Made by a program: the position numbers and the translations under genes. Positions 1 to 64,000 of a stretch of DNA of 64,000 bases are shown here, in pieces. Below the pieces are notes generated by a model. It was not told the DNA's origin and did no database searches. It saw nothing but the letters and a program-made list of their open reading frames with translations. The DNA is from Candidatus Latescibacterota bacterium (GTDB taxonomy: Bacteria; Latescibacterota; UBA2968; UBA8231), in the NCBI GenBank assembly GCA_965203175.1, contig OZ241867.1, positions 4,352,001 to 4,416,000 on the forward strand, in the 5' to 3' direction. The stretch's first letter is position 1. Each line of letters opens with the position of its first letter.

Positions 1-1
1 C

Positions 2-1012
2 ATGATCCGCTTGCAGTCGCAGTTTGGGGCCTTTAAGCTAGTCAGCATCTCCGCCGAACTCCGCCCTTGTCCCAACCGGTCCGATTCACCCCTTTGCGTG
101 GGGACGGCTGATTCAGCGGCCACGTATGCAGTCAACGGCATGACTAACGTGCGCTTGTTGGAACGCCAAAAGTACTTGGCGGCCCACCGATTGGAGGTGG
201 CGCTGGCCCCTTGGCTCGACTTGGGTTTTCAGGAGGTGGTAGTGTACGGAGATCGGGGCCTAGAACCTAGCTACGTCAACCCGCTGATGTTCTATTGGGC
301 CGCCCAGAGCCACCTAGGCGACAAGGACAACCTCCTGATGGGCTTGGACTTGGACATCCATCCGGGGCGCGGGCGGCGCTATTATCTGGCGTACGTAGTC
401 GATGACCTGAAGAAGGCCCGCATTTTTTCCGACGATTTTGCCAACAAGTTTTCCCTGCAGGCAGGAATGCTATGGGTCGATCCACTGGGGCTGGCCGATT
501 CCGAACTGCGGGCCGAATACGTGCGCATCGAACCTTGGCTTTACTCGCATCGGTTTCCCATTAACACCTTTCGCCACTTCGACTCGCCGCTGGGACACGC
601 TCTTGCGCCCAACAGCGACCAATGGGAATTGAGCCTGACCAAGCGGGCGATTCGAGACCTAGAGTTTGCAGTATATGTCACGCGCAGTCGCCACGGCGAG
701 AACGAGTTAAGGGCAGACGGCACCATTCGCAATGTCGGTGGCGATATGCACTATGGTTGGCGGCCGGGGGACGAGCGCGAGACCAAGCAATTTCTCGACG
801 GGCATCGCATGCAACGGACCGAGTTGGGTGCTGGCTTGCACTGGCGGATCTTGCCCGATCTCCAGCTAGAGGCCGAATACGCACAGGAGTGGGGCCAAGG
901 CGTGCCGCTACCCCCGGCTTGGGGCCCGGCCGTGCCATTGGCGTGGCGCTCTGGCTACGGAGATGGCCGCCAGCAGCACCTGCGCATTGACCTGCGCTTT
1001 AACTACTTCTAA
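2..1012 (+). CDS. Capsule assembly Wzi-like outer-membrane beta-barrel protein (5' truncated)
   Basis: ORF open at window edge; 'YLAAHRLE..LDLGFQEVVVYG..SYVNPLMFY..DKDNLLMGLD' pattern typical of Wzi family; ends in aromatic beta-signal (LRFNYF). Confidence 0.65.
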   Translation: MIRLQSQFGAFKLVSISAELRPCPNRSDSPLCVGTADSAATYAVNGMTNVRLLERQKYLAAHRLEVALAPWLDLGFQEVVVYGDRGLEPSYVNPLMFYWAAQSHLGDKDNLLMGLDLDIHPGRGRRYYLAYVVDDLKKARIFSDDFANKFSLQAGMLWVDPLGLADSELRAEYVRIEPWLYSHRFPINTFRHFDSPLGHALAPNSDQWELSLTKRAIRDLEFAVYVTRSRHGENELRADGTIRNVGGDMHYGWRPGDERETKQFLDGHRMQRTELGAGLHWRILPDLQLEAEYAQEWGQGVPLPPAWGPAVPLAWRSGYGDGRQQHLRIDLRFNYF

Positions 1013-1022
1013 GGCCGCCTTT

Positions 1023-2132
1023 ATGGAGCTTATGGATCTGCAAAAGGCGGGCTTGCTCCTGAGTGGCGCGGTTTACGTGGGCAGCGTCCTCTGGCTGTGG
1101 CGCGGCTTGAGCGGGCGGCCTAGCCCGGCTTTAGTTAGTGATCAGCCCTCGGTCAGCGCCATCGTCGCCGCGCGCGACGAGGAGGAGACCTTGCCGGAGT
1201 GCTTGGACGCACTCGCTCGGCAGGACTATCAGGGGGCATTTGAAGTGATCGTCGTGGACGACCGCTCGCGCGACCGAACTTGGGATGTCATAGCCGCAAA
1301 GGCGGCAACTTGGTCGGCACTCAAGGGCGTGCCGGCTTCACCGGTCGGACAGTTTAAATGTCCGAAGAAAAGCGCGCTAGCCGAGGGGATTGCAGCGAGC
1401 ACTGGGGAGATCTTGCTTTTTACCGATGCCGATTGCCGCCCGCCCACGGATTGGGTACGCTCGATGGTGGCGCACTTTGCGCCGGAGGTTGGTTTAGTCG
1501 CCGGGTACGCGAGGCCCGATCCGGTCTCCGGCGTGCTGGCCAAGGTTTTGGCCGTGGACAATATCGGAGTTGGGGCGCTGGGGGCGGGCAGCTTTGGCAT
1601 GGGGCACCCGCTGTCGTGTACGGGCCGCAATTTAGGCTACCGCCGCCAGGTGTACGACAAGCTGGGAGGCTTCGCGCAAATCGGGCATCTGATCGGGGGC
1701 GACGATGTGTACTTCATGCGTTTGCTGAGCGCCCAGGGCAGGTGGGCTATGGCGTTTAACCGCCAGACTGTCGTCCTCTCGCAGCCGCCGCCGGCTAAGC
1801 TCGTGGACGCGATTCAACAGAAGCTCCGGCACGCGGCCAAAGGAGGCCATTACAAGGGCCGCGCATTCTATTTGGCCGTCGGCATCTATTTGTTCCACGG
1901 CTTTCTCGCTTGGGGGCTGGTGCAGATGCTCTGGACCCAAAGCTGGAATGGCTGGGTCGTGGGGATGTGGTTTATGCGTTGGGCTGTTGACTTTTTGCTG
2001 CTCAAGCGGATGGCCACGCCCGAGGAGCGCGCGCTTCTGCGCTATTTGCCACTAGCGGAAGTTTTATATATTCCCTATGTGCTAATTTTTACGATCGTTG
2101 GCCGTTGGGGATGGTTTCGCTGGAAAACCTAA
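1023..2132 (+). CDS. Glycosyltransferase family 2, membrane-bound
   Basis: IVAARDEE, VVDDRSRD, KKSAL, FTDADC (DxD), GGDD, QKLRH (QxxRW-like); N- and C-terminal TM helices; ATG at 1023. Confidence 0.85.
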   Translation: MELMDLQKAGLLLSGAVYVGSVLWLWRGLSGRPSPALVSDQPSVSAIVAARDEEETLPECLDALARQDYQGAFEVIVVDDRSRDRTWDVIAAKAATWSALKGVPASPVGQFKCPKKSALAEGIAASTGEILLFTDADCRPPTDWVRSMVAHFAPEVGLVAGYARPDPVSGVLAKVLAVDNIGVGALGAGSFGMGHPLSCTGRNLGYRRQVYDKLGGFAQIGHLIGGDDVYFMRLLSAQGRWAMAFNRQTVVLSQPPPAKLVDAIQQKLRHAAKGGHYKGRAFYLAVGIYLFHGFLAWGLVQMLWTQSWNGWVVGMWFMRWAVDFLLLKRMATPEERALLRYLPLAEVLYIPYVLIFTIVGRWGWFRWKT

Positions 2133-2145
2133 TAAAGGAGCTGAT

Positions 2146-3213
2146 TTGGCCTACCTAATCACGCCCAAAGCACTGCCGCGCTACGTTCGGCGCTACGCTC
2201 GCGCATTTTCCTGGAAGCGGTTGGGCAATTTTCTCGCCGTTTTGGCGTCCATGGGGCTATCGTGGACAACCCGCCGTCCCATCGTGTGGGGACGTCCTTT
2301 TATGCTCATGGTCGAGCCGACCAACTTCTGTAACCTCAAGTGCCCCTTGTGCCCTTCGGGCAATGGCGAGATGCTCCGTCCCCGAGGCACTATGGGCTTG
2401 GAGGACTTCAAAAAGCTGGTTGACGAGCTCGGCGATGAGGTCTTTATGATGATGTTGTGGAACCAAGGCGAGCCGTATATCAACAAGTGCTTCAATCAGA
2501 TGGTGCGCTACGCCAGCGACCGCGGCATCTTCACCTTCACTAGCACCAATGGTCACTTCGTTCGCAATCCGGAGCAGGCGCAGGCCATCGTCGAGTCCGG
2601 GCTAGACGAGATGATCGTCTCGCTGGACGGAGTCGATCAAGAAACGTACGAACAATACCGGGTCGGCGGTCAGATCGAGCGCGTCTTCTCCGGGGTCCGT
2701 CTGCTGGTAGCAGCCAAAGAGGCGCTGGGATCACAGACGCCGCTGATCAACTTGCAATTCATCGTTATGAAGCACAACGAGCGCGATCTGGCCACGGCCG
2801 AAGCACTGGCCAAGGACCTGCACGTTGACAAGTTTTTGGTCAAGACCGCTCAGGTTTACACAGAGGCGGACGCCGAGGAGTTCTTGCCCGAGGACGAACA
2901 GTATAGCCGCTACGAGCGCGCGGAGGACGAACTGGTGGTCAAGGGGCAGCCTACGCGGGGTTGCAAGGTGCTGTGGTACAGCTCGATGGTCAATTGGAAT
3001 GGAGCGGTCGCGCCCTGCTGTTTCGACAAGGACGTTGACTTTGGCATGGGGCAGGCCTTCAACGGCCGTTCTTTTGACGAGATCTGGCGCAGCCGGGCCT
3101 ATATGGACTTTCGCCGTCAGGTCCTCGCCGACCGCAATAGCTTCGACATGTGCCGCAACTGTTCCGAAGGCTATCGAGGCATGTTCTCGCTGATCAAGGA
3201 AATCAAGGGCTAA
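2146..3213 (+). CDS. Radical SAM/SPASM domain protein
   Basis: CNLKCPLC (CxxxCxxC); C-terminal GCK..W..PCC..CRNC SPASM/twitch cysteines; TTG start after AAGGAG. Confidence 0.85.
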   Translation: MAYLITPKALPRYVRRYARAFSWKRLGNFLAVLASMGLSWTTRRPIVWGRPFMLMVEPTNFCNLKCPLCPSGNGEMLRPRGTMGLEDFKKLVDELGDEVFMMMLWNQGEPYINKCFNQMVRYASDRGIFTFTSTNGHFVRNPEQAQAIVESGLDEMIVSLDGVDQETYEQYRVGGQIERVFSGVRLLVAAKEALGSQTPLINLQFIVMKHNERDLATAEALAKDLHVDKFLVKTAQVYTEADAEEFLPEDEQYSRYERAEDELVVKGQPTRGCKVLWYSSMVNWNGAVAPCCFDKDVDFGMGQAFNGRSFDEIWRSRAYMDFRRQVLADRNSFDMCRNCSEGYRGMFSLIKEIKG

Positions 3214-4409
3214 TGCCCGCGCTGTTCGCGCCCGAATACCTCTTGGCGTTCTGTGCGCTAGCCTATCTGCTCGGGGCTTATTGGTTCGTCTCCGGAATGC
3301 GCCGCCGTCCCGGCAATACTAATGCCGAGCGCGTCCAGTTGGTCTCGGTTGTCGTCGCCGCCCGCAACGAAGCCGCGCACATCGCCTCCTGCCTGCGCGC
3401 CTTGCTGGCGCAGGACTATCCCCAAGATCGCTACGAAATCATCATTGTTGACGACGGCTCCACCGATGGCACTGGCCATATCGTGCGCGAGTTCAGCGGG
3501 GAGACTGCGTCCGTGCGATTGCTGCGCACCGAAGGGTCGGGTTCCAAGAAGGCCGCGCTGAGCTTAGGGATCGCCGAAGCGCGGGGGGAGGTGATTCTCA
3601 CCACGGACGCCGATTGTCAGGTTGCTCCGGGATGGATCCGCGGCATGTTGTCGCACTTTGCCGACGGGGTAGGCATGGTCATCGGCTTTTCGCAAATCGG
3701 TTCGCCGTCCGAGATCAAGGGGGGGCGTCAGGGATACGAGGCTGTTGACTTCACCTGCTTGATGGCTTGCATATGGGGCAGCGCCGGTTGGGGCCATCCC
3801 ATGGCGGCTTCCGGGCAGAATTTGGCCTTTTTGCGAGAGGCGTTTTTCGACGTTGGCGGTTATGAAAAGATCATGCACCGGGCTTCTGGAGACGATGTAC
3901 TGCTCATGCAGGCCATGCGCCGCTCGGGCCGGTGGTCTATTGTCTTTGCCGATCAGCCAGCGACCTTTGTGCGGCATCCAGTGGCAGGGTCTTGGGGTGG
4001 GTTATTCGGCCAGCGCAGCCGCTGGGCCTCCAATGCTCCGGTCCTCGCCCGTCTAGATCCGCTCTTTTTCGGCTATATGCTGCTCTCATACGCTTTGAGC
4101 TGGGCGACGCTCATGGCCCCTTTGCTGTGCTTGGCCGGCTTGCTGGATCCCCTGTGGGCTTTAGGAGCGGTGGGGGCAAAAGTGTGGGGCGAGTGGAATG
4201 TATTTAATGGAGGAATATCGCTATCGGGTCGGCGCGAATTGCGCCGCTATTTTCTTCTTTGGGCCTTGTTGCAACCCCTGCACGTAGTTTTAGTCGGCAG
4301 CGTTGGCTGCTTGGGGATTTTCCGCTGGAAGGGCCGCGTCCACTTATGGGGTCGGCGCGTGCGCAGGGCTGGTACCAACGTCGAGCTATCCCAACCGTCC
4401 CGACGCTGA
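3213..4409 (+). CDS. Glycosyltransferase family 2, membrane-bound
   Basis: VVAARNE, VDDGSTD, TTDADC, SGDD, QRSRW; start overlaps upstream stop (TAATG). Confidence 0.88.
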   Translation: MPALFAPEYLLAFCALAYLLGAYWFVSGMRRRPGNTNAERVQLVSVVVAARNEAAHIASCLRALLAQDYPQDRYEIIIVDDGSTDGTGHIVREFSGETASVRLLRTEGSGSKKAALSLGIAEARGEVILTTDADCQVAPGWIRGMLSHFADGVGMVIGFSQIGSPSEIKGGRQGYEAVDFTCLMACIWGSAGWGHPMAASGQNLAFLREAFFDVGGYEKIMHRASGDDVLLMQAMRRSGRWSIVFADQPATFVRHPVAGSWGGLFGQRSRWASNAPVLARLDPLFFGYMLLSYALSWATLMAPLLCLAGLLDPLWALGAVGAKVWGEWNVFNGGISLSGRRELRRYFLLWALLQPLHVVLVGSVGCLGIFRWKGRVHLWGRRVRRAGTNVELSQPSRR

Positions 4410-4423
4410 AGAAGGAAGTCGAA

Positions 4424-5074
4424 GTGGGAAAGCGAGAAGTTGAGCGGGCACAGGTCGTCTGTAAAGAACTAAAAAAAACCATTCCCGCAGCGAGGGTGGA
4501 GCTCAACTACAGCAATCCTTTGGAACTGATGGTGGCCACTGTGCTCGCGGCGCAGAGCACGGATGTCAAGGTCAACGAAGTCACCGCAGGGCTATTCAAA
4601 AAATACCAGTGTGCAGCCGACTACGTGGCGGTGGCAGCCGAGGAGTTAGAGGAAGATATCCGCTCAACTGGTTTCTATCGGCAAAAGGCCAAAAACATCC
4701 GCGCGGCTATGGCGATGCTCATTGACGAGCACGATGGTCAAGTCCCCGGGCACATGGACGCCTTGATTTGCTTGCCTGGCATTGGTCGCAAGAGTGCCAA
4801 TGTCATCCTCGGCAATGTATATGGGGTGCCCGGCATCGTGGTAGATACGCACGTAGGTCGGGTGAGTCGGCGCTTGGGACTGACCACAGAAAAGGATCCA
4901 GTCAAGGTCGAAATGGCCTTGGCCCAACTACTGCCGGACGAGGAGTGGACGGCTTTTGGACAGCGCGTGGTTTTGCATGGTCGCTACGTGTGTAAGGCGC
5001 GCAAGCCTCTGTGCGACGAGTGCACGCTCATGCCGCATTGCGATTATTTTGCCAGCCAGATCGAGAGGACTTAG
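4424..5074 (+). CDS. nth: Endonuclease III
   Basis: LAAQSTD, HhH LPGIGRKSAN, VDTHV, 4Fe-4S motif CKARKPLCDECTLMPHC. Confidence 0.95.
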   Translation: MGKREVERAQVVCKELKKTIPAARVELNYSNPLELMVATVLAAQSTDVKVNEVTAGLFKKYQCAADYVAVAAEELEEDIRSTGFYRQKAKNIRAAMAMLIDEHDGQVPGHMDALICLPGIGRKSANVILGNVYGVPGIVVDTHVGRVSRRLGLTTEKDPVKVEMALAQLLPDEEWTAFGQRVVLHGRYVCKARKPLCDECTLMPHCDYFASQIERT

Positions 5075-6351
5075 CGGCGCGGTTGCGGCAGGCGTTTGAG
5101 GACGGCGGTTACTTCTGCAGGCGTCTGCGAGGCGAGCATGTCGCGATGGGTAGTATCGGTATGCATCAAGGTCGCGATCTGGGCGAGGATTGGGATGTAA
5201 CTGCGGTAGTTTTGTTCCGGGGTCAGCAGCAGGAAGATGAAGTGCACCGGCTCCGGGGTGGGACCTTCAAAGTCGATGCCTTGCCGGCAAATTCCCAAGC
5301 AGCCGATGATCCCATCCAGATCGGGGATGGGTGCATGAGGGATGGCCGTGCTATGCCCTAGCGAGGTCGAGCCTTTGCGCTCGCGGTCGAGCGCGGCCTC
5401 AAGTACGGTCTGGCGTTCGCTGGCGGGGATCTGTTTTTCTTCTATTAACGCATCGACCATCTGGGCGATGGCATCCCACTTGTCCTTGGGGGTGAGGTCC
5501 AAGCGGATGGTGTGTTCCCAGAAAATGCGACTTAGCTGCAGGTCGTTGGCCGCGGCCGAGCGGACCATTAGCACCGAACAGGGTACCTGATAGGCGATCT
5601 CGTCCGGGATGGAGCCAGCAAGATGTTCCTCTTGGCGCCAGTCGTTTGAGGCACCGAGTACGATCAAATCGTGGTTTTGCGCCCTTTCGACGATGGCCGG
5701 GACCACATCGACGGCCGGGATTACAGTCAATGGTACGTCGATGTTCAGCAATTCTAGCTGCAAGTGCGTGTCTGCAGCTAGCTGTGCACAGTAGCGCTGG
5801 AGAAGCGGGTCGGAGGGGGCTCGAGTGTCGCGGACGATGCGGAGAATTTCCAGATCAGCACCCCAGGCTTGGGCCAGATCGTAGGCGATCTGCACGCCTA
5901 CCAGCGCGTGATTGCCGCCGCCGAAAGGCACGAGAATCCGGCGCACCGGTCCGCTCTTCTTTTCCTTAAAAATTAAGGTGTCGACGTCGATGGCCTTGGT
6001 CAGAGCGCGGTTAGGCGCAGATAGGATTGCGTCGCGCTCGACGTTGGCTTTCCAGGCCATGAGCATCATGTTGCAGCTCCAACGGCGGACAGCCCGCTGA
6101 ATTCCGCTTGTCACATCCTCGTCTTTTTCCAAATGCGCGATAGTGCCGATGTCGTGGGCCATGGCCCGGTCGGCCAAAACTTGGAGCGCTTGTTCTATAT
6201 CGGGCAATGGTTCAGCGTCGGGCGTCAGGATGTGGGTCAGGTGCAACTCGCCCCAAGGCGAAGGGGCAAGGGTCGCAGCCAAGTCGACGAGGTTGTGCTC
6301 TTGGTGCGGATTTTCGAGAGGGACTAGAAGGCGGAGTTGAGCAGGCGACAT
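5071..6351 (-). CDS. Tandem universal stress protein domains fused to PTS EIIA (PtsN-like) domain
   Basis: Two USP-like repeats (LLVP.., RILVPFGGGNHA..DLIVLGAS..GSIPDEIA..CSVLMVR) then RE..GSTSLG..AIPHA EIIA motif. Confidence 0.8.
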   Translation of the reverse strand: MSPAQLRLLVPLENPHQEHNLVDLAATLAPSPWGELHLTHILTPDAEPLPDIEQALQVLADRAMAHDIGTIAHLEKDEDVTSGIQRAVRRWSCNMMLMAWKANVERDAILSAPNRALTKAIDVDTLIFKEKKSGPVRRILVPFGGGNHALVGVQIAYDLAQAWGADLEILRIVRDTRAPSDPLLQRYCAQLAADTHLQLELLNIDVPLTVIPAVDVVPAIVERAQNHDLIVLGASNDWRQEEHLAGSIPDEIAYQVPCSVLMVRSAAANDLQLSRIFWEHTIRLDLTPKDKWDAIAQMVDALIEEKQIPASERQTVLEAALDRERKGSTSLGHSTAIPHAPIPDLDGIIGCLGICRQGIDFEGPTPEPVHFIFLLLTPEQNYRSYIPILAQIATLMHTDTTHRDMLASQTPAEVTAVLKRLPQPRR

Positions 6352-6516
6352 CTTCGTTGTTGATCATCAAGCCAAGGACCAGCCTAGGCAATAATAAGCA
6401 CTATCTATTAAATATAAAACAGGCCGTCATCTTTTCCAGTCTTCTTTCTCGCATAGTGGGGTTGCCAGTATTGGTGCGGTGCGGTTTGTTGTTGGCAATT
6501 CAACCGGGAGGTTTGC

Positions 6517-7494
6517 GTGCGGATATTGATTACTGGCGTTACCGGTCGCATAGGTGCCAACTTAGCCAAACAACTCGTCGAGCGTGGCCACCAACTCCGA
6601 GGGTTGGTCTGGCCCCGAGATCCGCGAGTGGAGAATCTCAAGAAGATGCAGGTCGAACTCGTCGAGGGGAGTTTGACTGATCCGGCTGTAGTCGAACAGG
6701 CGGTCGCGGGGATTGAAGCCGTCTATCACTTGGGGGCGGCCTTTCAGGGCGGGGGCCCTTTTACCGACGAGGAGTTCTTTGAAATCAACGTGCGTGGCAC
6801 TTTCAACATGCTGGAAGCCGTGCGCCGAGTGAAGGGAATGGGCCAATTTCTGTTCGCAAGTTCGGATGCGCTGTACGACAAGTACGTCCCCGGTGGTATG
6901 AGCGCGCCCATTGACGAACGGACGCCGCGCGTGCCCAAGGGAGCGTATGCCTTGACGAAGGCGTTGGGCGAGGAATTGTGCAACGGCTATTGGCAGGGGT
7001 ACCAAGTGCCGACGACGATCTTGCGTTTCGCCATGGTACAGGCGGCCGATGAAATTTTGGAGTTCCCGCAGTTCTACCTGAGCAAGATGAAGGAGGTGCA
7101 TCCGGAATTGACTGCGCTGTGGCAGGGCGAAGAGTGCGCAGTGTTGCTAAAAGACCAGCGCGATCGTCCCTTTAAAAAGCATATTGCCGATGTGCGCGAC
7201 ATCGTGCATGGTTGCCTTTGTGCCTTGGGTAAAGAGAGGGCGTTAGGCGAGACATTCCAGCTAGCTGGGCCGCGCCCTTTTACCTGGGACGAGGTCAGCT
7301 ACCGGCTCGCCGCATTGCGCGACATGCCCCACGTCGAAGCTGCGGTGAGAGCCATTCCCACCTTTTACGAATTCAACCTGCGCAAGGCCGAGGAATACTT
7401 GGGATTCAGTCCTAGTTACGACATCGTGCGGATGATGGTCGATGCGCTTAACTATCAGCGCGGCGAAGACACCGGGGTGTTGCCGCACGGCTGA
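6517..7494 (+). CDS. NAD-dependent epimerase/dehydratase (extended SDR)
   Basis: ITGVTGRIG Rossmann motif; YALTK catalytic YxxxK. Confidence 0.85.
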   Translation: MRILITGVTGRIGANLAKQLVERGHQLRGLVWPRDPRVENLKKMQVELVEGSLTDPAVVEQAVAGIEAVYHLGAAFQGGGPFTDEEFFEINVRGTFNMLEAVRRVKGMGQFLFASSDALYDKYVPGGMSAPIDERTPRVPKGAYALTKALGEELCNGYWQGYQVPTTILRFAMVQAADEILEFPQFYLSKMKEVHPELTALWQGEECAVLLKDQRDRPFKKHIADVRDIVHGCLCALGKERALGETFQLAGPRPFTWDEVSYRLAALRDMPHVEAAVRAIPTFYEFNLRKAEEYLGFSPSYDIVRMMVDALNYQRGEDTGVLPHG

Positions 7495-7497
7495 GGC

Positions 7498-7866
7498 TCA
7501 GGTCTTGTGCGGCACTAATTCTGCGGCGATAGCAGCGAGGACATCCTCGGTGCGAAAGGGCTTGTAAAAAATGGGGCACCCCTTGAGGGATTGCAGCACC
7601 TCTTGGAGGTCGTCGGATGAGCGCCTTTGGCGAGGCAGGAAGGCGATAAGCTTGGTGTTGTCGAGCAAACGATTCGCCGCGACAAAAGGAGCGGGGTCGT
7701 CGACTTCGACGCCGAGGAGGACTAAGTCCGGAGCGTTGAGTCGGTGATGGTCAAGTCCGTCGGCCAGTTCGTTGGCGACTTCGACCTGATAGCCGGCCCG
7801 TTCAAGCAGTCCGGCGAGGGTGGTACCAAATATGGGATTGCGGTCGATGATAAGGATTTTGTACAA
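7498..7866 (-). CDS. Single-domain receiver (atypical/pseudo-receiver)
   Basis: KILIID..PDLVLLG..YKPF; phospho-Asp position is Gly. Confidence 0.7.
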   Translation of the reverse strand: MYKILIIDRNPIFGTTLAGLLERAGYQVEVANELADGLDHHRLNAPDLVLLGVEVDDPAPFVAANRLLDNTKLIAFLPRQRRSSDDLQEVLQSLKGCPIFYKPFRTEDVLAAIAAELVPHKT

Positions 7867-7959
7867 TGCAATGGCTCTGGACGAGTTTAAGGCTAGACAA
7901 AGGCTTACGGCCTCAAAAAATTAAGGGGTGTGCTATACCTGCGCAAGCCAGGGAACTGC

Positions 7960-7988
7960 TTGACAACTCCAGAGACTCCGGCTATACT
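7960..7988 (+). promoter_or_regulatory. sigma70-type promoter of the M20/TIM/aminotransferase operon
   Basis: TTGACA-N17-TATACT upstream of GGAGA RBS and ATG 8014. Confidence 0.75.
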
Positions 7989-8013
7989 GGCCGACCTAAA
8001 AAGACGGAGATTT

Positions 8014-9369
8014 ATGCGAAGCAAAGAGGAATTAAAGGCTGCTGTCTGCGCGGCCATTGATCAGCAGAGCGAGCAGATTATCGGGCTGGGAGAAGCCATC
8101 ATGGACCAGCCCGAATTGGGCTTTAAGGAAGAGCAGACGGCTCACCGCGTCTGCGAAAGTTTTGCCGATCTCGGATTGAGGTACGAGCGAGAACTAGCGT
8201 TGACCGGTGTGAAGGCCCGGCTCAAAGGGCAGCAATCAGGGCCGACTGTGGCGCTAATGGGTGAGCTCGACGCGCTCATTGTGCCCGATCATCCGCGCGC
8301 CGATCCGGCAACTGGGGCGGCACACGCCTGTGGCCACAACGCCCAGATCGCCGGAATGGTAGGGGCCGCTTACGGGCTTGTAGCGGCCGGCGTCAGCGAG
8401 GAACTAGCTGGGGAAATCGCGTTTTTCGCCGTGCCCGCAGAAGAATACGTCGAAATAGGCTATCGCTTAGGACTGGTCGAAGAAGGCAAGATCGCGTTTC
8501 TCGGGGGCAAGCCCGAACTGGTCGAATTGGGTCACTTCGACGACGTGGATATGGCCGTGATGATTCACACCAAGAGTTCGGCCCAAAACGAGGGGGCGGT
8601 GGGGATCGCTTGTTCGTCCAATGGCTTCTTGGCCAAGAACGTGCGTTTTATTGGCCGGGCTGCCCACGCCGGGGGCGCGCCGGAGAAAGGCGTCAACGCG
8701 CTCAGCGCAGCGACTCTGGCCCTCAGCGCGATTGACGCCCAGCGCGAGACCTTCCGCGACCAAGACTGCGTGCGGGTGCATCCGATCATCACAAAGGGAG
8801 GCGATCTAGTCAATATCATCCCGGCAGAGGTACGGCTGGAAACCTACGTCCGCGCCCGCACCACCGAGGCGATGCTCGATGCGTCTCACAAGGTCGATCG
8901 GGCGTTGCGGGGAGCGGCGGTTGCCCTTGGCTGTTCGGTTGAGATCGAAACCGTGCCCGGCTATCTGCCGCTGTGCAATGATCCCGACTTAGGGGAGCTT
9001 TTCAAGGACAATGCCGCGCGGATCTTCGGCCCCGATCAGTACCGGGATTACCCCCACGGCGGCGGCTCCACCGACGCTGGCGACCTCAGTCAGATCATGC
9101 CCGTACTACACCCGGCCATGACCGGAGCCAGCGGCGTGGTCCATGGACCCGATTGGGGGATTGCCGACCCCGCCGCTGGGTACCTAGCCCCGGCCAAGGT
9201 CTTGGCCATGATGGCCATTGACCTGCTGTACGGCGATGCGTCCTCAGCCCGGGACATCCTACAAAATCACGCGCCTAACATGAGTAAGGACGAATATCTC
9301 CAGCAGCAAAAGGCACTCTTTCGCCGGGAACTCTTTGCCGGTGATCAAACAGGGGAGAATGCAACGTGA
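8014..9369 (+). CDS. M20 family amidohydrolase (AbgB/ACY1L2-like)
   Basis: PELGFKE, GELDAL, HACGHN, PAEE, GSTD motifs. Confidence 0.85.
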   Translation: MRSKEELKAAVCAAIDQQSEQIIGLGEAIMDQPELGFKEEQTAHRVCESFADLGLRYERELALTGVKARLKGQQSGPTVALMGELDALIVPDHPRADPATGAAHACGHNAQIAGMVGAAYGLVAAGVSEELAGEIAFFAVPAEEYVEIGYRLGLVEEGKIAFLGGKPELVELGHFDDVDMAVMIHTKSSAQNEGAVGIACSSNGFLAKNVRFIGRAAHAGGAPEKGVNALSAATLALSAIDAQRETFRDQDCVRVHPIITKGGDLVNIIPAEVRLETYVRARTTEAMLDASHKVDRALRGAAVALGCSVEIETVPGYLPLCNDPDLGELFKDNAARIFGPDQYRDYPHGGGSTDAGDLSQIMPVLHPAMTGASGVVHGPDWGIADPAAGYLAPAKVLAMMAIDLLYGDASSARDILQNHAPNMSKDEYLQQQKALFRRELFAGDQTGENAT

Positions 9370-10130
9370 AGCTCGGTATGGTTACCTATAATTTGGGTCG
9401 CAATTGGGATTTAGAGACGTTGATTGCCCATTGCGAAGAGACTGGTTTTACCGGAGTGGAACTGAGGACGACGCATGCCCACGGGGTCGAAGTGGCGCTC
9501 AGTGCAGCCGAGCGGACCGAGGTCAAGAAGCGCTTTGCCGATTCGGCAGTCGAGCTAGTGGGATTGGGCAGTGCCTTTGAATACGACGCCGTTGATCCGC
9601 AGATCCTGCAAAGTCACATCGACGGGACCAAAGAATACGTGCGCTTGGCCCACGATCTCGGAGTCGGCGGAGTCAAGGTGCGCCCCAACAACGTCCACGT
9701 AGATGAGGGGATCCCCATCGAACAGACCTTGGAGCAGATCGGCGTCAGTTTGCGCGAGTGTGGAGAATTTGCCCGCGATCTGGGGGTGCAGATCCGCTTG
9801 GAGGTCCACGGTCGCACGACCTCGGATCCTGCCAACGTCCGCAAGATCCTCGATTACGCCGACCACGACAATGTCTTCGTATGCTGGAATTCCAATGCGA
9901 CGGACCTAGTCGACGGCTCCATCGACGGCAGTTTCTCCTCCTTGCAGGACGCCATTGCCTTGGTCCACATTACCGAGTTGTGGAGCGACTATCCGTGGGA
10001 GCGGCTCTTTACCCTGCTGCGGCAGAGTGGCTATACCGGTTATTGCCTCGCCGAAATCCCCGAAAGTCCAGATTCCCTGCGCCTGATGCGCTATTACCGA
10101 GCCTTGTGGCAGGCCCTCGCCAAAGGCTAG
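9366..10130 (+). CDS. Sugar phosphate isomerase/epimerase (xylose-isomerase-like TIM barrel)
   Basis: GFTGVELRTTHAHGVE, RLEVHG, VHI, GYTG..LAE; GTGA overlap with upstream gene. Confidence 0.75.
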   Translation: MKLGMVTYNLGRNWDLETLIAHCEETGFTGVELRTTHAHGVEVALSAAERTEVKKRFADSAVELVGLGSAFEYDAVDPQILQSHIDGTKEYVRLAHDLGVGGVKVRPNNVHVDEGIPIEQTLEQIGVSLRECGEFARDLGVQIRLEVHGRTTSDPANVRKILDYADHDNVFVCWNSNATDLVDGSIDGSFSSLQDAIALVHITELWSDYPWERLFTLLRQSGYTGYCLAEIPESPDSLRLMRYYRALWQALAKG

Positions 10131-10139
10131 CAATGGGTG

Positions 10140-10991
10140 ATGCCTGAGATCGCTTATGTCAACGGCCGCTTCTGTCCATTGGCCGAAGCTGTGGTGTCGG
10201 TCGAGGACCGGGGCTATCAGTTCGCCGATGGGGTCTATGAGGTCGTTGGAACCTACGGCGGGTGCCCCTATGCCTTAGAGCCGCATTTAGCGCGCCTCCA
10301 AGGCAACCTAGCAGCACTTCACTTGCCGTTGGATATCCGCGAGTATGGCCTTAAGACCAAGCTAATGGAGGGCATCGAGCGGAGCAGTTTTGGCGAGACC
10401 TTGATCTATATCCAAGTCACGCGGGGAGTCGCCCCTAGGCAGCACGAGTTTCCCGCTGTCCCGGTTGCTCCCACTGTCGTAATGACGTTTAAGGAATTGC
10501 GTCGCCTGCCACGGGACCTCTACGACCGCGGCGTCGAAATTATTAGCACCGAAGACTTGCGCTGGAAGCGCTGCGATATCAAAAGCATCGCTTTACTGCC
10601 CAACATTTTGGCCAAGCAGACGGCGATGCAAGCAGGGGCTTTTGAGGCTCTGCTAGTGGATGCGGAAGGCCGAGTCACCGAAGGGGCTTCAACCAGTGCC
10701 TTCTGCGTACAGGCGGAGCGATTGTGTACTGCGCCTATCGGTTCCCACATCCTGCCGAGTATCACCAGAGGGATTCTTCTCGATTTAGCCCGCGAGCTCG
10801 GTATACCCATTGACGAAGAATTTTGCACGCTGGAGCAATTTAAGGAAGCCAACGAGGTCTTCATTGCCGGTACTACGCTTGAGGCGATGTCAGTGGTAAA
10901 AATCGACGATGCCGTTATCGGCGATGGTGCACCGGGGACGATAACGCAGCAGATCCGCGCTGCGTTTATGGAGTCACTGGATTTGACCTGA
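10140..10991 (+). CDS. Class IV aminotransferase (D-amino-acid transaminase-like)
   Basis: EDRGYQFADGVYEV, YIQVTRG, RCDIKSIALL (PLP Lys), ILPSITR. Confidence 0.88.
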   Translation: MPEIAYVNGRFCPLAEAVVSVEDRGYQFADGVYEVVGTYGGCPYALEPHLARLQGNLAALHLPLDIREYGLKTKLMEGIERSSFGETLIYIQVTRGVAPRQHEFPAVPVAPTVVMTFKELRRLPRDLYDRGVEIISTEDLRWKRCDIKSIALLPNILAKQTAMQAGAFEALLVDAEGRVTEGASTSAFCVQAERLCTAPIGSHILPSITRGILLDLARELGIPIDEEFCTLEQFKEANEVFIAGTTLEAMSVVKIDDAVIGDGAPGTITQQIRAAFMESLDLT

Positions 10992-11010
10992 AAGGGCAGG
11001 GGTACCACAC

Positions 11011-11050
11011 AAAAAAGGGGACGTGCAGACAGGCTGCGCGTCCCCCTTTT
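11011..11050. terminator. Bidirectional intrinsic terminator between convergent genes
   Basis: AAAAAAGGGGACGTGCAG-acagg-CTGCGCGTCCCCCTTTT hairpin with A/T tracts on both sides. Confidence 0.75.
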
Positions 11051-11069
11051 GCGTTGTTGCCAGAGATTT

Positions 11070-12485
11070 TTAATGAATGACGATCATCTTGGTTTCGGTC
11101 ATTTCCTCGACCGCGTACCGGGGCCCCTCCTTGCCCATGCCGCTTTCCTTGAGGCCACCATAGGGCATCAGATCGGCTCGCCACTGAGTGCCCCAATTGA
11201 TGTGGATGTTGCCCGATTCCACTTGCTGGGCAAACTGGAGGGCCCAGTTGAGATTCTCGGTGAAAATTGCGGCGCTGAGACCATAGTTGGTGTCGTTGGC
11301 CATGGCGATGGCTTGGTCGATATCGTCGATCCGGCTGATGCCGAGCGCTGGGCCGAAAATCTCGTCGCAGGAGACCTTCATCTCCGGTGCTACATCGGCT
11401 AGGATGGTCGGGGCGTGCATTGTGCCCTCGCGGGTGCCGCCTGTGACGACGCTGGCCCCAGCCCCAACGGCTTCTTGCACCCAAGCCTCGACGCGCTCGG
11501 CATCTTGGACGCGGATCATCGGCCCCATCTTGACGTCGTCGTCGAGGGGATTGCCGGTCGTTAGGGATTCGACAGCGGGTTTGAGGGCGTCTATAAAATC
11601 CCCGTACACCTCGCTGCTGGCGAAAACTCGCTGAGTTGAGATGCAGACTTGGCCAGCGTTGGCAAAGCCGGTATTGGCGGTGGCCGCGGCGACCTTTTCG
11701 AGATCGGCGTCCGGCATGACGATTAGCGGAGAGTTGGAACCCAGTTCCATGGTCACTTTCTTCAGGCCGGCGACCTGACAGATGTGTTCGCCAACATCGC
11801 GGCTGCCTGTGAAGCTGATTTTGCGGACCTTGGGATTGGAACTGATCGCATCGCCAATGACGCCGCCCGAACCCGTGACGCATTGAATAGCTTCCTCCGG
11901 CAGACCCGCGTCGACAAAAATCTCGGTCAGTTTGAGAGCCGAAAGCGGGGTATCGCTGGCGGGTTTGACGATGATCGCGTTGCCGGCGGCCAGCGCGGGG
12001 CCGACTTTGTGGCAGACGAGGTTGAGCGGGAAGTTAAAGGGGGTAATAGCGGCTACCACGCCACAGGGAACCCGCAGCGTAAAGCCGAATTTGCCCTCCC
12101 CATTAGAGGCCCCGCTCAAGTCGAGCGTTTCGCCAGTCAGGCGCTTGGCTTCCTCGGCAGACAGGACAATGGTCTCTTGGGCACGGGACGCCTCGCCCAT
12201 GCCCTCGGTGAGGATCTTGCCCTCTTCGAGCGTGATGGTGCGCCCTAGGTCGTCGAGCCGCTCTAGCATTAGGTCGGCCGCGCGATGGATGATCTCGTAG
12301 CGCTCATGGGCACTCATTGCGGCCATGATTTTGGCACCGCGCTCGGCCGAGTCAATGGCGCGGTCGATGTCTGCGGCGTCTCCCCTGGGGACGGTGTCGA
12401 CGACTGAGCCATCGTAGGGGTTGACGACGTCCATGGTTTCGGCTTTGTCAACCCATTCTCCGGCGATGTACATCTTCATAGTCAA
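11070..12485 (-). CDS. Aldehyde dehydrogenase family protein
   Basis: ITPFNFP, KPAS, SFTGS, MELGSN, GQVCIS catalytic Cys, EIFGP, PYGGLKESG. Confidence 0.93.
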   Translation of the reverse strand: MTMKMYIAGEWVDKAETMDVVNPYDGSVVDTVPRGDAADIDRAIDSAERGAKIMAAMSAHERYEIIHRAADLMLERLDDLGRTITLEEGKILTEGMGEASRAQETIVLSAEEAKRLTGETLDLSGASNGEGKFGFTLRVPCGVVAAITPFNFPLNLVCHKVGPALAAGNAIIVKPASDTPLSALKLTEIFVDAGLPEEAIQCVTGSGGVIGDAISSNPKVRKISFTGSRDVGEHICQVAGLKKVTMELGSNSPLIVMPDADLEKVAAATANTGFANAGQVCISTQRVFASSEVYGDFIDALKPAVESLTTGNPLDDDVKMGPMIRVQDAERVEAWVQEAVGAGASVVTGGTREGTMHAPTILADVAPEMKVSCDEIFGPALGISRIDDIDQAIAMANDTNYGLSAAIFTENLNWALQFAQQVESGNIHINWGTQWRADLMPYGGLKESGMGKEGPRYAVEEMTETKMIVIH

Positions 12486-12558
12486 CTTCCTTTTTAAGGT
12501 GGATGGTAAGTAATCAACAAGTTAAGTACGCGCTTTTACCTGTCAAGCGAGTTCAAGG

Positions 12559-14001
12559 TTAAATACCCACGCGGTTTTCATAGGCCAAGGGTCGTCCCTC
12601 GGCATCGAGTAAGGGCTGTGGTGGGGCCTTCTTTTGGGTTAGCAAGCTGACGATTACCAAGGAGAGGGCGGAAAAGGGCACGGCCAAAAGGTCGGCTGGC
12701 AAATCCGAGGAGAGCACCCTCAGTACCTGCCAGGCGCACAGGCCTACCCCTATGGAGGCCAAGGCCCCGGGGCCATTACTCTTGGACCACCACAAGCCAG
12801 CGGTTAGCGGGACGAACAGCGAGGCGAGGAGTACGGACCAAGAATCGACCATCAAATCGTACACCGAAGCAGTCCGGAGGGCCAATAGCAGAGATAGCGC
12901 GCCCAATAGGAGGACGGACAAGCGCGTCACGCGCAGCGACGCCCGCTCTTCGGCATCGGGTTTGAAGTAGCGCAGGAGATCCCAACCAATGACACTCGCT
13001 GGAGCGAGGAGGGCACTGTCGGCGCTGGACAGGATAGCCGAGACGAGGGCACCCATAAAGAGGATTAAGGCTATATCTGGAAGGTATTTTAGGGCGAGGG
13101 ACATCATAACTAGGTCGGGATCGGCCAGATCCGGAAGGATGACCGCACCCGCCATGCCGAGAAAAACGGGCAATAGCCCAACCGTTATATAAAGCAGCCC
13201 AGCGAGGTAAGCGCTGCGATAAGCGACCTTTTCGTCGCGGCTTGAAAGACAGCGCTGGATTAGGTCTTGGCCCGCTAGGCTGCCGAGTCCGATGACTAGC
13301 CAGTCGCGTGCATAGGCCAACCAACTGGCCGCGTCGCCGCGGGGGTAGAAATCGAAGCGGGAGGCCGGAATTTGGGCGACGAGGGCCTTCCAGCCGCCCA
13401 TGTCGCCGAGGAGGATCGGCGTCAAAATAAGCAGCCCGAGCACGAGGACGGTCACTTGGACGAAATCGGTTAGCGTGACGGCCCACATACCGCCGGCCCA
13501 AGTGTAGATCAGCACGATGACTGCGGCTGCGCAGATGCCGACAGTGGGATCGATGCCGGTCAGGATCTGCAGGATCCGTCCAAAGGCCACCAAGAGCGAG
13601 CCGGTCCAGCCGACATAGGCGGGAATGGTGCAAAGGCTCGCCAGCAGGCCCGCCCGAGGGCCGAAGCGGCGGCTAAAAAAAGATGCGATCGTCATCAAGC
13701 CCATGCGCCGCATCAACCGCACGTAAAAGAGGCCAGCGATGAACAGGCACAAAGCCGCGCCAAAAGGGTCGGCAATGACCGCGAGGATACCGCCCTTGTA
13801 TGCAGCACTCGCAGCGCCAATGCAGATTCCACCGCCAAACCACGTCGCGGCGAGGGTCGCGGTGCAGAGTAACAGAGGCAGGCGTTGACCGGCGAGGATG
13901 AAGTCAGTCGAGTTGTGGACTCGGCGACCAGCGTATAGGCCAACGCCGAGCATCACCAAGAGATAGACACCCAAGCCGATCAAGACCAATGGATTGGCCA
14001 T
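12559..14001 (-). CDS. Sodium:solute symporter (SSS; choline-transporter-like)
   Basis: About 13 TM helices; ATWFGGG, GGMWAVTLTD, QRCLSSR, SAILSSADS. Confidence 0.88.
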   Translation of the reverse strand: MANPLVLIGLGVYLLVMLGVGLYAGRRVHNSTDFILAGQRLPLLLCTATLAATWFGGGICIGAASAAYKGGILAVIADPFGAALCLFIAGLFYVRLMRRMGLMTIASFFSRRFGPRAGLLASLCTIPAYVGWTGSLLVAFGRILQILTGIDPTVGICAAAVIVLIYTWAGGMWAVTLTDFVQVTVLVLGLLILTPILLGDMGGWKALVAQIPASRFDFYPRGDAASWLAYARDWLVIGLGSLAGQDLIQRCLSSRDEKVAYRSAYLAGLLYITVGLLPVFLGMAGAVILPDLADPDLVMMSLALKYLPDIALILFMGALVSAILSSADSALLAPASVIGWDLLRYFKPDAEERASLRVTRLSVLLLGALSLLLALRTASVYDLMVDSWSVLLASLFVPLTAGLWWSKSNGPGALASIGVGLCAWQVLRVLSSDLPADLLAVPFSALSLVIVSLLTQKKAPPQPLLDAEGRPLAYENRVGI

Positions 14002-14040
14002 TGCAAGATCCTTTTTTAAGATTTGTTATAATAACTAAAG

Positions 14041-14087
14041 GAGTGAAAATGGCCAATGACGCCAGCCAAGTGGCGAATATGGCCATT
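14041..14087 (+). promoter_or_regulatory. Putative enhancer (UAS) pair for a sigma54 activator
   Basis: GAAWATGGCCAWT repeated at 30-bp spacing (14045 and 14075); second copy lies within TGGC-N7-GCCA; about 80-120 bp upstream of the -24 box. Confidence 0.5.
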
Positions 14088-14162
14088 AAAAAGTAATAAT
14101 TTGATCTATATTTTTCCTGTAATATATTGGGCTATAATCAGTTATGGATATGACAATGCTTT

Positions 14163-14178
14163 TGGCATGGTCCTTGCA
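14163..14178 (+). promoter_or_regulatory. sigma54 (-24/-12) promoter of pspA operon
   Basis: TGGCAT-GGTCC-TTGCA matches TGGCAC-N5-TTGCW with exact GG/GC spacing; preceded by AT-rich tract. Confidence 0.85.
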
Positions 14179-14227
14179 GGTTAGAAACAACGCATGATAA
14201 GCTTCACTCAATCAAGGAAGGTGTGCG

Positions 14228-14902
14228 ATGGCTAAGGGAGCCTTTTCGAGGATAAGCGATATCCTCAAGTCCAATATTAACGAGATGCTCGACCGGGCCG
14301 AAGAGCCAGACAAGATGATCCGCCAGATGGTGCGGGACATGGAAGAGGCAGTAGGCAAGGCCACGGCCTCGGTAGGGACTGCTGTGGCCAACCACAAGCG
14401 GCTCGAGCGCCAGTTCAACGACAAGCAAAGCCAGGTCGCCGAATGGCAGGGCAAGGCCGAACGGGCGGTGGAAGCGGGTGAAGATGCGCTGGCGCGACGG
14501 GCGTTGGAGCGCAAGGCGGTGTTTGCCAAAGCTGCCGAGGATCTGGCTCCGGCTGTGGAGGAAAGTCGGCAGACGGCCGCGCAGTTGCGCGAGCAACTGC
14601 GCGAGCTGAAGACCAAGCTCGAAGAAGCACGGACCCGACAGGGCACGTTGATTGCTCGCCACCAAGCTGCCCAGGCCCGCAAGCGTCTGGCCCAGAGCAT
14701 TTCCGGGTTGGGTGAGGATGCCTTTTCCAGCTTTGAACGCTTTGAGCAGAAAGTCGAAGAGAGCGAGGCAGAGGCGGCCGCCCACACGGAGATTTCGGGC
14801 GAGATGGAAAACATTGAGAAAGAGATCCGCCAAATCGAAGTCGATCACAGCGTTGACGACGAATTGAAGGCCCTAAAGGACAAGATGAATAAAGACAAGT
14901 AA
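14228..14902 (+). CDS. pspA: PspA/IM30 family protein (bacterial ESCRT-III)
   Basis: FSRISDILKSNIN.MLDRAEEPDKM..Q; A..A...GEDALARRAL; FERFEQKV; C-terminal VDDELKALK. Confidence 0.95.
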   Translation: MAKGAFSRISDILKSNINEMLDRAEEPDKMIRQMVRDMEEAVGKATASVGTAVANHKRLERQFNDKQSQVAEWQGKAERAVEAGEDALARRALERKAVFAKAAEDLAPAVEESRQTAAQLREQLRELKTKLEEARTRQGTLIARHQAAQARKRLAQSISGLGEDAFSSFERFEQKVEESEAEAAAHTEISGEMENIEKEIRQIEVDHSVDDELKALKDKMNKDK

Positions 14903-14950
14903 TCCTTTGTTCCACAGCATGTTGTGTAATCTGCTGAATTCGAGGAACTA

Positions 14951-15475
14951 ATGGCTGTGACGATGAGACCGCCCGATGCGGCAAAAAGCGAGGTACGAAG
15001 TGCTATGGAAGGGGGATTCAAGCGCCTAGGCGCTCTTTTTCTCAAGGTAATGGCCGTGCCGATGGTGCCGATAGGGCTGGGGTTTATGCTCTACGGACTT
15101 TTCCAAATTCTCCATGCCGATGGCCCAGATTCCCATTTTGAGTTTTTCGCCGTTGGCGTCACTCAGACCATTTTCGGCAGCTTGCTCTGGGTGCTGGCCA
15201 AAAAGCTCGATGCGGCCGCGCATTTGGTGCGCTACCGACGGCAGCAGAACCGCGTGGTGCGGCTGGCCCAGAAGAGAAATGGCCGCCTGACGGTGACCGA
15301 AACGGCGGCCGATACCGGGCTGACGGTCGAGGAAGCCTCGGAGATTCTCAAGCGCTTGGCCGATGGGGGATTCGTCGAGGTCGAAATAACCGATTCGGGC
15401 CTGATCGTCTATCGCTTTCCAGAAGTGCTTTTCGCGCATGAGAAACACTGGAGCCAAGGCGTCGAAAGCGCCTGA
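14951..15475 (+). CDS. Two-TM membrane protein with C-terminal winged-helix domain
   Basis: Two hydrophobic segments, then GRLTVTETAADTGLTVEEASEILKRLADGGFVEVEITDSGLIVYRF wHTH pattern. Confidence 0.7.
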   Translation: MAVTMRPPDAAKSEVRSAMEGGFKRLGALFLKVMAVPMVPIGLGFMLYGLFQILHADGPDSHFEFFAVGVTQTIFGSLLWVLAKKLDAAAHLVRYRRQQNRVVRLAQKRNGRLTVTETAADTGLTVEEASEILKRLADGGFVEVEITDSGLIVYRFPEVLFAHEKHWSQGVESA

Positions 15476-15511
15476 TACAAACAGGCTATAGCTCGGACAG
15501 GGAGGGAGCAA

Positions 15512-15787
15512 ATGAGTGGGTTTTTACAGCTCGCCATTGGCGTATGTCTCATCATCCTGTGCAGTGGATTGGTCAATTGGGGCAACAAGTATTATTCGAG
15601 CCGCAAGCGACGAGACAAAAAAGCCAAAGAGGAAGAGGATTTGATCGTCAAGCGTCTAGAGCGAGTAGAGCAGCGGCTGACCGAGGTGCAGGACGTGATG
15701 ATCGCCCTCAGCGAGAAGATCGACTACATGGATGGAGTAGGGACTAAACCTAGATCACAAAAAGAGCAAATGGGAACGGAGAGCTGA
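15512..15787 (+). CDS. Small single-TM coiled-coil protein (PspB-like architecture)
   Basis: GGGAGGGAG RBS; N-terminal TM, basic linker, RLERVEQRLTEVQDVMIALSEKID. Confidence 0.75.
   Translation: MSGFLQLAIGVCLIILCSGLVNWGNKYYSSRKRRDKKAKEEEDLIVKRLERVEQRLTEVQDVMIALSEKIDYMDGVGTKPRSQKEQMGTES
15671..15736 (+). repeat. 66-bp direct repeat copy A
   Basis: 61/66 identical to 16073-16138. Confidence 0.9.
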
Positions 15788-15823
15788 CAGGAAGAGTTGA
15801 TTCCATAGATAAGGAGTTAAATC

Positions 15824-16186
15824 ATGGCCAAGAACAAGGAGAGCCTCCTCGGATTCTTAGGCTTTATCGTGTTATTTGTTGTTGTCTTTTTTTTATTTAC
15901 CAGCCATCCCTTGGGGCCTAGCTTTCCCTACATTCTGACGCCACTCTTGTTGGCTGTTGTGGCGATTTTCGGCATCGCTAAAGTTGCCGAATACCTCAAG
16001 CTCAAGGCGACTGTATCCGAGGACAAGGGCATTGAGCCTGATGAACTGCGGGAACGGCTAGCCGGAATGGAACAGCGGCTGACTGAGGTGCAGGACGTGA
16101 TGATCGCTCTCAGCGAAAAGATCGACCACATGGACGGAACAGGATCTAAGTCTTGGGAGCGCCAAGAACCGCGAGAGCAAGGCTAG
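15824..16186 (+). CDS. Small two-TM coiled-coil protein, paralogue of upstream gene
   Basis: AAGGAG RBS; two TMs; RLAGMEQRLTEVQDVMIALSEKID. Confidence 0.75.
   Translation: MAKNKESLLGFLGFIVLFVVVFFLFTSHPLGPSFPYILTPLLLAVVAIFGIAKVAEYLKLKATVSEDKGIEPDELRERLAGMEQRLTEVQDVMIALSEKIDHMDGTGSKSWERQEPREQG
16073..16138 (+). repeat. 66-bp direct repeat copy B
   Basis: 61/66 identical to 15671-15736. Confidence 0.9.
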
Positions 16187-16189
16187 GCC

Positions 16190-17545
16190 GTGAATTGGCT
16201 CGACCGCGCTGTAGAGGCTTGTGAAGGTGCGCGTTGGGCCGAGGCTCTGGACTGGTGCGAACGCGGCCTAACGCAGGAGCCCGACGACTTGGAACTCCAG
16301 CACCGCAAAGGGCTTTGCCTCTTGGAACTGGGGGACGAACAAGCGGCCATCGCCGCACTGGAAGCGACCGCGACGAGTGGTCATCTAGAAAGTCACTACC
16401 AACTCGGTTTGCTCGCAATGCGCCAAGGGCGGCGGAACGCCCGGTTCCGCGATCAGTCGCTAGCGCACTTCGAGGCCATTGTGCGCGCGACTGAGGAAGG
16501 GCGCGAATACCCTGCCCTCGACCGCGTCTTTTTCGCTCTTGGTAGCCAGTACAACGAAGATCCACAGCGCCGTGAGGAAGCCATCCGCGCGTTCCGCCAA
16601 GGGTTGGCGATCAACCCGCTTTCCGCGGCTGGCCACAACAGTTTGGGCCAGCTTTTGCTGCAAGGCGGCCAAGTGTTAGGGGCGATGGGGGAATTCAAAG
16701 TCGCCATCCAACTCGACCCTAAGCTCAGTCAGCCGTACGCGAATTTGGCTCGTTTGTTTTTTCGCCATGTAAAACCCCCTGAATTAGAACAAGAATACCA
16801 GCACATCTGCGAGGAATTCAAGCAAAGCGCTCCGCAGGTCCTCGCACGTCTGTCGCTGGAAATGGTCGAGTTGGGAAAGGAACAGGTGTACGAGGGGTTT
16901 TACACGAAAGGGCATCGCATCAAAAACCTGATGGGGATCATCGGCAGCCGCTTGCGGGGGCTAGGGCGCAAGGCCGAAGGAAAGCAGCAGGGGGAGTTGA
17001 ATCGCTTAGGGGGCGAATACGAGGCTCTGTACGACGAGTGGGTGGGGTTCTTGGAAGCGATGAAAACGGATAAAATCCATCCGGCGGTAATCGATCTCGG
17101 ACGCTTAGTGCGCCGGGTGACCGCCGGATTTGACCGCCAAATTTGGAAAGCCGCGATTCAGACGCGAGTTCAAGAGGGCTTACCGCGCGTGGAGGCCGAT
17201 GAGCGGATGCTGCGCGAGGCCATTACCAACCTCTGCCTCAACGCCTTGGAGATTCTCGAAGAAAACCACGGCGGCCGAGTGGTGTTGGGAGCTGGCTACG
17301 ACGAGGAGCAGTCGCTAGTCTTTATTGAGGTCGAGGACGATGGGCCAGGCATTGAGGAAGAGCATTTGGAATTGATATTTGAGCCTGGATTTACCACTAG
17401 GGAGCGGGGCAATGGCTATGGCTTGAGCATTGCGCGCCGCATTGTCCAAGCCCATCAAGGCGTGCTGCGAGTCAAGAGCAGAAAGGGACATGGAACTGTT
17501 TTTCGGCTCGATCTGCCGCTCAATTTCGCGGGCGGCGAGACCTAG
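16190..17545 (+). CDS. TPR-repeat sensor histidine kinase (no TM)
   Basis: N-terminal TPR repeats; H-box HRIKNLMG; N-box NLCLNA; G1 DDGPGI; F-box FEPGFTT; G2 GNGYGLSI. Confidence 0.88.
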   Translation: MNWLDRAVEACEGARWAEALDWCERGLTQEPDDLELQHRKGLCLLELGDEQAAIAALEATATSGHLESHYQLGLLAMRQGRRNARFRDQSLAHFEAIVRATEEGREYPALDRVFFALGSQYNEDPQRREEAIRAFRQGLAINPLSAAGHNSLGQLLLQGGQVLGAMGEFKVAIQLDPKLSQPYANLARLFFRHVKPPELEQEYQHICEEFKQSAPQVLARLSLEMVELGKEQVYEGFYTKGHRIKNLMGIIGSRLRGLGRKAEGKQQGELNRLGGEYEALYDEWVGFLEAMKTDKIHPAVIDLGRLVRRVTAGFDRQIWKAAIQTRVQEGLPRVEADERMLREAITNLCLNALEILEENHGGRVVLGAGYDEEQSLVFIEVEDDGPGIEEEHLELIFEPGFTTRERGNGYGLSIARRIVQAHQGVLRVKSRKGHGTVFRLDLPLNFAGGET

Positions 17546-17572
17546 CCTTTCAGTGATTGAACGAGGACGGGC

Positions 17573-18991
17573 ATGGCAGGCAAAAAACAGAAAGCTGTCT
17601 TAATCGCCGATGACCAGCAGGAGTTGCGCGAGATACTGGCGGAGAAACTGCGCAGCTTAGACAAGGAGGTCCTCTCGTTTTCCAATGGCCAGCGTTTGCT
17701 CGGGCATCTGGCTGCTAGGCCGACGGACGTCGAACTCGTGGTGCTAGACTTTGACTTTGGCGTTGGCCAGCCCAATGGCCTCGAAGTGCTGAAAGAGATC
17801 AAAAAGCAGTGGGCCGAGCTGCCGGTTATTATCCTCACGGGCAAGGGGAGCGTCGACTTAGCGGTCGAAGCGGTGCAGGCCGGAGCAGCGGATTTTATCG
17901 AGAAGGACTTATACGTAGAAGACAAGCTCGAAGTGGAGATGGAAAAGGTCGAGCGGATGTTGGCGGTATTGCGCGAAAACGCCCGCCTCAAGGCCGAAAA
18001 TGAGACCCTAGATCGCGATAACACCTTTTACCGGACCCAACTAGGCCAGCGCTATCAGGTCGTCAGCCGGAGTCCTCTGATTCAGAACCTACTCAAGCAA
18101 GTTGAACAGGTCTCCTCCATACCGCGGCCCGTGCTGATCTGCGGCGAGCGCGGCACTGGAAAGGAACTGATCGCCGCCGCCTTGCACTATGGGAGCAACC
18201 GCCGCGAGCGGGCCTTTGTCAAGCTGAACTGTGCAGCGCTGTCGGATACCCTACTCGAAAGCGAGTTGTTTGGCCACGAGAAAGGGGCCTTTACAGGCGC
18301 GACTGAAATGCGCCACGGCCGCTTTGAAGCCGCCGATGGCGGCACGCTCTTTCTCGATGAGATCGGCAATACTTCGCTGGACTTCCAAAAAAACGTATTG
18401 CGCGTCATAGAATACCAAGAATTTGAACGCACGGGTGGGACGCAGACGATCCACGTTGACGTGCGCGTCGTGGCGGCGACCAACGCGGATATAGAGCGAG
18501 AAATAGCCAGTGGACAATTCCGCGCCGACCTCTACGACCGTCTGCGGTTTAGCGTGCTCCAGCTACCGCCCTTGCGGGAGCGGCCCGAGGACATTCGGCC
18601 CCTGGTTACTTACTTTACTCAGCAGATATGTGACGAGGTACCTGCGATCGAACGACGTCCGTTCGCCGAAGACGTTTTGGCCACGCTAGAGACCTACGCT
18701 TGGCCGGGCAATGTGCGCGAACTCAAATTTGCTGTCGAGCGCGCCCTCTGCGTCGCGCAAGGGGACGAAGTGGGTGTGGAGGACTTGCCCCCGGAAGTGC
18801 TCGGCGACAGCGGCGTTGACCTTCCTGAGGGGGGCAGTTTCGACGAACAAGTCGAGCGCGTGGAACGAGGCTTGCTCGATGGCGCGCTCGCCCAAGCGGG
18901 CGGGCGGCAGAAAGACGCGGCCCAGCAATTGGGATTGACCTATGACCGCTTTCGACACCTACTCCGCAAATACCAAATCACCGCTAAATAA
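17573..18991 (+). CDS. sigma54-dependent response regulator (REC + PspF-like AAA+ + HTH)
   Basis: REC with ADD, LD, T, K; GERGTGKE, GAFTGA, FLDE, WPGNVREL; HTH QKDAAQQLGLTYDRFRHLLRKY. Confidence 0.92.
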   Translation: MAGKKQKAVLIADDQQELREILAEKLRSLDKEVLSFSNGQRLLGHLAARPTDVELVVLDFDFGVGQPNGLEVLKEIKKQWAELPVIILTGKGSVDLAVEAVQAGAADFIEKDLYVEDKLEVEMEKVERMLAVLRENARLKAENETLDRDNTFYRTQLGQRYQVVSRSPLIQNLLKQVEQVSSIPRPVLICGERGTGKELIAAALHYGSNRRERAFVKLNCAALSDTLLESELFGHEKGAFTGATEMRHGRFEAADGGTLFLDEIGNTSLDFQKNVLRVIEYQEFERTGGTQTIHVDVRVVAATNADIEREIASGQFRADLYDRLRFSVLQLPPLRERPEDIRPLVTYFTQQICDEVPAIERRPFAEDVLATLETYAWPGNVRELKFAVERALCVAQGDEVGVEDLPPEVLGDSGVDLPEGGSFDEQVERVERGLLDGALAQAGGRQKDAAQQLGLTYDRFRHLLRKYQITAK

Positions 18992-19018
18992 CCATCTGTG
19001 CCTCTGGGTCGAGCCTTG

Positions 19019-19046
19019 TTGACAGTGGGAAAGCGCCGGGTATATT
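19019..19046 (+). promoter_or_regulatory. Possible sigma70 promoter
   Basis: TTGACA-N16-TATATT. Confidence 0.5.
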
Positions 19047-19078
19047 AACCGCAAGGTTCTCATACGGGCGAGAGGCGC

Positions 19079-19402
19079 ATGGAAAAAGTTTACAAAGTCG
19101 AGACTACCCTTTCCCACAGTTTGGCCGAACTCTATGCTGGCCTCGAAGAGGAGTTCGCCAATAAAAGCAGTATCCCCCTCTCGGACATGAACCGCACGTT
19201 GTTGCAAACGGGCTTGATCCACCACCTGACGATGATGAGCGGACTGGGGCTGATCGAGCCGGAGAAAGCCGAGCGGCTGCACGAGTTGATCGACCAAGTA
19301 GCAAAGGATACCATACTTTGGGACATCTTGCAGATGGTGCGGACCTACTGGCGGGATTGCGGGTCTGGTGGTCCGGGCAACTCCAGCGGTCTCAACGCCT
19401 GA
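19079..19402 (+). CDS. Hypothetical protein
   Basis: GAGAGG RBS, own promoter-like element, fills intergenic gap. Confidence 0.65.
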   Translation: MEKVYKVETTLSHSLAELYAGLEEEFANKSSIPLSDMNRTLLQTGLIHHLTMMSGLGLIEPEKAERLHELIDQVAKDTILWDILQMVRTYWRDCGSGGPGNSSGLNA

Positions 19403-19452
19403 TGTGGTGCTTATAACTTGTTGTATGGATTGTAGTTCAGGGGAATGTGTGG

Positions 19453-19481
19453 TTGACAACCTCCGTGGCTACAAGTATTAT
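19453..19481 (+). promoter_or_regulatory. sigma70 promoter of iscU-like/sod/prx cluster
   Basis: TTGACA-N17-TATTAT. Confidence 0.75.
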
Positions 19482-19527
19482 ACAACCCGTTTCTTGAACC
19501 TCTTTATTAGGCTATTGAAGCGAGCAG

Positions 19528-19905
19528 ATGACCTCCTTTAGCGCAGCGGTTTTCGACCACTACCGGCATCCTCGCAACGCTGGGCAAATCGATGATGCCA
19601 ATGCCTCGGGGCAAGCCGAGAATCAGGCCTGCGGCGATGCGATGCAGCTTTTTGCCCGCGTCGAAGACGGCCGCATCGTTCGCGCTAGCTGTAAGACCTT
19701 TGGTTGCGCCCCCTCGGTCGCGGCTGGTTCGGTGCTCACCGAGTTGCTAGCAGACTTATTGTTGGCGGACGCAGCCCAGCTAAAGCCGGCAGCTATTGAG
19801 GAGGCACTAGGGGGACTACCGCCAATGAAGCGCCACGCTGCCCAACTAGCCGTTGACGCGACTCAAGCCTTAGTGAAAAACTACCAGGCCAGGACGGCCT
19901 CCTAA
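19528..19905 (+). CDS. IscU/NifU-N-like scaffold protein
   Basis: [22 protein letters not shown]; third Cys replaced (KRHAA). Confidence 0.85.
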
Positions 19906-19951
19906 CGCATTCACACTCTGCGTTTTAACCTCAAGCCGAAAGGATTGCACC

Positions 19952-20572
19952 ATGGCTCACTCTCTTCCCGATCTCCCCTATGCCTATGACGCGTTAGAAC
20001 CGATCATAGATGCCCGGACCATGGAGATTCACCACACTAAGCATCACAACACCTATGTGACCAGCCTCAACACCGCGCTCGAAGGGCACGACGACTTGGC
20101 TGCTAAAAGCGCCGAAGACCTCATCAGCGACCTCGACGCCGTCCCCGCGGACATCAGTACGGCGGTGCGCAACCACGGCGGCGGTCATGCCAACCATAGC
20201 CTATTTTGGCAGATCATGGCTCCAGCGGGAGAGCGCGGCGAGCCTTCGGCTGAGCTCATCGCCGCCGCCGAAGCCAAATTTGGCAGTCAAGACGCAGCCC
20301 GCGAAGCCTTCGTGGATGCCGCAACCAAGCGATTCGGCAGCGGCTGGGCTTGGGTCGTAGTCAAGGACGGCGAGCTCGACATTCTCAGCACCGCCAATCA
20401 GGATAATCCCCTAATGGACGGTAGCGGAGTTCCCATCCTCGGCATTGATGTTTGGGAACACGCCTATTATCTCAACTACCAAAACCGTCGGCCCGACTAC
20501 ATCGCCGCTTGGATTGAGACTGTCAACTGGAACGAAGTCAATCGCCGCTTTGCCGAGACGACGGGGAGTTAG
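19952..20572 (+). CDS. sodA: Superoxide dismutase (Mn-type signatures)
   Basis: [31 protein letters not shown]. Confidence 0.93.
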
Positions 20573-20575
20573 CAG

Positions 20576-21043
20576 ATGGCGATTCAAGTAGGAGATACAG
20601 CGCCCGCGTTCACTCTCAAGAATGCGGATATGGAGGACGTAAGCCTCGGGGATTTCGCCGGTAAGAACGTCGTCTTGCTCTTCGTGCCGCTGGCTTTCAC
20701 CGGCGTTTGTACGCAGGAGTTGTGCGAGATTTCCGCCGGCATCAACGCGTACCAAGAGCTCGATGCCCAGGTTTTGGGAATCAGCGTCGATAGTCCGTTT
20801 AGCCTCAGCGCTTGGGCCGAAAAGGAAGGTATTAAGATTCCACTGCTCAGCGATTTCAACAAGGAGGTATCCGCTGGGTACGGTGCCCAGCACGAAGACC
20901 TGTTGGGCTTTAAAGGCGTCGCCAAGCGCTCGGCCTTTGTCGTCGATGAGCAAGGTATCGTTCGCTACGCTTGGGTGTCCGACAATCCCAAGGTTCTGCC
21001 GGATTTTGCGGCCATTAGGGCTTGTTTGCAATCGCTCAACTGA
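20576..21043 (+). CDS. Peroxiredoxin (AhpC/TSA family)
   Basis: PLAFTGVCTQELC (PxxxTxxC), GISVDS, LLSDF, KRSAFVVD. Confidence 0.9.
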   Translation: MAIQVGDTAPAFTLKNADMEDVSLGDFAGKNVVLLFVPLAFTGVCTQELCEISAGINAYQELDAQVLGISVDSPFSLSAWAEKEGIKIPLLSDFNKEVSAGYGAQHEDLLGFKGVAKRSAFVVDEQGIVRYAWVSDNPKVLPDFAAIRACLQSLN

Positions 21044-21063
21044 AGCACTTCGTTTTCACAATA

Positions 21064-21100
21064 GAGTGGGGCAAGGCACAGACGGCTTTGCCCCACTGTT
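21064..21100 (+). terminator. Hairpin after peroxiredoxin
   Basis: AGTGGGGCAA...TTGCCCCACT followed by GTTT. Confidence 0.6.
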
Positions 21101-21127
21101 TATAGAGCCCGCAAAGGAAGGTGCGCA

Positions 21128-21754
21128 ATGGAAGATGTGACGGCAGGGTCGCTCGGCGAGCGAGATACTCCGAGCTGGCTCCAGGGCCAGAACAAGGCCA
21201 AGGCCGCCGAAATAGCCGGTTATTTCGCCCAGATCATGCAGGTTTTAGGGCTCGACTTGAGCGACCCGCACTTGCGGGGAACTCCGGACCGCGTCGGGCG
21301 GATGTACATGGAGATCTTTCGGGAACTGGACGACCAAGGCGAACCGGAGATTACTTGTTTTCCCAATAGCGATGGCTACGACAACATGGTGATCGTCAAG
21401 GACATCGAGTTCTTTTCGGTTTGTTCCCACCACATAATCCCGTTTTTCGGCAAGGCGCACATAGCCTACATACCTGGGGACGCGATCGTCGGCTTGAGCA
21501 AAATCGTGCGCATTGTCGAATTCTACGCCCGCCGGCCCCAACTACAAGAGCGTCTCACTCAGCAAATTGTGGACTTCCTCGAAGCCAAGTTGGCACCCAA
21601 AGGATCTATCGTCGTAATGGAGGCCCGGCATTTGTGCATGGAGATGCGGGGGGTGGAAAGGCCCGGGGCGGTGACGACCACTTCGGCGCTCCGGGGCCGT
21701 TTTGCCGAGCCGATAGTGCGCGAGGAATTTTTCAACTTAATCAAGAAAGATTGA
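21128..21754 (+). CDS. folE: GTP cyclohydrolase I
   Basis: TPDRV, CSHH..PFFGKAHIAY, GLSKI, QLQERLT, HLCMEMRG. Confidence 0.95.
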   Translation: MEDVTAGSLGERDTPSWLQGQNKAKAAEIAGYFAQIMQVLGLDLSDPHLRGTPDRVGRMYMEIFRELDDQGEPEITCFPNSDGYDNMVIVKDIEFFSVCSHHIIPFFGKAHIAYIPGDAIVGLSKIVRIVEFYARRPQLQERLTQQIVDFLEAKLAPKGSIVVMEARHLCMEMRGVERPGAVTTTSALRGRFAEPIVREEFFNLIKKD

Positions 21755-21773
21755 AGCAGCATTGGACGAACCC

Positions 21774-23129
21774 ATGTCTGAGATTCAAGAGCAGGTGCTG
21801 ACGCCTCCTACCAGTGCGCTAGTCGATATCTCCCACCGGGACTTGCGCGACGACGAGTATTGGCGCGCCATTCCCGCCTATGCCGATTTGCGTGCCGATG
21901 AGTTCCACGAGCACCGCTTTCAGAGCCGCAATAGCGTGACGAGCTTGAAGAAACTGCGGGAGGTACTCGGTGGCGTCGTTTCAGAGGCGTTTTATCGAGA
22001 TGTCGAACAGGGACTTTTGCGCTCGCCGATGAGCCTGCGGATTTCTCCATATCTACTGAGCTTGATCGACTGGTCGGAGCCAGCCGAGGATCCACTGCGC
22101 ATTCAGTTTCTGCCCATGGGGTCGCGGATGCGGCCCGATCATCCGGAACTCGCCCTAGACTCACTACACGAGCAAATGGATTCCCCCGTGCCGGGTCTGA
22201 CGCATCGCTACGCCGACCGGGCGCTGTTCCTGACGCTCGACACCTGCCCGGTGTACTGTCGTTTCTGCACCCGCTCCTATGCGGTAGGGTTGGATACCGA
22301 GGATGTGGAGAAAGTGCATTTCGGCGCTGTTGCTCAGCGATGGGAGCAGGTTTTTGCCTATATCTCTTCGCGACCCGAGTTAGAAGACATCGTCATCAGT
22401 GGCGGCGATGTAGCCAACCTCAAGGCTGAACACATCGAATACATCGGTACTCGCTTACTCAACATTGAGCATGTGCGGCGGATGCGCTACGCGACGAAAG
22501 CTCCGGCGATTATGCCGCAGAAACTCGTCACAGACCGAGAGTGGGTCGATGCCCTAGCGCGGGTTGTCGAAGCAGGACGCAAGGTCCATAAGGAAGTCTC
22601 GCTGCACACGCATTTCAACCATCCGCGCGAAATCACGGCCATCAGCGGCCGCGCGCTCGACGAATTGATGGAGCGCGGCATCTGGGTACGCAACCAAGCC
22701 GTCTTGCAAAGGGGTGTCAACGACGACGTTGACATCATGCAGCATCTCGTGCGGCGGCTTAGCTACCTCAACGTGCATCCGTATTACACCTTTGTCCACG
22801 ATATGGTGCGTGGGGTTGAAGAGCTGCGCACAACCTTAGCGACGGCGATCGACTTAGAAAAGGCGGTTCGGGGGCGGACCGCAGGGTTCAATACACCGGC
22901 GTTTGTACTCGACACCATGGGGGGTGGTGGGAAGCGCGATGTCCACTCCTATGAACACTACGATCGCCAGACGGGTATTGCCATATTTACTAGTCCGGCT
23001 GTGCGGCCTGGCGAGGTCTTCTTTTTTTATGATCCCCTAGATGCGCTCGACCCGCAGATCGCCCAGCGCTGGAGTAACCCGGCCGAACGCGCGATCATGA
23101 GGCAAGCGGCGCTAAAGGCCGTCCTCTAG
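21774..23129 (+). CDS. KamA-family radical SAM aminomutase
   Basis: THRY, CPVYCRFCTR, ISGGD, HFNHPRE, NQAVLQRGVND, GGGGK (PLP Lys). Confidence 0.88.
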   Translation: MSEIQEQVLTPPTSALVDISHRDLRDDEYWRAIPAYADLRADEFHEHRFQSRNSVTSLKKLREVLGGVVSEAFYRDVEQGLLRSPMSLRISPYLLSLIDWSEPAEDPLRIQFLPMGSRMRPDHPELALDSLHEQMDSPVPGLTHRYADRALFLTLDTCPVYCRFCTRSYAVGLDTEDVEKVHFGAVAQRWEQVFAYISSRPELEDIVISGGDVANLKAEHIEYIGTRLLNIEHVRRMRYATKAPAIMPQKLVTDREWVDALARVVEAGRKVHKEVSLHTHFNHPREITAISGRALDELMERGIWVRNQAVLQRGVNDDVDIMQHLVRRLSYLNVHPYYTFVHDMVRGVEELRTTLATAIDLEKAVRGRTAGFNTPAFVLDTMGGGGKRDVHSYEHYDRQTGIAIFTSPAVRPGEVFFFYDPLDALDPQIAQRWSNPAERAIMRQAALKAVL

Positions 23130-23234
23130 GCTCTATCGAGCGAGAAACTGCGAGGGCCGGCATTTGCCCTTGTGGACTCTTATACCTTATCTATTAGTAA
23201 TAATTAAACCTTAAGACCATCAAGGCTTACAGCA

Positions 23235-24908
23235 ATGAACTATCCAGATATGATCCAAGCATTAGTGGGATTGGGCCTGCTCGCTTTGGGAGGTGGTCTG
23301 GGTTTTCTGCTGAATTACCTATTAAAAAAGGGTGTCCTGCCCCAAGTGGAGAGAGAGGCAGAAGACCGAGTGCGGCAGCAGCTAGCCGAAGAAGAGCGCA
23401 CGGTGCGGCTGAGCTTGATTGAGGAGCGGGATGACTGGTATAAAACTAAAGCCCGTCAAGAGGCCGAGTTAGAGGATCAATTGGCCGATCTGAATCGCCG
23501 CGATAAGAGTTTGGCACAGCTTGTGCGCGACCTCAATAGCCAGAAAGAAGAGCAGAGCCGGGCGTGGAACCGCCTCAAGAATCAGGAGCGGCGGATTGTC
23601 CAGCGAGAGCGGACCCTCAAAGAAGCAGAAAAGGAACTGGGCCAGATGCGCGTCGAGTACCAGCAACGTCTAGAACTGGCCAGTGGGCTGCCCGCGGACG
23701 AGGCGCGCGAACAGATGATGGAGCATCTGTCCAGCGAGGTCCGCGGACGAGCGGCGGCTATGATCCGCAGCGAGCGCACCAAGGTGAAGGAGGAGTCGGA
23801 TCGAGAGGCCAAAAAAATCATCGCCCAAGCCATTCAGCGCTGTGCAGTTGAAGAGACCGTCCACTTGGTCACTTCGACAGTGCCCTTACCCAACGAGGGG
23901 ATTAAAAGCCGCATCATCGGCAAGGAAGGGCGGAACGTGCGCGCATTTGAGACGGCGACCGGAGTCAAAGTGGTGGTCGATGATACGCCCGACGCGGTGT
24001 TGCTTTCGTCCTACGATCCAGCGCGACGCGAAGTGGCCAGCCGTGCGATGCATCAGCTAATCGGCGGCGGTGGCTTCACCCCGACCAAGATCGAAGAAGT
24101 GGTAGAGGAATGCCGTAAGGCCTTAGACAAAGACATGGTCGAGGTCGGCAAGAGTGTCCTCAGCGAGATTGGGGCCAACCAATACCACGCCGATTTGCCT
24201 TATTACGTGGGCATGCTCAAATATCGCGCTAGCTTTGGGCAAAACCTCCTACAGCACTGCCTAGAGGTCGCCCATTTGTCAGGGGGGATGGCCGCTGAGG
24301 TAGGATTAGATGTGTCGTTGGCCAAGCGGGCGGGTCTCTTGCACGATATCGGCAAGACCGTTAGCAAGGAGATGGAAGGGGGCCACGTCGAATTGGGCAT
24401 TAAGCTAGGCGAACGATTCGACGAGGATCCGATCGTCAAGGAAGTTATCGCCGAGCACCACGAGGACCACGAGCGCCTTTCCCCGATCTGTTTCTTGGTC
24501 AAGGCGGCCGATACCATATCGTCGATCCGGCCTGGGGGGCGGCGCGAAGACCTTGAGGGCTATACCCGCCGCATCATGCGCTTGGAAGAGATCGCGACTT
24601 CGTTCGCGGGCGTCAAAGACGTGTACGCCATCAACGCTGGCCGCGAAATCCGCGTCATGGTCTGCGGCGAGCAGATCGGGGATGAAGACGCGGAGATTCT
24701 TGCGTTTGATATAGCCGAGCGCGTCAAAGCCGAATTGACCTTTGCCGGCCAAGTTAAGGTCGTGGTGGTGCGCCAGACGCAGGTGGTGCGCCATACCGAG
24801 CGGGGCCGTGGCGACCGACGCAACAACGACGTCCGCAATGGAAGTGGTCGTCGGCCGCGCAACGGGAGCCGCAGAGGGGGCGACAACGGCGCAATCCGCC
24901 CCAACTGA
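23235..24908 (+). CDS. rny: Ribonuclease Y
   Basis: N-terminal TM, coiled coil, KH (IIGKEGRN), HD (LLHDIGK), INAGREIRV. Confidence 0.92.
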   Translation: MNYPDMIQALVGLGLLALGGGLGFLLNYLLKKGVLPQVEREAEDRVRQQLAEEERTVRLSLIEERDDWYKTKARQEAELEDQLADLNRRDKSLAQLVRDLNSQKEEQSRAWNRLKNQERRIVQRERTLKEAEKELGQMRVEYQQRLELASGLPADEAREQMMEHLSSEVRGRAAAMIRSERTKVKEESDREAKKIIAQAIQRCAVEETVHLVTSTVPLPNEGIKSRIIGKEGRNVRAFETATGVKVVVDDTPDAVLLSSYDPARREVASRAMHQLIGGGGFTPTKIEEVVEECRKALDKDMVEVGKSVLSEIGANQYHADLPYYVGMLKYRASFGQNLLQHCLEVAHLSGGMAAEVGLDVSLAKRAGLLHDIGKTVSKEMEGGHVELGIKLGERFDEDPIVKEVIAEHHEDHERLSPICFLVKAADTISSIRPGGRREDLEGYTRRIMRLEEIATSFAGVKDVYAINAGREIRVMVCGEQIGDEDAEILAFDIAERVKAELTFAGQVKVVVVRQTQVVRHTERGRGDRRNNDVRNGSGRRPRNGSRRGGDNGAIRPN

Positions 24909-24909
24909 G

Positions 24910-26076
24910 ATGGCTGGTGAGCACAAAAAAATCGTCGTGCTCGGCTGCACCGGATCTATTGGCGACACATGTTTCAAGGTCCTCGAAAACTTGGGAGACG
25001 GGTACGAGGTTCTGGGCTTGGGCGGTGGGACCAAGGTCGAAAAGCTGATCGCACGTGCCCGCCACTGGCAGCCGCAAAGAATTTGTGTCCTAGACGCCGA
25101 GGCTAGAAAACAGGTGCAGAGTGCAGTGTCACGGGTCGAGGTGGTTTGCGGCGAAGAGGGGTTGTGCGAGCTAGCCACCATGCCGGAGGCCGATCTAGTA
25201 ATCAATGGACTCGTCGGTGCTGTCGGCCTCGCTCCGACGCTCGCGGCGTTGGCACAGGGCAAGACCGTGGCCATGGCCAACAAGGAGCCCCTGGTTATGG
25301 CCGGCGGGCTAATTTTGCAGCAGGCCCAGCGCGGTGGTGGGGCCGTGCTGCCGTTAGACAGCGAGCCCAATGCCATTTGGCAGTGTCTGAAGGGCGAAAA
25401 TCGCAAAAGCCTGCAGCGAATCATCCTCACGGCCTCTGGGGGGCCGTTTTGGGGACACAGCCGCGAGCAAATGCGCGACATTACCCCAGAGCAGGCCATC
25501 GATCACCCCACTTGGAAAATGGGCCCCAAGATCAGCGTGGATTCAGCAACCCTGATGAACAAGGGCTTTGAAGTTATCGAAGCTGCTTGGCTCTTTGGCA
25601 TAGCGGTCGAACAAGTGGATGTGGTCGTCCACCGCCAGTCGGTTGTACATGCACTGGTTGAATTCGCCGATGGATCGCTGTTGGCTCACATGGGCAAGAC
25701 CGATATGATGCTACCGATCCAATACGCGCTAACCCACCCAGAACGGCGTAAGGTACCTCTCGGCAACCTCGATCTCAAGCAAGTAGGCCAACTGAGTTTC
25801 GCCGCTCCGGACAGAGCAAATTTCCCTGGTCTGGATCTGTGCTATGAAGCAGGCCGGAGCGGAGGTACCTCTCCAGCCGCCCTCAACGCGGCCAATGAAG
25901 AGGCTGTGGAAGCCTTTTTGGCACGGCAAATCGGTTTCCTCGATATCGCCGACCTGAACCGCGACGTACTTGCACGTTGCGGCACGCAGGAGACCGTTTC
26001 CCTCGAATCCATACTAGACGAGGACCGCTTCGCACGGCAGCTGGCCCGGGAGTGGGTCGCCGGGCAGGCTGGATAA
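24910..26076 (+). CDS. dxr: 1-deoxy-D-xylulose-5-phosphate reductoisomerase
   Basis: GCTGSIG, ANKE, PLDSE, LTASGGPF, HPTWKMGPKISVDSATLMNKGFE, NAANE. Confidence 0.95.
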   Translation: MAGEHKKIVVLGCTGSIGDTCFKVLENLGDGYEVLGLGGGTKVEKLIARARHWQPQRICVLDAEARKQVQSAVSRVEVVCGEEGLCELATMPEADLVINGLVGAVGLAPTLAALAQGKTVAMANKEPLVMAGGLILQQAQRGGGAVLPLDSEPNAIWQCLKGENRKSLQRIILTASGGPFWGHSREQMRDITPEQAIDHPTWKMGPKISVDSATLMNKGFEVIEAAWLFGIAVEQVDVVVHRQSVVHALVEFADGSLLAHMGKTDMMLPIQYALTHPERRKVPLGNLDLKQVGQLSFAAPDRANFPGLDLCYEAGRSGGTSPAALNAANEEAVEAFLARQIGFLDIADLNRDVLARCGTQETVSLESILDEDRFARQLAREWVAGQAG

Positions 26077-26079
26077 TTT

Positions 26080-26352
26080 ATGGCGGAAGACACTAACGCA
26101 GCACGGTACAAAGCACTGGCGCTATGCCAGAAGATGATCCGCATCAACACCGGGATCATACTCGCGGCTTTCACACTCATCATCGTCCTTACCACGGTCT
26201 CGACAGCGGAGTGGGTGCGAGCGACTGGCAAGGCGCTCTACTATATCATCGCGTTGCAAGCCCTCGCGTCAGTGGGGACTTGGTACTACCGCAAACGCTT
26301 GGAGAAAGCGCTGGTAGGAGTCGAGGAAAATAGCTCGTATGGAGACCATTAA
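26080..26352 (+). CDS. Hypothetical two-TM protein
   Basis: Tight operon spacing, two hydrophobic segments. Confidence 0.6.
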   Translation: MAEDTNAARYKALALCQKMIRINTGIILAAFTLIIVLTTVSTAEWVRATGKALYYIIALQALASVGTWYYRKRLEKALVGVEENSSYGDH

Positions 26353-26779
26353 GGCACGGGGCAAATTCCACGCCGCCCATCGACAGCTAGACTACAACGG
26401 CAAATGCGCTTACGTCCATGGACATACTTGGCGCGGCGTGTTTGTCGTTCGCACGGAACGCTTTCCGCGGCTCGAAAAATTGGATATGTCCGTTGACTTC
26501 GGCGCTCTCAAGGGCATATTCAAATTCTTGGATCACAAGATGTTGGTTTCCTCGCGGGATACGACTTTTCTCAATGCTAAGCTCTTCGACCCACAGGGAG
26601 TCGTGGTCATGCCAGGCGAAAATCCGAGTGTAGAAAACGTGGCTGAGTACTGCCTTGACCAAGCAGTCGGGGTATTGCAAGGGCTGTTCCCACAGCGCGG
26701 CTATCAGTACCACATCGAAGTTTCCATCCAGGAAACCGACAACAATTTCTTTGTCGCCGACCGCCATCTGCGTTGCTGA
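26339..26779 (+). CDS. queD: 6-carboxytetrahydropterin synthase / PTPS family
   Basis: FHAAH, C..VHGH, VDFG, LDH, PSVEN, ET. Confidence 0.8.
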   Translation: METIKARGKFHAAHRQLDYNGKCAYVHGHTWRGVFVVRTERFPRLEKLDMSVDFGALKGIFKFLDHKMLVSSRDTTFLNAKLFDPQGVVVMPGENPSVENVAEYCLDQAVGVLQGLFPQRGYQYHIEVSIQETDNNFFVADRHLRC

Positions 26780-26797
26780 GCATTTGGGTGCAGAGCT

Positions 26798-27055
26798 ATG
26801 GTGCCGGAAAAAATGATGATCGCCGGAGAGGTCGCTGCCTATCTCCGCTGTTCGCCCTCCACGGTGCGTCGCATGGTCCGTCGAGGCCAGATTCCCCATT
26901 ATAGATTTGGCAAGTTAGTGAGGTTTCGCCTGAGCGAAATCGAGCGCTGGTTGACCCTGCAGCAGGAGGGAGCGGCACTCTTGCGGGGGAGGGCGATGCC
27001 GCCCAATTCAGATCAACTCTCCCTCTTCCCGACGGGAGGGGAAAATGGCGAATGA
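26798..27055 (+). CDS. Excisionase-like HTH DNA-binding protein
   Basis: EVAAYL..S.STV.RMVRRGQIPHYRFGKLVRFR. Confidence 0.8.
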   Translation: MVPEKMMIAGEVAAYLRCSPSTVRRMVRRGQIPHYRFGKLVRFRLSEIERWLTLQQEGAALLRGRAMPPNSDQLSLFPTGGENGE

Positions 27056-29324
27056 AAAAGCGAAAAATGTGGTGGTGCTAGGCGCTGGGGTCATGGGAGG
27101 GCAAATCGCGGCCCTGCTCGCCTGCGCGGGCCATAAGGTGCGCCTTCTCGACTTGCCATTGGCAGGTAATGAGACGGGTCATGCGCGTCAAGGACTGGAG
27201 AGAGCTCTCGCAAGCCGACCGCCTGCTTTCTATCTAGCGGAGATGGCCCAACGCATCGGGCTAGGGAGCCTGGAGGATTTAGCCTGCGTTGGAGAGGCCG
27301 ATTGGGTCATCGAAGCTGTAGTAGAAGAACTCGTGCCCAAGCAGGCGTTGCTGGCCCGACTGGAGCCGTACCTGCACGACGGATTGGTCATAAGCAGCAA
27401 TACCTCGGGGCTATCTATCGCCGAGCTAACTCGCGGTCGGTCGCCTGAGTTTTGCCGCTGCTTTCTCGGGGTGCATTTCTTCAATCCGCCGCGTTACATG
27501 AAGCTGGTCGAAGTTATATCTGGGCCTGATACCGAATCGATCATCGTCCAGCAAATGGTTGATTTTCTCTCCGGGGAGTTGGGCAAGGGCGTGGTCCGCG
27601 GCCAAGATACGCCTAATTTCATTGGCAATCGCCTGTGGATTTTCGCCTTCTGCGACATGCTTCAGAGGATGGAGCGGGACGGGCTAGGCGTGGCTGAAGT
27701 TGACGCGCTGACCGGCCCTCTGATGGGGCGACCGCAAAGCGCAACCTTGCGCGTTTGCGACATCGTGGGTTTGGACACAGTCGCGCACGTGGCCGAGACC
27801 AGTTACGAGGGATTGCCGGAGGACCCGTGGCGGTCGCTTTTTGCTCTGCCGGCATTTTATCGACGAATGTTGGAGGAGAATTTGCTTGGGGCTAAGGTCA
27901 ATGCCGGGTTCTACCGCAAGGCCGAGGCAGGTATCGAGGCCCTCGACTTAGATACCTTCGCCTATCGACCCGTGCAGAAGGTAGAGTTGGGGACCTTGGA
28001 ATCGGCGTTGAGGGAGCGTTCTCCAGCACGCCGCCTCCGCGCCTTATGGGACGATCCGGGCCCGTGGGGCCAGTTCGGGAGGGCGCATCTCACGGCTGTG
28101 CTAGCCTATGCCGCCGAGCACGCTGCCGACATAGCCGGCGATATCGTCCAAATCGATCAGGCCATGCGCTGGGGATTTAACTGGGCGCTAGGGCCTTTTG
28201 AATTGTGGGATCTCTTCGGTGTCGAGGAGGTAGTCGACTCTCTGACAGCCAACCAACAGCGGGTACCCGACCTCGCCGCTCAATTGCTCGCCGCAGGTGA
28301 AACGCACTTTTACCGCGAGCAGGGCGCGTTCTCACCGACTCGGTTGCGGCGCGAAAGCTGGCAACCACCAGCAGACGATTGGGATAAGCTAGCTGCCGAC
28401 CGAGCCATCTGGTCCAATGACGGAGCGTACTTGGTCGAGCTGGATGAGGGACTGGGGGCGCTGGTTTTCAACGGCAAGATGAATGCCCTGGGGCCAGCGG
28501 CGCTGGAAGCCGTCCACTGCGCGGTGGATACGGTTCCCTTTACTGGCTTGGTGCTTGCCGGCGCTGGCTCCTTGTTCTCGGTGGGTGCTGATTTGAAGCA
28601 CGTGGCCAAGCTCGTCGATGAGAGTGACTGGTCGGAGCTAGAAGCATTTGTCGCTGCCTTCCAAGAGGCCGTGCAAGCACTCCGCTACGCGCCTTTTCCA
28701 GTCGTCGCGGCCCTCCGCGGCTTGGTGCTGGGGGGCGGGTGCGAGTTCGCCTTGGGCACCGATGGGCGCGTGGCGACGGCTGAATTAGGCATGGGTTTGG
28801 TGGAGACCAAGGTCGGCTTAATTCCCGGCAGTGGCGGCTGTATGGAGATGGCGCGAAAGGGAGCAAGCGATATCGGATCTGCGTTTGAGACGATTTTTAC
28901 CGGAAATTTCAGCGACAATGCTTTCCAGGCTCGAGCATGGGGCCTCCTCGGTGATGACGACGAGATTGTCTTTGCCGAGGGCCAACTCTTAAAGCGGGCC
29001 TTAGCTAAATTGCGCAGCCTGCTGGCCACAGGCTATTTCGCTAGTGCAGCGGACGGGGTAGAGGTCACTGGAGACGAAGGGCTAGCGCTTTTGCACGAGC
29101 GCATAGATGCAAGCCGGGCTGCTGGGCAGCTTAGCGAGCACGACGTGGTAGTAGGACGCGGTCTGGCGCGGGTACTTACAGGAGATGGTGGAGCGCGCCG
29201 GGAAGTAGAGGAGTGCGACTTACTCAATTTGGAACGCGAGGTCTTTCTGCAACTGTGCGGCACCGAGCGCACGCGAGAGCGCATCGCGCACATGCTGCAC
29301 ACGGGTAAACCACTGAAGAATTAA
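27045..29324 (+). CDS. 3-hydroxyacyl-CoA dehydrogenase / enoyl-CoA hydratase fusion (FadN-like)
   Basis: GAGVMG, EAVVE, SNTSGL, HFFNPPRY, FSVGADL, GGGCE, C-terminal TGKPLKN. Confidence 0.9.
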   Translation: MANEKAKNVVVLGAGVMGGQIAALLACAGHKVRLLDLPLAGNETGHARQGLERALASRPPAFYLAEMAQRIGLGSLEDLACVGEADWVIEAVVEELVPKQALLARLEPYLHDGLVISSNTSGLSIAELTRGRSPEFCRCFLGVHFFNPPRYMKLVEVISGPDTESIIVQQMVDFLSGELGKGVVRGQDTPNFIGNRLWIFAFCDMLQRMERDGLGVAEVDALTGPLMGRPQSATLRVCDIVGLDTVAHVAETSYEGLPEDPWRSLFALPAFYRRMLEENLLGAKVNAGFYRKAEAGIEALDLDTFAYRPVQKVELGTLESALRERSPARRLRALWDDPGPWGQFGRAHLTAVLAYAAEHAADIAGDIVQIDQAMRWGFNWALGPFELWDLFGVEEVVDSLTANQQRVPDLAAQLLAAGETHFYREQGAFSPTRLRRESWQPPADDWDKLAADRAIWSNDGAYLVELDEGLGALVFNGKMNALGPAALEAVHCAVDTVPFTGLVLAGAGSLFSVGADLKHVAKLVDESDWSELEAFVAAFQEAVQALRYAPFPVVAALRGLVLGGGCEFALGTDGRVATAELGMGLVETKVGLIPGSGGCMEMARKGASDIGSAFETIFTGNFSDNAFQARAWGLLGDDDEIVFAEGQLLKRALAKLRSLLATGYFASAADGVEVTGDEGLALLHERIDASRAAGQLSEHDVVVGRGLARVLTGDGGARREVEECDLLNLEREVFLQLCGTERTRERIAHMLHTGKPLKN

Positions 29325-29340
29325 AAGGGAAGAGGACTTT

Positions 29341-30783
29341 ATGGGCTTGCGTAGTGCCGCCGAATTCAAAGAGGGCTTGCGCGACGGGCGCGAGGTGTAT
29401 CAGCGGGGAGAGCGGGTCGGGGACGTAACCGCGCATGACGACTTGGGAATTGGGGTGGATCACGTCGCCTTGGATTTTGAACTGGCCGAGGATCCAGCGC
29501 ACCGCGACCTAATGACTTGGTTGGATGAAGACCTGGGCGAACCCGTCAGTCGTTACTTTAAAACACCGACGGATGCCGAAGATTTGCTCAATCGACGCGA
29601 GATGATTGAGCGTTCGACGCGGCTGGGCAACAGCGTGGTATTGCTAATCAAGGAAATTGGTACCGACGCGCTCTTCGCCCTCGACTTGGTCTCCGATCAT
29701 TTGGATAAAAATGCCGGTGGACAATACAACTCGCGCGTGCAAGCCTTCCACCGCGCGTGCAAGCAGCGCGACCTGAGCCTGGCCGTGGCCCAAACCGATG
29801 TAAAAGGCGACCGCAGTCTTTTGCCGTCGCAGCAAGCACATCCCGACTACTATGTCCACATTGTCGAGGAGCGGAGCGATGGGATCGTGGTGCGCGGGGC
29901 CAAAGCCCATACGACATGCGCCCCGTATGTCGATGAACTCATCGTCTTGCCGACCCGTGCGCTCAAGGAGGAGGACGCGGCCTATGCTGTTGCCTTTGCC
30001 ACGCCGGTCAATACGCCGGGGATCAAGCTAATCGCTAGCCCCTTTGGCTCGCCGCCGGTGAGCCAGTTCCACCACCCGGTCAGTTCTGAGCATCGCATGA
30101 TCGACACGTTGACGATCTTCGACGATGTCTTTATTCCCAACGAGCGCGTCTTCCTCAAAGGGGAGTGGCAATACACCGGACCGCTGGCCAACGCCTTCGT
30201 CGAATTTCACCGCTTTACGGCTGCCTCCTACAAACCGCCGCTCTGCGACCTCTTTATCGGGGTGGCGGCGCTCCTAGCCCAGTACAACGGCATCGCCAAG
30301 GCCGGCCACGTGCGCGAGAAACTAACCAAGCTCATCACCTATGCCGAGACCGTTCGAGGGCTAACCTTGGCCGCGGCCCACGACTGCCGCATCGCCGCAA
30401 ACGGCACGGCCGTGCCCAATATTGTCTTTACCAACTTGGCCAAATTCCACTTTGCCAATAACTACCACCAAGCTGTGTCTTGGGTCCAGGACATTGCCGG
30501 AGGTCTAGTGGTCACTGGGCCGTCGGAAGAGGACGTAGCCAATCCCGAGACCAAAGGCTATATCGAACACTTCTTGGGTGGTGGAAGCGGCGTCGATGCC
30601 GAAGCGCGGCTAAGGGCGATCAATTTGGTGCGCGATCTGACGGCTTCGACCTTTGGTGGTTACAACGAGCTGTTGGCTATTCACGCCGAAGGCTCATTGG
30701 AAACCCAGAAAATCACCATTCTGCGCGATTACGATGTCGAGCGCTGTGTCCGGCTGGCCCAAGAAGCTATAGGCATAGATTGA
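29341..30783 (+). CDS. 4-hydroxyphenylacetate 3-hydroxylase / 4-hydroxybutyryl-CoA dehydratase family flavoprotein
   Basis: QTDVKGDRS..P..Q.HPDYY, GIVVRGAKAHTT, FDDVFIPNERVF, DIAGG. Confidence 0.85.
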   Translation: MGLRSAAEFKEGLRDGREVYQRGERVGDVTAHDDLGIGVDHVALDFELAEDPAHRDLMTWLDEDLGEPVSRYFKTPTDAEDLLNRREMIERSTRLGNSVVLLIKEIGTDALFALDLVSDHLDKNAGGQYNSRVQAFHRACKQRDLSLAVAQTDVKGDRSLLPSQQAHPDYYVHIVEERSDGIVVRGAKAHTTCAPYVDELIVLPTRALKEEDAAYAVAFATPVNTPGIKLIASPFGSPPVSQFHHPVSSEHRMIDTLTIFDDVFIPNERVFLKGEWQYTGPLANAFVEFHRFTAASYKPPLCDLFIGVAALLAQYNGIAKAGHVREKLTKLITYAETVRGLTLAAAHDCRIAANGTAVPNIVFTNLAKFHFANNYHQAVSWVQDIAGGLVVTGPSEEDVANPETKGYIEHFLGGGSGVDAEARLRAINLVRDLTASTFGGYNELLAIHAEGSLETQKITILRDYDVERCVRLAQEAIGID

Positions 30784-31015
30784 GCCAAACACCAACAATT
30801 AAGGAACAAAAAAGAACGAAAAGAGTTGATTATATAACATTTAGACTCTATATTAAGCTGCATCCTCCTCTATGCGGTTTATTCAAAACCGTTTTATTTT
30901 CGGATGTATTTCCCCCACATCCGAAACTCCCTGCTCGTCCATATTAGGTACCATCATAGCTTAATGCAGCCAAGAGTCCCCATGCTGGCTCATTAGCAAC
31001 AGGAGGCGTCAAGTT

Positions 31016-31861
31016 ATGACTACCTTGCAGACCGATTCTATCGTCGATCAGTATTTCCACGAGATCGAGGATGCTGTCGGATTATCGTCCGAGGACGAAG
31101 TAGCCATCGCCCAGCAGATAAAAGAAGGCGATGAAGAGGCCTTATCCGATCTGGTCAAAGCCAACCTGCGCTTTGTCGTAAGCGTGGCGAAGCAATATCA
31201 GAATTTGGGCTTGCCGCTTTCGGATCTGATCAACGAGGGGAACTTGGGGCTTATCATCGCCGCCAAGCGCTTTGACGGCACTAAGGGCTTCAAATTCATC
31301 TCTTATGCCGTGTGGTGGATCCGCCAGTCGATCCTGCAGGCATTGGCCAATCAGTCGCGCATCGTGCGGTTGCCGCTGAATCGCATCGGCGAACTGACGC
31401 GCGTCAACAGAGCACTCAACAGACTCGAACAGGGACTGGGGCGTCCTCCAGAAGTAGAAGAAATAGCCGAAGAGCTAGAGGTTGAACCCGGTGATATGGA
31501 GCTCCTGTTGCGATTGGCTCAAAGACCCGTTTCGCTGGAGATGCCCTGCGACGAATCCGAGCCGGATCGCTGTTTCGGTGATTTGATTCCGGACTATAGT
31601 CAGCCGCCCAGTGACGAGGCTCTCTCTAGCGACGAGCTCAAAGAAGAAATCTTCAACGCCATGCACGCCCTGACCGAGGGCGAGGCGCGAGTCTTGAAAA
31701 TGTATTACGGATTGGATGGACACGAGCCGATGACCTTGGAGAAGATCGGGGCTTATGTCGGACGCACTCGGGAGCGGGTGCGGCAAATCAAGGAAAAGGC
31801 CCTGCAGAAGCTCCGCCATCCCGCTCGTTGCGATTCCCTCAAGGAGTACTACGCGGACTAA
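31016..31861 (+). CDS. RpoD/SigA-family sigma70 factor (short, no region 1.1)
   Basis: ANLRFVVSVAKQY, DLINEGNLGL, GFKFISYAVWWIRQ, TRERVRQI. Confidence 0.92.
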   Translation: MTTLQTDSIVDQYFHEIEDAVGLSSEDEVAIAQQIKEGDEEALSDLVKANLRFVVSVAKQYQNLGLPLSDLINEGNLGLIIAAKRFDGTKGFKFISYAVWWIRQSILQALANQSRIVRLPLNRIGELTRVNRALNRLEQGLGRPPEVEEIAEELEVEPGDMELLLRLAQRPVSLEMPCDESEPDRCFGDLIPDYSQPPSDEALSSDELKEEIFNAMHALTEGEARVLKMYYGLDGHEPMTLEKIGAYVGRTRERVRQIKEKALQKLRHPARCDSLKEYYAD

Positions 31862-31962
31862 TTATCCGCTACTGCGGGGGTGAGAAAAGTGAGCGCGTAA
31901 GGCCGCTGGCGTCTTGGCCTCATTTGATTTTTGCCCGATTTTTCGTTAATATATCTGTTTAT

Positions 31963-32038
31963 TCCGCGGTAGCTCAGCTGGCAGAGCGGGTGGCTGTTAA
32001 CCACTTGGTCGTAGGTTCGAATCCTACCCGCGGAGCCA
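31963..32038 (+). tRNA. tRNA-Asn (GTT)
   Basis: TCCGCGG/CCGCGGA acceptor stem, TAGCTCAG D-arm, CT-GTT-AA anticodon loop, GGTTCGAATCC, encoded CCA. Confidence 0.97.
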
Positions 32039-32101
32039 CTTAGACAACGGCCGGACGAACCGATCCCGATTTGGGGTGCGGTTGTCCGGTCGTTTGCATT
32101 T
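32035..32101 (+). repeat. Direct repeat copy 1 (tRNA 3' end plus hairpin)
   Basis: GCCACTTAGACAACGGCCGGAC...GTCCGGTCGTTTGCATTT; 3 differences from copy 2. Confidence 0.9.
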
Positions 32102-32291
32102 CTGCAACTTTCTTTCTGCTCTTCCAACACAACAATCCGTTGACAAATCACGTCTTAATTCTTGTTGATGGAAGAACTAAAAATGCGTAGTATGGCCAAT
32201 AGTGGACTGCCGAAGTTGGCAGCGGAAACAGTCATTGCCACGCCTAACATAGCAACATAGAACCTGCCAGCTCCAACGCAGGAGGTTCGCT

Positions 32292-34595
32292 ATGGACCAT
32301 CGAATCCGTTTCCAGATTCTTCGCTCTCTGGTACTGTGCGGATGCACGGCGCTGGGGGCATACGGAGAGCAAATGCGCTTTGACACGGCGTCGGAATGGA
32401 GGCGATGGGAGCTCCCGCTCGGTGCGGTTGAACTCACACAGGACGGCACAATCCTTCCGGTCCGCATTCGCAAGGAGATCAACGCCGTGCTCAACGCTGC
32501 GGATTTCGGCGGCGGCATCCACAGCGTCGGCTCGAATTCGCGACAGGCCGCGTTCGTCATGGACGGCGATCCGGCCACCGGCTGGAGCTTGGCCCCGAAT
32601 GATTCCCCCGAAGATTGGTTCATCGAGATCGATCTGGGAAGAGCTGTTGCGGCCAGGAAGATAACCCTGATTTTCGACGAAGAAGCCCCGCCTTTTGAAC
32701 TTTTCACACTCTTCTTGTCGACGGGCGAACAGGCCATCGACGTGGTCGACAATATCGTCGATGGCAGCCTAATCTATCGCTTCCAGGAACGGTTCAAGGG
32801 AAACAAAAAACACCGAGTGACGCTGGACTTGGACCTGGCCAAACAACCGCCGGTCCAGTTCCTGAGAGTGGAATCGCTGCTCCACGTTCCCGGAGCGCGC
32901 CTAGTAGAAGTGGAGGTGGAGGCTATCGGCGACAATATTGCGCTGGGTCTGCTGGAAAGAGGGGGAGGGCTGGAGATCATCCTGGATGTGGAGGGTGCCG
33001 GCGATGTCGCTACCCTAGGCAATGCCATGTCCATCGCAGACGGGAACTTCTCCGCATGGCTCCAGCCCCGCCGGATCAACAGCCAGGTCAACGTCATCTC
33101 ACACATGACGCTGGATCTGGGTGCTGTGTACTGGGTGGACTTGGTGCGCATCGTGGGCCATTTCCTGCTGGGTCCCAGGTCGCGAAGCTATTTCGACTTC
33201 GACACCTACGAGGTGATGAGTTCGGACGGCTCCCTAGCACCGGATGGGACCCGTATTTGGCATCGGCACTTCGTCGGCAAGAGTACCGCCCAGAACCAAC
33301 TTTGGCCTTTCGCCGAGCACCACTTCGAACTTATTCAGACCCGGTACGTGCGCATCGCCTGGGTGTATTTCGACGCTGCCTGCGCGGCGCTCTGGGCCAG
33401 CAGTACAGCAAATCCCTGCAATTTCTATGGCAGTACACGCGAACTGCAGGTTTTCGGCGAGGGACATCCCGCTAGGGTGACTTTCCACTCTCCGCTGATC
33501 GATCTGAAAGGGAAAAAGCAGGTGAGCGCCATCCGCTGGCGAGCGGACACCTCACTGGACACCCGGGTCGAGGTGCGCAGCCGCACGAGCAACGAGGTGC
33601 GGTACGACATCACCTACTACGACAAGAACGGCAAGGAAGTGACCGAAAGGAAGTGGAACAAACTGATCCCCAGCTTCAAAGGCCCCGTGGATACTACTTT
33701 GGTGCCGGGAGACGACCAGAGCCCCTGGAGCAATGTCTATCTGACGCCGGATCAGAGATTCCAGTCCCCTTCGCCCCGCCGCTATATGGAGTTGGAGGTA
33801 AGTCTGGTGTCCGAAAATCCGGCCCGGGCCGCGTCCTTGGACTATCTTGAGGTGGAGTTCCACGAGCCGCTGGCCGACGAGGTGGTAGGCGAGATCTTCC
33901 CAACTGCGGTACTGCCGGGCGAGGCGACGGAGTTTTCGTACTTCGTGTGGCCTGGGCGGACGTCTGGATTCGACCGACTAATGATGGCGTCCTCGGCGCC
34001 GATGCAGTTCAGGGAGGTGCTGGTCGCTGATCAGCCGACGGAAGCGGAGGTAGAGGAAACTGGGGAGGGATTTCAGGTCCAGTTTTCGCGCCCGATTCGG
34101 CAGCGGGAGTTGGTGGAGTTGCGCTTCACGTCTGCGGTCTTTCTGCAGGCGACGCGCTTCGATGTCTTTCTGGTGGACAGCGGACAGGAGGAATTGGGCC
34201 GCCAGGCGGTGGAGCCAGGCGATGCGGCTCCAGGGGTGGAGAGCAACACCAACGTGGTGAGTCTGCCAGTTTCTGCCCTCCTGTTTGCCAATGCGGCGCT
34301 TGATACCCGGGTGCTCACGCCCAACGGCGATGGGCGCAACGATGTGCTGGTGGTCTCGGTTGATCTGGTCAATGTGCTGGAGCAGCGGCCGCTGCGGATG
34401 CTCGTGTTCGATCTATCTGGGCGTTTGCTCGGGGAGGTCGAAGGGAAGGGGCTGGCCGGTCACCGGGAACTGATCTGGGATGGGCAGGACAGCAGCGGCA
34501 GGTTGGTGGTGCCGGGGCTGTATTTGCTGGAACTGCACGTGGAGGGGGATGCCCAGGTGGAGAAGGTGCGGTGGGGGGTGTCGGTGGTTTACTAG
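32292..34595 (+). CDS. Secreted protein with discoidin-like modules and C-terminal FlgD Ig-like domain
   Basis: Signal peptide; DGDPATGW..IEIDLG; TPNGDGRND..VFDLSGR..WDGQD.SGRLVVPGLY. Confidence 0.75.
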   Translation: MDHRIRFQILRSLVLCGCTALGAYGEQMRFDTASEWRRWELPLGAVELTQDGTILPVRIRKEINAVLNAADFGGGIHSVGSNSRQAAFVMDGDPATGWSLAPNDSPEDWFIEIDLGRAVAARKITLIFDEEAPPFELFTLFLSTGEQAIDVVDNIVDGSLIYRFQERFKGNKKHRVTLDLDLAKQPPVQFLRVESLLHVPGARLVEVEVEAIGDNIALGLLERGGGLEIILDVEGAGDVATLGNAMSIADGNFSAWLQPRRINSQVNVISHMTLDLGAVYWVDLVRIVGHFLLGPRSRSYFDFDTYEVMSSDGSLAPDGTRIWHRHFVGKSTAQNQLWPFAEHHFELIQTRYVRIAWVYFDAACAALWASSTANPCNFYGSTRELQVFGEGHPARVTFHSPLIDLKGKKQVSAIRWRADTSLDTRVEVRSRTSNEVRYDITYYDKNGKEVTERKWNKLIPSFKGPVDTTLVPGDDQSPWSNVYLTPDQRFQSPSPRRYMELEVSLVSENPARAASLDYLEVEFHEPLADEVVGEIFPTAVLPGEATEFSYFVWPGRTSGFDRLMMASSAPMQFREVLVADQPTEAEVEETGEGFQVQFSRPIRQRELVELRFTSAVFLQATRFDVFLVDSGQEELGRQAVEPGDAAPGVESNTNVVSLPVSALLFANAALDTRVLTPNGDGRNDVLVVSVDLVNVLEQRPLRMLVFDLSGRLLGEVEGKGLAGHRELIWDGQDSSGRLVVPGLYLLELHVEGDAQVEKVRWGVSVVY

Positions 34596-34684
34596 GGCGA
34601 TTTGATAGGAGATAAGTCCAGATGCGGATCAGAAACCGGTTGCGATTTTTCACCGGTCGGTTTCAGTGAGTTGAGCATACGGGG

Positions 34685-34750
34685 GCCACTTAGACACGGC
34701 CGGACAAACCGATCCCGATTTGGGGTGCGGTTGTCCGGCCGTTTGCATTT
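34685..34750 (+). repeat. Direct repeat copy 2
   Basis: GCCACTTAGACACGGCCGGAC...GTCCGGCCGTTTGCATTT. Confidence 0.9.
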
Positions 34751-34775
34751 ATACGATGCGTCAAAGACTTAGCGC

Positions 34776-35831
34776 TTACTTAAACAGAGCCGCGTACGCG
34801 CCATAGCCTTCCTTGGCCAAATCCTCGATGGGAATAAAGCGCAGGGCAGCCGAGTTTATGCAGTAGCGCAGCCCAGTGGGAGGTGGGCCGTCCGCAAAGA
34901 CGTGCCCGAGATGCGAGTCAGCGTATTTGCTGCGCACCTCGACGCGGGTCATAAACAGCGAATTGTCGGTGTGCTCGACGATGTGATCCGGCTCTAGGGG
35001 TTGGGTAAAGCTAGGCCAGCCGGTACCGGATTTGAACTTGTGCTGCGAGCTAAAGAGGGGTTCGCCGGAAACGATATCGACGTAGATGCCCGCGGCCTTG
35101 TTGTCCCAATACAGATTGTGGAAGGGCCGCTCGGTGGCGTCTTCCTGCGTGACTCGAAATTGCAAATTCGTGAGTTTGGTGCGCAAGGTGTCGATGGGGG
35201 GTTTGGCGTATTGGACGCTAGCCGTTGGCGTCGGCAGATCTCTGCCCCACGTCTCTTCGATAAAGTGGTCGCGGCCCGATCCTCGACGATAGCGCTTGTA
35301 GTGCTCGGGGTTCTTTAAGTAGTAGTCTTGGTGGTACTCCTCGGCCGGATAAAAGGTGGTGGCTGAGCGAATGGGCGTGACGATGGATTTGTCAAAGCGG
35401 CCCGACTCGTCGAGGGCCTGTTTGCTGGCTTCGGCTAAAGTGCGTTGCTCTTCGTCGTGATAAAATATAGCCGAAGTATATTGATGGCCGCGGTCGTAAA
35501 AGGAACCCCCTGGGTCCGTGGGGTCGAATTGACGCCAGTAGATGTCGAGGAGCTGGCTATAAGAGACCTCTTCGGGGTCAAAGGTGACCAGTACGGACTC
35601 TATGTGCTTGGTCGCGCCGGAGCTGACTTGCTTGTAGGTCGGGTTTTCGCGTTCGCCGCCGGTGTAGCCGGAAACGGCTGAGACGACCCCCTCGACCTTG
35701 TCAAAGGGTGCTTCGATGCACCAAAAACACCCCCCGGCAAACGTCGCTTGGGCGTAGTTTTGAGCGCGGCTGGCTTGCGTGCTAAGCACGCACAAGGCCG
35801 CGCCGGTCAGAATGAATAGTTTGGCGTTCAT
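34776..35831 (-). CDS. msrAB: Exported bifunctional methionine sulfoxide reductase MsrA/MsrB
   Basis: Signal peptide; GGCFWC; AEEYHQDY; GTGWPSF; HLGHVF.DGP; RYCINS; AGGAGG RBS. Confidence 0.93.
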
Positions 35832-35893
35832 AGATCCTCCTTTTGCGTTGGTTTCTTTAAGACGCTCTAAGTATGCCAAAAGGTTCGCACTAT

Positions 35894-37399
35894 CTAAAAG
35901 TACTGCCCCAATCCCACGGACAATTCGTACGAGCCCTCCTTTAATCCATAGGCGATATCGCCGCGCAACACCGGCGTGTTGTACACCTTGGGCCACCCTA
36001 AGCGAATGCCCAAGCCAGGAGAACAAACCATATTGGCCCTTTCTTTGTTAGGTGTCCAAGCTGCACCGCAATCCACAAAGGCGGCACTCGCGAGGGTGTA
36101 CCAAGGTCTGCGAATCAAAGTGGGGCGCGCTTCTAAGTTAAAAAGTACGCGTCTAGTGCCGTCGTAGCGCCGTGGGGCATAGCCGCGCAAGCCGCGCGCT
36201 AGGCCGAGGAGGAACTGGTCGGCGTCCTCGCTGCGGTGCAGTGCTTCCCAAGAGGCGCGCAAGGCAAGCGAATGAGCTACTCCTAGCCGAAAGTACGCGA
36301 TCGCGGATGCCGCGGCGAAGAGGTTGTAAAATTTCCCCTCGCTTCGGTGCGTGCTAGTGAACAAAGTCAGTTCGGCGTAGCTGCGCTTGGTAGGCTCGAA
36401 CCGCGGGACCAGGCGGGCTTGGTATAAAGAAAAAGTCCGATCCGATCCTAATGAGCGATGGGCGAAGCCCCAACGCAGCGACAGCCAACTGCCCGTTTGC
36501 AAGTCTTCTAGCGGACCTAAGTCGCGCATATAGCGGGCGCGCTTATAGCGGGGACGCCACACGAGGAGGCCGACATTCGGCACGATCCGAGTCCGGTCAG
36601 TAGGCGCGTATCTATCGCTAGAAATCGCGGTAAATCGACGGTGGGAAACCTGCAATTGCACCGAGGGGCGTACCTTCGTCTGCTCGCCATAGGAGTGAAT
36701 TAGCCAAATATGGCCGCCGTCGAGTGCGTCTTGATAGCGCGTTTTTAGTTGACCCTCCGAGTACAAGCGCTGTATGGACTTTTGGCTGAACATGGAAAGG
36801 CCATAGGCGCGGCGATCGGCCAGCGTGGCAAAGGGACGCGAGAAAGTTAGGGCATGGTCGTGGCCCTCGGCACCTGTGGCGAGCTGGACCGCTAGGGAGC
36901 GTCGGCTATTGCCAAGGCGCGGCTCGGCAAAGAGCAGCTCGGCCCAAGGGCCGGAAATGGCTTGGTTTTCGAGGCCCAAGCGCAGGCGTTGGCCGCGGCC
37001 GCGAAAGTTGTAGTCGAGCGCGACCACGCCAAAGCTCAACTCGTCGATTTGCCCCGAGATCAAGGGGGATAAGGCACGCGAGTAGAGATCCTCTACCGAA
37101 ACTGTCACCTCGATGCCATCGGGCTGGTCGCGCAAGCGGATATGTACTTCGCCGATAAAGAGCAAGCGCCGCAGGTTGCGCGCTGTCTCGGCAACGCGGG
37201 TGGAGTCGAGGACATCGCCTTCGGCAAAGAGCAGTTCACGGCGAATGACCTGTTCGTCAGTGCGCTCGAGGCCGTGGATGACAATGCGGTGGATGCGCCG
37301 AAGGCCGTCATCGGCGTGCGCGCGTCCGGCTGAGAGCAAAAGGACCGCAAGCAGGAAGATCCAACCCAGCGGAAAGTATGAGCGACTGTCGCACGACAT
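35894..37399 (-). CDS. BamA/TamA (Omp85) family outer-membrane protein with POTRA domain
   Basis: Signal peptide, POTRA (GLERT..VIRREL), LRGY, C-terminal LGQYF. Confidence 0.8.
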
Positions 37400-37552
37400 G
37401 GGATGGGGAGGCAGGTATAAGTTGGTGGCTATCTTAACCGATACATAGTCAGTTTGTCAAACCAAAGCCTACATATGCAAGCGCGATGGAAGAAAGTTGA
37501 CAGCCTGCGCGAGAACGGCCTTATTTTCGCGCTCTAAGTTCGCAGTAGGACG

Positions 37553-38068
37553 ATGAACGAGGGCACCCCAACAACCGTCAAAGTGCTGCGCGAGCAGCTA
37601 GTAAACGCGCGCCAAGAACGCGACTTGGGCTTGTTGCGCGATGTGGAGGAGGGATTGCGCCAGCTAGGCAAGATCGGCTACCGCTGTTGTCTGGTCGATT
37701 TCGATAGCTGCCGGTTGCGCTATTACGTCCGCCTCTTGGGCTACGAACAGGCGCGGGTCAAAGCGCAGATCGAGTTTCCCATCTCCCAAGAAGTCGCCCC
37801 GGTGCAGTGGTTGCCGCTGTCGCATCTGGCCGATTACGGAGAGGCCGAAAATGCCCAAAGCATTCGCCGCATATACGAGGGGATGGCCCACTACATCCAA
37901 CACAAATCGCCGCCGCTGCAAGTGGGGACTCTGGCTCTCAACCGGCCTAGGCGGCGACCACCTAAAAGACCGCAACGGCGCGCGCGAAACAGGGTTTGGT
38001 TTTACTTGGGAGGCTTGGTCGTGCTAGCGGCTCTCGCCGGCTTCATTGCTTGGAGGGGTTTATTGTGA
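37553..38068 (+). CDS. Hypothetical tail-anchored membrane protein
   Basis: RBS AGGA; Arg-rich linker followed by C-terminal TM. Confidence 0.6.
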   Translation: MNEGTPTTVKVLREQLVNARQERDLGLLRDVEEGLRQLGKIGYRCCLVDFDSCRLRYYVRLLGYEQARVKAQIEFPISQEVAPVQWLPLSHLADYGEAENAQSIRRIYEGMAHYIQHKSPPLQVGTLALNRPRRRPPKRPQRRARNRVWFYLGGLVVLAALAGFIAWRGLL

Positions 38069-38742
38069 TGCTACAGGAAATTCTTCGACCTCAAGGTCGA
38101 TCTGTGTGGATATTGGCTGGGATCCTTGGTGCTGTCGGGTGCAGCCAAAATTTCAGCGATCAGGAACCGGCGGTGGCCATGGCCGAGCGGGGATTCACCG
38201 CTCGCTCCACAACGCCAACCAGTACGACGCCAGCGTACCCTTTGGGTCAGGAGAGCGGGCGACAGGCGCTGGGGCCGCTCAGCGCGGTGGCTCCCAGGGG
38301 CTGGGTGGCGCAGCAGCCGTCTAGTTCCATGCGAGTGGCCCAATACGGCCTACCCGGCCCGGCCGGAGAAGCGACCTTGGGCATCTTTTTCTTTGGCCCC
38401 GAGCAAGGCGGAAGCGTAGAGGCCAACATCGAGCGCTGGTACGGCCAGTTCAAACAAGAGGACGGCCAACCGGCCCAAGGGCGGCGTTGGACGCGGCAGG
38501 TGAGGGACATCGAAATAACCGGAGTCGATATCAGCGGTACCTTCTCTGGGGGGATGGGGATGGGGATGGGGAGTGCGGAGCCCCAAGCCGACTATCGGAT
38601 GCTCGGAGCCATAGCCGTTCATCGCTCAGGCACGGTGTTTTTCAAGCTAACTGGCCCGGCCCAGACCATCGAGCAATGGGCCGCCAGCTTTGATGAGTTC
38701 TTGGGCAGTTTACAAGCCGGCTCAGGCGAGCCTGAATACTGA
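38068..38742 (+). CDS. Hypothetical lipoprotein
   Basis: Lipobox AVGC; GW...PSSSMRVAQY..GGSVEANIERW..QF..YRMLGAI..FFKLTGP. Confidence 0.7.
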   Translation: MLQEILRPQGRSVWILAGILGAVGCSQNFSDQEPAVAMAERGFTARSTTPTSTTPAYPLGQESGRQALGPLSAVAPRGWVAQQPSSSMRVAQYGLPGPAGEATLGIFFFGPEQGGSVEANIERWYGQFKQEDGQPAQGRRWTRQVRDIEITGVDISGTFSGGMGMGMGSAEPQADYRMLGAIAVHRSGTVFFKLTGPAQTIEQWAASFDEFLGSLQAGSGEPEY

Positions 38743-38748
38743 GGGAAT

Positions 38749-39591
38749 ATGTATACGCAATTAGAAGACGAATTCGGCGACGTTGTCGGCAAGGCTCGAC
38801 GCGGGCAGGAGATTGCGGTCGCAGCACTAGCTGACCGAGTGGGACTGACTGCCGGGGATATTGCAAGGATTGAGGATTACGAACTGGTCCCGGCCGCAGA
38901 TACCATCGAGCGGCTGTCCCAAGCTCTCGGGTTGCACCCGGACAAATTGCAGGCAAGCGCAAAGCAGGCATTTTTCCCGCGCAATCCGGCAGGCCGCTCG
39001 ATTGCCGGGGCACAGGTGGAGATGATGGTGCTCGGCAGCGGCTTTCTGATGAACGGCTACATCATCGGCTGTGCAGCAACGGGCCGAGCTGCGATCATCG
39101 ACCCGGGATTCGACGCGGATAAAATTCTCCAGCGCTTGGCCGTCTCTGGGCTAACGGTCGAACAGATTTTGCTGACGCACGGACACCAAGACCACATCAG
39201 CGCCCTTGCTGAGATTAGTCAGGCCACGAATGCGCCAACGCGAATCCACAGCGGCGATTTGGCCCTAACGGGTAGCTTGGCCGGTCAAATAGAGGGAGAA
39301 CTAGCCGAAGGCGACGTCGTATCTATCGGCAAATTGCGCTTTGAGATTCGCGCCACGCCCGGGCATACGGCGGGTGGCATCAGCTTAGTCCACGAGGAAA
39401 TGGCGTTTGTCGGGGATGCGCTTTTCGCGGGTTCGCTTGGGGGCACTCGCAGTGTGGACAACTACCGGATGCAGCGCCAAGCCGTGGCCGAGAAGCTGCT
39501 CGGTCTAGACGCAAACGTCGCGCTCTTTCCCGGCCATGGACCGGCCACTACCGTCGGCGAAGAACGGGAGCACAATCCGTTTTTCTTGTAA
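38749..39591 (+). CDS. XRE-like HTH fused to MBL-fold metallo-hydrolase
   Basis: N-terminal HTH; THGHQDH, TPGHT.G, GDALF, PGHGP. Confidence 0.85.
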   Translation: MYTQLEDEFGDVVGKARRGQEIAVAALADRVGLTAGDIARIEDYELVPAADTIERLSQALGLHPDKLQASAKQAFFPRNPAGRSIAGAQVEMMVLGSGFLMNGYIIGCAATGRAAIIDPGFDADKILQRLAVSGLTVEQILLTHGHQDHISALAEISQATNAPTRIHSGDLALTGSLAGQIEGELAEGDVVSIGKLRFEIRATPGHTAGGISLVHEEMAFVGDALFAGSLGGTRSVDNYRMQRQAVAEKLLGLDANVALFPGHGPATTVGEEREHNPFFL

Positions 39592-39615
39592 AACTTTCAA
39601 ATGGCGTTGGGACGA

Positions 39616-40431
39616 TTACGGGGAGTCTGCCGCTGGGCGGGGGCTTCCCGTTTCTTTTAGCTCGTTGAGCGTCCAGTCGTATTCGTTGTATTCGATGGCT
39701 ACATCCTCGGTCAGCCCAGCGGCTAGATCCGGTGGGAGATACGGGCGCAGGTAGTTGACGATGGTGGGCATGTTTTCGGGGTTAGGTCGGTCAGATGGAA
39801 ACCACGCCGTGAAATCTTCTCCGTACCAGTCGAGGACTTTGGACAGATGCAGTTTTTTCGCTTGCAGGCTCACGTGGTTGGGGTCTTGGGCAAAGCGCGT
39901 TAGTGCTTGTTCCAAGTGGGCGTCGAGATCGGAGGCGGTAAAGGCTTGGTTATCCAGTTGCGGGCAGCTCAGGGCCGCGCAGTTGACTGCGAAGTGAATG
40001 CGCGGCTCTTGATAGGTTGGGCGAATAATTTTGTTTTCAACGTGATCTAGGGTCATCTCGCTCCCCCCAGCGACAAAGGTCTGGCGGTTGAAAAAGCCGT
40101 TTAGTACAAAGGCATCCTTGACGCTGGCGATGGGATAGGCGTCGATGACGCCCCGCAGGGTAAAGGCGTTGTACGCATTGATCCAGTAGGCTAACTCGTG
40201 TTCGCGAGTGGGAAATCGGTCGGGGTGGCTTGCTGGGCTATAGAGGCCGAGGCTATCGACATAGGCGTCGAGCTGGGCCCGGTTTTCGGCTAGGGCGGCG
40301 TAGCGAACCAAGCCTTGGTCATTGACGTACTCTTGGAGCACTTGATTAAAGGGACTGTGATCAAACGGAGAGGCCGCGCAAAGGACGGCCGGGACGAGTA
40401 GCCACAAGGGCAGAAAATAAAGTGGGCGCAT
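39616..40431 (-). CDS. DUF547 domain exported protein
   Basis: LAYWINAYNA, EPRIHFAVNCAALSCP, YDWTLN. Confidence 0.88.
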   Translation of the reverse strand: MRPLYFLPLWLLVPAVLCAASPFDHSPFNQVLQEYVNDQGLVRYAALAENRAQLDAYVDSLGLYSPASHPDRFPTREHELAYWINAYNAFTLRGVIDAYPIASVKDAFVLNGFFNRQTFVAGGSEMTLDHVENKIIRPTYQEPRIHFAVNCAALSCPQLDNQAFTASDLDAHLEQALTRFAQDPNHVSLQAKKLHLSKVLDWYGEDFTAWFPSDRPNPENMPTIVNYLRPYLPPDLAAGLTEDVAIEYNEYDWTLNELKETGSPRPAADSP

Positions 40432-40467
40432 AATTTTTCCAATGGGTTAGGATGGTGCTAAGAATGT

Positions 40468-41880
40468 ATGACTAGACCAAATTTTATGCTAATTATCGCA
40501 GATGATATGAACTGGGATGCGGTGGGGGCATTGGGGTGTCCGACCGCGGGAACAACGCCCAATATCGACCGCTTGGCCGCAGAGGGATTGCGATTTGAGC
40601 ACGGTCATGTGACGATTGCGGTATGCCAACCGAGCCGCTCGGCGCTGATGACCGGGCGCTATCCGCATCTGAGTGGGGGCGAGGGCTTTTATCATTTGCG
40701 CTACAAAGGCGTGCCCATTCTGCCGGCTATTTTGCGCGATGCGGGATATGACGTGGGCATTTTGGGCAAAGTGACGCATTCGACGCCGTACCAGGCATTT
40801 CAATGGGATATGGCACGCGATCAGAGCCATTTGGGGCAGGGACGAAATCCCGAGGTGTATTATCAGTATGCGAAAAATTTTGTGCAGGATGCCCTAGATG
40901 GCGACCATCCGTTTTTTTTGATGGCAAATTCCCACGACCCGCATCGTCCGTTTTACGGCAACGACCGGTCCGAGTGGTATAGCGAACTCGATCCGCCGGC
41001 CGTGCCTCCCTCGCGCACGTTTGCGCCAGAAGAGATGATCGTCCCTGGGTTTTTGCCCGATATACCGGATGTGCGTTTGGAAATAGCCGAGTATTACAAT
41101 TCTGTGCGTCGATGCGATGATACGGTGGGGCGATTGCTCAACGTATTGGATGAAGTGGGTGTGGCGGAGAATACTTTAGTGATGTTTTTGTCGGATAATG
41201 GCATGGCATTTCCATTTGCAAAGACAAATTGTTATTTGAACAGTACGCGCACACCTTGGGTGGTGCGCTGGCCAGCGGTTATCCAGGCTGGGCGCGTGGA
41301 TGCCAAGCATTTTATTGCGGGGATAGATTACCTGCCTACGGTGCTGGATGCAATTGGCGTGGATATTCCAGACGGCGTTAATGGCAAATCGCTTTTGCCG
41401 GTGTTGCGGGGTGCAGAACAGGCTGGCTGCGGGCAGGTGTTCACGCAATTTCACCAGACGGCGGCACGGCGCAATTACCCCATGCGGTGCGTGCAAAATG
41501 CGCGGTTCGGTTACATTTTCAACCCCTGGTCCGATGGCGAACGAGCGTTTCGCAATGAGTCCCAGAGTGGTCGGTCTTGGCAGGCGATGCAAGAATCAGC
41601 GGCTAGCGCTCCAGAATTGGCCGCGCGCAACCATTTGTTTACGTATCGCGTGCTGGAAGAATTTTACGATTTTGCCAACGACCCCAATGCGCTGAACAAC
41701 CTGATTGATGACCCCAACTATGCCGATGAAATTCAGGGGCTGAGAAATGAGCTTGAGGAATGGATGGTGGAGACAGACGATCCGGCACTCGAAGCCTTTC
41801 GTGGTCGCGCATCGCAGCAGGCACTGGATGATTTGATGGATTGCCTAGCGGATGCGATTGGCAAGCGTGTGGATGAATAG
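40468..41880 (+). CDS. Sulfatase (heparan N-sulfatase-like)
   Basis: RPNF..IADD, CQPSR (CxPxR) with LMTGRY, GK.H, DPHRP, SDNG. Confidence 0.9.
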   Translation: MTRPNFMLIIADDMNWDAVGALGCPTAGTTPNIDRLAAEGLRFEHGHVTIAVCQPSRSALMTGRYPHLSGGEGFYHLRYKGVPILPAILRDAGYDVGILGKVTHSTPYQAFQWDMARDQSHLGQGRNPEVYYQYAKNFVQDALDGDHPFFLMANSHDPHRPFYGNDRSEWYSELDPPAVPPSRTFAPEEMIVPGFLPDIPDVRLEIAEYYNSVRRCDDTVGRLLNVLDEVGVAENTLVMFLSDNGMAFPFAKTNCYLNSTRTPWVVRWPAVIQAGRVDAKHFIAGIDYLPTVLDAIGVDIPDGVNGKSLLPVLRGAEQAGCGQVFTQFHQTAARRNYPMRCVQNARFGYIFNPWSDGERAFRNESQSGRSWQAMQESAASAPELAARNHLFTYRVLEEFYDFANDPNALNNLIDDPNYADEIQGLRNELEEWMVETDDPALEAFRGRASQQALDDLMDCLADAIGKRVDE

Positions 41881-41883
41881 TTG

Positions 41884-43932
41884 ATGAACGCCATTCGACG
41901 AGAGGGGGCCATCCTTTGGGGTGTAGCTCTTTTGTGGCTTTTGGTCTTTGCGGCCTCCATGCTCTACCACACAGGCGGCCGCTTGGCCCTGCCGCTGGAC
42001 GATTCCTTCATCTATTTCCAATACGCGCGGCAAGCCGCCCAAGGGCACTTCCTCGAATACAATACCGGCGCTGAGCCAACGGCTGGCGCGACTAGTCTGT
42101 TGTACACCTTGCTGCTGGTGCCGGGCTTTTGGCTGGGGCTGGATGGGATGGGGATTGCGCTGTACGCGTTGGCATTGGGGCTTGTGTGGCTGGGGTTGAG
42201 CGCTTGGTTGCTCCTGCTGCTAGGCCGCAAGTTGAGTGGTTCTTTCAGCGGCTGGGTGGCCGCGTTGATGTTCCTGTTGTGCGGCCCGCTGCTGTGGGGT
42301 TACTACAGCGGTATGGCGATCGGCCTCTTTGCCTGCGCCATCTTGCTGACTCTGTATCTGTATCTAACAGAAGACCGGCGAACTCCACTGGCGGCGACTT
42401 TGCTGGTGTTGGCTCGGCCCGAGGGGATCGCCTTGGTCTTACTGCTGCTGGCGCTAGTCACCTATCGCCGGGCGTTGAATTGGCAGTGGGGGGTGCCTTT
42501 GGGGGCGTACGTGATCCAGGCTCTACTGTTGGCTTGGTATACGGGAGAGGCCGGGGCCTCTGGGGTCGAGGCCAAATGGCGCTTGGCCGAACCGCACGGC
42601 TCATTGCCCGAGCAGATCAGAGCCGTCTTTTTCGACTTCGCCGAGTTCGTCAAAGGGATCCTCGCCGGGTCGCTGGGTCATCAGACCAGCGTCAATTTAT
42701 ACGCGTACGACGGCAACTATCGCCGCATGGTATTTGCTCCGTTTGTAGCACTCTTTTTTTTGGCAGAGCTAAGCTATCGGCTCTGGGAGGAACTGTCCAA
42801 GAGGCAGCTCGGGGTGGCGGCATTGGGTGGAGCGTGGTTTGTTGGCGGTGTTTTACTTACCTGCACCCTCGTCGAATACGACGCTCACTTCAATCGCTAC
42901 CAGCAGCCCTTCTTGCCGCTCTACATTCTCTTTGCCGCTTTGGGTTTGGGACGCTTAGACGCGGCTGGAGGGGAATGGGGCCGCAAGCTGGCGCGGGGAC
43001 TGGCTTGCTTTTTTGGCTTGTGGGGATTGATGTCGGTGGGGTTTTTCGCGGTTGCGTACGGGGAAAATTGCAGCGATATCCGCAACCAGCAGGTCGAGAT
43101 GGCGCGCTTTATAGACGCCGAGTTGCCGTCCGATGCGCGCATCGCCGTCAACGACGCTGGTGCCCTGCGCTACTTCAGCCGCCGCCAGACGATTGACTTA
43201 GTCGGGTTGACCACGGCTGGGAACAGCGCGCCTTGGCGGCACGGGAGCGGGTCGCTGTTCGAGCGGCTGGAGGCTATGCCGCCGGATCAGCGCCCGCAGT
43301 ACTTCGCCATTTTCCCCAATTGGTTCAATTTCCCCGAGGGCCTCTTTTTGCAGCCGCTGCACCGCATCCGCGTCTTTGAGCCGTCGATTATAGATGCGGA
43401 GAAGGTGTTGTATCGGGCGCATTGGGCTGCCGATCTCAGCGGCGAGACCATCCGCAACCAGACGCTCTTAGAGGAAGGCTGGCGGGTGGTTGATAAGGTG
43501 GATGTGGCCGATTTGGCAAGCGAACGCCGGCACGGCTACCAATCCAAGGTGTGGGTGCCCGGCAGTGGGGAGGCGAATCTGTTGATGGCGCTGAGTGCTA
43601 CAGACGATCCCCAGGCTGTGTACATCGACGGGGGCCGGACGGTAACGGGGGGCGAGCGGATGGAGGTGGCGCTGCAGGCTGGTCGACCGGCGACGGTGAT
43701 TATGCGCACGGTTACGGGCATTGCTCAGCACTTTGCGGTGTTCGCTAATGGAAAGAAGATTGCCAACGTGGAACTGCCGGGGGGGCGGGGTCGCCAGTGG
43801 CTCGAACTAGCCGTCGGCCAGATATCGGCCTCAGATGTGCATGGCCGCATCGGGCTTGAGACGCGGCCGATTCACTTTGGCGGCGATTTGCGGCCGATTG
43901 TCTCGTTTCACTATTGGGTTTTGCAGCCGTGA
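41884..43932 (+). CDS. Multi-pass GT-C-like glycosyltransferase
   Basis: LPLDDSFIYFQYARQ, GATSLLY, ARPEG, many TMs, DAGALRY..IDLVGL. Confidence 0.65.
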   Translation: MNAIRREGAILWGVALLWLLVFAASMLYHTGGRLALPLDDSFIYFQYARQAAQGHFLEYNTGAEPTAGATSLLYTLLLVPGFWLGLDGMGIALYALALGLVWLGLSAWLLLLLGRKLSGSFSGWVAALMFLLCGPLLWGYYSGMAIGLFACAILLTLYLYLTEDRRTPLAATLLVLARPEGIALVLLLLALVTYRRALNWQWGVPLGAYVIQALLLAWYTGEAGASGVEAKWRLAEPHGSLPEQIRAVFFDFAEFVKGILAGSLGHQTSVNLYAYDGNYRRMVFAPFVALFFLAELSYRLWEELSKRQLGVAALGGAWFVGGVLLTCTLVEYDAHFNRYQQPFLPLYILFAALGLGRLDAAGGEWGRKLARGLACFFGLWGLMSVGFFAVAYGENCSDIRNQQVEMARFIDAELPSDARIAVNDAGALRYFSRRQTIDLVGLTTAGNSAPWRHGSGSLFERLEAMPPDQRPQYFAIFPNWFNFPEGLFLQPLHRIRVFEPSIIDAEKVLYRAHWAADLSGETIRNQTLLEEGWRVVDKVDVADLASERRHGYQSKVWVPGSGEANLLMALSATDDPQAVYIDGGRTVTGGERMEVALQAGRPATVIMRTVTGIAQHFAVFANGKKIANVELPGGRGRQWLELAVGQISASDVHGRIGLETRPIHFGGDLRPIVSFHYWVLQP

Positions 43933-43975
43933 ACTGCCTCAGTACCCTCGGTACTAGGGACTGTGGCGTCCGATG

Positions 43976-44323
43976 CTAGCTGCCAGATTGGGGCCTATTG
44001 ACGCGAAGCAGTTTTCCAGTCGTTGGGGATTCGGCTGTAATGAGTTGGTGAATGCGTTGAGCCTGTCCGACAAAATCTTTGTCAAGAGTACAGACAATGA
44101 TACCACTGTGATTCGGTTGTTTCCGATGCAGAGAGATAAAATGCTTGCGGTTGATAGTGAGAAGTATTCGATTGTCAGCACAGGCAAATTCCAGAACCTT
44201 CTCATCGCCTATGCCTTGATTTCCTTGGCCTGCTTCCTGACTAGTCAATACACTATGGCCAAGCTCTCGGAGTACCTTGACTACTGGCAGAGGAAAATTC
44301 TCATTGGAGTATAACTGTGCCAC
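43976..44323 (-). CDS. DUF5615 family PIN-like protein (toxin)
   Basis: LYSNENFP..V...LRELGH.VLT..D..VLEFA...RILLT.NRKHF..LH...HSGII. Confidence 0.85.
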   Translation of the reverse strand: MAQLYSNENFPLPVVKVLRELGHSVLTSQEAGQGNQGIGDEKVLEFACADNRILLTINRKHFISLHRKQPNHSGIIVCTLDKDFVGQAQRIHQLITAESPTTGKLLRVNRPQSGS

Positions 44324-44327
44324 TGCT

Positions 44328-45500
44328 TTAGGCTAACTCGTTGTCGACGATTTGCTGCTCGATCTCTGCTGTGTGCGACTGATAATAGGACCAAGCATTG
44401 ACTAAATCTTCAGCCGTCAAGGTGGGGTAGGTACGCAACAAATCTGCTTCATCTGTGCCTAATTGCCTAAGCTGCACCAAAGCCCAAACCGGAATACGAG
44501 TGTGTCTAATGCAAGCATCTCCGCCGCAAACTCCGGGGGTTTTATCAATGCCAGGGTATGAGTGAGGGACTATGTAAGACGGCTCTCTTGGCCCTAGCTG
44601 GCCTTCTTCTTCTTGGGCTATTACTATATCGGGACTAGGGGTCTTCATTTTTTTGATTATCTTATCCGTAAAAATAGCTGTAGCTGAACCTGTATCAAGG
44701 TACTCAATCACACCCATAAGTTCTTTTGAGAAATCAATGTTAATTGGGATTATCAAAGGTTCAGAGCGAATATACATCACCTCGTAAGATTTCATCTTTA
44801 ACCGTAGGTCATTATTTTTCAAATATGCATCTTCAAATGATTCCTTATAGTGCAATTCACCATAGTTGTCTCCAGATATAGATTCTAGACGATGAGCGAG
44901 ATCGTAAAGAGAATAGGTTTCGTTATTTTTCATGTCTTCAATGAATATTTCGTTATTCATACCCGATATATGGAACGAATCATCTACGTTTATCTCAGTG
45001 TTCTTTATTGTCCAATCTTTATCAATGTGTGGAGAAAATTTTGTAATCCTTGGACTTGGTTCAAAATGCATTTTAATATTTACTTCCCGAATCAAAGGAT
45101 TCCCTTCTGCATCTTCCCAGTCATCATCGCGTTGCTCACGGACAATCAATAAATCAATCTTGTTTTTTTCAGCTTTTATCTTCGCTCCTCTTTGGTAACC
45201 AGTTTTAGTTGCAAATACAGGTTTCAAGTCAGGTATATCATGAATTTTTCCAATCAGGGCGTCGATTCTATCTATTGATATTTCCGATGCATAGTCTTTA
45301 CACTCAATGATAGTCTTATATGTTATGCCAGCTAGTTCATACTCCCAGTACAAATCAAACTCGCGTTCAATTCCAGAATTATCAGTTATCTTTTTGTTGC
45401 GTTCAATTTTAATATTTTTCTGTTTTGTCAAAGGCTCTGAGTACAAAAGGGCCTGCTGTAATTTTTGGACAAAAATCTCATAATCTTTCCAATTTGACAT
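44328..45500 (-). CDS. Mrr-like restriction endonuclease fused in frame to DUF433 antitoxin domain
   Basis: YE..V..REFD..IIECKDY..GYQRGA (PD-(D/E)xK); C-terminal KTPGVCGGDACIRHTRIPVW..YPTLT.EDL; AT-rich 5' part; AGGAGG RBS. Confidence 0.8.
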   Translation of the reverse strand: MSNWKDYEIFVQKLQQALLYSEPLTKQKNIKIERNKKITDNSGIEREFDLYWEYELAGITYKTIIECKDYASEISIDRIDALIGKIHDIPDLKPVFATKTGYQRGAKIKAEKNKIDLLIVREQRDDDWEDAEGNPLIREVNIKMHFEPSPRITKFSPHIDKDWTIKNTEINVDDSFHISGMNNEIFIEDMKNNETYSLYDLAHRLESISGDNYGELHYKESFEDAYLKNNDLRLKMKSYEVMYIRSEPLIIPINIDFSKELMGVIEYLDTGSATAIFTDKIIKKMKTPSPDIVIAQEEEGQLGPREPSYIVPHSYPGIDKTPGVCGGDACIRHTRIPVWALVQLRQLGTDEADLLRTYPTLTAEDLVNAWSYYQSHTAEIEQQIVDNELA

Positions 45501-45703
45501 ACTTATACCTCCTTTTGGAGATAACGACTAAGAACATCAACATCAATAGAGTGCCGCAAAATAGCTACTTGGTAGAGTGCATAGTCCAGCACTTTTCATT
45601 AACCTTCGATTATCTCAACCGAATCCTGCATATCTGTACAAATCATAAAGGGTCTTTTATATATAGTCAAGATACAGTCAAAATGTTGGCATCTTGGGGT
45701 GTT

Positions 45704-48487
45704 TTACCTACTCTCCCTCCTTCGTCGCTTCGGCTTGGCCTTGGCCGTCAGCGGCACCAGCATTTTTTCGTACAGTCCGAATAGATGTTCGACGCGCTCG
45801 CGGTCGGAGATGAAGACGCTACGGCGGTAGAGTCTATCGACGACGCGGTCGAGGGCTTGGTGTGCTTTGCGGAGGTCGGCGGGCATGAGGTTGGGGTCGT
45901 AGAGGTCAGCTAGCGTTGCATCGGGATGGTTGGCGCGGGCGGTGAGGACGGCGTCGGCGTGGGGCGCGAGGCGTTGTAGGCGCTCGGGGACGGGAGGTAG
46001 CGGGAAGGTGTTATAAATAATGCCGATTCCGTATGAAAAGTCGCTTTTGAGCCGCCCACCGATATTCCTGACCCATGCCATGTGCATTGTAGATGTGAGG
46101 AGTCCAAACTGCCAAAGTGTGGCATTAGGCAGTATGCGTATCTTATTGCTCGGAATCACCGGCGGTTCCAGCCATGCAATCGGGATGTAATCTCGCCGTT
46201 CGGAACTGACTTCTGGAACGACCAAAAACGGCGCAGTAGGAATGACGTTGACATTGTATTGCATCGGGAAGTCAGCAATGGCGAGGGTACTCTTGCGTTT
46301 GCTCTTTGCCCGAAACGCCTTTACGGCCCGCATCCGCTCAACGACTTTTGGCATCGCCTTGAGGTCGGCCGGGCTAGCATCCTGAAGGGCCAAAATCCAG
46401 CGTTCACCACCTTGAATGTGTTCCCGTGCGCCGATGTAGGGGCGCATAAACTTCTCGGCTGTTGGCTCTTCTATTAAAAACGCGACCCGTTGGTCGGCGT
46501 CGAAAATGTAGTTCCTGTCATCAATGGGTTGCGAGCCGCTCAATAAGGGCGGTAGCCCATTCAGGGCTTGGGCCGATTCCTTTACCACAATCCGCGAATC
46601 GGTCAGCCCGCCAGCGTCGAACAAATAGGGCGATAGGGCTGCATGTTGGCTCTCTTGTGGATCGCTCTTGGGCGCGTCGTAGGAAAACAGCCGCTTCTCT
46701 CGCGGTGCATCGCCCCGTTTAGCCAGTCCGATAATGACGACGTGGACGTGTGCCATGCCGCGAGCGTCCGATCCCCAAGCAAAAGTGCGGTGGGCAAAAG
46801 CGATGTCCAGCTTGCAGCGGTCGAACAAGATCGGCCAGAGTTGCGCGACCTGCTCGCCTTGCGTGATGGAATTGGTAGCCACAAAGCCGATCCGCGCTGC
46901 GCTCTGCTGCACGTATTCGCCAGCTTTGATAAACCAAGCGGTGACGTAGTCGAGTGTGCCGCCGCTTTTGCCCAGCGCGGCGATGCGGCGCACCTGTTCG
47001 CGCTGCTCGGGCGATTGGAACTTCGCGCCCACAAACGGAGGATTGCCGAGCACATAGGAACATTCCTCCGGTGGCAGCAGTTTGCTCCACTCCGTTTCCA
47101 GCGCATCGCCGTGCTGGATGTGCGGCGACTTCTCCAGCGGAATGCGCGTGTACGTCTGGCCGAACTCCAAGCTCAGCCGATTATTCATTATATGATCCAT
47201 CATCCACAGCGCGACCTCGGCGATGTGCGCCGGAAACTCCCCTAACTCAATGCCGTAAAACTGATCCACATCGACCACCGAAAGCAGTTCGGCTAAAACG
47301 TCGAGTTGGCCGTGCGGGCGAATCTCTTTGAGTACCTCGATCTCCAACTCCCGCAACTCGCGGTAGGCGATGATGAGAAAATTGCCGCAGCCACAGGCCG
47401 GATCAAAAAATCGCAACTGGCCGAGCCGCTGTTGAAAGGCAATGAGTTCGGGAATGCGGCGGTTGTCGCGGCGCGACTGGAGGCGGCGAAACTCCGCGCG
47501 CAACTCGTCGAGAAACAGCGGCTCAATGACCTTGAGGATGTTCTGTTCGGTGGTATAGTGCGCGCCCTGAGCGCGGCGCTCGTCCTTGTCCATCACCGAC
47601 TGAAAGAGCGAGCCAAAAATCGCCGGGGAGATGTCGGACCAATTGAAATGGCAAGCGTCGATGAGCCGCTGGCGCATGGCGGAATCAAACGATGGAATGA
47701 GCAATGGATCGCGGAACAGGTCGCCGTTGACGTAGGGGAAGCGGGCGAGGTCTTCGTCGAGGGTTTTGGAACGGCAGTCTTCGGGCGTGTTGAGCACTTG
47801 GAACAATTGCGCCAGCCAGCCGCCGAGGTCGGAGCCGTCTTCCCGCGTCCGATTTTCTAACAGGTCGAGGAAAATGTCGCGCGGCTCGAAAATGCCAGTG
47901 TCGTCGGCAAAGAAGCAGAACACGATGCGGACGAGAAATTGCTCTAAGTCGTGGCCCGTATAGCCGGAGGCAGCCAGCGCATCGTGCAGGTCTCCAACGC
48001 GCTCGGACGCTTTGATGTTGACTGGGTCCTGGTCGCGGAAGGTCCGCTTCTGCACGCCCAAGATGAAGCCGAACTTTTCGACGTGATTGGGCAGGTCGGC
48101 GAGGGCAAAGGCGACGCTTTCGTCTTCGTCGAGGTCGTATAGCTCAAACGTCGCAAAGTCGCTCAGCAGAATGTAGCGCGGCAGGTCAGCATCTTTGAGG
48201 CCGGGAAAGTAGGACAAGGCTTGGGTTTTGGCCTTGGTGAGATCGAGACCAGCGCTTTTCTGCTCGACGAGCAACACACCCTTCCAAAACAGGTCGATAA
48301 AGCCGCGCCGGTCACCGAGCAGTTTAACGGGTTCCTCAAACGCGGCAACTCGGCGCACAGGAACGCCGAAGATGTCGAAAAAGTCGCGATAGAAAAGCTG
48401 GGTCTGCCCCTTCTCGTAGCCCGCGTCTTGCCATTCTTGGGCAAATCGCGCGGCGCGGGTGCTAATCTCGTTATAGGACAATCTCAT
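45704..48487 (-). CDS. MmeI-like type IIL/IIG restriction-modification enzyme (N6-adenine MTase)
   Basis: FIDLFWKGVLLVEQKS nuclease; PYVNGDLF; GAHYT; FFDPACGCGNF (motif I); GNPPF (motif IV); TLADLYDP..MP C-terminus. Confidence 0.9.
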   Translation of the reverse strand: MRLSYNEISTRAARFAQEWQDAGYEKGQTQLFYRDFFDIFGVPVRRVAAFEEPVKLLGDRRGFIDLFWKGVLLVEQKSAGLDLTKAKTQALSYFPGLKDADLPRYILLSDFATFELYDLDEDESVAFALADLPNHVEKFGFILGVQKRTFRDQDPVNIKASERVGDLHDALAASGYTGHDLEQFLVRIVFCFFADDTGIFEPRDIFLDLLENRTREDGSDLGGWLAQLFQVLNTPEDCRSKTLDEDLARFPYVNGDLFRDPLLIPSFDSAMRQRLIDACHFNWSDISPAIFGSLFQSVMDKDERRAQGAHYTTEQNILKVIEPLFLDELRAEFRRLQSRRDNRRIPELIAFQQRLGQLRFFDPACGCGNFLIIAYRELRELEIEVLKEIRPHGQLDVLAELLSVVDVDQFYGIELGEFPAHIAEVALWMMDHIMNNRLSLEFGQTYTRIPLEKSPHIQHGDALETEWSKLLPPEECSYVLGNPPFVGAKFQSPEQREQVRRIAALGKSGGTLDYVTAWFIKAGEYVQQSAARIGFVATNSITQGEQVAQLWPILFDRCKLDIAFAHRTFAWGSDARGMAHVHVVIIGLAKRGDAPREKRLFSYDAPKSDPQESQHAALSPYLFDAGGLTDSRIVVKESAQALNGLPPLLSGSQPIDDRNYIFDADQRVAFLIEEPTAEKFMRPYIGAREHIQGGERWILALQDASPADLKAMPKVVERMRAVKAFRAKSKRKSTLAIADFPMQYNVNVIPTAPFLVVPEVSSERRDYIPIAWLEPPVIPSNKIRILPNATLWQFGLLTSTMHMAWVRNIGGRLKSDFSYGIGIIYNTFPLPPVPERLQRLAPHADAVLTARANHPDATLADLYDPNLMPADLRKAHQALDRVVDRLYRRSVFISDRERVEHLFGLYEKMLVPLTAKAKPKRRRRESR

Positions 48488-48604
48488 GTAGTCGGAGCCT
48501 TTTGTTTGCGGTGCGAAGTAAGGTCATAGCTTGAGACAGCGCAGCGGCCAAGTCAAGGGAGCGGGAGCCATGCCAGCACCGGGGATTCCGGCTATATTGG
48601 TAGT

Positions 48605-50545
48605 ATGCAGATCATAGGTATCGGCGCGGCACAGCTAAGGCGGGAAGGAGCCATCCTCTGGGCGATTCTAATCGCCGCTCTCGGTGTGCGCCTAGCCTAT
48701 CTCTACCAAGCGGTTGACACGCCGCTCTTCGACGTCCTCCTGATCGACTCCGAATTCTACGACCGCCGCGCTCGGGCCATTGTCGCGGGCGATTGGCTGG
48801 GCAACCAGCCTTTCTTTATGAATCCGTTTTACTCCTACTTTTTGGCCGCCATTTACGCGCTGTTGGGCGCTGAATATTGGTGGGTTGGCTTGGTACAGGC
48901 GGCACTGGGGACGGGAAGCTGCTATTTGATCTACGCCTTGGGCCGAAAACTGTGGAGCGCGCAAATTGGGCTGTTGGCTGCCGGCATGGCGGCAATCTAC
49001 CAGCCGTATGTGTTCTACGACGGGGCTCTGCTGACCGCCGCGCCGATTACCTTTTTGAATCTCGCGGCTCTGTATTGCTTGGTGCACGCGCAAGGGGCGG
49101 CGCGTTGGCTGTTGGCTGCGGGCCTGCTGTTGGGGCTTTCGGTTACGGCGCGGCCCATGGTCTTGCTATTTGTCGCGGTGGTTGCGGGCTGGTTTGTCGC
49201 GCAGTGGGGACGGCGCGGTTGGCGGCAGTGGGGGTTGGTGGTCGTGGGCTGCGGTCTCGTAGTGGGCGCGGTGGCTTGCCGCAATTATCTCGTCGGGGGA
49301 GAGTGGCTGCTGACCACGTCCTCAGCCGGGATGAACTTCTACGTGGGCAACCACCCCGAGGCCAACGGCATCTACGCGCAGGTCGATTTTCTGCCCAGCG
49401 CCGAGCCGGATTTGGAGCGCGAGGCGTTTATCCGCGAGGCCGAGGCGCGCACGGGCCGAGAGCTGACCCCGGCGCAAGCATCCAGATACTGGCTTGTGGC
49501 TGGCTTGCGCTTTGCCGTGGAAAATCCCCTCGCATATTTGGCTCTACAAGGCCGCAAACTCTACATGTTCTGGAACGGAGTCGAGGCACAAAACAACCTG
49601 AGTCTGTATTTGGCGCGGGATTTTGTACCCTTGTTGCGTTGGTGCGTTCTCGGGTGGGGCCTGGTGGCCCCGCTGGCGGTCGTGGGCTGGGCTACTAGTC
49701 GTCGTTCTTCTCTGCTCGATCTGTATCTGGCGAGCTATCTGGCCGCGTGCCTGCTGTTTTTCACGTCCTCGGAATACCGCCTACCCGTCGTGCCAGTGAT
49801 TTTGCTCTACGCCGCTTGCTGGCTTGCCAACACCGCGACTTGGGTGACGGATGGGGAGCATCGTCGGTTGCTGGGGGCGTGTCTATTGGTGGCCTTAGTG
49901 GCGCTACCTATCAACTATCGGGACGCAGGGGCCGAGCGGCTGACTCGCAAACGGGTCGATTACTACAACTTCGGTGCCTTGTACCAACGCCAAGGGGATT
50001 GGGCGGCGGCCGAGAGCATGTTCCGCGAGGCGCTGCGCATCGATCCGTCCTTTGCTCCTGCTGCTTCTGGCCTAGCGGCTGTGTTGGCGCAGCAAGAAGG
50101 CGGAGACCCAGACAGCAGACGCGGGTTAGAGTTGTTCGGTGCTGGGGAGTACGAGGCGGCGATTGCAGTCTTTAGCCGCGCCCAGCCCTCGCCCGGTCTG
50201 CACAACAACGTCGGTCTGTGCTATTATCGCCTCGGTCAATGGGCCGAGGCCGCCGCCCATTTCCACAAGGCCCTCGCGCTCGATGCCAGCTACGCCCGAG
50301 CGCATTTCAATCTCGGCTTGGTATATGCCAAGCAGGGCGATGACCAAGCCGCGGCGAATGCCTTCGCCCAAGCACTCGAACTCGACCCCAACCATGCCCA
50401 AGCGCACTATCGGCGCGGAGAAGTACTGTTGCGCTTGGGGCGTCCCGGCGCAGCAGAAGCCCACTGGGCTTTTTTGCACGCGCGCAACCCCGACGACGCG
50501 CGCTTACAGACGAAAATCGATTCCATGATGCAGGCCAACCCTTGA
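48605..50545 (+). CDS. GT39/PMT-like glycosyltransferase with C-terminal TPR repeats
   Basis: D..YD..A..I, PFYSYFLA, NFYVGNHP.ANG, YRLP; TPRs (HNNVGLCY, HFNLGLVY). Confidence 0.8.
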   Translation: MQIIGIGAAQLRREGAILWAILIAALGVRLAYLYQAVDTPLFDVLLIDSEFYDRRARAIVAGDWLGNQPFFMNPFYSYFLAAIYALLGAEYWWVGLVQAALGTGSCYLIYALGRKLWSAQIGLLAAGMAAIYQPYVFYDGALLTAAPITFLNLAALYCLVHAQGAARWLLAAGLLLGLSVTARPMVLLFVAVVAGWFVAQWGRRGWRQWGLVVVGCGLVVGAVACRNYLVGGEWLLTTSSAGMNFYVGNHPEANGIYAQVDFLPSAEPDLEREAFIREAEARTGRELTPAQASRYWLVAGLRFAVENPLAYLALQGRKLYMFWNGVEAQNNLSLYLARDFVPLLRWCVLGWGLVAPLAVVGWATSRRSSLLDLYLASYLAACLLFFTSSEYRLPVVPVILLYAACWLANTATWVTDGEHRRLLGACLLVALVALPINYRDAGAERLTRKRVDYYNFGALYQRQGDWAAAESMFREALRIDPSFAPAASGLAAVLAQQEGGDPDSRRGLELFGAGEYEAAIAVFSRAQPSPGLHNNVGLCYYRLGQWAEAAAHFHKALALDASYARAHFNLGLVYAKQGDDQAAANAFAQALELDPNHAQAHYRRGEVLLRLGRPGAAEAHWAFLHARNPDDARLQTKIDSMMQANP

Positions 50546-52671
50546 AAGCTACCCTCTGTGTGCGCGGTGCTCGGGCGGGCGGTCTGGCCAATGTCGATAT
50601 GGACTTGCCGTTGGGCCGGATTATCTGCTTTACCGGCCGCAGTAGTAGCGGTCGCCGCTCCATGGCCTTAGACATCCTGTACGCGGAGAGCCGCCGCCGC
50701 TATATGCAGGCCCTGTCTCCGGCTGAACGCGAAAGCGTCAGCGGGACGGCGCGCGCGGATGTGGACGAGATCTCGGGCTTGCCGCCAGCCATTTACTTGG
50801 GGGCACCGCGCCGTGGACGCACGGTGGGAGACTACTTGCAGCTAGACGGGATTTTGGCGCAGATCATGCTGGAAGAGGGACAGATGCACTGCTTCGAATG
50901 CGGCAGCCGCTGTCGCTGCTATGCGGCCGATGAGGTTGAACGCGAAGTCGCCCGCGTCCATCCGGACACCCACTGTTTGGTGTTGGCTCCTTTGACTCTG
51001 CGGAACGAGGGGATGTGGCAACAGCTCTTGCAGGCTGGGTTTACGCGGATTGCAATCGACGGCCAGATCCAGCGGTTGGAAGGCGACGGGCCAGCATTGC
51101 CGAGCGACGAAAGCGAGGTACACGTGGTGGTGGACCGGTTGGTGCCGGACCCGAACGACAGTGTGCGCTTTTTGGAAGCCGTGCGCGTGAGCCGCTCGAT
51201 TTCGTCGGGGCAGACGGTGGTTTGGGTGGACGGGGCCAGCGAGATGATGCACTTGAACCAGCAGCCGACTTGTGGCGAGTGCGGTCGTCAGTACGAACCG
51301 CTAGCTGCGGCTGACTTCGGCGTGGGTCAGCCTTTGGCTGGTCAAATGACTCTGCACGGTCGCACCATGGACGAACTGATGAATGCTCCCCTCAGCTCGT
51401 TGCGCGATTGGCTAGCCGCTGCTGGCCAAGAGGGACACGGGCGCGCCAAAGTAGAGGCCGCACTCGCCGAGGCTTGCGGTTTGGCACTGGGACACCTGCC
51501 GTTGAGCCATCGGCTCGAATCGCTGGCGGCTGGCGAGTGGCAGCGACTGCAGTTGGGCTCCTGTCTCAGCAGCGGCCTGACGGGCATCTTCTACATTTTG
51601 GAAGGTTTGGGCAACCAATTGTCAGGAGAAATGCTGGATGTGGTCGCAGCGGGTCTGCGCCGGCTAGTCGCTGGCGGCAATACTGCGCTGTTATTGGATC
51701 ACACGCCTGCACTCGTGGCGGTCGCGGACGAAGTCTGGGCGTTTGCAGGAGGGCAGGTCCAGGTAGGGGAGCCGACTGAAATAGAGCGGGATGAAGCGGA
51801 TGAAAATCGGGTCACTGAGAAAGTTGCGCTGGCATTGACCATCTGCGGGAACGGTGTGGTCGGGCCGCTTGCTATCGAACTGCCGCACGGAAAGTTGACC
51901 TGCGTATGCGGGCCTTCCGGCAGCGGCAAAACCCGCTTTCTGCAAGAAGTCTTGCTGCCGCTGCTCAAGGGACGGCCCGTCGAGTACGCTGCTGCGAGTA
52001 TGCCGAGGAACAGCCGCGTTGTAACGGTGGAAGCCCCGAGCGGCAAGGCCACGGTTTTGGAGGGGCTGGGCCTTTTCGAGCGCGTTGCCGATTTATATGC
52101 CACATCACCGGCCGCGACGTCACGCGGCTGGGATCGGGACACCTTTCTGTTGGATCGGCCGGGAGGTCGTTGTCCTAGCTGTGAAGGTCGCGGCCAATGC
52201 TACTTCGATTTGGAATTTCTGGAGGATATAGCACTGGTGTGCGCCTCTTGCGAAGGCCGCAGGTACAAAGACGAGATCTGCGAAGTGACCTTGCGCGGCG
52301 CAAGCATCGCCGATGTGCTGGGCATGACCTTGGAACAGGCTTGTACCCACTTTGCCCGACACGACCCAATCCGCTCGCGCCTAGAGGCAGCAGTCGGCTG
52401 TGGCCTCGGCTATCTACTCTTGGGACAGGAGGTGCAGGAGCTGGAGCGGGGGGAGTGGTTGCGGTTGCGGCTGGCGCTCGAATCGACGCGGATCTCCCGG
52501 CGCACTTGGATGCTAATCGACGATCCAGCCAGCGGCGATCATCCAGAAGATGTACGCGCGATGGTCGCGGCCTTGCGGGGGCTGGTGGATCGCGGGGCCA
52601 CCGTTGTCGTCGTCGACCAGCATCCAACGGTGGGGGCAGCGGCGGATTGGGTGGTGGATTTGGCGTGCTAA
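50542..52671 (+). CDS. Degenerate UvrA-like ABC-ATPase
   Basis: DILYAESRRRY, DVDEISGLPPAI, Zn fingers, GRCPSCEGRG, CEGRRY, ADWVVDL; altered Walker/signature motifs. Confidence 0.75.
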   Translation: MKATLCVRGARAGGLANVDMDLPLGRIICFTGRSSSGRRSMALDILYAESRRRYMQALSPAERESVSGTARADVDEISGLPPAIYLGAPRRGRTVGDYLQLDGILAQIMLEEGQMHCFECGSRCRCYAADEVEREVARVHPDTHCLVLAPLTLRNEGMWQQLLQAGFTRIAIDGQIQRLEGDGPALPSDESEVHVVVDRLVPDPNDSVRFLEAVRVSRSISSGQTVVWVDGASEMMHLNQQPTCGECGRQYEPLAAADFGVGQPLAGQMTLHGRTMDELMNAPLSSLRDWLAAAGQEGHGRAKVEAALAEACGLALGHLPLSHRLESLAAGEWQRLQLGSCLSSGLTGIFYILEGLGNQLSGEMLDVVAAGLRRLVAGGNTALLLDHTPALVAVADEVWAFAGGQVQVGEPTEIERDEADENRVTEKVALALTICGNGVVGPLAIELPHGKLTCVCGPSGSGKTRFLQEVLLPLLKGRPVEYAAASMPRNSRVVTVEAPSGKATVLEGLGLFERVADLYATSPAATSRGWDRDTFLLDRPGGRCPSCEGRGQCYFDLEFLEDIALVCASCEGRRYKDEICEVTLRGASIADVLGMTLEQACTHFARHDPIRSRLEAAVGCGLGYLLLGQEVQELERGEWLRLRLALESTRISRRTWMLIDDPASGDHPEDVRAMVAALRGLVDRGATVVVVDQHPTVGAAADWVVDLAC

Positions 52672-52801
52672 AAGCCGCAATGTTGTTGCGACATATTATC
52701 TTGCGAGATGTATCGCTCCTATCTATCTTAAATTGGATATAGTTGTTCAAGTAAGCGAGGTGAATAATGCGGTATCCAAGCCCCGAGAAAGGGGCTTTCT
52801 A

Positions 52802-53269
52802 ATGAAGGTCGTACATAAGTTACACGAAGAGGTCATTGGCCATCTGGATCTAGACGGGTACGCCCTGTGCGAGCCGCAAGAGTCGGTCCTTGAAGCACTC
52901 AAGAAAATGCGCCACCAACACGTCAGCGCCGTGCTGGTGGAAGAAGACGGCCGCTTGGTAGGGATTTTTACCGAGCGCGATGCACTCACCAAAGTGGCCG
53001 ATCAGCCGGCGACGTGGACGCGGCCCGTGGCCGAATTGATGACCCGCGATCCGCACAGCTTGGATGCCCAACAGCCGATCAGCAGCGCCCTACGGCTGAT
53101 GGTCGCTGGTGACTATCGCAATGTGCCGATTGTGGAAGAAAACGGCCGCATAAGGGGGAATTTGCCCCAACACGAGGTCATCCGCTTTCTCACCGATCAG
53201 TTTCCCGAAGACATTTACAATTTGCCACCCGATCCCGAGCGCATCGCCCAAACCAAAGAGGGCGCTTGA
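52802..53269 (+). CDS. CBS domain protein
   Basis: LVGIFTERD, LMTRDP, YRNVPIV. Confidence 0.85.
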   Translation: MKVVHKLHEEVIGHLDLDGYALCEPQESVLEALKKMRHQHVSAVLVEEDGRLVGIFTERDALTKVADQPATWTRPVAELMTRDPHSLDAQQPISSALRLMVAGDYRNVPIVEENGRIRGNLPQHEVIRFLTDQFPEDIYNLPPDPERIAQTKEGA

Positions 53270-53317
53270 GCATGCGCTGCGGATCGAGATCTTTTTCTTT
53301 TTAAGGAGGTCATGTGC

Positions 53318-55192
53318 ATGGCCGAAATCGTGGCCCCATCGGCACCTACGAGTAAGCGAGAATACTCGCAAGAAGAGCGCCAATCTGTAGTCATCTCATT
53401 TTCCGGCGATTCGGGCGATGGGATGCAGCTAACCGGCGGGCAGTTTACCAATACTTCAGCCGTGGTGGGCAACGATGTCAGTACCTTTCCCGACATTCCC
53501 GCCGAAATCCGCGCCCCGGCGGGGACCATTCCCGGGCTGAGCGGCTATCAGGTCAACTTTGCCGCCAACGATCTCTACACAGCTGGCGACTCGCCCCAAG
53601 TGCTAGTGGCGATGAACCCGGCCGCGCTCAAAGCCAATTTGCCCGATCTCGAGCCGGGCGGGACCATCATCGTCAATACGGACCCGTTCAACCGCAATGG
53701 CCTCCGCAAGGCCGGGTACGAGGCGAACCCGCTCGAAGACGACAGCCTCAGCGGCTACGACGTGCACCCGGTCCCCTTGACCACGCTGACTCGCAATGCC
53801 CTCGCCGACATCGAGGGCATGAGTAACCAAGCAAAGGACATGTGCAAGAATGCCTTTGTCTTGGGCTTGGTGTTCTGGATGTTCGACCGTCCGCTCGATT
53901 ACACGCTCAAGTTCTACCAGACTAAGTTCGCCGGCCGCCCCGAGGTGGTTGAGGCCAATACGAGGGCCTTGAAAGCGGGCTACTACTACGGCGAAACGGC
54001 CGAGACCTTTCAGACGCAGATCTCGGTGCCGAAGCGAGAGATTGTCGAGCCGGGAGTGTACAAGCGGATCACTGGCAATGAGGCGATTGTCTTAGGGCTG
54101 GTCACGGCCGCGCAAAAGGCCGGCAAACCGCTCTTTTACGGCTCGTATCCCATCACGCCGGCCAGCACTATTCTAGAGGGGTTGTCGGCACTGAAGAACT
54201 TCGACGTGCGAACGTTCCAGGCCGAGGACGAGATCGCAGCTATGGGTTCGGTGATTGGCGCGGCCTTTGCCGGCAGCCTCGCGGCTACCGCCAGTAGCGG
54301 CCCGGGCATCGCGCTCAAGAGCGAGGGGATCAACTTGGCCGTAGTTATGGAGTTGCCACTAGTGATCGTTGACGTCCAGCGCGGTGGTCCTAGCACGGGC
54401 TTGCCCACTAAGACCGAGCAGGCCGATTTGCTGGAGGTGCTCTACGGACGCAACGGCGAAAGCCCAATCCCGGTCATTGCTCCGGCGACCCCAGGCGAAT
54501 GCTTCGACATGATCATCGAGGCCTTCCGCATTGCCGTTCGCTATATGACGCCGGTTTTTGTCCTGTCCGATGGGTACGTGGCCAACAACTCCGAGCCGTG
54601 GAAAATACCAGATGCGGATTCTATCGCGGCTATTGATGCCGAGCCGTACACGGATCCCGACGACTACCAACCCTACATGCGCGACCCGCAGACTTTGGCT
54701 AGGCCCTGGGTCGTGCCGGGGACGCCGGGGCTGGAGCACCGGATCGGCGGTTTGGGCAAGCAGGATGTGACGGGCAATGTCTCCTACGCGCCCGAAGACC
54801 ACGAGCGCATCGTCCATGTCCGGGCTGACAAAATCCGCGGCATCGCCGATTTCGCTCCCGAGTTAGAAGTGACCGGTCCCGAGCAAGGGGATTTGCTGGT
54901 CTTAGGCTGGGGGGGAACGTACGGCGCCATTCGCGCAGCTGTTGAGCAAGTGCGGAACGAGGGCCTCGACGTGGCCTACGCACACCTGCGCTACTTGAAC
55001 CCGTTTCCCCGCAACCTCGGCAATGTGCTCGGCCGCTACAAGCAAGTGTTGGTACCCGAGCTAAATCTCGGCCAATTGGCCCTGTTGGTCCAAGCGCATT
55101 TCCCCGTGCGCGTCGTCAAGCTGAACAAGGTCCAGGGGGCCCCCTTCCAAATTCGGGAAGTGGCCGACAAAATTCGCCAAGTGCTAAGCTAA
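53318..55192 (+). CDS. korA: 2-oxoacid:acceptor oxidoreductase alpha subunit
   Basis: GDSGDGMQLTG, YPITPAS, QAEDE, QRGGPSTGLPTKTEQ, HRIGGL, PELNLGQ. Confidence 0.92.
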   Translation: MAEIVAPSAPTSKREYSQEERQSVVISFSGDSGDGMQLTGGQFTNTSAVVGNDVSTFPDIPAEIRAPAGTIPGLSGYQVNFAANDLYTAGDSPQVLVAMNPAALKANLPDLEPGGTIIVNTDPFNRNGLRKAGYEANPLEDDSLSGYDVHPVPLTTLTRNALADIEGMSNQAKDMCKNAFVLGLVFWMFDRPLDYTLKFYQTKFAGRPEVVEANTRALKAGYYYGETAETFQTQISVPKREIVEPGVYKRITGNEAIVLGLVTAAQKAGKPLFYGSYPITPASTILEGLSALKNFDVRTFQAEDEIAAMGSVIGAAFAGSLAATASSGPGIALKSEGINLAVVMELPLVIVDVQRGGPSTGLPTKTEQADLLEVLYGRNGESPIPVIAPATPGECFDMIIEAFRIAVRYMTPVFVLSDGYVANNSEPWKIPDADSIAAIDAEPYTDPDDYQPYMRDPQTLARPWVVPGTPGLEHRIGGLGKQDVTGNVSYAPEDHERIVHVRADKIRGIADFAPELEVTGPEQGDLLVLGWGGTYGAIRAAVEQVRNEGLDVAYAHLRYLNPFPRNLGNVLGRYKQVLVPELNLGQLALLVQAHFPVRVVKLNKVQGAPFQIREVADKIRQVLS

Positions 55193-55207
55193 AGCAGGGA
55201 GATCGAG

Positions 55208-56227
55208 ATGGCCGAAGCAGTTGTAGAGACCGGGTTGAGCCGCAAGGATTTTGTTTCCGACCAAGAGGTTCGCTGGTGCCCTGGGTGCGGCGACTACGCG
55301 ATTTTGGCCCAAATGCAAAAGATGCTGCCCGAAGTGGGGGTCGCGCGGGAAGACATTGTATTCGTCTCCGGGATCGGCTGCTCTAGCCGCTTTCCCTACT
55401 ACATGAATACGTACGGCATTCACTCGATCCACGGGCGCGCGCCCACGATCGCCACGGGAATCAAGACGGCCAACCCGGATTTGAGCGTCTGGGTCATCAC
55501 CGGCGATGGCGATGGGCTTTCGATTGGTGGCAATCACCTCTTGCACAGCCTCCGGCGCAATGTCGATCTGAAAATTATTCTGTTCAACAACCGCATCTAC
55601 GGGCTTACCAAGGGCCAGTACTCGCCGACCTCGCTGATAGGGCACCGCACCACATCCACCCCTATGGGGTCGATTGACTATCCGCTCAATCCCATATCCG
55701 TGGCGCTGAGTGCCGAAGCAACCTTTGTCGCTCGCTCGCAGGACACCAATACCAAGCACCTGAGCTACGTACTCAAGCGAGCGGCCGAACACAAGGGTGC
55801 CGCTTTTGTCGAGATCTACCAAAATTGCGTCGTGCTCAATCCCACGGCTTGGGAGCACACTACGGATTCGGATGTGCGCGACGATAATATCGTGTTCTTA
55901 GAAGAGGGGGAGCCCCTCATCTTCGGGAAGGATCGGGACCGGGGCATTCGCATGAACGGCACCGAGCCCGAGGTTGTCGCACTCAGTGATGTGGCCCCAG
56001 ACGAGTTGGTCGTGCATCGCGAAGGGCGTGAAAACGCCAGCTACGCCTATATGCTCAGTCGGATGGAATACCCGTCAATGCCGCTGCCCTTTGGCGTGTT
56101 GCGCGCTCTTGACAGGCCAAGCTACACTGAGTTGTTGTTCGACCAAATCGACGCGACGACCCAACAGCGGGGCGAAGGTGACCTCGCGGCGCTGTTTAGC
56201 GCGGGCGATACTTGGGTCGTCGAATAG
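55208..56227 (+). CDS. korB: 2-oxoacid:ferredoxin oxidoreductase beta subunit
   Basis: WCPGCGD, SGIGCSS, HGRA, GDGD, YGLTKGQYSPT. Confidence 0.92.
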   Translation: MAEAVVETGLSRKDFVSDQEVRWCPGCGDYAILAQMQKMLPEVGVAREDIVFVSGIGCSSRFPYYMNTYGIHSIHGRAPTIATGIKTANPDLSVWVITGDGDGLSIGGNHLLHSLRRNVDLKIILFNNRIYGLTKGQYSPTSLIGHRTTSTPMGSIDYPLNPISVALSAEATFVARSQDTNTKHLSYVLKRAAEHKGAAFVEIYQNCVVLNPTAWEHTTDSDVRDDNIVFLEEGEPLIFGKDRDRGIRMNGTEPEVVALSDVAPDELVVHREGRENASYAYMLSRMEYPSMPLPFGVLRALDRPSYTELLFDQIDATTQQRGEGDLAALFSAGDTWVVE

Positions 56228-56238
56228 GAGAAGAGCCA

Positions 56239-56757
56239 TTGATTTGCCCCTCGTGTTCTCACGACAATATCTCTGGAGTGGACCTCTGCGAGGAGTGCGG
56301 CCAGAGCCTGAGCGAAGCGTACCAAGATTGGAGCAGCGAGGAGTTCAGGGGAATTTTTACTGAGCCGCTTTCCGCGCTCGATCCGCAGGAAATGGTCTGC
56401 GTGTCGCCGACTACGTCGTTAGCCGAGGTCATCTCACTGCTCAAGGAGCGGCACGTCGGCTGCGTGTTGGTGACCGGCGAGGGCGGGCAGCTAATCGGCA
56501 TATTTACCGAGCGCGACATCCTCTATCGGGTGGCGGGCTTAATCAGCGATTTGGAACAGATCGCAGTCGAGAGCCTGATGACGCCGAAACCCACCGCGCT
56601 CAAGGCCGATGCGGCCGTGCAGCACGCTCTGCATTTGATGAGCATCCACGGCTTCCGCCACGTGCCGCTATTGGACGATGACGACCGCCCGGTTGGCTTG
56701 GTCTCGTTTAGGTACATCGTCCGTTTTATCGAAGAGAATTTTTCCTCCGCAGCTTGA
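56239..56757 (+). CDS. Zinc-ribbon plus CBS domain protein
   Basis: CPSC..N..G.D.CEECG; GIFTERD; GFRHVP; AGGAG RBS with TTG. Confidence 0.85.
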   Translation: MICPSCSHDNISGVDLCEECGQSLSEAYQDWSSEEFRGIFTEPLSALDPQEMVCVSPTTSLAEVISLLKERHVGCVLVTGEGGQLIGIFTERDILYRVAGLISDLEQIAVESLMTPKPTALKADAAVQHALHLMSIHGFRHVPLLDDDDRPVGLVSFRYIVRFIEENFSSAA

Positions 56758-56807
56758 GGGAGTTGGCCGCTGAGCTCACTCCAGTTTTCTTGAAAGGCGG
56801 TTGCGAT

Positions 56808-57290
56808 ATGCCATTGAGCCGCACGGCGATATGTTTACTCCTCGCGTTAGTCCTGTTAAGTCCTCTAGGAGTTAGGGCTGAATTAGACTGGGCCACTCTG
56901 AATAGCACGCGCGAGATCACCGAAGCCGAGTGGTTACAGGTACAACTGTCCGTATTGGGGTTAAAACTGAGCTATCCGGCCTACCGCATCGACCTAAAGC
57001 TGACCGAAGACTCGGCGATTGAATTTACCTTTATCGCCAGTAGTGGGATGGCCGAGCATCTGACCGAAGACCTAGGTAAGAGCGAAGCCGAAGAGGTGAT
57101 TTCCTACCACGCGCAGGGCATAAGCGACCAAGTAGAGGCATTGGTCCGCGATGAGTTCCCGGACTTATGGTCGGGCTTTGACGTCGACGAAGATGTCCGC
57201 GGGCAATTCCTCGGCCCAGGTGAGAAGTGGAACGATCCGCCGCGAGAAATCGGCACTTGGTTGGAAAACAAATTCTCTTGGGGACGCTAA
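56808..57290 (+). CDS. Hypothetical exported acidic protein
   Basis: Signal peptide (..VRA), acidic body. Confidence 0.65.
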   Translation: MPLSRTAICLLLALVLLSPLGVRAELDWATLNSTREITEAEWLQVQLSVLGLKLSYPAYRIDLKLTEDSAIEFTFIASSGMAEHLTEDLGKSEAEEVISYHAQGISDQVEALVRDEFPDLWSGFDVDEDVRGQFLGPGEKWNDPPREIGTWLENKFSWGR

Positions 57291-57302
57291 GCGCTAGTGC
57301 CC

Positions 57303-57539
57303 TCATTCCGGGTCGCGGAGGGGCATTGCGCCTTGCGTTGACTCGTCGAGGGAGATGTCCTTGTCGATGACCGGCTCTTCGGTGATCACGATCCAGCCGC
57401 GCACCCGCTGACCGAAAACGCTAATCTCCTTGCGCTGGGCGTCGATGACCCTGGACGAAGCCGTATGCCGCTCTTTGTTGATACAGAAAAAGGTGTGCCG
57501 TCGCGTCACTCCTTTTTCTTTCCCTTCCATGCTTTCCAT
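57303..57539 (-). CDS. Small hypothetical protein
   Basis: Directly downstream of hemE on same strand, AAGGG RBS. Confidence 0.45.
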   Translation of the reverse strand: MESMEGKEKGVTRRHTFFCINKERHTASSRVIDAQRKEISVFGQRVRGWIVITEEPVIDKDISLDESTQGAMPLRDPE

Positions 57540-57552
57540 TCGCTTTACCCTT

Positions 57553-58584
57553 TCAAGTTTGCGCGAATTGGTGGACCACATCCACTAACGATTTGACCTT
57601 TTCATAGGGCGTGTCTGGATAGACGCCGTGCCCCAAGTTGAAGATGTGGGGGCGACCTCGGCCCTGCTCCAGAATGCGCTGGGCCGCCGCGGCAATGCTC
57701 GCTTCCGAGCCGTAGAGGGCACAGGGATCTAGATTGCCCTGTAAAGGCATGGTATCCCCGAACAATCCATAAGCTGTATCTAAGTCGATTCGCCAATCGA
57801 GGCTCAGGACATGGGCACCGACGCGGCCAAAGCAAGACAGGTTTTGCGCCCCGGCAAACGGGAAGTAAATGACCGGAACATTCAGTGGGGCGAGACTGCG
57901 GCAAACTCGCTGTACATAGGGCAAGGCGAATTCGTTGAATTGCGTCGGGGACAACAAACCGATGGAAGTATCGAAAATCTGGACGGCTTGGGCTCCGGCT
58001 TCTATCTGTGCGCGCAAGAAGCGGCCGACGAGATCGCTGAGCAGATCGAGGAGCCGATGGGCGAGAGCAGGATTGCTGTGGATCATACGGCGGAAGGCGG
58101 GGAAGTCTTTCGCATGACCTCCTTCCACCAGCCAAGTGGCCAAGGTAAAAGGCCCCCCGGCATACCCGATGAGCGGGACGGCTGGCGGCAGGGCGCTGTG
58201 CGCTAGCCGGGCGGCTTCTAAGACGTAGGCGAGGTCATCTTCGGGGACGGGGTTGTGGAGACCGTCGATGTCGGCGGCGGAGCGGATAGGGCGGGCGAAA
58301 ATTGGGCCAGGTGCGTAGGTCAGTTCGCAGCCGAGCGCTTCTAAGGGCGTCACTAAGTCGGTAAAGAGAATGGCCGCATCGACCCCGAGCAGATCGACCG
58401 GCATGAGGGTAATTTCAGCGGCGAGCTCGGGGGTTTTGAAAAGTGTGAGCAGTGAGCCGTGCCGCTGACGTAGCTCCCTGTAAGGTTTGAGAATGCGGCC
58501 AGCTTGGCGCATGATCCAGATGGGAGGAGTCGCCGGCACTTGGCCCCGACAGGCTTGGAGAAAGGGGGCGGATGGATCGGACAA
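57553..58584 (-). CDS. hemE: Uroporphyrinogen decarboxylase
   Basis: PIWIMRQAGR, DAAILF.D, GGPFTLA, LQGNLDP, HIFNLGHG. Confidence 0.95.
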   Translation of the reverse strand: MSDPSAPFLQACRGQVPATPPIWIMRQAGRILKPYRELRQRHGSLLTLFKTPELAAEITLMPVDLLGVDAAILFTDLVTPLEALGCELTYAPGPIFARPIRSAADIDGLHNPVPEDDLAYVLEAARLAHSALPPAVPLIGYAGGPFTLATWLVEGGHAKDFPAFRRMIHSNPALAHRLLDLLSDLVGRFLRAQIEAGAQAVQIFDTSIGLLSPTQFNEFALPYVQRVCRSLAPLNVPVIYFPFAGAQNLSCFGRVGAHVLSLDWRIDLDTAYGLFGDTMPLQGNLDPCALYGSEASIAAAAQRILEQGRGRPHIFNLGHGVYPDTPYEKVKSLVDVVHQFAQT

Positions 58585-58588
58585 AGCG

Positions 58589-60919
58589 CTAGCGACCGGG
58601 TTCGACCATCCACTCGGGCAGGGCGATGCGATAGGTGACCACATCCTCCAGCGGTTTGAAGCGGACGCGGTCTCCTTCCATGTCGGCCCGGTAGATGTCG
58701 GGCTCTTCGTCCTCGGACTTAAAGGCCAAAAGGCGCAAAGGAGGCAGTTTGCGATCTGGCCAGTACTGGCCTACATCGATTACTATATCGGCTTGGCACC
58801 CAAAGGGCACTACGTCAATTTCCCATTTGCGCTCTTTAATGGCCACGGCACCGTCGAACTCTATGGGGCCAAATTGCCCCCGTTGCCCTCGAGTATCGAC
58901 GAACAAATAGTCCTCGCAAGAGGCGTAGTCTATGTGCCCCAAGCCAGCGTCGGCCGAATAGACCAGCAACGATGAGTCTTTCCAGGCGCAAAAGGAGCCT
59001 GGAGGAAGGTGGTAGGCTACATCGCTCCGATGGACAGTCCAAGGCTGCTCCCAGCCGAGGTTGGCATAGACTTCAAGGCCATTGACGTATATCACCCGTA
59101 CCTGTCCTTGGGCAAACGCGCCGGAAAGCAGGGCATCGTTGGTCTCCAGAAACTGGTCGTTATGGCAATAGGCGATGGAGCGAACAGGGACGCGGAGATA
59201 GTGCTTTTGCAGTTCGCGTAGCATGTAATAGGATTTAATCGTAGATGCGATGCCCCACTCTAGCTGGTCGGGGACCAGACAGGCGTGGCCAAAGGCCGCG
59301 GTAGCGGCGAGATAGCGATCGAGATAGGCGCTGCGGCTGTGTTTCTCGCCTTGGGGGATGTGCCCGGCAAAGTACTGGTCAATGGTGCCCAGACCCGCAT
59401 CGGTCTCAACGATATGGAGGTTTTGCAGGTCGAAGTCCACCAGCGGCGGAATGCGACTAGGGTCGTCCCCGACCATGCGAGCGAGGTAGCCGGTTAGGAC
59501 GCCGGCGTAGAACCAGTGGTTGCCGCCACTCCCGATGGCCAAGCCGGCTTGGGCTTGGGAATGGAGGAGGCTTCGTTGCAGGGAATAGCTGCCTACCAAG
59601 TCACCAATTCCTGATTTGTCGGCGCTGAAGTCGTTGAATTCCCAAGGGGGGATCTCGGCGTGTTCGCTTACGTACAGTGTGTCGCAGGGGTATTTTTCGC
59701 TGATGGTATGCGCATGTTCGGGTGCGCGCGCCAGAGCTTCGGATGGCTTGAACAAATAGAGCCCAGGTCCGGTTGGAGTCGAGGTTCCGTCGGCGAGTTG
59801 GGCTGCTGATTCAGGCCGCCAATTCGGGTTGGTAGGAGCGATGTGGCGATAGTTGACTTGAAGGCTGGTTTTATAACCCAGATCCGACAGGGCCTCAAGG
59901 TACTCGCTGAGGGCGTCTTCGCCTCCTTTAGCCTCGGCTCCTTCCACCGCGAGTATGGCGTCGCCGTCGCCATCGTGCCAAGTTTCGCCGGGATGGTTGA
60001 TCAGCAGGTGATCGACGCCCATCAGCTTGAGCTGAAGCATATTCTCGTATAGTTCGACGTAGCTTTCTTGGGATGCGTCGATATAGGGGATGTTGTACCA
60101 GACCCAGTCGGCTAACGTTTCGCTTTGCTCGGTCTCGGTCGTGGGAAAGGCTGGGAGGACTTCCTCGTATTGGGTGGAGACGGTTATGAGCCAGCGCTCC
60201 TGAAAATCGCTGCGCTTGCCGTCGCCTTGGCTGGCGTAGCTACAGCCGCCGTTGAGTTGTACGAGGCGCTGAGATTCTGCTTCGGGCGGGGCGTACAGAG
60301 AGGAAGCACGCGAGTAGTGCCAATCCACAAAGCTAGACAGGAAGTAGCCCGAGGTGCAGAGAATGTGCGGGTAGTTATCGCCGAAGTTGAAATAGGGAAT
60401 GGCGATCAGGCGCGGGTGCAAGGCCCCGGTGACGCGACCGAGCGAGAGGCCAGTGCCCTTGCCATGCCCGCCCTCTATTTCCACTACGAGGGATTTGCCG
60501 CTGATGCGGAACCGGTAGAGAAAATTGGCTTGTTCCTCCCCTAGTTTCCATTGCCAGCGGGCTTCGACGCAATCGCCGACTTGCTCGCAGGAGATGAAGT
60601 GCCGCTCTACTTCTTCGCTGTCAGGCGGTCGAACCGAACTGCCCATTTCCACGGCAATCCCGCCGTCTTCGGCTGGGGTGATTGGGTCGCCATTGTTGAC
60701 TTCTAACTCGATATCGGCAAAGGTTCCATCTATTGGCGTGTAGATATATTGGACGACGGCAGAGACGGAGCGGCTCTCAAAGATAAAGGAGATACCCTCT
60801 TTGCGGATCGAGGTTTCGACTTCTTCGTGGAGCGTGGGAAAGATCGAGGTTTGGCTTTGGCTAGTGGATGCGGGTTGTTGCTCGCCCATAGCCGTCGCCG
60901 CCCCTGTGAGGTCTGCCAT
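58589..60919 (-). CDS. Large hypothetical protein (possible glycoside-hydrolase-like fold)
   Basis: 776-aa acidic ORF, no signal peptide, coupled to hemE. Confidence 0.6.
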   Translation of the reverse strand: MADLTGAATAMGEQQPASTSQSQTSIFPTLHEEVETSIRKEGISFIFESRSVSAVVQYIYTPIDGTFADIELEVNNGDPITPAEDGGIAVEMGSSVRPPDSEEVERHFISCEQVGDCVEARWQWKLGEEQANFLYRFRISGKSLVVEIEGGHGKGTGLSLGRVTGALHPRLIAIPYFNFGDNYPHILCTSGYFLSSFVDWHYSRASSLYAPPEAESQRLVQLNGGCSYASQGDGKRSDFQERWLITVSTQYEEVLPAFPTTETEQSETLADWVWYNIPYIDASQESYVELYENMLQLKLMGVDHLLINHPGETWHDGDGDAILAVEGAEAKGGEDALSEYLEALSDLGYKTSLQVNYRHIAPTNPNWRPESAAQLADGTSTPTGPGLYLFKPSEALARAPEHAHTISEKYPCDTLYVSEHAEIPPWEFNDFSADKSGIGDLVGSYSLQRSLLHSQAQAGLAIGSGGNHWFYAGVLTGYLARMVGDDPSRIPPLVDFDLQNLHIVETDAGLGTIDQYFAGHIPQGEKHSRSAYLDRYLAATAAFGHACLVPDQLEWGIASTIKSYYMLRELQKHYLRVPVRSIAYCHNDQFLETNDALLSGAFAQGQVRVIYVNGLEVYANLGWEQPWTVHRSDVAYHLPPGSFCAWKDSSLLVYSADAGLGHIDYASCEDYLFVDTRGQRGQFGPIEFDGAVAIKERKWEIDVVPFGCQADIVIDVGQYWPDRKLPPLRLLAFKSEDEEPDIYRADMEGDRVRFKPLEDVVTYRIALPEWMVEPGR

Positions 60920-61061
60920 GGAATGTCCTGACTCAGCGCGTTTTTAATTTTTCCAAAGTTAAAAAACTTAGATAATAAACGGGAGTATGTCAAACTGGAG
61001 GCCTTTGGTTTGACCGAGGGCTAGAGCTGTTCTATCTTATTGTTTTTTAATAATTAGCTAT

Positions 61062-62309
61062 GTGGAAACAGGCTTGAAATCAGGGGATTGCATAGTGGTC
61101 GGCGGTGGGGCCGCCGGGATGCTAGCGGCCATTGTTGCCGCCGAGGCGGGCGAGCGGGTAACTCTGCTCGAAGGAAGTGGAAAATTGGGACGGAAAATAT
61201 TGATTTCGGGCAATGGGCGCTGCAACCTGACGAATAAGGCCGCGGACGACCTCAGGCACTACCACGGCACGCATCCGCGTTTTGTCCGCAGCGCGCTAGA
61301 CCAATTCCGCCTAGAGGAAACCTTGGCGTTTTTTGCCGATCTGGGGATCGAGTTCCGCGAAGAAAAACGGCAGCGCCTCTTTCCGGTGTCGGATCAAGCG
61401 CAGTCGGTCATCGATTTGCTCGCGGATCGGATGCGCTGCCTGGGCATCCGCGTCAAAACCAATGCCAAGGTGGTGGGAATGGGCCGCGCTTCTGGCGCGT
61501 CTCGCTTTGAACTGCGCGATGCCGAGGGGCAGCGCTACACCGGAGCGCGCGTAATCTTGGCCAGCGGCGGCGTCAGCCTCGCCCGCTTGGGAGCCGACCG
61601 CTCGGGCATGGACTTGGCCGTGGCTATGGGGCACCGGCTCACCGACCTCAAGCCCGGGTTGGTGCCGCTGATCAGCCCGGAAAAATACCTCGCTCGCATG
61701 CAAGGGCTTAAGGTCCGGGCCGAAGTGCGCGTCACACTCAAAGGAGGGCGCGAGGCCGTTGATATAGACGACTTGCTTTTTACAAAATACGGGGTTTCTG
61801 GATTCACCATATTGAACCTCAGCGCCCGCTTGGTGCCCGAGTTAGGGGCGAAGCGAGCCGTGCTCCGGATCAATTTCTTCCCTGGCCGCAGCCCGGAAGC
61901 AATCAGTCAATTGCTCAAAGAGCGCTGGCAGCGCCATCCGCATCGCTCGCTCGAACTGAGTTTCGCTGGCCTACTTTCCAGCAAATTGGTGCGGCCCCTC
62001 TTGGATCATTTGGGATTTGACGCGGCGCAGCAGGTTGATCAGCTTGGCAAGGGCGCGCGCTGGCAACTTGCCCAACGCCTGACGAATTGGCCGATTGCAG
62101 TCAGCGGCCCGAGGCCCTTTGACTACGCCGAAGTGACAATCGGGGGCGTGCGCACCGAGGACATCAATCCCGATACGCTCGAATCCTTTTTGGTGCCCGG
62201 CCTGTATTTTGCCGGCGAGATGGTGGACATTCACGCCGACTTGGGGGGATTTAACTTCCAGTGGGCTTGGGCCAGTGGCGTTCTCGCCGGTCGTCGGTTG
62301 GGGTCGTGA
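61062..62309 (+). CDS. HI0933/BaiN family flavoprotein
   Basis: GGGAAG, GRKILISGNGRCNLTN, VTIGGV, GLYFAGE..D..LGGFNFQWAWASG. Confidence 0.92.
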   Translation: METGLKSGDCIVVGGGAAGMLAAIVAAEAGERVTLLEGSGKLGRKILISGNGRCNLTNKAADDLRHYHGTHPRFVRSALDQFRLEETLAFFADLGIEFREEKRQRLFPVSDQAQSVIDLLADRMRCLGIRVKTNAKVVGMGRASGASRFELRDAEGQRYTGARVILASGGVSLARLGADRSGMDLAVAMGHRLTDLKPGLVPLISPEKYLARMQGLKVRAEVRVTLKGGREAVDIDDLLFTKYGVSGFTILNLSARLVPELGAKRAVLRINFFPGRSPEAISQLLKERWQRHPHRSLELSFAGLLSSKLVRPLLDHLGFDAAQQVDQLGKGARWQLAQRLTNWPIAVSGPRPFDYAEVTIGGVRTEDINPDTLESFLVPGLYFAGEMVDIHADLGGFNFQWAWASGVLAGRRLGS

Positions 62310-62348
62310 GCACTGGCGCGATTTGCCTGTGGGCGTAGATTGAAATAG

Positions 62349-62975
62349 ATGCGAACAGATGAGACTGGCCGGGTGGCCGGCATCATTTTGGCGGCGGGCA
62401 TGTCCACCCGCATGGGACAGCTCAAACAGCTATTGCCCTTGGGCGGGCGGGCGGCTATTGAATGGATCGCCGAGGTCGTGGGTAGCCGGTTGGATGAGGT
62501 GGTGGTCGTACTCGGCCATCGCGCTGAGGAGATTACCCCAGTGTTGGCCGCTTATCCGGTCCGTTGGGTCGTCAATGACGACTATCAAACAGGGATGCTC
62601 TCTTCCGTACAATGTGCTGTGCGAGCGGTGGATACTGAAGCCGATTACTTGATTTGCCTAGGTGATCAACCCCGGCTGAGCGGAGCCGTAGTGGAGCAGG
62701 TTTTGCAGACGAGAACACAGGTGGACGAGGGCATCATCATACCCACCGCCAACGGAAAAAGGGGGCATCCCGTATTGATTTGCAATGCCTATCGAGCGGA
62801 AATTTTGGGCTTGCCGCTGGATGTGGGATTGAACGCAGTGACCCGGGGGCATCCCGAGGATACGTACGAGTTGCCTGTGGCAGAGGAGGCCATTTTAACG
62901 GACATGGACACGCCCGCCGACTACCGGCGCGAACTGGAACAGTGGCCAGAAAATTATGGAAGATATCCTCACTGA
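62349..62975 (+). CDS. Molybdenum cofactor cytidylyltransferase (MocA-like)
   Basis: ILAAGMSTRMG..KQLL, GMLSS, LGDQP, GHPV, DMDTPADY. Confidence 0.85.
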   Translation: MRTDETGRVAGIILAAGMSTRMGQLKQLLPLGGRAAIEWIAEVVGSRLDEVVVVLGHRAEEITPVLAAYPVRWVVNDDYQTGMLSSVQCAVRAVDTEADYLICLGDQPRLSGAVVEQVLQTRTQVDEGIIIPTANGKRGHPVLICNAYRAEILGLPLDVGLNAVTRGHPEDTYELPVAEEAILTDMDTPADYRRELEQWPENYGRYPH

Positions 62976-64000
62976 AATTGTTCGGCGCAAGGAGCAGGGA
63001 GAGCGCATGGCTTTGGCTTCGCTTGTGTGGAGCACCGGCTCGATTCCCATGAGCGAGCGGGCCAAAATGATCGTCGCCGAAGAGGGGGACGTCGTCGGCA
63101 CCATAGGCGGCGGATGTCTTGAAGCCGAGGTCTTGAGCGCTGGCCGCACCGCGCTGGAGACCGGAGAAAACCAACTCCTGCGCTACACTATGACGGAAAA
63201 ACAAGCCGGGGAGAGCGGCTTAAATTGCGGCGGCAGCGTGCGGATTTACACCGAAGTCATCGAGCCGGACGAGGCGGCCGACTTTTATGGCCGCGTGTTA
63301 GCGGCGCGTCAGGCGCGCAGCGGTTGCGCGCTGGCGACCCTACTCAAAAGCCGTTTTGACGACACCGAGGAGGGGCGGCTGTGGCTAGGAGCCGACGGTA
63401 GCACCTACGGCTCGCTGGGCACGCTTGAAGCCGACCGTCAGGTGGAAGAGCGTTTGCCCGAAGTGATCACGCGCGAACGCGGTATAGTCTGCGCGCTGGA
63501 GTCGGATACCAGGCTGGGAGAGACTGCGGAAGTATTTATCGAACCGTTCCTGCCCGAACCTGTGCTCTACGTCTTCGGCGGAGGCCACGTAGGCGGGCAA
63601 ATTTGCGCGCTGGCCAAGAACGTGGGCTTTCGCGTTGTCCTTATTGATGACCGTCCGACATTTGCCAATCCCGAGCGGCATCCACAGGCCGATGAGTGTT
63701 TAGTCGCCGGCATGGAAGAGGTATTCGCCGATTTGCCCATCGACGATCAATCCTACATCATCGCGGCGACTCGTGGCCACCAGCACGACGAAATCGTCGT
63801 CGAAGCGGCGATCAAGACGCCAGCGCGCTACATCGGGATGCTGGGCAGCGAGCGCAAGAAGCTCATTTTGTGGCGGCGGATCGCCGAGCGCGGCGGGGAC
63901 TCGCAGCGCTTGGATGCCGTCTTTGCGCCGATTGGATTCAACATCGGCGCAGATACCCCGACCGAGATCGCGGTCAGCGTCGTCGCCGAGTTGATCGAGC
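62956..64000 (+). CDS. XdhC/CoxI family Moco insertion chaperone (3' truncated; absent from ORF track)
   Basis: Translated by hand: MEDILTE..GTIGGGCLEAE..CGG..FGGGHVG..DDR..TRGH.HD..YIGMLGS..PIG.NIGADTP.EIAVS; runs off the window end. Confidence 0.88.
   Translation, partial: MEDILTEIVRRKEQGERMALASLVWSTGSIPMSERAKMIVAEEGDVVGTIGGGCLEAEVLSAGRTALETGENQLLRYTMTEKQAGESGLNCGGSVRIYTEVIEPDEAADFYGRVLAARQARSGCALATLLKSRFDDTEEGRLWLGADGSTYGSLGTLEADRQVEERLPEVITRERGIVCALESDTRLGETAEVFIEPFLPEPVLYVFGGGHVGGQICALAKNVGFRVVLIDDRPTFANPERHPQADECLVAGMEEVFADLPIDDQSYIIAATRGHQHDEIVVEAAIKTPARYIGMLGSERKKLILWRRIAERGGDSQRLDAVFAPIGFNIGADTPTEIAVSVVAELIE

Follow-up and report, generated by a model that had tools for sequence, protein, structure and literature searches.

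The closest described systems pair a PspA effector with different regulators. In the enterobacterial phage-shock (Psp) system, Trp56 of the sigma-54 activator PspF marks its contact with PspA (PMC6003685), a hydrophobic patch on PspF serves this contact (PMC3791423), and two upstream activator sites and a role of IHF have been described at the pspA promoter (PMC3709507). In Bacillus subtilis, a dedicated two-component system, LiaFSR, induces LiaIH, which comprises a small membrane anchor and a PspA homologue (PMC9239133, PMC11237479); LiaS is a membrane kinase, and LiaR links its receiver to an HTH output domain (PMC11237479). Outside the Gammaproteobacteria, Desulfovibrio vulgaris has a phage-shock operon that depends on sigma-54 and PspF (DVU2989), the latter being listed as a single-component regulator that has no N-terminal domain (PMC4641369). 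No description of a PspF output with a two-component input was found in the consulted passages of the Psp surveys or of the wider literature, which agrees with the initial annotation of this DNA, where the architecture was not recognised as a described one.

The window analysed here, a stretch of 64,000 nucleotides, comes from an uncultured marine bacterium whose relatives are labelled Candidatus Latescibacterota. Judged from its sequence, it probably carries (at a rough probability of 0.7) a sigma-54-dependent psp membrane-stress operon in which a dedicated two-component system has the PspF-type activator as its response regulator.

Organization and conservation of the operon

The locus, from the enhancer to the activator gene, occupied window positions 14050 to 18991 on the + strand. 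The six co-oriented, closely spaced genes behind a sigma-54 promoter that the initial annotation had reported were all present as open reading frames, in the order pspA, a 2TM winged-helix gene, two small membrane-protein genes, a kinase and an activator, with intergenic gaps of 3–48 bp and no terminator-like sites at the gene boundaries of the operon. The features were as follows.

14050–14064, + strand: enhancer dyad 1, TGGCCAATGACGCCA (TGGC-N7-GCCA), from the tandem-dyad pattern and the upstream alignment
14071–14085, + strand: enhancer dyad 2, TGGCGAATATGGCCA, its start 21 bp from that of dyad 1
14086–14162, + strand: A+T-rich spacer between enhancer and promoter, from the sequence
14163–14178, + strand: sigma-54 promoter with -24 GG and -12 GC, TGGCATGGTCCTTGCA, from the regex and the upstream alignment
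14228–14902, + strand: pspA (224 aa), PspA/IM30 effector, from PF04012 and TIGR02977
14951–15475, + strand: 2TM protein with a cytoplasmic winged-helix domain (174 aa), from TM segments and an AlphaFold2 model
15512–15787, + strand: small membrane protein 1 (91 aa, 1 TM), from a TM-like segment and a shared helix motif
15824–16186, + strand: small membrane protein 2 (120 aa, 2 TM), from TM-like segments and the shared helix motif
16190–17545, + strand: soluble TPR histidine kinase (451 aa), from TPR families, HATPase_c and the H-box
17573–18991, + strand: REC-PspF activator with REC, AAA+ and HTH domains, from Pfam, alignment to PspF and the tree

RNA-library contigs from relatives of 90–95% identity, obtained in four studies, mapped onto the operon, and one contig of 3823 nt spanned pspA through the activator gene; this signal consists of contigs only, such libraries can contain DNA, and the contig of run X1 crosses the promoter region.

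The initial annotation had made synteny of the kinase and regulator genes with pspA a test of its proposal, and the gene order was kept in 37 related loci (32 + 5), with misses of single genes only at contig ends. Of the 32 loci found via the 2TM winged-helix protein, 32 contained the kinase, 31 pspA and 30 the activator, and every missing gene fell at a contig end. In two other families, 5/5 loci kept the order with 3.3–4.9 kb inserted. The TPR-DHp part of the kinase was present in 85 of the 151 sampled genomes of the phylum, and with a search distance of 10 kb from the kinase, pspA lay 1.4–7.2 kb from it in 81 of these 85; in the other four, the two genes were on different contigs or there was no pspA match.

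Promoter and enhancer

The promoter pattern TGGCAY-N5-TTGCW had a single match in the window, where 0.15 were expected and 15 of 100 shuffles yielded one, and 25 matches in the 6.58 Mb genome, including the pspA promoter. By regex, 31 of 32 sequences kept it upstream of pspA; the lone miss (locus L051) reads GGGCA, yet retains GG-N10-GC. With a looser regex, the promoter was found in 5/5 loci of the other families. The genome contained one copy of rpoN, and transcription is expected to start near 14189.

The enhancer at 14050–14085 had not been part of the initial annotation. Its tandem-dyad pattern matched once in the window and in 0 of 100 shuffles, and a relaxed regex matched four sites in the genome, of which two had intact TGGC/GCCA arms, both upstream of a pspA gene. 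Across 32 aligned upstream regions the dyad arms were conserved and the spacers variable, and no conserved DNA element stood out besides the activator dyads. Family f2 also showed the two-dyad layout, with the second dyad degenerate in some loci, and a single-dyad regex matched 4/5 loci of the other families. The length of the spacer between enhancer and promoter (about 77 bp) was conserved among close relatives, and this A+T-rich stretch is possibly an IHF-type bend site. A weak sigma-70-like site (9/12 positions) was observed inside it at 14101–14128.

The PspA effector and the second pspA operon

PspA matched PF04012 with an E value of 5.9e-48 (163.8 bits, cut-off 33.9) and TIGR02977 with 166 bits, under the equivalog cut-off of 243, and was 60–100% identical across the related loci. 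Elsewhere in the genome, another pspA operon, encoding a PspA 41% identical to that of the window, was preceded by the only intact-armed twin of the enhancer in 6.58 Mb, with CGGTAC-N5-TTGCT 76 bp downstream of the twin; among relatives, 18 of 23 loci showed this arrangement of enhancer and promoter as well. PspA orthologues (55–62% identity) from two further lineages of the phylum stood alone, with none of the other five genes in their vicinity, and pspA is therefore not dependent on this regulator. [quoted passage not shown]

The activator

The activator consisted of a receiver domain (9–114, with Asp59), an AAA+ domain (164–411, with GAFTGA) and a Fis-type HTH (427–458), matched in Pfam by REC, Sigma54_activat (E 2.5e-64) and HTH_8. 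BLASTP aligned it to residues 18–325 of E. coli PspF at 49% identity (E 2e-92), through the C-terminal HTH. The AAA+ domain was 55.9% identical to that of PspF and at most 51% to those of the other 25 activators of the genome, in which 26 sigma-54 activators exceeded the Pfam cut-off. In a maximum-likelihood tree, thinly sampled at 35 rows (6 E. coli activators, 25 from the genome and 4 orthologues), E. coli PspF and the four orthologues formed one clade with support of 100/99 against 30 other activators. The phylogeny of the AAA+ domain, which had been proposed as a check, thus grouped the activator with PspF and not with NtrC, bearing out the sigma-54/PspF-type output; the PspF lineage itself was absent from the initial annotation. 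The best NCBIfam model was TIGR02974 (pspF), at 363 bits and under the curated cut-off of 443.55. When aligned to NtrC1, the receiver contained Asp13/Asp14, Asp59, Thr89 and Lys111, which we take to be the conserved set of receiver residues. By these alignments and the tree, the activator is a PspF orthologue carrying an intact receiver domain.

The kinase

The kinase comprised a TPR domain (about 1–200), a helical linker with the H-box His242 and a HATPase_c domain (337–444). HATPase_c matched with an E value of 1.3e-23, TPR families also matched, and the best NCBIfam matches were AtoS and ZraS, for the catalytic half only. His242 was invariant in 12 aligned kinase sequences, which, together with the residues of the receiver, upheld the two-component input that had been suggested. 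The Pfam model HisKA had no match in the kinase, so the phosphotransfer reading draws on the conserved H-box. No TM-like segment was found in the protein, which makes it soluble and not a membrane sensor; its cytoplasmic location had not been noted in the initial annotation.

Proposed mechanism and alternatives

In the proposed mechanism, the kinase would autophosphorylate on His242 and pass the phosphate to Asp59 of REC-PspF. The phosphorylated activator would then assemble on both TGGCG-N5-CGCCA-type dyads, which precede the -24/-12 elements by about 80 bp, and open the sigma-54 promoter complex, and the output would be more PspA, membrane partners, kinase and activator. Since the kinase and activator genes lie in the same transcript, this would constitute positive autoregulation. 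Because the kinase is cytoplasmic, its input would have to arrive by protein contact of the TPR domain. Tentatively, free PspA may bind the TPR domain and keep the kinase off, membrane damage may pull PspA to the membrane and release the kinase, and the 2TM winged-helix and small membrane proteins may aid the recruitment of PspA.

The contact between PspA and the TPR domain is a doubtful step, which we put forward tentatively. Complex prediction of the TPR domain with PspA and the winged-helix domain scored 0.60 (runs 0.60, 0.58 and 0.60). In the calibration of the tool, 58 of 80 solved complexes passed the mark, as did 2 of 110 mismatched pairs, and scores of 0.60 or below were those of only 7 of the 80 solved complexes and of both mismatches that passed; the prediction also differed from the calibration in using three chains and alignments made for this analysis. 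The runs shared at least 70% of contacts, the partner pLDDT was at least 84, and the best of three controls scored 0.00, as did the control in which PspA was replaced. The prediction lends weak support to PspA touching the TPR domain. If it did, the negative feedback by PspA would be kept but would act through the kinase, whereas in E. coli it acts on the AAA+ domain.

With the same wiring, the TPR domain may instead read the membrane proteins, the winged-helix domain or the helix of a small protein docking on it upon membrane perturbation, comparable to the PspB/PspC sensors of E. coli. TPR domains often bind short helices or tails, and both the winged-helix domain and the small-protein helix face the cytoplasm, as the soluble kinase does. 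The 2TM winged-helix gene was conserved in every locus examined. Small membrane protein 1 has one TM followed by a cytoplasmic helix with the strongly conserved motif RL-x3-E-x-RLT[DE][VI]QDVMIALSEK, and its paralogue, small membrane protein 2, has two TM and the same motif at the C-terminus. However, the number of small-protein genes ranged between 0 and 3 in the 36 scanned intervals, with none found in locus L054. In a Polyangium genome, relatives of the 2TM winged-helix protein sat on contigs other than those of its two PspA genes, so the family is not a dedicated Psp part. Replacing only PspA, with the winged-helix domain still in the complex, brought the score down from 0.60 to 0.00, which also speaks weakly against this input; we consider such an input unlikely. 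Protein 1 matched no Pfam or NCBIfam family. An identification of the small proteins as PspB was rejected, the likeness being in layout only (hhalign probability 4.5%).

Dual control as in E. coli, with PspA inhibiting the AAA+ domain directly and phosphorylation as a second, independent input, would suit a domain of PspF lineage in which Tyr206 matches Tyr51 of PspF. However, Trp56 of PspF aligned with Arg211 and Leu52 with Gly207, and the f2 orthologue was also without Trp at this position. The patch residues compared here are those that we presume to form it. From this alignment, the activator is without the PspA-binding Trp56 patch of PspF, and dual control is improbable.

The 2TM winged-helix protein may also be thought of as a membrane-tethered DNA-binding regulator of the operon, for instance a repressor that stress would release or sequester. 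The initial annotation had described a TM-wHTH protein. Two TM-like segments were present in its 174 residues, and the AlphaFold2 model (mean pLDDT 76.3) showed H8–55 and H59–108 followed by strand-helix-helix-strand-strand, so the winged-helix topology was retained; the DNA-binding sense of the name was not, as the core is acidic (net charge -5, and -2 for the helix in the recognition position) and probably not a DNA binder. HTH_24 (E 1.6e-3) and Foldseek ArsR/MarR/IclR folds (E 3e-3 to 2e-2) matched weakly, but all Pfam matches were under the cut-off and no fold match reached E 1e-3. No Pfam model covered the family of 1990 clusters, and the same domain was fused elsewhere to TMEM43, RDD and cyclase modules. 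As the upstream regions also offered no conserved element for it besides the dyads, such a regulator is very improbable.

Two-component genes adjoin many operons and the genome has many sigma-54 activators, but the adjacency across three families, the tight gaps, the two pspA loci as the only sites with intact-armed enhancer copies and the PspF lineage of the activator make it hardly conceivable that kinase and activator lie beside pspA by chance and regulate other genes.

Comparison with known systems

The operon resembles the Psp system of E. coli and Yersinia (pspF / pspABCDE, pspG) in its PspA effector behind a sigma-54 promoter, its two upstream activator sites and A+T-rich stretch, the orthology of the activator AAA+ and HTH domains to PspF, the small membrane-protein genes directly after pspA, and a second promoter in the regulon, which belongs to pspG in E. 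coli and to the second pspA operon here. The E. coli enhancer, TGATG-N5-CGCCA-N5-TAGTG-N5-CGCTA, has the same 5-5-5 layout, a likeness that is not statistically firm, as 24 kb of E. coli DNA contained 45 occurrences of a dyad with up to two mismatches. Enterobacterial PspF lacks an N-terminal domain, and PspA keeps it inactive by way of Trp56, whereas here the receiver is intact, Arg and Gly stand at the Trp56 and Leu52 positions, and a dedicated soluble TPR kinase is present. The regulator genes lie at the operon end instead of divergently, and no counterpart of PspB to PspE was found.

LiaIH-LiaFSR likewise joins a PspA homologue and small membrane protein(s) to a dedicated two-component system, but with a membrane kinase and a receiver-HTH regulator in place of the soluble kinase and the REC-AAA+-HTH protein. 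Transcription from the lia promoter depends on the housekeeping sigma factor, and by Pfam none of the six proteins had a LiaF/Toastrack or LiaI-LiaF-TM domain. In E. coli, ZraPSR and AtoSC share the kinase and the REC-AAA+-HTH regulator at a sigma-54 promoter; ZraS and AtoS are membrane kinases, and the activator here differs in grouping with PspF and not with ZraR, AtoC or NtrC, and in having PspA as its output. The DVU2989 regulon is alike in its sigma-54/PspF dependence and differs in that its regulator has no N-terminal domain. What is new is a PspF orthologue with a receiver and without the Trp56 patch, and an enhancer and promoter shared with a second pspA operon. By joining PspF output to two-component input, the proposed wiring amounts to a rearrangement of the known Psp system at the level of domains.

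Organization of the operon and its surroundings

The source genome (G000) is a single contig of 6.58 Mb, in which the window occupies G000:C1:4352001-4416000. Its close relatives have been deposited as Candidatus Latescibacterota MAGs, a few being labelled Gemmatimonadota, and related DNA came mostly from sponge, coral and marine samples according to the sample records. The operon consisted of six co-oriented ORFs with intergenic gaps of 3-48 bp, placed between a divergent symporter gene and an unrelated downstream gene.

Genes of the pspA operon and the divergent upstream gene (window positions)
12559-14001, minus strand: sodium:solute symporter gene (PF00474), divergent from the operon
14228-14902, plus strand: pspA (PF04012, E 5.9e-48, 163.8 bits against a cut-off of 33.9)
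14951-15475, plus strand: 174-aa protein with two TM-like segments
15512-15787, plus strand: small protein 1, 91 aa, one TM-like segment
15824-16186, plus strand: small protein 2, 120 aa, two TM-like segments
16190-17545, plus strand: kinase with TPR and HATPase_c domain matches, no TM-like segment
17573-18991, plus strand: activator with REC, Sigma54_activat and HTH_8 domain matches, no TM-like segment

No terminator-like site was found at the gene boundaries of the six-gene block and no strong sigma-70-like promoter inside it, and a TTGACA-16-TATATT site was located at 19019-19046, after the last stop codon of the operon. RNA-library contigs from relatives at 90-95%, obtained in four studies, mapped onto the operon; such contigs carry no information on starts, strand or level, and transcription is not provable from them. 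Among the contigs listed in run X2, none lay on 14010-14312, and this uncovered part was not taken as a finding. One contig of 3823 nt spanned 14313-15724 and 15980-18207 and had other letters in the part of small protein 2, a replacement consistent with the variable copy number of the small proteins.

Directly downstream, genes for a NifU_N/IscU-like protein, an Fe/Mn superoxide dismutase and an AhpC/TSA peroxiredoxin stood in a row at 19528-21043 as a small oxidative-stress cluster, and a 107-aa ORF without a family (19079-19402) lay between it and the operon. Elsewhere in the window, the segment 44001-46000 had a G+C content of 0.433, compared with 0.53-0.63 in the rest, and may be foreign or RNA-coding DNA.

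The activator as a PspF orthologue with a receiver domain

The activator encoded at 17573-18991, here called REC-PspF, can be identified from its sequence as a PspF orthologue with a receiver domain. In BLASTP, its residues 173-469 aligned with residues 18-325 of E. coli MG1655 PspF at 49% identity (E 2e-92), and the alignment continued through the Fis-type HTH to the final residues of both proteins. The AAA+ domain was 55.9% identical to that of E. coli PspF, while the other 25 activators of the same genome reached at most 51%; against E. coli AtoC, FhlA, ZraR, NtrC and NorR the AAA+ domain of REC-PspF showed 47-49% identity, below the value for PspF. The initial annotation had proposed placing this domain phylogenetically against PspF and NtrC, and in a maximum-likelihood tree of 35 AAA+ domains (LG+C20+F+G4), a thin sampling, E. 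coli PspF and the four orthologues grouped together at 100/99. The best NCBIfam model was TIGR02974 pspF with 363 bits, below the equivalog cut-off of 443.55, and among solved structures PspF gave 254 bits over 222 residues. All of the best 120 database relatives, down to 56% identity, carried a receiver domain, and one of them was called PspF by one source.

The receiver (PF00072, Response_reg) covered residues 9-114 with an E value of 2e-19. The residues that define a receiver are an acidic pair, the phospho-accepting Asp, a Thr and a Lys, and judging from the sequence and the NtrC1 alignment Asp13/Asp14, Asp59, Thr89 and Lys111 were in place, the same being true of the f2 orthologue. The GAFTGA sigma-54 contact loop was also present and aligned to that of PspF and NtrC1. 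Trp56 of PspF is a contact of PspA, according to PMC6003685. In REC-PspF the position of Trp56 was occupied by Arg211 and that of Leu52 by Gly207, and of the patch only Tyr51 was kept (Tyr206), so that the PspA-binding patch appears from the alignment to have been lost.

Twelve of the 26 sigma-54 activators of the genome (loci L171-L176, L181, L182, L184, L185, L190 and L191) fell into one group of the tree, with 98/92 support for 11 rows and related rows in addition. Some members were nearly identical and most had an N-terminal part of ~495 residues before the AAA+ domain, representing a large paralogue expansion.

The kinase and its candidate ligand

The N-terminal 200 residues of the kinase matched several TPR families, and residues 337-444 formed the HATPase_c domain (E 1.3e-23). 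No HisKA match was obtained in Pfam; a putative H-box, Y-[TS]-x-G-H-[RQ]-[IL]-K-N, with His242 as the candidate histidine, showed no variation among 12 sequences with identities as low as 45%. The kinase was single-copy in every genome that carried it.

Complex prediction of the TPR domain (residues 1-232) with PspA and the winged-helix domain (residues 92-174) of the 174-aa protein gave a score of 0.60 (0.60, 0.58 and 0.60 in separate runs), and the runs shared at least 70% of the contacts, with a partner pLDDT of at least 84. The best of three controls scored 0.00, as did the replacement of PspA only. In the calibration, 58 of 80 solved complexes and 2 of 110 mismatched pairs attained the mark; with a score of 0.60 or lower it was attained by only 7 of the 80 solved complexes and by both of the passing mismatches. 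The verdict for the prediction was weak support. The fall of the score from 0.60 to 0.00 on replacement of PspA leads us to hypothesize that PspA, as the better candidate, may be the ligand of the TPR domain.

Promoter, enhancer and the other pspA loci

The initial annotation had placed a sigma-54 promoter before pspA, and a predicted site was indeed located at 14163-14178, TGGCATGGTCCTTGCA, with the GG-N10-GC spacing typical of such promoters. It was the sole match to TGGCAY-N5-TTGCW in the window and one of 25 across the genome; the window was expected to contain 0.15 matches and 15 of 100 shuffles contained one, so that the site alone does not reach significance. The weight of the promoter call comes from its conservation across loci: in 31 of 32 sequences the motif preceded the start of pspA by 63-74 bp, L051 having GGGCA with the spacing kept, and a looser regular expression found the promoter in all five loci of two other families. 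The genome has one copy of rpoN. Upstream, at 14050-14085, lay two TGGC-N7-GCCA dyads with starts 21 bp apart, a pair that was given by none of the window shuffles. Across the alignment, its most distant loci (L051, L054 and L055) included, the arms of the dyads were conserved and the inner bases variable. A predicted -24/-12 sigma-54 promoter with upstream activator sites thus precedes pspA, as in the Psp core. The layout of the E. coli psp enhancer resembles these dyads and serves as no more than a lead; a firm likeness was dropped since the dyad with at most 2 mismatches matched 45 times in 24 kb of E. coli DNA, versus 20 expected.

A relaxed regular expression for the tandem dyads matched four places in the genome, and the arms were intact in two of them, the window site and G000:C1:3688254-3688287. 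The latter was followed, 76 bp downstream of the enhancer, by a further GG-N10-GC site and belonged to a second pspA operon.

Other pspA loci of the genome
G000:C1:3688254-3689675 (L003 1114-2535): second pspA operon, with the enhancer, the promoter site CGGTACGCCCTTTGCT, a 65-aa ORF, PspA2 and a 122-aa hydrophobic protein
G000:C1:4458099-4459085, in G000:C1:4456082-4464388 (L200 4083-12389): third PspA paralogue, a 328-aa frame after a group II intron reverse transcriptase/maturase gene

PspA2 was 41% identical to the PspA of the window, and the flanking 65-aa ORF and 122-aa protein matched no Pfam family. Of 24 genomes from the genus, 22 had the paralogue, and of 16 genomes from three other families none did (E 1e-40). 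A regular expression detected the pair of enhancer and promoter, 76-79 bp apart, in 18 of the 23 loci from relatives and missed it in L144 (a short locus), L159, L161, L163 and L164. The enhancer and promoter are common to both pspA loci, and the regulon is therefore likely, on this sequence evidence, to consist of the two pspA operons, which would parallel the pspA and pspG regulon of E. coli as given in PMC3709507. In a more distant genome of the genus, the second pspA locus (L165, G016:C25, ~891-1420, minus strand) had two tandem enhancer-promoter sets ~420 bp apart.

The third PspA paralogue lacked a copy of the enhancer and was therefore left aside as a context of its own. Downstream of it were genes for an amine oxidase, a spermine synthase-domain protein, an ORF without a Pfam family and a DUF350 protein; contexts of PspA with spermine synthase are among those listed in PMC11237479.

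Membrane proteins of the operon

The 174-aa protein (the 2TM winged-helix protein) was modelled with a mean pLDDT of 76.3 as a TM hairpin; its second helix continues into a winged helix of strand-helix-helix-strand-strand topology, after which comes a C-terminal helix of low confidence. In this model the domain after the hairpin would comprise three helices and three strands, and the PspAA domain (Ravi et al. 2024) was compared with it by description alone. The winged-helix core had a net charge of -5 and was preceded by a very basic juxtamembrane stretch (+7). Every Pfam match of the protein was below cut-off, and Foldseek gave no match at E 1e-3 or better, generic winged helices appearing at E 3e-3 or weaker.

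Searching 1.84 billion representatives with a 13-orthologue profile gave 1990 clusters at E 1e-3, of which most were ~150 aa long with the same layout and some were fused to TMEM43, RDD or cyclase domains. Atlas look-alike clusters were labelled Actinomycetota and Myxococcota and serve as leads only. In one Polyangium genome (Polyangium sp.), two family members lay on other contigs than its two PspA genes. With the distant member P0021 as query, nothing was found in genome contigs, and the sole match among metagenome contigs was one of 2.6 kb without pspA. On this contig (L062 889-2251) two tandem paralogues followed a small membrane protein. In view of the Polyangium contigs and the 2.6-kb contig, the idea that the family is a general partner of PspA was dropped.

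Small proteins 1 and 2 are paralogues with a common C-terminal cytoplasmic helix motif, and their copy number ranged from 0 to 3 in the 36 intervals scanned. They matched no family in Pfam or NCBIfam. With single-sequence templates, and hence low power, hhalign gave a probability of 4.5% for the small proteins against E. coli PspB and 0.2% for the 2TM protein against PspC. Both the 2TM winged-helix family, with its 1990 clusters, and the motif of the small proteins are without any annotation.

Distribution

The initial annotation had suggested a neighbourhood search for the six-gene order, and gene order and content were kept in the 32 loci that the 2TM winged-helix protein had identified, as well as in 5 loci belonging to families f2 and f4. 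The TPR-DHp part of the kinase was present in 85 of 151 sampled genomes of the phylum, G000 included: 39/63 in family f1, 27/30 in f2, 18/19 in f4 and 0/38 in eleven other families. In 81 of these 85 genomes pspA lay 1.4-7.2 kb from the kinase on the same contig; of the remaining four, two had the matches on different contigs and two had no pspA match. The PspA orthologues of genomes G048 and G084 stand alone. When the kinase alignment was scanned beyond the phylum, the matches listed comprised four loci labelled Latescibacterota or Gemmatimonadota and otherwise generic catalytic-domain matches, which is no proof of absence elsewhere. The operon represents a genuine and conserved form of the Psp response, confined to one class as far as sampled.

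In the one f2 locus read (L056 4893-7784), an ECF sigma factor, a 230-aa membrane protein, a 534-aa Band 7/SPFH protein and further ORFs were inserted between the small proteins and the kinase. The insertion with its Band 7/SPFH protein is a further link of the operon to membrane organization. The 230-aa protein had been read by eye as NfeD, a call that was dropped for want of a Pfam match.

Possible signalling mechanism and significance

Among enhancer-binding proteins, PspF is the standard case of one that lacks a sensory domain and is controlled solely in trans, by its target PspA. A natural PspF orthologue that has a receiver and a private kinase and has lost the PspA-binding patch indicates that one output module can take quite different input, and the system can serve as a point of comparison for the question of how feedback by PspA is sensed. 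In one speculative and, in our estimate, rather unlikely reading, PspA, an ESCRT-III-type membrane-remodelling protein, would itself be the ligand of the sensor kinase, so that the TPR domain would read its free pool and a phosphorelay would replace the direct PspA-PspF clamp of enterobacteria; if the receiver-bearing form were the older one, the PspF of enterobacteria would derive from it by loss of the receiver, with the binding of PspA transferred from the kinase to the AAA+ domain. Bolder still is the suggestion that the membrane-anchored winged helix encoded next to pspA might play the part that winged-helix subunits of ESCRT-II play in seeding ESCRT-III, for which the sole support is one weak fold match between the model and human ESCRT-II (3cuq_A; E 7e-3, rmsd 1.6 across 60 columns). 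Since E. coli has sigma-54 and a related PspF, the system looks portable, and the promoter, kinase and regulator could be rebuilt there. The operon provides a first functional handle on an envelope-stress circuit of Latescibacterota.

Comparison with known systems

The initial annotation did not recognize the architecture as a described one, and in line with this neither a receiver-bearing PspF nor a TPR kinase with pspA is described in the accessible text of PMC9239133, PMC11237479, PMC3041696, PMC3162934 and PMC4641369, although the supplementary tables of the first two may hold such neighbourhoods; PMC3162934 lists PspF among the activators without a signal domain. Our literature search likewise found no description of a receiver-bearing PspF or a pspA-linked TPR kinase, and none linking Latescibacter with PspA.

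In comparison with LiaFSR-LiaIH, none of the six proteins matched LiaF/Toastrack or LiaI-LiaF-TM in Pfam, and the regulator is an AAA+ activator instead of a receiver-HTH protein. The full enterobacterial Psp set includes PspB and PspC as sensors, whereas PF06667 (PspB) and PF04024 (PspC) had no match in the 93% complete genome, which bears out the earlier statement that no PspC is recognizable. The NtrB/NtrC type shares with the system the receiver residues and the GAFTGA-bearing AAA+ domain; the kinase has HATPase_c and a putative H-box with His242, and gave no HisKA match in Pfam. With the Psp core, PspF-PspA, it shares the PspA/IM30-domain effector and the PspF-lineage AAA+ domain with C-terminal HTH; in contrast to PspF, which has no sensory N-terminal domain, the activator carries a receiver, and the PspA-binding surface (Trp56 and its hydrophobic neighbours) is not kept. 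The wiring is proposed on the basis of the operon parts and of what is established for NtrC-type regulators and PspF. With a PspF-clade AAA+/HTH, a receiver and a kinase in the operon of pspA, the hybrid described in the initial annotation holds: the system joins PspF-type sigma-54 output to two-component input and is a variant of the Psp response.
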